Positions 1 to 12,914 of a DNA stretch of 12,914 nucleotides are shown piece after piece. The stretch lies in the NCBI GenBank assembly GCA_043718025.1, contig JAYSWN010000061.1, positions 1 through 12,914 of the forward strand. The letters are read 5' to 3'. The translations under genes and the position numbers were made by a program. The stretch comes from Pseudomonadota bacterium. Lineage in GTDB: Bacteria > Bdellovibrionota > FAC87 > UBA2466. The notes under the pieces were generated by a model. That model did no database searches. It worked only from the letters and a program-made list of their open reading frames with translations, and was not told where the DNA came from. The number at the start of each line of letters is the position of its first letter. Position 1 is the first letter of the stretch.

Positions 1-932
1 TTTAGCTGCTCTCTGAAACCTAAAATTCGTTGCGGATGCCGACCAACAATGGACTCTTCTTTTCCGGGGGGACCTGCGGCCACGATGTGGCGTCCGGGGT
101 AATCCCGGCGCTGCTCCGAGATACCAAACTGTTTGGCTAGTTGGTCAAATTTATCCGGTGCCCCGGTCAAACGGGCATAGATATCGGGATCCATCGCGCG
201 AGAAATTAAAAGGTCGACGCGAAAGGGCTCATTACCCGTGCAGGCGTATGGATTTTCATTGGTTAAAAGCGCAATGGCTTCTGGTTTCAAAAAACGAAGT
301 AGATTAACGCCCACTTGGCCACCGCGCACCAGCGCGGGATTTACGGTGAATATGTCTGCCGACTGGCTGATCATATTAATGAGGTAGTTCAAAGCCGCCA
401 GTTTTACCTGTTCTTCTTTTCCTTGGGCGTACTCAACGGTCTTGATGTCGGGTTCAACTCCTTCTTTAGGCGTGACCGAGCTGGCCAGATCAATCGTAAA
501 TCCGCGCAAAGCACTGGCCCCGCCGTTGGCGATTAAAAACCGCTGAATGGCTTGCGACGCCGCCCCCGCAAACTTATTAAAATTAGTGAGGTAAAACTCT
601 TTAGCCTGTTTGATGGTGTTGGGGAGCGTCGCGCCAACCAGGCGACCAAAACCATCGATGAAGAGATTGCTAACTCTTGGGTTACCAAAGGCATCGCTCG
701 TAAACTCGACCAAGTTGTTGTTAACGTTTTTTATATTAGAAAAAGCGCCGGGAAGATCCTGGATCTGGTTCAAATTGATGAATGAGCCGTTATTGATCCC
801 GCGCTGACTACCCAAGCTGCCCACCTGGCGTCCAAAAACCAAACGCGAAGCGGCCGAAGCCGATTCTGGCAACGCAGCAAGAACTAACGCCAGAAGCATC
901 AGCCCTTTTAATTGTGTAGCTGTGTAACGCAT
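1..932 (-). CDS. Secreted hypothetical protein, 3'-truncated by the window edge (310 codons visible)
   Basis: Hand translation from ATG at 932 is stop-free to the window edge: MRYTATQLKGLMLLALVLAALPESASA|ASRLVFGRQ...RHPQRILGFREQL. It has a Sec-type signal peptide ending ASA. It is absent from the ORF track because the stop codon lies outside the window. Confidence 0.85.
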   Translation of the reverse strand, partial: MRYTATQLKGLMLLALVLAALPESASAASRLVFGRQVGSLGSQRGINNGSFINLNQIQDLPGAFSNIKNVNNNLVEFTSDAFGNPRVSNLFIDGFGRLVGATLPNTIKQAKEFYLTNFNKFAGAASQAIQRFLIANGGASALRGFTIDLASSVTPKEGVEPDIKTVEYAQGKEEQVKLAALNYLINMISQSADIFTVNPALVRGGQVGVNLLRFLKPEAIALLTNENPYACTGNEPFRVDLLISRAMDPDIYARLTGAPDKFDQLAKQFGISEQRRDYPGRHIVAAGPPGKEESIVGRHPQRILGFREQL

Positions 933-942
933 AAATTAATTC

Positions 943-1017
943 AAAAAACCAACTCGCCTTTCAGCGATTTGAGAGGGGGAGCCACGCGTACTTTTACGCG
1001 CGGCTAACGCTCTCAAA
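943..1017 (-). terminator. Double hairpin followed by a U-tract between the two secreted-protein genes (terminator/attenuator or mRNA stabiliser)
   Basis: Minus strand: long stem TTTGAGAG..AGCCGCGCGTA-AAAG-TACGCGTGGCT..CTCTCAAA (968-1017), then TCGCT-GAAA-GGCGA (GNRA loop, about 954-967), then GTTGGTTTTTT. Confidence 0.55.
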
Positions 1018-1022
1018 ACTAA

Positions 1023-1691
1023 TTAAAAACTACGCAAACTGCGAACCTGACTCGCTCCGCCGAAATTTCCAATTCCCTGTCCTAGAGGAGAACTCAAAAC
1101 CACCGCCGAGCTGGCCGGAAGGTTAGCTTGATTAAACTGCTGAAGCTCGAGAGCCGTTCCAGGCAACATCTGGATACTGCTACCGGCAAAAACGCTGCCG
1201 TTTAAGCTAACCAAGTTCTGGCGAATGGCACCGTTGGCATTTACAATCTGCCCATTCACAATCGCATTCTGATTCAACTCCACCACCTGACCCTGGCCAT
1301 TTAAGGCGATGTTGTTAAAGCCAGGAATGACCTGCAATTGACCAACATTTCCCAAAGCAATCTGATTAAAGGGTGATGCTGACGCGGGTCCAAAATCCTG
1401 AAGGTTATTCTGACCGTTGTTGCCGGCATTATTATTTACCGCCGGTGCGGCCAAATTATTTCGAACGACCCTTTGCGCTCTAGCGCGACCTTGTCCGCCG
1501 CCTCTCGCTACGCGTGCTCTACCACCTCTGCGAACCCTGCCTTGCGCCCGGACGGGGCCAGCACGCCTTACACCGCCGCGACCACGTCGCCCGCGCGCAA
1601 AAGCCTCTTCGTCTATTAGAGACAAAAGAAGTAGCAATACGAGACTAAAAACCCCTAACTTCAACCCTACGCGTGATTCGGAAACGGTCAT
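1023..1691 (-). CDS. Secreted low-complexity protein (222 aa): signal peptide, Arg/Gly-rich segment, Asn/Gln/Gly-rich C-terminal region
   Basis: GGAGG lies 7 nt upstream of ATG 1691, which is preferred over TTG 1727. Hydrophobic stretch LGVFSLVLLLLLSLI is followed by an AFA cleavage motif. Confidence 0.85.
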   Translation of the reverse strand: MTVSESRVGLKLGVFSLVLLLLLSLIDEEAFARGRRGRGGVRRAGPVRAQGRVRRGGRARVARGGGQGRARAQRVVRNNLAAPAVNNNAGNNGQNNLQDFGPASASPFNQIALGNVGQLQVIPGFNNIALNGQGQVVELNQNAIVNGQIVNANGAIRQNLVSLNGSVFAGSSIQMLPGTALELQQFNQANLPASSAVVLSSPLGQGIGNFGGASQVRSLRSF

Positions 1692-1796
1692 AAATATCCT
1701 CCACAACCTCAACGTTGCGTGCATCAACTTGGACTTCAGACGTTACTAAAACGTTCGAAGTATTCTGGGCGCCTTCTCATTGTTTCTTGTACTAAA

Positions 1797-1813
1797 TGCA
1801 TAACCTCGGCCAA
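1797..1813 (-). promoter_or_regulatory. Putative sigma54 (-24/-12) promoter for the 1691 and 932 genes
   Basis: Minus strand TTGGCCGAGGTTATGCA has exact GG-N10-GC spacing, as in the consensus YTGGCACGNNNNTTGCW. It lies about 105 nt upstream of the start codon. Confidence 0.55.
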
Positions 1814-1872
1814 CGCGCTTCGGTGCGAAATCGATTGCTAGAAAACTCGAGGGGTTAACTCAATAAAAGGGG

Positions 1873-1893
1873 CGTATTCACATCCAGAATACG
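1873..1893. promoter_or_regulatory. Inverted repeat CGTATTC-N7-GAATACG, candidate enhancer-binding-protein site
   Basis: Perfect 7-bp arms, 60-80 bp upstream of the sigma54-type -24 element. The half-site recurs at 1760-1767, 1982-1990 and 2731-2738. Confidence 0.45.
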
Positions 1894-2130
1894 GAGGGGG
1901 TGACACAAAGGGTATACAGACAACTTTTTATACAGTGATGATGAACTGTACGCGCCGCATACGATTTAAATAGAAGGGCAGCAGAATACGCCTAGTCACG
2001 GCCTGCTAAGAGGAGCTGGTAAAGAGTTGAAATAACAAGGAAGAGGCGACCAGGAATTTATAGAACCCCTCGGGAACCGCCCCCTCCGCAGAAATGCAAT
2101 TGGGCTAAGACGCTTTCACGCCGTCGAAAA

Positions 2131-2469
2131 TCAGGGAAAACCAGCCGGCTTCTGGCCAGCGGCATCCGCGGCTTTGAGCTCAGCCAAGGTTTTGTGCCCA
2201 GCCATGGGATCTTTCTTTTGATTGATCACCGGGGTGTCTTTGCAGCCATCTGTATTAAGCTGAATGTAGGCTTGGTATTGGGAAGGCAGATTTTCTTCAG
2301 AATAAATTGCCTCAACCGGACAGGCGGGAACGCAGGCGTCGCAGTTCACGCAGGTGTCGGGGTTGATATAAAGGATGCGGTCGGCTTCATGAAAGGCATC
2401 AACCGGACAAACCGTTACGCAGTCGGTGTACTTACAATCTACGCAGTGTTGGGTGACGATGTAACTCAT
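2131..2469 (-). CDS. fdxA: Ferredoxin, Azotobacter FdI/FdxA-type dicluster ([3Fe-4S][4Fe-4S]), 112 aa
   Basis: MSYIVTQHCVDCKYTDCVTVCPVD...INPDTCVNCDACVPACPVEAIYSEE...IQLN...KKDP contains CxxCxxxxCxxxCP and CxxCxxCxxxCP motifs and the typical C-terminal extension. An AAGGAG RBS precedes ATG 2469. Confidence 0.95.
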   Translation of the reverse strand: MSYIVTQHCVDCKYTDCVTVCPVDAFHEADRILYINPDTCVNCDACVPACPVEAIYSEENLPSQYQAYIQLNTDGCKDTPVINQKKDPMAGHKTLAELKAADAAGQKPAGFP

Positions 2470-2832
2470 CTTAAAGGTGCTCCTTGAATTGCGGAAAACT
2501 TTAGCACGCACTTTTCAAACCGGCGAGCGCATTTTTACCCTATCCCAGGAGCCCAAATGTCAGGCCAATCACGCCTCTGCTGCACCCCCAGCCCGATCTC
2601 CATTTCGATGCCTACCTTGGGGGCCCCACAAGGCGGGGCGATGATATTAAGACCATAATGACCCGGAAATGGTGCCGTAGATTGTAGACTCGGTGACGAC
2701 AATGGGCCCTGCCCCTAAGTGACTGAATCTGTATTCTGATCTCTCGCAAAACAGAGGTAAGTCTTTCTCCACCCAATAAAAGTTGCGCATTCTCTTACCC
2801 TCGGCAACGTCGCCACCACGCCCAGAATTCAC

Positions 2833-2849
2833 CTGGTATCCCCCTTGCA
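2833..2849 (+). promoter_or_regulatory. Putative sigma54 (-24/-12) promoter for the lipoprotein operon
   Basis: CTGGTATCCCCCTTGCA has GG-N10-GC spacing and a perfect TTGCA -12 element, about 115 nt upstream of ATG 2963. Confidence 0.65.
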
Positions 2850-2962
2850 CAAGTCCCCAGCGGTGGATCACTTTTCGTTAAGTGCGTCCCTTATGAGTTG
2901 TACGTCTTGTTGCGGTTATTGCTCGGGTGACGGTGGTCGCCTTGAGCTTGCAGAGGTTGAAA

Positions 2963-3736
2963 ATGCGCCACGGCTTTTTAAAACTGATTTTGGTTCTGTT
3001 GTCGTTAACGTTAATTGGTTGCGGAGCATCGTCCGAAACCAAAATCGCGGCGCCCACGGATCCGAATGCACCAAAAAAGCAGACGGAACCAACCGATCCT
3101 GGTTCGCCGGTTAAAGACGGCGTGCCCGACCTTACCGGTGCGGCAAACGTGCTTTTGACCAACATCGTTAAAGATGCCGCTTTTAATGAAACCTACCCTG
3201 ACCTCGAAGAGCTATTCGGTTTGGTCTACGGAAACTTGGTAGGAAATCCTAAACTTTTACTTAAATTGTCGGCCGCCACTTCGGCCGGGGTCACTCGCCT
3301 AACCGGAAATCTTCTCTTTGGCTTTGAAGACCAAAAGTATTGGCACGACACGAAACAGAATCACTTTGATAAAACGGGAGTGATTAACAGCTCGTCGTTC
3401 GACATCATTTTTCAAGACGACAACGTCGTCACCCGAGTCATGGCTGACCGTTCGGGCAATGCACTCGCCAACGGAAAACTTTTGTACCGCATTCGCACGA
3501 GCAGCGATGCCTTGGTTACCTATACGTATCCAGGAACTTGGAACACCACGACCCAAGGGGCTCGTCCAACGTATCAAGCCGCCGCTTGCACTCCCTTTGT
3601 GTGGAACTGCGGTAGCAGCGCCTGCGCTTCGCAAAACGATTTAGTCGCCCCATGCCAGTCGTACATCACGAGTGGAAACGGCAGCACTAAGGTAATGGGC
3701 ACTTTCGATTCAACGGTTTCAAATTGGGTGAAATAA
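2963..3736 (+). CDS. Hypothetical lipoprotein (257 aa) with Pro-rich linker and four-Cys C-terminal cluster
   Basis: GAGG lies 6 nt before ATG 2963. Signal peptide II MRHGFLKLILVLLSLTLIG|C (lipobox LIGC). Confidence 0.85.
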   Translation: MRHGFLKLILVLLSLTLIGCGASSETKIAAPTDPNAPKKQTEPTDPGSPVKDGVPDLTGAANVLLTNIVKDAAFNETYPDLEELFGLVYGNLVGNPKLLLKLSAATSAGVTRLTGNLLFGFEDQKYWHDTKQNHFDKTGVINSSSFDIIFQDDNVVTRVMADRSGNALANGKLLYRIRTSSDALVTYTYPGTWNTTTQGARPTYQAAACTPFVWNCGSSACASQNDLVAPCQSYITSGNGSTKVMGTFDSTVSNWVK

Positions 3737-3755
3737 ATTTTTTAGGGGGATGGCA

Positions 3756-4421
3756 ATGAAAGTAAATATGAACAGAAAATTAACGACAGTGGGCTTAGTA
3801 GCATTAGCCTTAACATTCTTAGTCGGATGCGGTGGCAATAAAACGGTTGCTCCCCCTCCCCCGATACCACCATCTAATCCTCAGTTTGGTGGCGGATCGG
3901 CCGGTTGTGGTGGCGGTGGCGCCCAAACGCTCAACAGTTACTTCACGAGCCTGATCAATGTGACGCAAGCTCAACAAACGATTCCTTCATCGTTGACCTT
4001 AACGTTTAACCCGAACGGCGGCACCCAAGTCGTTGGACCCCAGCCTGGTCAAAACGTGCAAGTGTCCGGTTGTTTTAACTGGGCCGATCTTCCGCTGTAT
4101 TTCACCCAACAAGGTGGAAACTTCGGGCAGACCCCCACTAATATCCAAACTGCGATTCAGATGCAGTCACAGGGTGTAGTGACCGTGCAGTCGAATCAGC
4201 AATCGGCTTTCGTCAGCAACATGGTTTTGTTTGGCCAAACGTCGCTCCCCTCGTGGGGCGCCGCTTCCACTCCGACCCAGATCACCATGTTCGTTCAGCA
4301 AGCGTACTTAGGGTTCGGCGGAAGACTGTATGTCACTCAGCCAGCTCAGGTCTACGTCAACGGACAACCCATGATGCCTACCGGCCAACATGCGCCGGCA
4401 TACGTCACTCCACAGCAATAA
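3756..4421 (+). CDS. Hypothetical Gln/Gly/Pro/Thr-rich lipoprotein (about 221 aa)
   Basis: The AGGGGG RBS (3744-3749) fits ATG 3756 best; 3750 and 3768 are alternatives. Lipobox LVGC (Cys codon at 3828), followed by a poly-Pro/Gly linker. Confidence 0.85.
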   Translation: MKVNMNRKLTTVGLVALALTFLVGCGGNKTVAPPPPIPPSNPQFGGGSAGCGGGGAQTLNSYFTSLINVTQAQQTIPSSLTLTFNPNGGTQVVGPQPGQNVQVSGCFNWADLPLYFTQQGGNFGQTPTNIQTAIQMQSQGVVTVQSNQQSAFVSNMVLFGQTSLPSWGAASTPTQITMFVQQAYLGFGGRLYVTQPAQVYVNGQPMMPTGQHAPAYVTPQQ

Positions 4422-4433
4422 GGATTCTTAGCC

Positions 4434-4685
4434 ATGACTTCCAACGAAGTTGAAAAGCCAAGGGTCATTCACGTGGATTTCAAGGCAGAGAAGAGGAGAA
4501 AAGCTCCTACCTCTGTGCCAAAATCTAATCCTGAATCGGCTCAGTTAATCGACGCCTCGATTCATCCGATCCGGGCATGGGAACAGTTTAATTTTCGCGA
4601 CCGCATGCTCGATATTTCGGGTTGGGGCATTCGAATCCTAGTTTTCGTCACCTTGGTGGGCCTTGGCTACTTAGTATTGGGGTAA
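4434..4685 (+). CDS. Small hypothetical membrane protein (83 aa), single C-terminal TM helix
   Basis: An AAGGA RBS overlaps the previous stop codon. C-terminal hydrophobic stretch WGIRILVFVTLVGLGYLVLG. Confidence 0.7.
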   Translation: MTSNEVEKPRVIHVDFKAEKRRKAPTSVPKSNPESAQLIDASIHPIRAWEQFNFRDRMLDISGWGIRILVFVTLVGLGYLVLG

Positions 4686-4691
4686 GCAACG

Positions 4692-4763
4692 ATGGATAGA
4701 CAAGTCTCACGCCTCATCTTGGGCGCCATTCTTCTGGGAATGATTCTGCTCATTACCCAATAA
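4692..4763 (+). CDS. Candidate 23-aa hydrophobic micropeptide MDRQVSRLILGAILLGMILLITQ
   Basis: ATG lies 6 nt after the previous stop, with GGGG 9 nt upstream. One clean TM-like stretch, and the stop codon falls just before the terminator. Confidence 0.5.
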   Translation: MDRQVSRLILGAILLGMILLITQ

Positions 4764-4784
4764 CCCAAAAAACCGAACAGAAAT

Positions 4785-4828
4785 AAAAAAGGCCCTTTCA
4801 GCCGGTAGCTGAAGGGCCTTTTCCTTTT
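4785..4828. terminator. Bidirectional intrinsic terminator between convergent operons
   Basis: AAAAAA-GGCCCTTTCAGC-CGGTA-GCTGAAGGGCC-TTTTCCTTTT: GC-rich stem with one bulge, and A- and T-tracts on either side. Confidence 0.9.
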
Positions 4829-4845
4829 AAACTGACGGCCTAAAC

Positions 4846-5385
4846 CTACTTCTTTTTAGTCGAGAACGACTTGCCCTTGTATTTTGCATTAAACTTTTCA
4901 ATCACGCTGTCGGTAAGGTCTGAGCCCGCTTCGGCGTAGAGCACCGCGCCTTCATTTTTCTCAACGATAAGCTGGTAAGATTTTTCTTTGCCGATTCCTT
5001 CGATGATGGAGCGAAGCTCATCGATCAAAGGTTTAGTGAGCTCACGTTCCCGCTTCTGCAAGTCAGCCTGAGACTCCGAGGCACTCTTCTGAAATTCCAT
5101 AAATTTTTTCTGCAGCTCTTGCTGTTTAGCCGCTTTGGCCGAGTCGTTCAAGATGGCGGATTTTTTTTCGAACTGCTCGGCCTCTTTCTGCAATCCCGCC
5201 TGCGCCTTTTCAAGCTCAGTGCGTTTAGCCGCCACATCTTTTTCAAGCTGCGCTTTGGCGGTTTTCCCCGCATCAACCTGCTGCAGTGCTTTCTGAAGAT
5301 CAACGTAAGCCACTTTTAGGGTTGCAGTCTCGGCTGCGGTAGCCAAACGGCTTAACAAAACTACGGCGAGTAAAAACGATTTCAT
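4846..5385 (-). CDS. skp: OmpH/Skp periplasmic outer-membrane-protein chaperone (179 aa)
   Basis: Signal peptide; KVAYVDLQKAL...GK.AK.QLE N-terminal motif; long coiled coil; YQLIVEK...VLYA...DLTDSVI C-terminal motif. Lies directly downstream of bamA, with a GAGG RBS before ATG 5385. Confidence 0.95.
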   Translation of the reverse strand: MKSFLLAVVLLSRLATAAETATLKVAYVDLQKALQQVDAGKTAKAQLEKDVAAKRTELEKAQAGLQKEAEQFEKKSAILNDSAKAAKQQELQKKFMEFQKSASESQADLQKRERELTKPLIDELRSIIEGIGKEKSYQLIVEKNEGAVLYAEAGSDLTDSVIEKFNAKYKGKSFSTKKK

Positions 5386-5397
5386 GCACACCTCAAA

Positions 5398-7737
5398 TTA
5401 GAATGCCGGACCGATTGTAAAATAAAATTTGGACACGTTAGACTTAACAATAGGGTAGCCAAATTCGAAACGCAAGGGACCGATAGGCGTGAACCAGCGG
5501 AAACCCCAGCCAACGTTGGCAAATAACGCGGGGCCGCTTCTAAATGGAAGGTCAAAAGCGTTACCCGCATCAAAGAAAATTACCCCGCGAATGCGGGCCT
5601 CTTTCAGCAAAGGAAACTCAATCTCGGCATTCAGCAGCACTTCATTGTGGCCGCCGACGGTAAATTGCTTGCCGCCCATGTTTCGATCTTGGGCAAGCTG
5701 AGACAAATTGCCCGAGTTATTCGCACTTAGGGTTTGCGCGGGACCAATCGATAAGAAGTCATAACCACGCAAACTGAACAGACCACCCTGAATGAAAAGT
5801 TCATTAATCGGCACCGAGCTACCCTGAATGTTGGCACCGGTGACGTTTAGGCGAAAAATAAAATCCCAAATAATGGGGTGAAAGAACTTAGCCTGAGCCC
5901 GCGTTTTAAAGAACTGGCGCGCCCCACCCAACCCCGCGTACTCCGTACTCAAGCTCAGGTAGCTACCGGTACGCGGGTCGAAACGATCGTCGCGTTTGTC
6001 GTAGACCAAGTTGGCGCTTACTGAACTTGCCACGCCATTTACCGAACTCAACGGAATCAATGAACGGTCAATAATAGTGCCTTCTGGCACGTAAGAGTTC
6101 TCTAATTTGTAAGTTAAAAATAGGTTGGTAAACTCAAGTACCGGATGGCCGAGTTTCACATCGAAGCCGGTCTTAATCTCTTCAAAAGTAGGAATGTCTT
6201 CGATCGCAATTAGGTTACGTCGTAGCTGAAAAAGATCGCCGCCCAAACTCCAATTAGAGTAACCGACGTAGGGTTCCTGAAAGCCCAGAGCAAACTGGTA
6301 ATACTTGCGGCCCGTCAAAATTTCTGCCGATAAACTGGCAACCTGACCGTTGCCCAAGAAGTTGTTTTGCGAAAGCTGAGCATTGATCGTGAAGCCGATA
6401 TTGCCCGAAGCGTAACCAGCACCCACCACCAGCTGACCCGTTGAGCGCTCTTTAACCTTAATTTCAACGTCAACAATGTTAGGCGCTACTTTAGAAGTGG
6501 CCTGGTGAAACTCCACGTTGTCGAAAAAGCCCAAGCGAACCACGTTTTCGCGGCTCTCACGCTTTTTTGTGCCGTTAAATAGCTCGCCCTCATGAATGGT
6601 GAGTTCGCGCCGGACCACTTTGTCTTTAGTGCGGGTGTTGCCGGTAACGATGATCTTGCCGATAAAGACCCGCTCGCCCTTGTCGATATCAAAAGTGACA
6701 TCCACCGTGCGGGTTTCGTCATGAATCATCGGCTGCGGCACCACGTTGGCAAATGCGTAGCCCAAGTCAGAATATTTTTCGGTGTAGCGCAACGTCTCTT
6801 TACGCAGCGTTTCCGTATTAAAGACCTCACCCGGTACCAGGGCTAAATCTTCCACCAGCTCTTGCCGGCGGTAGAGAAGCTCGCCCCCAAAATCTACTTT
6901 GCCCACGTTATATTGCGCGCCTTCATCCACAAAAAAGGTGATGTAGACCCACTTTTTGTCGGGACTGACGGTAACTTCGGGTTTACCGAAACGTGCCCGT
7001 ACGTAGCCTAGAGTGCCGTAGTAATAGCCAAGTGTGGCGATATCGCGTTCGAAAACCGCTTCACGGTAGGAACCGCTACCGGTCAAGAAGGAGAAAAAGC
7101 CACCTTCTTTGGTCTGCATCACTTTTTTCAGATCCTCAATAGGCATGACCTTGGCGCCCACGATGTTGATCTGCTTCACCTGAACTTTGTCGTTTTCTTC
7201 TACAGCGAAGGTAACCTTAACCTCGCCACGAATTTTGTCGTAATCGAGCGTGTAGCGAACGTCGGCTAGGTAGAAACCCTTTTCCTCGTACTTTGCGGTC
7301 AATTTCTCCACGCTCTGACTGAGCTTTTGAATGTCGAGGACTTCGTACTCTTTGACTAAGATAAGATCTTTTAGGTCATCTTTTTCAATGGCATTTAAGC
7401 CGGTGTATTCAATCTTAGAGATGGTCGGTTTTTCAACCACGACAAAAACCAAACGCACGCCGCCGGCAACCGTCTCCTCTTCAGCCTCAATGCCTTCGAA
7501 GTAGCGAAGCTTAGCGATGGCCCGAATGTCTTCGGCCACAACGTCACGAGACAGATCGGTGCCGGGCTTGGTCCGAACGCGCGAGAGAATGGCGTCGGAT
7601 TCAATTTTTTTGTTACCGCGAACCACCACGTCAATGACGGCACGCGACTCGGCAAAAACCCAGGCGGGAAATAGGCCTAACAAAAGCGCAAAAAGGATGC
7701 TGGGCGCAATGAATCGCCCCGAGATGCCAAGCTGAAT
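5398..7737 (-). CDS. bamA: Outer membrane protein assembly factor BamA (Omp85; POTRA repeats plus beta-barrel). Start inferred at ATT 7737; the ORF track start is TTG 7683
   Basis: POTRA motifs (VRGNKKIESDAI, YEEKGFYLADV, YSDLGYAFANV, GNTRTKDKVVRRE, RLGFFDNV), KERSTG barrel start, LRGY loop-6 motif, GFRWFTPIGPLRFEFG and a terminal Phe. Identity is secure; the start codon is inferred. Confidence 0.96.
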   Translation of the reverse strand: MQLGISGRFIAPSILFALLLGLFPAWVFAESRAVIDVVVRGNKKIESDAILSRVRTKPGTDLSRDVVAEDIRAIAKLRYFEGIEAEEETVAGGVRLVFVVVEKPTISKIEYTGLNAIEKDDLKDLILVKEYEVLDIQKLSQSVEKLTAKYEEKGFYLADVRYTLDYDKIRGEVKVTFAVEENDKVQVKQINIVGAKVMPIEDLKKVMQTKEGGFFSFLTGSGSYREAVFERDIATLGYYYGTLGYVRARFGKPEVTVSPDKKWVYITFFVDEGAQYNVGKVDFGGELLYRRQELVEDLALVPGEVFNTETLRKETLRYTEKYSDLGYAFANVVPQPMIHDETRTVDVTFDIDKGERVFIGKIIVTGNTRTKDKVVRRELTIHEGELFNGTKKRESRENVVRLGFFDNVEFHQATSKVAPNIVDVEIKVKERSTGQLVVGAGYASGNIGFTINAQLSQNNFLGNGQVASLSAEILTGRKYYQFALGFQEPYVGYSNWSLGGDLFQLRRNLIAIEDIPTFEEIKTGFDVKLGHPVLEFTNLFLTYKLENSYVPEGTIIDRSLIPLSSVNGVASSVSANLVYDKRDDRFDPRTGSYLSLSTEYAGLGGARQFFKTRAQAKFFHPIIWDFIFRLNVTGANIQGSSVPINELFIQGGLFSLRGYDFLSIGPAQTLSANNSGNLSQLAQDRNMGGKQFTVGGHNEVLLNAEIEFPLLKEARIRGVIFFDAGNAFDLPFRSGPALFANVGWGFRWFTPIGPLRFEFGYPIVKSNVSKFYFTIGPAF

Positions 7738-7773
7738 GAGCTAACTCCTTGTATTCCTTTACAACAGGGGCGG

Positions 7774-7802
7774 ATGCTACCTACGCTCGCCGCCTTTGTA
7801 AA
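7774..7802 (-). promoter_or_regulatory. Putative sigma70 promoter of bamA-skp
   Basis: Minus strand TTTACA-17 nt-TAGCAT, about 24 nt upstream of the AAGGAG RBS. Confidence 0.6.
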
Positions 7803-7820
7803 CCAAAGCTTCTTCAGCAG

Positions 7821-8474
7821 TTACTGCAATTCAATTTTTGCGCTAGCCAATTCGAGAGGTTCTTCGAGCGGAAACTTCTTACGTACCATCTCGGAAATCC
7901 ATTTATTTAAATGTTTTCCCAAGTGAGTCGCCCAGACCTTGGAGAGGCCTCGGTTTAATTGCCGAGTAATGTAGTCCTCGAAGGAGACCGGTACAAACTT
8001 GCCCAGGTGAAGGCGTCCCAGTTCAGTTGATTTTACAATAACGGTAATATTTTTTAGATCTTTAGAGTCTTCCGGAAACGAGACCTCGGCTTTCACCTTG
8101 GCCCATTCCGAGCCCGCCCCTAGCCACCCCCGCGTCGGCACGCAAAGTGTGCTTGACGAGCGAAGACTGCCTTCGGCGTAGGTATTGATGGTCTTAAGCT
8201 CAGCCTCAATCTCAACGGTGCCTTTATCGGTGAGGTTTAAATCGAGCTTGGCAACCTGCCCCTCGACGGTGAACAAGTAGTAGTAGCGGCCGTTACACAG
8301 ATAGCCTTCCCATTTGGCTTCGTCTGACCACTTCCCTTTTAGCGTTTTAAGCTCTTCGCGCATGCCCACTTCGGCCTCATCCCAAGGCAAGTCCCGTAGG
8401 TCTCCTGCGAAAGCAGATGCAGCCGTAAAAATCAGAGCGGCGGTTAGGCCCCTCAGCCCCAAATAAGCACTCAT
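7821..8474 (-). CDS. Secreted hypothetical protein (217 aa)
   Basis: G-rich RBS before ATG 8474; signal peptide MSAYLGLRGLTAALIFTAASAFA; two Cys; beta-strand-like core and a long amphipathic C-terminal helix. Confidence 0.8.
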   Translation of the reverse strand: MSAYLGLRGLTAALIFTAASAFAGDLRDLPWDEAEVGMREELKTLKGKWSDEAKWEGYLCNGRYYYLFTVEGQVAKLDLNLTDKGTVEIEAELKTINTYAEGSLRSSSTLCVPTRGWLGAGSEWAKVKAEVSFPEDSKDLKNITVIVKSTELGRLHLGKFVPVSFEDYITRQLNRGLSKVWATHLGKHLNKWISEMVRKKFPLEEPLELASAKIELQ

Positions 8475-8610
8475 GTTTTGTCCCCCCAATAAACCAACAC
8501 TTAGGCTCCGACGGTGACAATCGGCTTTAGCGAAGTCAAAGGGAGTTTCGGGGCCAGAAAGAAGTCGTTAACCAAAGAGTTCCGAGTAGTTCCTAGCCCC
8601 AAAACAAACG

Positions 8611-8832
8611 TCAAGAGGCCAGCTGGTTGGGCTCGGTACTCAACACCGAGGCGAGCCGCGCCAGATTTTTTGTCTTCACTAAACCGATGCGCCCATTGAG
8701 CCAACGCCGCAGCGTAGTCTTGTGAACGCCAGCCTCTTCGGCCACCCAATAGTGTTTGAGATCCAGCGCACGAATGCGCTCGCGCACTTTCTGCGAATCC
8801 AGTTTAGTAAGCTGTGAATGATTTGGGGTCAT
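8611..8832 (-). CDS. XRE/Cro-C1 family helix-turn-helix transcriptional regulator (73 aa)
   Basis: VRERIRALDLKHYWVAEEAGVHKTTLRRWLNG...NLARLASVL fits the XRE HTH pattern. AGGAG lies 5 nt before the ATG. Confidence 0.88.
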   Translation of the reverse strand: MTPNHSQLTKLDSQKVRERIRALDLKHYWVAEEAGVHKTTLRRWLNGRIGLVKTKNLARLASVLSTEPNQLAS

Positions 8833-8956
8833 GTTTTCTCCTGTGAATTAGCTCCCTCTCTGCAAGTGCAGGCCAATCGCGACGAGAAAAATCGCGCCTG
8901 CTTTTTTAAACTGGCCGCCGGATTTCGGAGCCCGGGGGCTATGAATCAGGCACTGA

Positions 8957-11900
8957 TTAAGGACGGGTAGTGAAGAAGACCGGCGACGTTTGGCAGTTAC
9001 GGCCATCGACCGTTGAAGACTGGCCTTGAGCCGAATAAAAAGTGCTGGGGGCTAAACTGGTAACCAAAACGCTGTGCTGTGTGACATTCGATTGGCCGGT
9101 CGCCGTGCTACCGCGGTTGTTTCCCAAGCCGTAACGCACCACCGAGGTGCTTGCCACCGTAGTACGCCAGTTTACCGACGCCTGGGTCGCGGTGATTTGA
9201 GCCACCGAGAAATTACTGCACGTGAAACTGCGATCCACCGTCCAATTGTAAGTGGCCGGGATAATCGACTGGTTGCCCACCACGTCGACCGCCCAAATCG
9301 CAATCGCATGCGCCCCGTCGGCAGTCACCGCCGCGGTCCAAGGAGAGCTACAAGCCACCGGCACCGCACCGTCTAAACCGCACAAGAAGATGGCCGCCGC
9401 ATCATCGGCGTGAAAATTTGCGGTAAGAAACACGGTGGCGGTTGGCGAGGTCGAGGGCGTGGTTGAGTCAATGGTGACGACGGGCCCTTGGCGATCTACC
9501 GACCAGGCATAACTCACGGCTTGACCCACGCTACCGCCGGCGCTGGCGGCAAAGATCGAAATAGAATGGGCGCCATCGCCCAATAGGTTGAACGACACCG
9601 GCGAAGCGCAGGGCAAGGGCAATTGACCATCCAGTGCACAAGAAACGCTTCCGGCGTTGGTTACGGAAAAACTAAGAACCATGGAATCAAGGTTGGTCAC
9701 ACTTTGCGAAGGCGCGGCGACGCCCAACGTAACCACCGCCGCCGGGGTTTGCACCTTCCAGCCGAGGGTTGAAACCTGACCCGCTTGGCCGCGCAGATTG
9801 CGGGCGAAGATCTTAAAGCTGTGGGCGCCATCCATTAATGCCGTCGCTTCATAGGGGCTCGAGCACGGAGAAAATGCCGCCGCATCTAAAGCGCATTCGA
9901 AATCGGATCCGTTCGAGCTAAACGCGAAACTGGCGGTCTGATTTGCCGACACCTCGCCTTCACTTACGGTCGACGAGAGCACCACGGTTGCGGCCGGCGC
10001 TGCCACCGTCCAAGCGAAAGTGACCGCGGCGCCTTCTGCTCCGGCCACGTTCACCGCTTTCACCGCAAATAGATGAGCCGCGTCGGTTAAGCCGCTGACG
10101 CGATGAGGGCTCTGACAAGGAGCAAACGCCGCATCATCCAAAGCGCAACGAAATTCAACCGCGTGCTGCCCGGTGAACGAAAATTCGTTCTCTTGCGCGG
10201 CGGTCACGGGTCCAGGATTGGTCACCGCAACCAGCGCTACCGTAGCGGTCATCGCGACGGTCCATTCGTAAACCACGCTCGGAGAAATATTTCCCGCCAA
10301 GTCACGGGCGCGCAACTGTAAACGGTGGCGCCCTTCAAACAAGTCATTCACCAGTAGGGGTGAGGAGAACGGCAATTCAGCTCCCCCATCCAGTTGATAA
10401 AACAGCGTGGCCGACGGTTCACTGAGAACATCCAGAGATAAGCTCGTGCTTTCGGTCACGGTATCAGCCGCAATCACAAAATCCAAACTCACGATTGGCG
10501 CCGAGAGGTCAACTTCCCAAACGGCGCTGGCCGTGGTTTGGTTGCCCGCAACGTCTTGCGCCACCACCACCAGTTGATGTTGACCTTCCGAAACCAAAGA
10601 AAAAGAAATTGGGCTCTCGCAAGGGGCGGCGACGCCCGCATCAAGTGAGCAGAGGTAAGTGCTGCTCTCGCTAGCGCTAAACGAAAACGAGGCTACGGTT
10701 TGGTTGGAGGGCGAGGCCACTGGGGCACTACGTTGCACCTGTACCATTGGGCCTTGTGAATCCACCGAAAAGTCGTAACTAAACTGCCCAGCGTTGCCGG
10801 CCAAATCTTGACCGCTCACGACCAGCCGGTGAGTGCCGTCGGCGACGTTGGCAAGGACTAAAGGGGAACCGCATGAAGCTAAGGCCGCGCCATCTAGCTG
10901 GCACGCCAAAGCACTAAGCGGTTCCAACGCGGAAAAGCTCAGCACCAAGTTGCCTCGGTTTAGAATGAGAACGTTCGGGTCAGCCGCGAAAGAAAATTGC
11001 GGCGCAGTAAGATCGATTTTAAAGCGAAATTCGTACGAAGGCGAGGTGCCGCCCAACTCATCCACGGCATAAATAGCAACTTTGTGTTCCCCTTCAGCCA
11101 GATTCTTTAGGGTCCAAGGCGAAGTGCAAACCGAAGCCTCGCCCCCATCGATTGCGCAGCGAAAAGTGGCGGCGCGGTCGCTGGCAAATTCAAAACTTGC
11201 GGTCGTTTGGTTAGACAGCTCGGCGGGCCCGCGGCTAACGCTCAAGACCGGTTGACTTCGCGCTACCAAAAACGCGTAGACCAGTGGAGCTTCAAGCAGG
11301 CTCGGTTTGGTAGCTCGGATGGTGACGATGTGTCCCCCCTCGGCCAGACCCTTTAAGACTAAAGGCGACTTGCACGCGAACAATTTATCGTTGTCGAGCT
11401 GGCAAGAAAAAGTGCGGGCCTTTTTGCTGCCCGAGGTATCGACAAACGCGAGCGATAAAAAATCGCTCCCGAAAATAAAACTGCCGGGCTCCGCTTTTTG
11501 CAGAACCAGTTTTGCAGCGTGGCCTAGCAGGTAGGCGTCGTAACGGAGCACCGGGCCCACCACTTCAGAAGTCTTGGCGCGAATTAGCACGGTGAGCCAG
11601 CCCGCCTTCAAATTGGTGACCAGTAGCGGTGACCGGCAAGGGGTAAAAATTTTGCTGTTTACGGCGCACTCAAAAGTATCGGCCACCGGAGCGGCATGAA
11701 AACGCAATGCCACCGTACTTCCGGGGTTCACCCAGTCGCTTGGTGCGACTTGATCGAGAACTACCATGGGCGAAACGGGAACCGCTTTTACGATGCCGTC
11801 GCGACCCCAAAGCAATTCTCCGGTAAGCAGACGAACCGGAGCGCGCCACCAAATCTCAAAGCGGCCGTTGCGCTTGAAACAGTCGCGTACGTATTTATGA

Positions 11901-12265
11901 AAAGATTGTTTTTCGGATTCAAAAAGGAAGTTGAGATTGATCTCCAACACCGCCCCGGCGGCACTCTCAGAAACCCAAGTCGCGTTTCGACGAAGCGCAC
12001 CATTTGAAAAACGGCTCTTGCCATTCCAGGCCAGGTGCAGCGTGGTGAGATCAAACTTCTTCTCGAAGCCAAGAACAAGTTTAGCCGTGTCCTTAGCGGA
12101 AAAATCCGCCGGCGGAAAATTGGGGAATACCAAGCGGTATTGGCTGCGATGAAACTTCGCGTGATGGCGAAACCAGTTCCGGTGCGCCGACGCCGAAGCG
12201 CTGACACACAGGCCGATAAGCAGCCACCAGCGAATCAATTTATGACCAAAAAATGCCACCACCAA
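8957..12265 (-). CDS. Large secreted protein (about 1100 aa) with ten tandem bacterial Ig-like repeats and a C-terminal FN3-like domain; putative adhesin/surface protein
   Basis: Signal peptide ending ASASA; about 85-aa repeats with core C-x-LD-x6-C-x-SP-x5-L-x2-G-x-H-x5-A-x-D-x2-GN; final domain VAQITATQASVNWRT...VRYG...HSVLVTSLAPSTFY. Start is TTG 12265 or GTG 12262/12259. Confidence 0.9.
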   Translation of the reverse strand: MVVAFFGHKLIRWWLLIGLCVSASASAHRNWFRHHAKFHRSQYRLVFPNFPPADFSAKDTAKLVLGFEKKFDLTTLHLAWNGKSRFSNGALRRNATWVSESAAGAVLEINLNFLFESEKQSFHKYVRDCFKRNGRFEIWWRAPVRLLTGELLWGRDGIVKAVPVSPMVVLDQVAPSDWVNPGSTVALRFHAAPVADTFECAVNSKIFTPCRSPLLVTNLKAGWLTVLIRAKTSEVVGPVLRYDAYLLGHAAKLVLQKAEPGSFIFGSDFLSLAFVDTSGSKKARTFSCQLDNDKLFACKSPLVLKGLAEGGHIVTIRATKPSLLEAPLVYAFLVARSQPVLSVSRGPAELSNQTTASFEFASDRAATFRCAIDGGEASVCTSPWTLKNLAEGEHKVAIYAVDELGGTSPSYEFRFKIDLTAPQFSFAADPNVLILNRGNLVLSFSALEPLSALACQLDGAALASCGSPLVLANVADGTHRLVVSGQDLAGNAGQFSYDFSVDSQGPMVQVQRSAPVASPSNQTVASFSFSASESSTYLCSLDAGVAAPCESPISFSLVSEGQHQLVVVAQDVAGNQTTASAVWEVDLSAPIVSLDFVIAADTVTESTSLSLDVLSEPSATLFYQLDGGAELPFSSPLLVNDLFEGRHRLQLRARDLAGNISPSVVYEWTVAMTATVALVAVTNPGPVTAAQENEFSFTGQHAVEFRCALDDAAFAPCQSPHRVSGLTDAAHLFAVKAVNVAGAEGAAVTFAWTVAAPAATVVLSSTVSEGEVSANQTASFAFSSNGSDFECALDAAAFSPCSSPYEATALMDGAHSFKIFARNLRGQAGQVSTLGWKVQTPAAVVTLGVAAPSQSVTNLDSMVLSFSVTNAGSVSCALDGQLPLPCASPVSFNLLGDGAHSISIFAASAGGSVGQAVSYAWSVDRQGPVVTIDSTTPSTSPTATVFLTANFHADDAAAIFLCGLDGAVPVACSSPWTAAVTADGAHAIAIWAVDVVGNQSIIPATYNWTVDRSFTCSNFSVAQITATQASVNWRTTVASTSVVRYGLGNNRGSTATGQSNVTQHSVLVTSLAPSTFYSAQGQSSTVDGRNCQTSPVFFTTRP
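9230..11767 (-). repeat. Ten diverged Ig-like protein repeats within the large gene
   Basis: Cores: CAVNSKIFTPCRSP, CQLDNDKLFACKSP, CAIDGGEASVCTSP, CQLDGAALASCGSP, CSLDAGVAAPCESP, YQLDGGAELPFSSP, CALDDAAFAPCQSP, CALDAAAFSPCSSP, CALDGQLPLPCASP, CGLDGAVPVACSSP. Boundaries are approximate. Confidence 0.9.
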
Positions 12266-12449
12266 CCACCCCGCCCCTACTCATTCCCCACCTCATCAGC
12301 ATGCGCCCCTTTCAGGGGGGCAATATTGTAAAAGTGGTGAAGAAAGGCGCATCGTCGTTCGGATTAAGGAGAATGACGCTGTTTCGCAACACTTCCCCAA
12401 CCCCCCAGCCTCATTTGTGTCGGGAGGTAACTATGCAGATTGTTGGGCT

Positions 12450-12478
12450 TTCCCAACCAGTGTGTCGGGTGGTATCTT
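12450..12478 (+). promoter_or_regulatory. Putative sigma70 extended -10 promoter for the ABC substrate-binding protein gene
   Basis: TTCCCA-17 nt-TATCTT with TGn immediately before the -10 element, 43 nt upstream of ATG 12522. Confidence 0.45.
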
Positions 12479-12521
12479 AACCCCAACCAGTTAAATTCGC
12501 CCTCGTGTTGGAGACCTGAAG

Positions 12522-12914
12522 ATGAACCCCTATTTCAAAAAAATTGTCCCCTTGGCGGCCGTTCTGCTCGGCTCGGTAGTCTTTGGCGTAGAGCCAATCG
12601 GTAACCCCGAAGCTCCTAAAGGGGGGGCCTTTACGGTAGGGTTACCCGCCTTTCCTAAGTCATTAATGCCGTATTTAGCCAACGAAGAGACCGCGGCCGC
12701 GGTGAATTCTCTGGTGATGGAGCCGTTAATTGAGATGCACCCCGATACCTACGAGCCGGTGCCCTTATTGGCCGAAAAGTGGGAGGTGAGCGCCGACCAG
12801 TTGCAGTTTACCTTTTACCTGAACCCGAATGCCAAATTTTCTGATGGAAAACTGATCACCGCCGATGACGTTAAATACACGTGGACCGAAATTTTTAATC
12901 CCAAAAATAAAACG
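12522..12914 (+). CDS. ABC transporter substrate-binding protein, family 5 (peptide/nickel; OppA/YejA-like), 3'-truncated
   Basis: Hand translation: MNPYFKKIVPLAAVLLGSVVFG...GNPEAPKGGAFT...PKSL...EPL...PLLAEKWEVSADQLQFTFYLNPNAKFSDGKLITADDVKYTW, matching the SBP family 5 signature. GGAG RBS upstream. Confidence 0.93.
   Translation, partial: MNPYFKKIVPLAAVLLGSVVFGVEPIGNPEAPKGGAFTVGLPAFPKSLMPYLANEETAAAVNSLVMEPLIEMHPDTYEPVPLLAEKWEVSADQLQFTFYLNPNAKFSDGKLITADDVKYTWTEIFNPKNKT

Follow-up and report, generated by a model that had tools for sequence, protein, structure and literature searches.

A lineage-restricted N-terminal domain shared by a small basic protein, a predicted haem c protein and a metallopeptidase-like protein: a candidate docking tag

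A domain of about 65 residues lies near the N-termini of two proteins encoded by neighbouring genes at the end of a contig from an uncultured bacterial lineage, and it recurs at the head of a third type of predicted exported protein in related genomes. We consider the two neighbouring segments very probably homologous. The domain architecture suggests a portable docking or address tag that would bring its exported carriers to a common site in the cell envelope, a reading that we hold tentatively and with slightly less than even confidence. The window, meaning the whole stretch of 12,914 nucleotides that was analysed (contig C192), belongs to a genome of 4.14 Mb that is 92% complete. The two genes, hereafter the small and the large gene, lie head to tail on its minus strand with a gap of 90 bp between them, and the relevant features are as follows.

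1023..1691, minus strand: small gene, 222 aa (defined by the open reading frame and its orthologues), encoding a predicted signal peptide, Arg-rich tail, Asn/Gln/Gly linker, module and short tail
1596..1691, minus strand: predicted Sec signal peptide of the small protein, ending Ala-x-Ala (from sequence; cleavage inferred)
1458..1595, minus strand: Arg/Gly-rich basic tail, predicted disordered (from net charge and low pLDDT)
1344..1373, minus strand: hairpin-like segment ahead of the module (FNQIAL; FSSLALD in genus g11)
1122..1343, minus strand: shared module, small-protein copy, residues 117-190 (predicted beta strands, then one helix)
1230..1274, minus strand: insertion hairpin NQNAIVNGQIVNANG within the small-protein module, which the small proteins in genera g3 and g11 lack
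3..932, minus strand: large gene, first 310 aa, running off the contig (the other 272 aa, with CMVCH, are at the end of G000:C180)
852..932, minus strand: predicted Sec signal peptide of the large protein (from sequence; cleavage inferred)
582..770, minus strand: shared module, large-protein copy, residues 55-117 (from profiles and an orthologue model)
519..581, minus strand: second helix, common to the large protein and the module-bearing peptidases and missing from the small protein
2131..2469, minus strand: 4Fe-4S dicluster ferredoxin gene upstream of the small gene, a frequent neighbour of the locus in relatives

Because the large gene is split between C192 and C180 (C-terminal part at L065:8513-9328, minus strand), these contigs adjoin in the genome, and a database protein of 573 aa (P0005) contains the exact sequence of each piece, separated by 2 residues. 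In a Pfam scan of 11 proteins of the window, neither the small nor the large protein had a match at E 0.1; Rfam gave no match within 900-2950, and promoter and terminator counts were no different from chance. The gene ahead of the large gene is usually that of the 4Fe-4S ferredoxin or one that we take to be penicillin-acylase-like, with the small gene in between where present (window 2131-2469; L069-L084, L155-L162). The rest of the window includes two predicted lipoproteins without a Pfam match (2927-4421, plus strand), the first apparently kept near the ferredoxin gene in relatives, BamA and OmpH/Skp genes (4846-7683, minus strand), and a protein of 1102 aa that combines bacterial Ig-like repeats with a fibronectin III-like domain at its C-terminus (8957-12265, minus strand). 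Downstream of the large gene, C180 carries genes that we presume to encode ETF, acyl-CoA dehydrogenase and a type IV pilus ATPase-like protein.

The initial annotation had reported a ~40-aa Asn/Gln motif in two otherwise unrelated secreted proteins and had correctly located the two peptides on the minus strand. Compared as a pair, the window's small and large proteins gave a marginal BLASTP match (14/38 identical, E 0.014), and in a Smith-Waterman shuffle test the best score was reached by 34-162 of 5000 shuffles, with the top-scoring alignment in a different register; pairwise alignment alone was thus inadequate as proof of the motif. Used as a single query, the large protein found matches in 21 of 41 relatives, compared with 3 of 41 for the small protein. 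We accept homology because the profiles of the two orthologue families align: the match had a probability of 96 and an E value of 2.5e-9 over 57 columns (6 versus 14 rows) and, with profiles cut to the module, a probability of 81 and an E value of 1.3e-5 over 62 columns (11 versus 29 rows), the family-profile alignments spanning 56-62 columns at E 2.5e-9 to 1e-5 overall. When profile columns were shuffled (26 small versus 29 large rows), none of 200 shuffles reached the observed score of 29.7 (shuffled mean 9.2, maximum 16.05). Removal of genus g1 lowered the profile match to a probability of 8.7 (E 0.004), and a test on core columns gave 17.99 against 17.98 for the best of 150 shuffles. A profile built solely from large proteins ranked the small ORF third among the 25,391 six-frame ORFs of the genome (E 0.74), and across 38 genomes the small ORF was its best non-training match (E 0.118). 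Besides these two genes, no further module copy was found among the 25,391 ORFs (next best E 0.89).

The homologous segment extends over ~65 residues (window 770-582 and 1343-1122), more than was first described, and it is not an Asn/Gln repeat: conservation is strongest mainly at Gly, Phe, Leu/Ile, Glu and Thr, joined by two Asn positions in small proteins and a single one in large proteins. Asn plus Gln account for 31% and 21% of the small and large modules. The first half of the original motif pattern is in register, but its tail, A-x2-N-x-x-[VI]-x-N, is misregistered and aligns the NQNAIVNGQIVNANG insertion as if it were conserved; in the profile register, RVSNLFIDGFGRLVG lies opposite IRQNLVSLNGSVFAG. 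Nor are the two proteins otherwise unrelated, since the whole N-terminal layout is common to both and the small protein approximates the N-terminal cassette of the large one (signal peptide, Arg-rich tail, Asn/Gln/Gly linker, module) standing alone. As for the partial internal copies that had been noticed in the small protein, FNQIAL/FNNIAL is plausible as an extra hairpin copy (6 of 2000 shuffles as good, for a pair chosen after the fact), whereas IQMLPG was rejected as a repeat (1399 of 2000).

AlphaFold models built from separate alignments, one for the window's small protein (11 rows) and one for the G001 orthologue of the large protein (37 rows), both predict a short strand, three to four further strands and a helix. 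Compared as secondary-structure strings in this five-strand-plus-helix order, the elements of the small and large proteins pair one-for-one along the profile alignment (QV/KE, IAL/LRTF, VVEL/NLVEF, RQNLVS/SQLFI, SVFA/LV), and the helix PGTALELQQFN of the small protein corresponds to the helix over TVKQVKEFY of the large one. Only the module is confidently modelled in the small protein (block pLDDT 76-89; whole-chain mean 60.3); the large-protein orthologue reached a mean pLDDT of 85.6 and a pTM of 0.82, with the module block at 79-86. The module is predicted to be a single compact alpha/beta domain rather than a repeat solenoid. Gly/Asn-rich beta-hairpins could have come to resemble each other by convergence, as the marginal pairwise score and the weak profile match without genus g1 might suggest, and the module profile does catch six unrelated long proteins through short repeated matches. 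Convergence nevertheless seems very unlikely to us, given that no column shuffle reached the observed score, that separate models arrive at an identical order of strands and helix, and that the signal peptide, basic tail, linker and gene adjacency are common as well.

Searches of sequence and structure catalogues returned no relative of the module. The fold of the small model had a best E of 0.92 in Foldseek and a best Z of 3.0 in VIA-align; with the large model, Foldseek found nothing at E 0.001 in PDB or BFVD, and a VIA-align search with the whole large model barely probed its module. Sequence searches of PDB gave best E values of 0.14 and 1.5, Pfam reached E 0.039 at best across 25 small proteins, Pfam and NCBIfam yielded only single-member weak matches across 14 large proteins, PHROGs reached E 0.012 at best across eight proteins, and the small module had no match in the ESM Atlas. 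Nothing on the module was found in the literature searched, where an unnamed domain is not searchable by word. The module is thus a real, lineage-restricted domain that matches nothing in Pfam, PDB or the other catalogues searched.

A survey of 401 genomes from the phylum placed the module in a single order, where 31 of 38 genomes have it. No match elsewhere was convincing: of two, one was interrupted by a stop (E 0.004) and the other was partial (E 0.008), and both were attributed to chance. A search of 1.84 billion representatives returned 52 matches, comprising 31 of the large type, 10 of the small type, two peptidases, three short pieces and the six long unrelated proteins; the last, three of which have a TrbI domain, yielded no domain on rescoring and were set aside as spurious. 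The carriers fall into three architectures: a CxxCH protein, an HExxH protein and a stand-alone protein.

A tree of 59 modules over 72 columns, poorly resolved and unrooted, grouped 26 small modules (92/98) with one long-branch large row inside; 79% of bootstrap trees united them in a single clade. The two copies from the window were not sisters. One old tandem duplication fits this pattern, and recent copying does not; the direction of duplication is taken from the wider spread of the large gene, the tree having no root. In 11 of the 38 genomes, an orthologue of the small gene precedes the large gene on the same strand at a distance of 35-406 bp (these distances depend on the chosen start codons), and a twelfth genome has the two genes at facing contig ends, the 12 cases coming from 5 of 14 genera. 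The small gene is, as its substitution pattern indicates, under purifying selection (pN 0.17-0.24, pS 0.64-0.86 for the 5 closest of 55 orthologue pairs, with synonymous sites near saturation). Its position directly upstream and this selection make it likely that the small gene began as an old tandem duplication of part of the large gene, namely its 5' end. Common descent might also be the whole story, with a duplicated 5' end and a swap of gene ends having spread a domain whose copies are now functionally unrelated. That the small modules share only 14-27% identity with the large copy in the window, sit on a long branch of their own and lack the second helix, and that the large gene often has no small gene upstream, would be expected on such a history. 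Against this, all 12 small genes adjoin a large gene or sit at the facing contig end, and all three module types largely retain the Gly, Glu and Leu positions and the Thr that starts the helix, so we consider descent without a retained common role rather unlikely. A database protein of 122 aa (P0068) has a signal, a basic tail and a module in which features of the large and small types are mixed; it may be either a fragment or an intermediate that stands alone.

The third architecture was found in G003, G006 and G016, where the module and the second helix head an ORF of 517-552 codons with an HExxH motif and only weak metallopeptidase matches in Pfam. The peptidase and large modules matched with a probability of 96.8-97.8, and a fourth module-bearing peptidase was found blind in G010 (E 2e-6). 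In the reverse direction, a profile of the four peptidase rows, containing no cytochrome rows, recovered the N-termini of large proteins in 10 of the 38 genomes (E 5e-10 to 6e-6). Direct comparison of small and peptidase modules was not significant (probabilities 2.8 and 12.9). In the source genome, the syntenic peptidase orthologue (C82) lacks the module and has a different N-terminus.

The large protein (~580 aa) is predicted to be exported, with a signal peptide recognised by pattern, and carries one CxxCH haem motif (C396, C399, H400) that is invariant in 29/29 rows, along with one extra invariant Cys and a second found in 26/26 rows. Outside CxxCH, no His or Met is invariant (M236 in 21/29 rows), so the distal haem site may be open. 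We infer that the protein binds one c-type haem in a fold weakly like that of cytochrome c'-beta/P460, and an ORF on C185 with a WWD motif, presumably marking a CcsA-type haem attachment protein, suggests a haem maturation system. VIA-align matched model residues of about 231-432 to 8brk_A (Z 6.1, rmsd 4.8, 115 aligned), 6hiu_B (Z 5.7, rmsd 4.7, 113 aligned) and 7s5o_A (Z 5.3, rmsd 4.5, 118 aligned), the c'-beta/P460 family making up 5 of the 50 matches listed, with CxxCH near the end of the matched region. As the tool's bar is 8, this suggestive likeness of the modelled core may reflect a common arrangement only. The C-terminal subdomain of the model (residues 481-526) resembles MerR/Xis-type helix-turn-helix folds (Z up to 5.5), which would be odd for a predicted exported protein. 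The first three ESM Atlas matches for the large protein (P0003) were unnamed clusters of 436-618 aa, mostly phage (feature score 0.95-0.96, of low recognition value), with no PHROG or BFVD match backing them.

The full large-protein profile matched 33 of the 38 genomes of the order and the module profile 30, and the core (profile positions of about 150-525, ending in CxxCH) was found alone in 10 of the 363 other genomes of the phylum. In nine of the 14 core-bearing relatives examined, the core is preceded by another CxxCH domain (seven with a cytochrome c-type Pfam match and four with PSCyt1), which places the module at the position of the relatives' haem domain. More broadly, a CxxCH-ending core without a Pfam model is widespread (L144-L154, L066-L068), preceded by PSCyt1 or another cytochrome c domain and followed by FGE-sulfatase, ankyrin, PDZ or beta-helix domains.

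A module that is gained and lost on unrelated secreted proteins and also kept free most simply binds something that all its carriers must reach, and this is the ground for preferring the docking tag. The cassette of signal peptide, Arg-rich tail, Asn/Gln/Gly linker and module heads the large protein, makes up almost the whole small protein and heads the HExxH protein of four relatives; all three carriers would be exported. A single early event in the family would have copied the large gene's 5' end in tandem to give the small gene, which selection then kept; the module would bind a common envelope partner or polymer, and its free copy, the small protein, would act as a co-expressed companion or competitor at the shared site. 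The original suggestion that a small module could target or dock its carriers accords with its recurrence in three architectures and its gain or loss on the peptidase. Several observations count against the docking tag: three architectures among 52 matches are few for a general address tag, small-to-large homology is much weaker without genus g1, small and peptidase modules do not match significantly, and in G010 the module of the large protein is barely recognisable, even though the small gene is present.

The module might instead act within its own chain, as a lid or pro-domain controlling access to the haem site of the large protein and to the active site of the peptidase, with the small protein as a free copy that regulates both in trans. 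Secreted metallopeptidases often carry N-terminal pro-domains, the module occupies the place of the relatives' haem domain, the whole-chain pTM suggests a defined packing of module on core, and a distal haem site lacking an invariant His or Met (M236 included) may be open to such gating. We nonetheless find this improbable, because one lid would have to fit two unrelated folds, a long Pro/Gly-rich linker separates the module from the catalytic part in the peptidases, and the peptidase orthologue of the source genome manages without it.

Outside the module, the small protein is Asn/Gln/Gly-rich and predicted disordered. The net charge of its basic tail, +12 over the first 30 mature residues, is the highest of 488 ORFs in the genome with a crude signal pattern, and early mature charge is +8 to +14 in 12/12 small orthologues and -1 to +10 in 29 large ones. 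Since Sec export in E. coli is hindered when the start of the mature chain is strongly basic, it is uncertain whether the small protein is exported; in its signal peptide, A30 and A32 are invariant in 11/11 rows. Passages of PMC9360617 deal with signal-peptide features and the positive-inside rule. An RRxxFGR-like motif, picked post hoc, follows the signal peptide in 16/25 small and 14/29 large proteins (shuffled maxima 8 and 7) and is missing from the window's small protein; because it lies downstream of the hydrophobic stretch, we do not read it as a Tat signal. Similar Arg-rich mature starts occur in other proteins of the lineage (L030:1246-1740, L031:433-1704). More speculatively, and with only a slim chance of being right as a whole, this cassette of Arg-rich tail and new beta/alpha domain, specific to one order of uncultured Bdellovibrionota, may act as an address that brings together a metallopeptidase, a beta-sheet haem protein of a new type and a free copy serving as scaffold. 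They would form a single complex in the envelope or at the surface, perhaps reached by an export route that tolerates or reads the basic tail.

A domain held by no searched library thus appears to move between unrelated secreted proteins, and it is usually through such mobility that sorting and docking tags first come to notice. The analysis further brings to light a family of predicted haem c proteins that has no Pfam model and whose core may extend the cytochrome c'-beta/P460 fold. Should the module be an address tag, it would offer a handle on envelope organisation in an uncultured lineage through a small, testable part; should it be only a relic of duplication, it would be a minor addition to the domain catalogue.

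Among known systems, proteins with PSCyt1 (PF07635, planctomycete cytochrome c) have a core that is homologous to that of the large protein and likewise ends in CxxCH. They differ in front, where the large protein has a haem-free module and therefore one CxxCH rather than two; PF07635 matched none of 14 module-bearing orthologues, versus 4 of 14 core-only relatives, and ESM Atlas matches at 0.79-0.85 were PSCyt1 clusters, which we treat as a lead only. The locus of the large gene is unlike the PSCyt1/PSCyt2/PSD1 plus DUF1501 loci in the relevant passages of PMC3542564, and neither this core nor the module appears in the passages of PMC3542564 and PMC11495043 that mention PSCyt1. The beta-sheet fold with CxxCH of cytochromes c'-beta/P460 may resemble that of the large protein's core (Z 6.1 at most, rmsd about 4.7), although this core is far larger; the Pfam P460 family had no match in the 14 large proteins searched, and the PF16694 search was run without a positive control. 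Passages of PMC11928373 describe a five-coordinate haem as a feature of this group and a haem-Lys cross-link in P460; in the large protein, K271 is kept in 19/29 rows.

Like the curli CsgA/CsgB and Fap pairs, the window holds adjacent genes for predicted secreted proteins, one of them small and Asn/Gln/Gly-rich, and the initial annotation had pictured a nucleator/subunit pair without recognising a curli CsgA repeat. The latter judgement stands: curlin repeats (PF07012) were found in neither protein, in none of 25 small-family members and nowhere in the genome (control positive in E. coli), the CsgG pore had 0 matches in this 92%-complete genome (controls positive in 4/14), and the predicted fold, strands and one helix with the rest at low confidence, is not a beta-solenoid, so curli membership was rejected. 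The Fap amyloid has FapB/FapC repeats within a fapA-F operon; by Pfam, the two proteins had no match and the 11 window proteins scanned included no Fap-type neighbours. The small low-complexity protein could still be a polymer subunit, with the large protein as nucleator or cargo, in keeping with the tight gene linkage, its composition and predicted disorder, and edge strands that could stack. We judge co-polymerisation quite improbable, since each chain has one module that is predicted to be globular with a helix, a haem c motif is present in the large protein, and in many genomes no small gene stands upstream of the large one. For the docking tag that we prefer, the closest parallels in behaviour are dockerin, SLH and type IX C-terminal domains, which are portable docking or sorting domains of secreted proteins. 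The module differs from them in having no sequence or fold match to them, in being known from three architectures and one order only, and in having a receptor that is hypothetical; like them, it is a small terminal domain that shuffling has added to and removed from unrelated secreted proteins.

What the first reader, a model, noticed from the sequence alone, without database searches (positions are those of the whole stretch)
1..4763. Candidate undescribed sigma54-controlled surface-structure system of two divergent operons of unknown exported proteins
Seen: two outward-facing operons flank the ferredoxin, each behind a GG-N10-GC promoter with the same upstream 8-mer. All products are exported or membrane-bound: two Sec proteins, two lipoproteins, and two small TM proteins (one tentative). 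Two of them are strikingly Asn/Gln-rich and charge-poor. bamA-skp and an Ig-repeat protein lie next door. Inference: a co-regulated, stage-specific surface fibre, coat or adhesion apparatus. Linkage to bamA-skp may be coincidental.
Basis: inference. Interest (0 to 1): 0.7.

Follow-up and report, generated by a model that had tools for sequence, protein, structure and literature searches.

The report
Conserved predator lipoprotein pair under sigma-54
In a predatory-bacterium lineage, two uncharacterised lipoproteins with predicted small barrel folds sit behind a strongly conserved sigma-54 promoter, and because relatives of the first are made just as Bdellovibrio attacks prey, they likely act at prey contact, while the neighbouring leftward genes are a separate unit built around a likely cytochrome.

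Summary
The genes and both sigma-54 sites are real, but this is two units, not one fibre or coat system.

Rightward: two lipoproteins (C, D) and a small membrane protein (E). The -24/-12 site before C is kept in 36 of 36 loci. C and D are predicted small eight-stranded beta-barrels, not amyloid. C occurs in 37 of 37 other genomes of the class. It is homologous to Bdellovibrio bacteriovorus Bd2302 (96%) and Bd1842. Published supplements show both induced at prey entry, as RNA and as protein. Bd2302 also has the sigma-54 site and a partner lipoprotein gene, but that partner is not detectably related to D.

Leftward: A is cut by the contig end; full-length copies carry CxxCH (17 of 17), so A is likely a secreted c-type cytochrome. 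B is a paralogue of A's N-terminus. The two promoters keep different upstream elements across the class. Linkage to bamA-skp is lost outside the class.

Best reading: an undescribed, outer-membrane-tethered lipoprotein module used at committed prey attachment. Its biochemical role is inferred only, and sigma-54 is not shown to be the general prey-entry regulator.

The parts
1..932 (-). Gene A, N-terminal half (cut by contig start): Sec-exported protein, about 590 aa in full, with one CxxCH; likely c-type cytochrome of an unnamed family
   Evidence: (remainder at the end of contig C180 carries CMVCH; CxxCH in 17 of 17 longer orthologues)
1023..1691 (-). Gene B: Sec-exported, Arg-rich then Asn/Gln-rich; paralogue of the N-terminal domain of A; patchy
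   Evidence: hhalign 94.2%, E 1.2e-7; 5 of 35 related loci
1797..1812 (-). Predicted sigma-54 -24/-12 promoter of the B-A unit
   Evidence: site at 9 of 11 or better before A in 20 of 23 loci, at 8 of 11 or better before B in 6 of 6
1874..1892 (.). GTATTC-N7-GAATAC inverted repeat; predicted activator-binding element of the left promoter
   Evidence: GTATTC/GAATAC in 24 of 26 left upstream regions, shuffled mean 2.9, max 9
2131..2469 (-). 4Fe-4S dicluster ferredoxin; conserved neighbour, no conserved sigma-54 site
   Evidence: Pfam Fer4; 33 of 35 related loci
2731..2738 (+). GTATTCTG copy 103 nt before the right promoter; kept in the own genus only
   Evidence: 3 of 4 genus loci; 9 of 36 class-wide, within the shuffled range
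2834..2849 (+). Predicted sigma-54 -24/-12 promoter of the C-D-E operon
   Evidence: TGGT-N7-TTGCA in 36 of 36 loci
2963..3736 (+). Gene C: lipoprotein (Cys20), Pro-rich tether, predicted 8-stranded beta-barrel with a four-cysteine insertion; homologue of Bd2302 and Bd1842
3756..4421 (+). Gene D: lipoprotein (Cys25), almost uncharged, predicted 8-stranded beta-barrel; follows C in the class and in family f4
4434..4685 (+). Gene E: small protein with a C-terminal membrane segment and a short conserved V(I)HV(D/N)F motif; class-specific in the loci examined
   Evidence: 32 of 35 related loci plus G008
4692..4763 (+). ORF F: 23-aa hydrophobic peptide, tentative
   Evidence: look-alike only in L027
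4794..4816 (.). Terminator-like hairpin between the C-D-E operon and the convergent bamA-skp operon
   Evidence: A-run before and T-run after

Best explanation
C and D are lipoproteins with predicted small beta-barrel folds, encoded behind a conserved predicted sigma-54 promoter, that are likely made in a burst at prey contact and likely act from the predator's outer membrane at the committed attachment site by binding prey envelope. Shown here: gene order, promoter conservation, lipoboxes, homology of C to Bd2302 and Bd1842. Shown in published Bdellovibrio data: induction of Bd2302 and Bd1842 within 15-60 min of mixing with prey. Predicted: the folds. Inferred: outer-membrane sorting (no Asp at +2; E. 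coli rule, recalled), surface exposure, a C-D complex, the binding role, and that this organism is a predator. The leftward B-A unit is a separate sigma-54 unit for a likely secreted monoheme cytochrome with its own predicted activator site.
For: C is single-copy in 37 of 37 other class genomes. A merged profile finds it in f4 10/10, f8 24/24 and f13 14/14. C then D is kept in 34 of 35 class loci and, unlinked from bamA, in G008 and 9 of 10 f4 loci. The promoter is kept in 36 of 36 class loci, in 9 of 10 f4 loci directly before C and in 41 of 54 Bd2302-family rows, against 0-19% for control genes. C versus Bd2302 family: hhalign 96.2%, E 2.7e-9, 160 columns. Bd2301, Bd2302 and Bd1842 are on the 'predatosome' sheet of PMC2797640 (2.5x, 2.9x, 1.9x). 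In PMC12546842 Bd2302 protein rises by 15 min, peaks at 1 h (log2FC 1.59, FDR 8e-21) and is back at baseline by 5 h; Bd1842 log2FC 2.29, entry-peak cluster. Lipid anchor, flexible tether and small barrel match the build of surface lipoproteins NHBA, fHbp and Tp0751, which are among the fold hits. The own genome has Tad RcpC genes.
Against: No expression or phenotype data for this organism. Fold hits are all Z 8.1 or less and tied among unrelated barrels. D is not detectably homologous to Bd2301 (0.6%; f4 D 14.9%), and Bd2301 protein showed no change (2 peptides, imputed). The tree does not place C closer to Bd2302 than to Bd1842. The family was not found in 46 of 46 genomes of family f10 or in several other families. 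The own genome lacks detectable matches to 14 of 17 strongly entry-induced Bdellovibrio genes, including Bd0816 and Bd3459, and no flagellin was found (92% complete). Induction is modest (about 3-fold). Sigma-54 sites before exported orphans are common in this genome and are not enriched at top predatosome genes (4 of 17 against 7 of 51, p 0.45).
Confidence: 0.42

Rival explanations
1. Self-protection: C and/or D are periplasmic PliC/MliC-like inhibitors that shield the predator's own wall from lysozymes or its own muramidases while prey wall is being cut.
For: D's best natural fold hits include PliC (Z 7.5 and 7.4), PhiA (7.1) and Neisseria ACP (6.5); entry-phase timing of the C homologues.
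Against: These hits tie with OmpA-type and avidin barrels. No Pfam MliC/PliC match. The inhibitor motif (SxSGxxY, recalled) is absent from the D consensus.
Confidence: 0.15
2. Carrier role: the barrels bind lipids or other hydrophobic prey-derived ligands (avidin/lipocalin-like) and serve envelope growth at the switch to growth phase.
For: Avidin-type barrels among the top hits for both; Bd1842 lies directly before a TIGR04552 gene and an acyltransferase; nearest named Atlas clusters for Bd2302 are lipocalin-like, but at 0.78 only.
Against: Protein falls after 1-2 h while growth continues. Bd2302 is not induced significantly in prey-independent growth. No cavity analysis was possible.
Confidence: 0.15
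3. C-D are outer-membrane accessory lipoproteins of an entry-phase gliding-type (Agl/Glt) machine.
For: Bd0420, head of the gliding cluster, has a perfect sigma-54 site, and the cluster peaks at 45-60 min like Bd2302 (PMC12546842 passage).
Against: No gliding genes were recognised beside C-D in the loci mapped (neighbours were only partly annotated); no similarity to Cgl/Glt proteins in Pfam, NCBIfam or fold searches.
Confidence: 0.1
4. One reading: all seven genes form one co-regulated surface fibre or coat.
For: Both units have sigma-54 sites and are neighbours in 22 of 35 loci; D and B are N/Q-rich; GTATTC precedes both promoters in the own genus.
Against: Globular barrel models; no curli-type repeat found; A is a CxxCH protein; different upstream elements class-wide; A not found in 5 of 5 genomes tested outside the class, four of which have the C family.
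Confidence: 0.08
5. C-D-E are lineage-specific helpers of the BAM/Skp outer-membrane assembly pathway.
For: Adjacent to skp in 34 of 35 class loci.
Against: Convergent orientation with a terminator between; separated in G008 and in all f4 and Bdellovibrionaceae loci examined, where skp is followed by same-strand genes instead; transient expression of the homologues.
Confidence: 0.07

Closest known systems
Bdellovibrio bacteriovorus Bd2302-Bd2301 (hypothetical predatosome lipoproteins) and Bd1842
   Same: C family by profile (96.2% and 92.7%); sigma-54 site; for Bd2302 the four-Cys region, the C-terminal LGTF motif and a second lipoprotein gene behind it.
   Different: About 20% identity; D versus Bd2301 not detectable; no E-like gene looked for there; orthology to Bd2302 versus Bd1842 unresolved. 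None has a described function in the papers searched.
Small-barrel surface lipoproteins NHBA, fHbp, Tp0751
   Same: Lipid anchor, flexible tether, 8-stranded soluble barrel (Z 5.6-6.0).
   Different: No sequence similarity; no handle domain recognised; export across the outer membrane (Slam) not tested.
PliC/MliC/PhiA/ACP lysozyme inhibitors
   Same: Barrel topology (Z up to 7.5 for D), exported.
   Different: C and D are about twice as long; no Pfam match; recalled inhibitor motif not conserved.
Avidin/streptavidin-type barrels and QHNDH alpha domain 2
   Same: Best hit for C (Z 7.8, rmsd 2.6, 96 aligned).
   Different: 15% identity; no evidence of biotin binding; Z within the background range.
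Unnamed CxxCH family of Planctomycetota, Myxococcota and phages, often fused to PSCyt1 (for A)
   Same: ESM Atlas feature score 0.96-0.97 to unnamed clusters; 0.84 to PSCyt1-bearing clusters.
   Different: A carries an N-terminal B-like domain and no PSCyt1; family function unknown.
Curli (CsgBA/CsgEFG)
   Same: Divergent operons, exported N/Q/G-rich small proteins.
   Different: No curli repeats, no CsgG-like gene in the locus, globular folds.

Membership tests
Sigma-54 (RpoN) promoter | Conserved GG at -24 and GC at -12, ten bases apart, upstream of the gene | tested here: met
   36 of 36 before C; 20 of 23 before A, 6 of 6 before B
Sigma-54 (RpoN) promoter | Genome encodes RpoN and AAA+ activators | tested here: met
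   rpoN core-binding domain at the end of contig C78 (DNA-binding domain missing there; present in 40 of 40 relatives); 14 strong activator domains
Sigma-54 (RpoN) promoter | Mapped start site and RpoN dependence | not testable with these tools
   needs 5'-end mapping and a promoter or rpoN mutant
Bd2302/Bd1842 lipoprotein family (gene C) | Profile homology across the barrel | tested here: met
   hhalign 96.2%, 160 columns; cross-controls with D families 0.5% or less
Bd2302/Bd1842 lipoprotein family (gene C) | One-to-one orthology with Bd2302 | tested here: inconclusive
   architecture and partner gene favour Bd2302; tree leaves own class, f4 and Bd1842-like in an open fork
Bd2301 family (gene D) | Profile homology | tested here: not met
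   0.6% (class plus f4), 14.9% (f4 alone); same position and lipobox only
Curli / functional amyloid | Imperfect Q-X4-N-X5-Q repeats (pattern recalled) and a repeat-built fold | tested here: not met
   0 matches in B, C, D; no Pfam curlin hit; barrel models for C, D; B was not folded
c-type cytochrome (gene A) | Exported protein with conserved CxxCH | tested here: met
   17 of 17 longer orthologues and the own genome's remainder on C180
c-type cytochrome (gene A) | Cytochrome c maturation gene in the genome | tested here: met
   one PF01578 match, E 1.3e-31
c-type cytochrome (gene A) | Cytochrome fold and covalently bound heme | not tested
   no Pfam or PDB sequence match; A was not folded
PliC/MliC lysozyme inhibitors | 8-stranded barrel | tested here: inconclusive
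   Z 7.4-7.5, tied with unrelated barrels
PliC/MliC lysozyme inhibitors | Family profile match and inhibitory loop motif (motif recalled) | tested here: not met
   no Pfam match; motif absent from consensus
Slam-exported surface lipoproteins | Surface display through a cognate Slam translocon | not tested
   no Slam search was run
BAM accessory lipoproteins | BamB-E domains and stable link to BamA | tested here: not met
   no family match; gene linkage lost outside the class; binding itself untested

The most novel reading that the evidence does not exclude
C-D is an ancient, sigma-54-triggered prey-contact module shared by three lineages of Bdellovibrionota, and supplies the unidentified protein of the attachment plaque or entry portal seen by cryo-tomography; its conserved promoter elements point to the activator that senses prey.
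Probability: 0.12. Interest if true: 0.85.

Novelty: new variant of a known kind. Interest (0 to 1): 0.5.

Why it matters
The molecules at the committed predator-prey junction of Bdellovibrio, and the regulator of early invasion genes, are open questions. The 'predatosome' list holds over a hundred hypothetical genes with little to rank them. This work picks out a lipoprotein family whose gene, promoter class and partner-gene arrangement persist across three deep lineages despite about 20% identity. Its members can be deleted in a standard laboratory predator. It also supplies two different predicted activator sites and an unnamed exported CxxCH protein family. It is not a new fibre system.

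Tried and rejected
Raw GG-N10-GC counting: chance level. Sigma-54 as general prey-entry regulator: 4 of 17 strongly induced genes against 7 of 51 control unit heads; the 17 were chosen by me, 16 from two of the supplement parts read plus Bd3459 from recall, and two of the seven control hits are Bd2302 and Bd1842 themselves. C and D as paralogues: 0.9%. Foldseek on PDB: no match at E 0.001 for C or D. PDB sequence search with the A profile: none. The first D-versus-Bd2301 comparison was spoiled by C rows in the Bd2301 alignment and was redone. The 54 rows include two that are not full C genes; three loci without the partner have a different lipoprotein-like or exported gene there and two go straight to xerD. 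Complex prediction for C with D was not available, so binding is untested. No RNA holder was listed for this window. Bd2301, Bd2302 and Bd1842 were not found in the supplements of PMC11003981 or PMC6561027; identifier formats may differ. Main-text searches for Bd2301, Bd2302, Bd1842 and their accessions gave no relevant paper (one term was a guessed locus tag). Three look-ups of earlier scan findings returned nothing. The class name was not established.
Full report
Setting. The window is the whole of contig C192 of G000. A same-genus record is titled 'Bdellovibrionota bacterium'. The class holds 38 genomes in two families; I did not establish its name. I call the genes A (1-932, minus), B (1023-1691, minus), ferredoxin (2131-2469, minus), C (2963-3736), D (3756-4421), E (4434-4685) and F (4692-4763). 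Only the ferredoxin has a Pfam family.

Synteny. One C query found 35 of 37 other class genomes, and a profile found 37 of 37, single copy. In the 35 neighbourhoods fetched first, the order ferredoxin(-) C D E skp(-) bamA(-) is nearly fixed: ferredoxin 33, D 34, E 32, skp 34, bamA 33 (several misses are contig ends). The left side varies: A in 22, B in 5, and a penicillin-amidase gene next to the ferredoxin in 14. In G008 and in family f4 (another class) C-D sits elsewhere, and outside the class skp is followed by same-strand genes. So C-D is the conserved unit and the bamA link is class history.

Promoters. GG-N10-GC is at chance level in the window. By conservation both sites are real. TGGT-N7-TTGCA precedes C in 36 of 36 loci. 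A site at 9 of 11 or better precedes A in 20 of 23 loci; two of the exceptions have B in front, carrying the site, and B has one in 6 of 6. Control genes reach 9 of 11 in 0 of 33 to 6 of 31 loci. The genome has rpoN, cut by a contig end, and 14 strong activator domains. Such sites are common here: 70 strict matches against 27-46 at wrong spacings, and 64 of 595 unit heads with a signal-peptide-like start against 43 of 1121 others (crude rule). 'Sigma-54 plus exported orphan' is therefore not by itself a sign of one system.

Upstream elements differ. GTATTC/GAATAC lies before the left promoter in 24 of 26 regions (shuffled 2.9) but before C in 9 of 36 (shuffled 3.3, max 12). TGT-N9-12-ACA lies before C in 23 of 36 (shuffled 5.7, max 12) but before the left promoter in 7 of 26 (4.7). 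Kin are not independent, so these counts overstate significance. In the own genus GTATTC also sits 102-103 nt before the C promoter in 3 of 4 loci, and the window's C region lacks the TGT-ACA element. Shared control is thus possible in this genus only.

Left unit. Full-length A is 570-700 aa, and all 17 longer orthologues aligned carry one CxxCH; the own genome's second half lies at the end of contig C180 and has it too. A is in 33 of 37 class genomes and was not found in 5 of 5 genomes tested outside. It has no Pfam or PDB sequence match. ESM Atlas places its C-terminal part with unnamed phage and Planctomycetota clusters (0.96-0.97) and, more weakly, with PSCyt1 fusions. B resembles A's N-terminal domain (94.2%). 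A heme maturation gene exists. A is likely a secreted monoheme cytochrome; its reaction is unknown.

Folds. The C model (pLDDT 89.6) and the D model (70.5) are small antiparallel barrels after a proline-rich tether. Best matches are Z 7.8 (C) and 8.1 (D), shared among avidin, PliC, OmpA-type and designed barrels, within the tool's background range. C and D are not detectably related. D's low charge is conserved (median 4.7%), but no curli-type repeat was found. A fibre or coat is not supported.

Link to Bdellovibrio. Adding f4 and distant hits gave weak matches in family f8. These resolved into two families. Genome G153 has them at coordinates that match Bd2302 and Bd1842 in the HD100 table of PMC3627812. 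The C profile aligns to the Bd2302 family over 160 columns (96.2%, E 2.7e-9) and to the Bd1842 family over 69 (92.7%). Bd2302 is in 36 of 36 f8 and 17 of 18 f13 genomes; 41 of 54 rows have a sigma-54 site and 45 of 54 a partner lipoprotein behind (two rows are not full C genes). That partner, Bd2301, is not detectably homologous to D. A tree of 45 rows does not settle which paralogue is C's orthologue. The merged profile found nothing in 46 of 46 f10 genomes and several other families.

Published data. PMC2797640 (passages and three supplement look-ups): Bd2301 2.5x, Bd2302 2.9x and Bd1842 1.9x up at 30 min, all on the predation-specific sheet. PMC3627812 (passages, supplement rows): all three low in attack phase and at 3 h. 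PMC12546842 (passages, supplement rows): Bd2302 and Bd1842 proteins peak at 45-60 min; Bd2301 unchanged on two imputed peptides. PMC11003981 (passages, supplement search) and PMC6561027 (supplement search only): not found. The cryo-tomography preprint 10.1101/2022.06.13.496000 (passages) describes an attachment plaque and portal without naming their proteins in the passages read; its supplements are closed. PMC13200544 (passages) reports Tad/Kil systems in most Bdellovibrionota. PMC3526173 (passages) notes the large role of sigma-54 in delta-proteobacteria. No main text in the library names these three genes; subscription papers are not covered.

Limits. Sigma-54 sites are not enriched at top entry-induced genes, so the promoter does not explain the timing in general, though the entry-phase gliding cluster head Bd0420 and Bd1542 have perfect sites. 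G000 has Tad RcpC genes, no flagellin found, and matches to only 3 of 17 entry-induced Bdellovibrio genes. Its lifestyle, and the transfer of timing from Bdellovibrio, are inferred. C-D binding is untested.

Verdict. Observation partly confirmed; interpretation partly supported. The durable finding is an undescribed lipoprotein family with a promoter and gene pairing kept across three lineages and with prey-entry timing in the one lineage studied. A contact-site role is the most likely reading (0.42); self-protection, ligand carriage and gliding accessory roles remain open. Interest 0.5.

Noticed in passing
window 4846-7683; L069-L088: In this class skp ends the valS-lolE-lolD-bamA-skp run, whereas in most other families of the phylum examined skp is followed by same-strand genes of sizes that fit lpxD-fabZ-lpxA (names inferred, not searched). 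Where this class keeps those genes was not checked.
   Followed up: partly
window 8957-12265: 1102-aa exported Ig/Big_13 repeat protein with a C-terminal fn3-like domain, in a more GC-rich stretch (55-60%); seen beside this block only in one other genome of the genus.
   Followed up: partly
window 7821-8489 and 8611-8832: A 217-aa exported orphan and a small XRE-type HTH gene sit where relatives have lolD-lolE-valS: a genus-level rearrangement.
   Followed up: partly
5' leader of C in L026-L060 (window 2850-2962): Leaders of 70-130 nt often end in repeated GTGG/GTTG words before the ribosome site; possibly a post-transcriptional control element.
   Followed up: no
A and B orthologues, mature N-termini: A very Arg-rich stretch (RRRGRFFRR-like) follows the signal peptide cleavage site in most A and B proteins; unusual for Sec substrates.
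   Followed up: no
L168 (Bd0420) and L171 (Bd1542): Perfect sigma-54 sites before the entry-phase gliding cluster head and before Bd1542; the Bd0420 site lies inside the annotated start, so the gene may begin later.
   Followed up: partly
L102, L103, L104 (family f4): Tandem duplication of C, the first copy with its own sigma-54 site in all three; G243 has two partner genes.
   Followed up: partly
L064:10207-10938, L065:1626-2357, L066:8053-8835: A further exported beta-rich orphan directly upstream of C in three f4 loci; no Pfam or NCBIfam family.
   Followed up: partly
G000 whole genome: No flagellin found (92% complete) although two class relatives have it; three RcpC matches against one in G153.
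   Followed up: no
G000 whole genome: 18 of 173 sigma-54-like sites have GTATTC/GAATAC 50-200 nt upstream, mostly before exported Gly/Asn-rich orphans; the full inverted repeat occurs only before B.
   Followed up: partly
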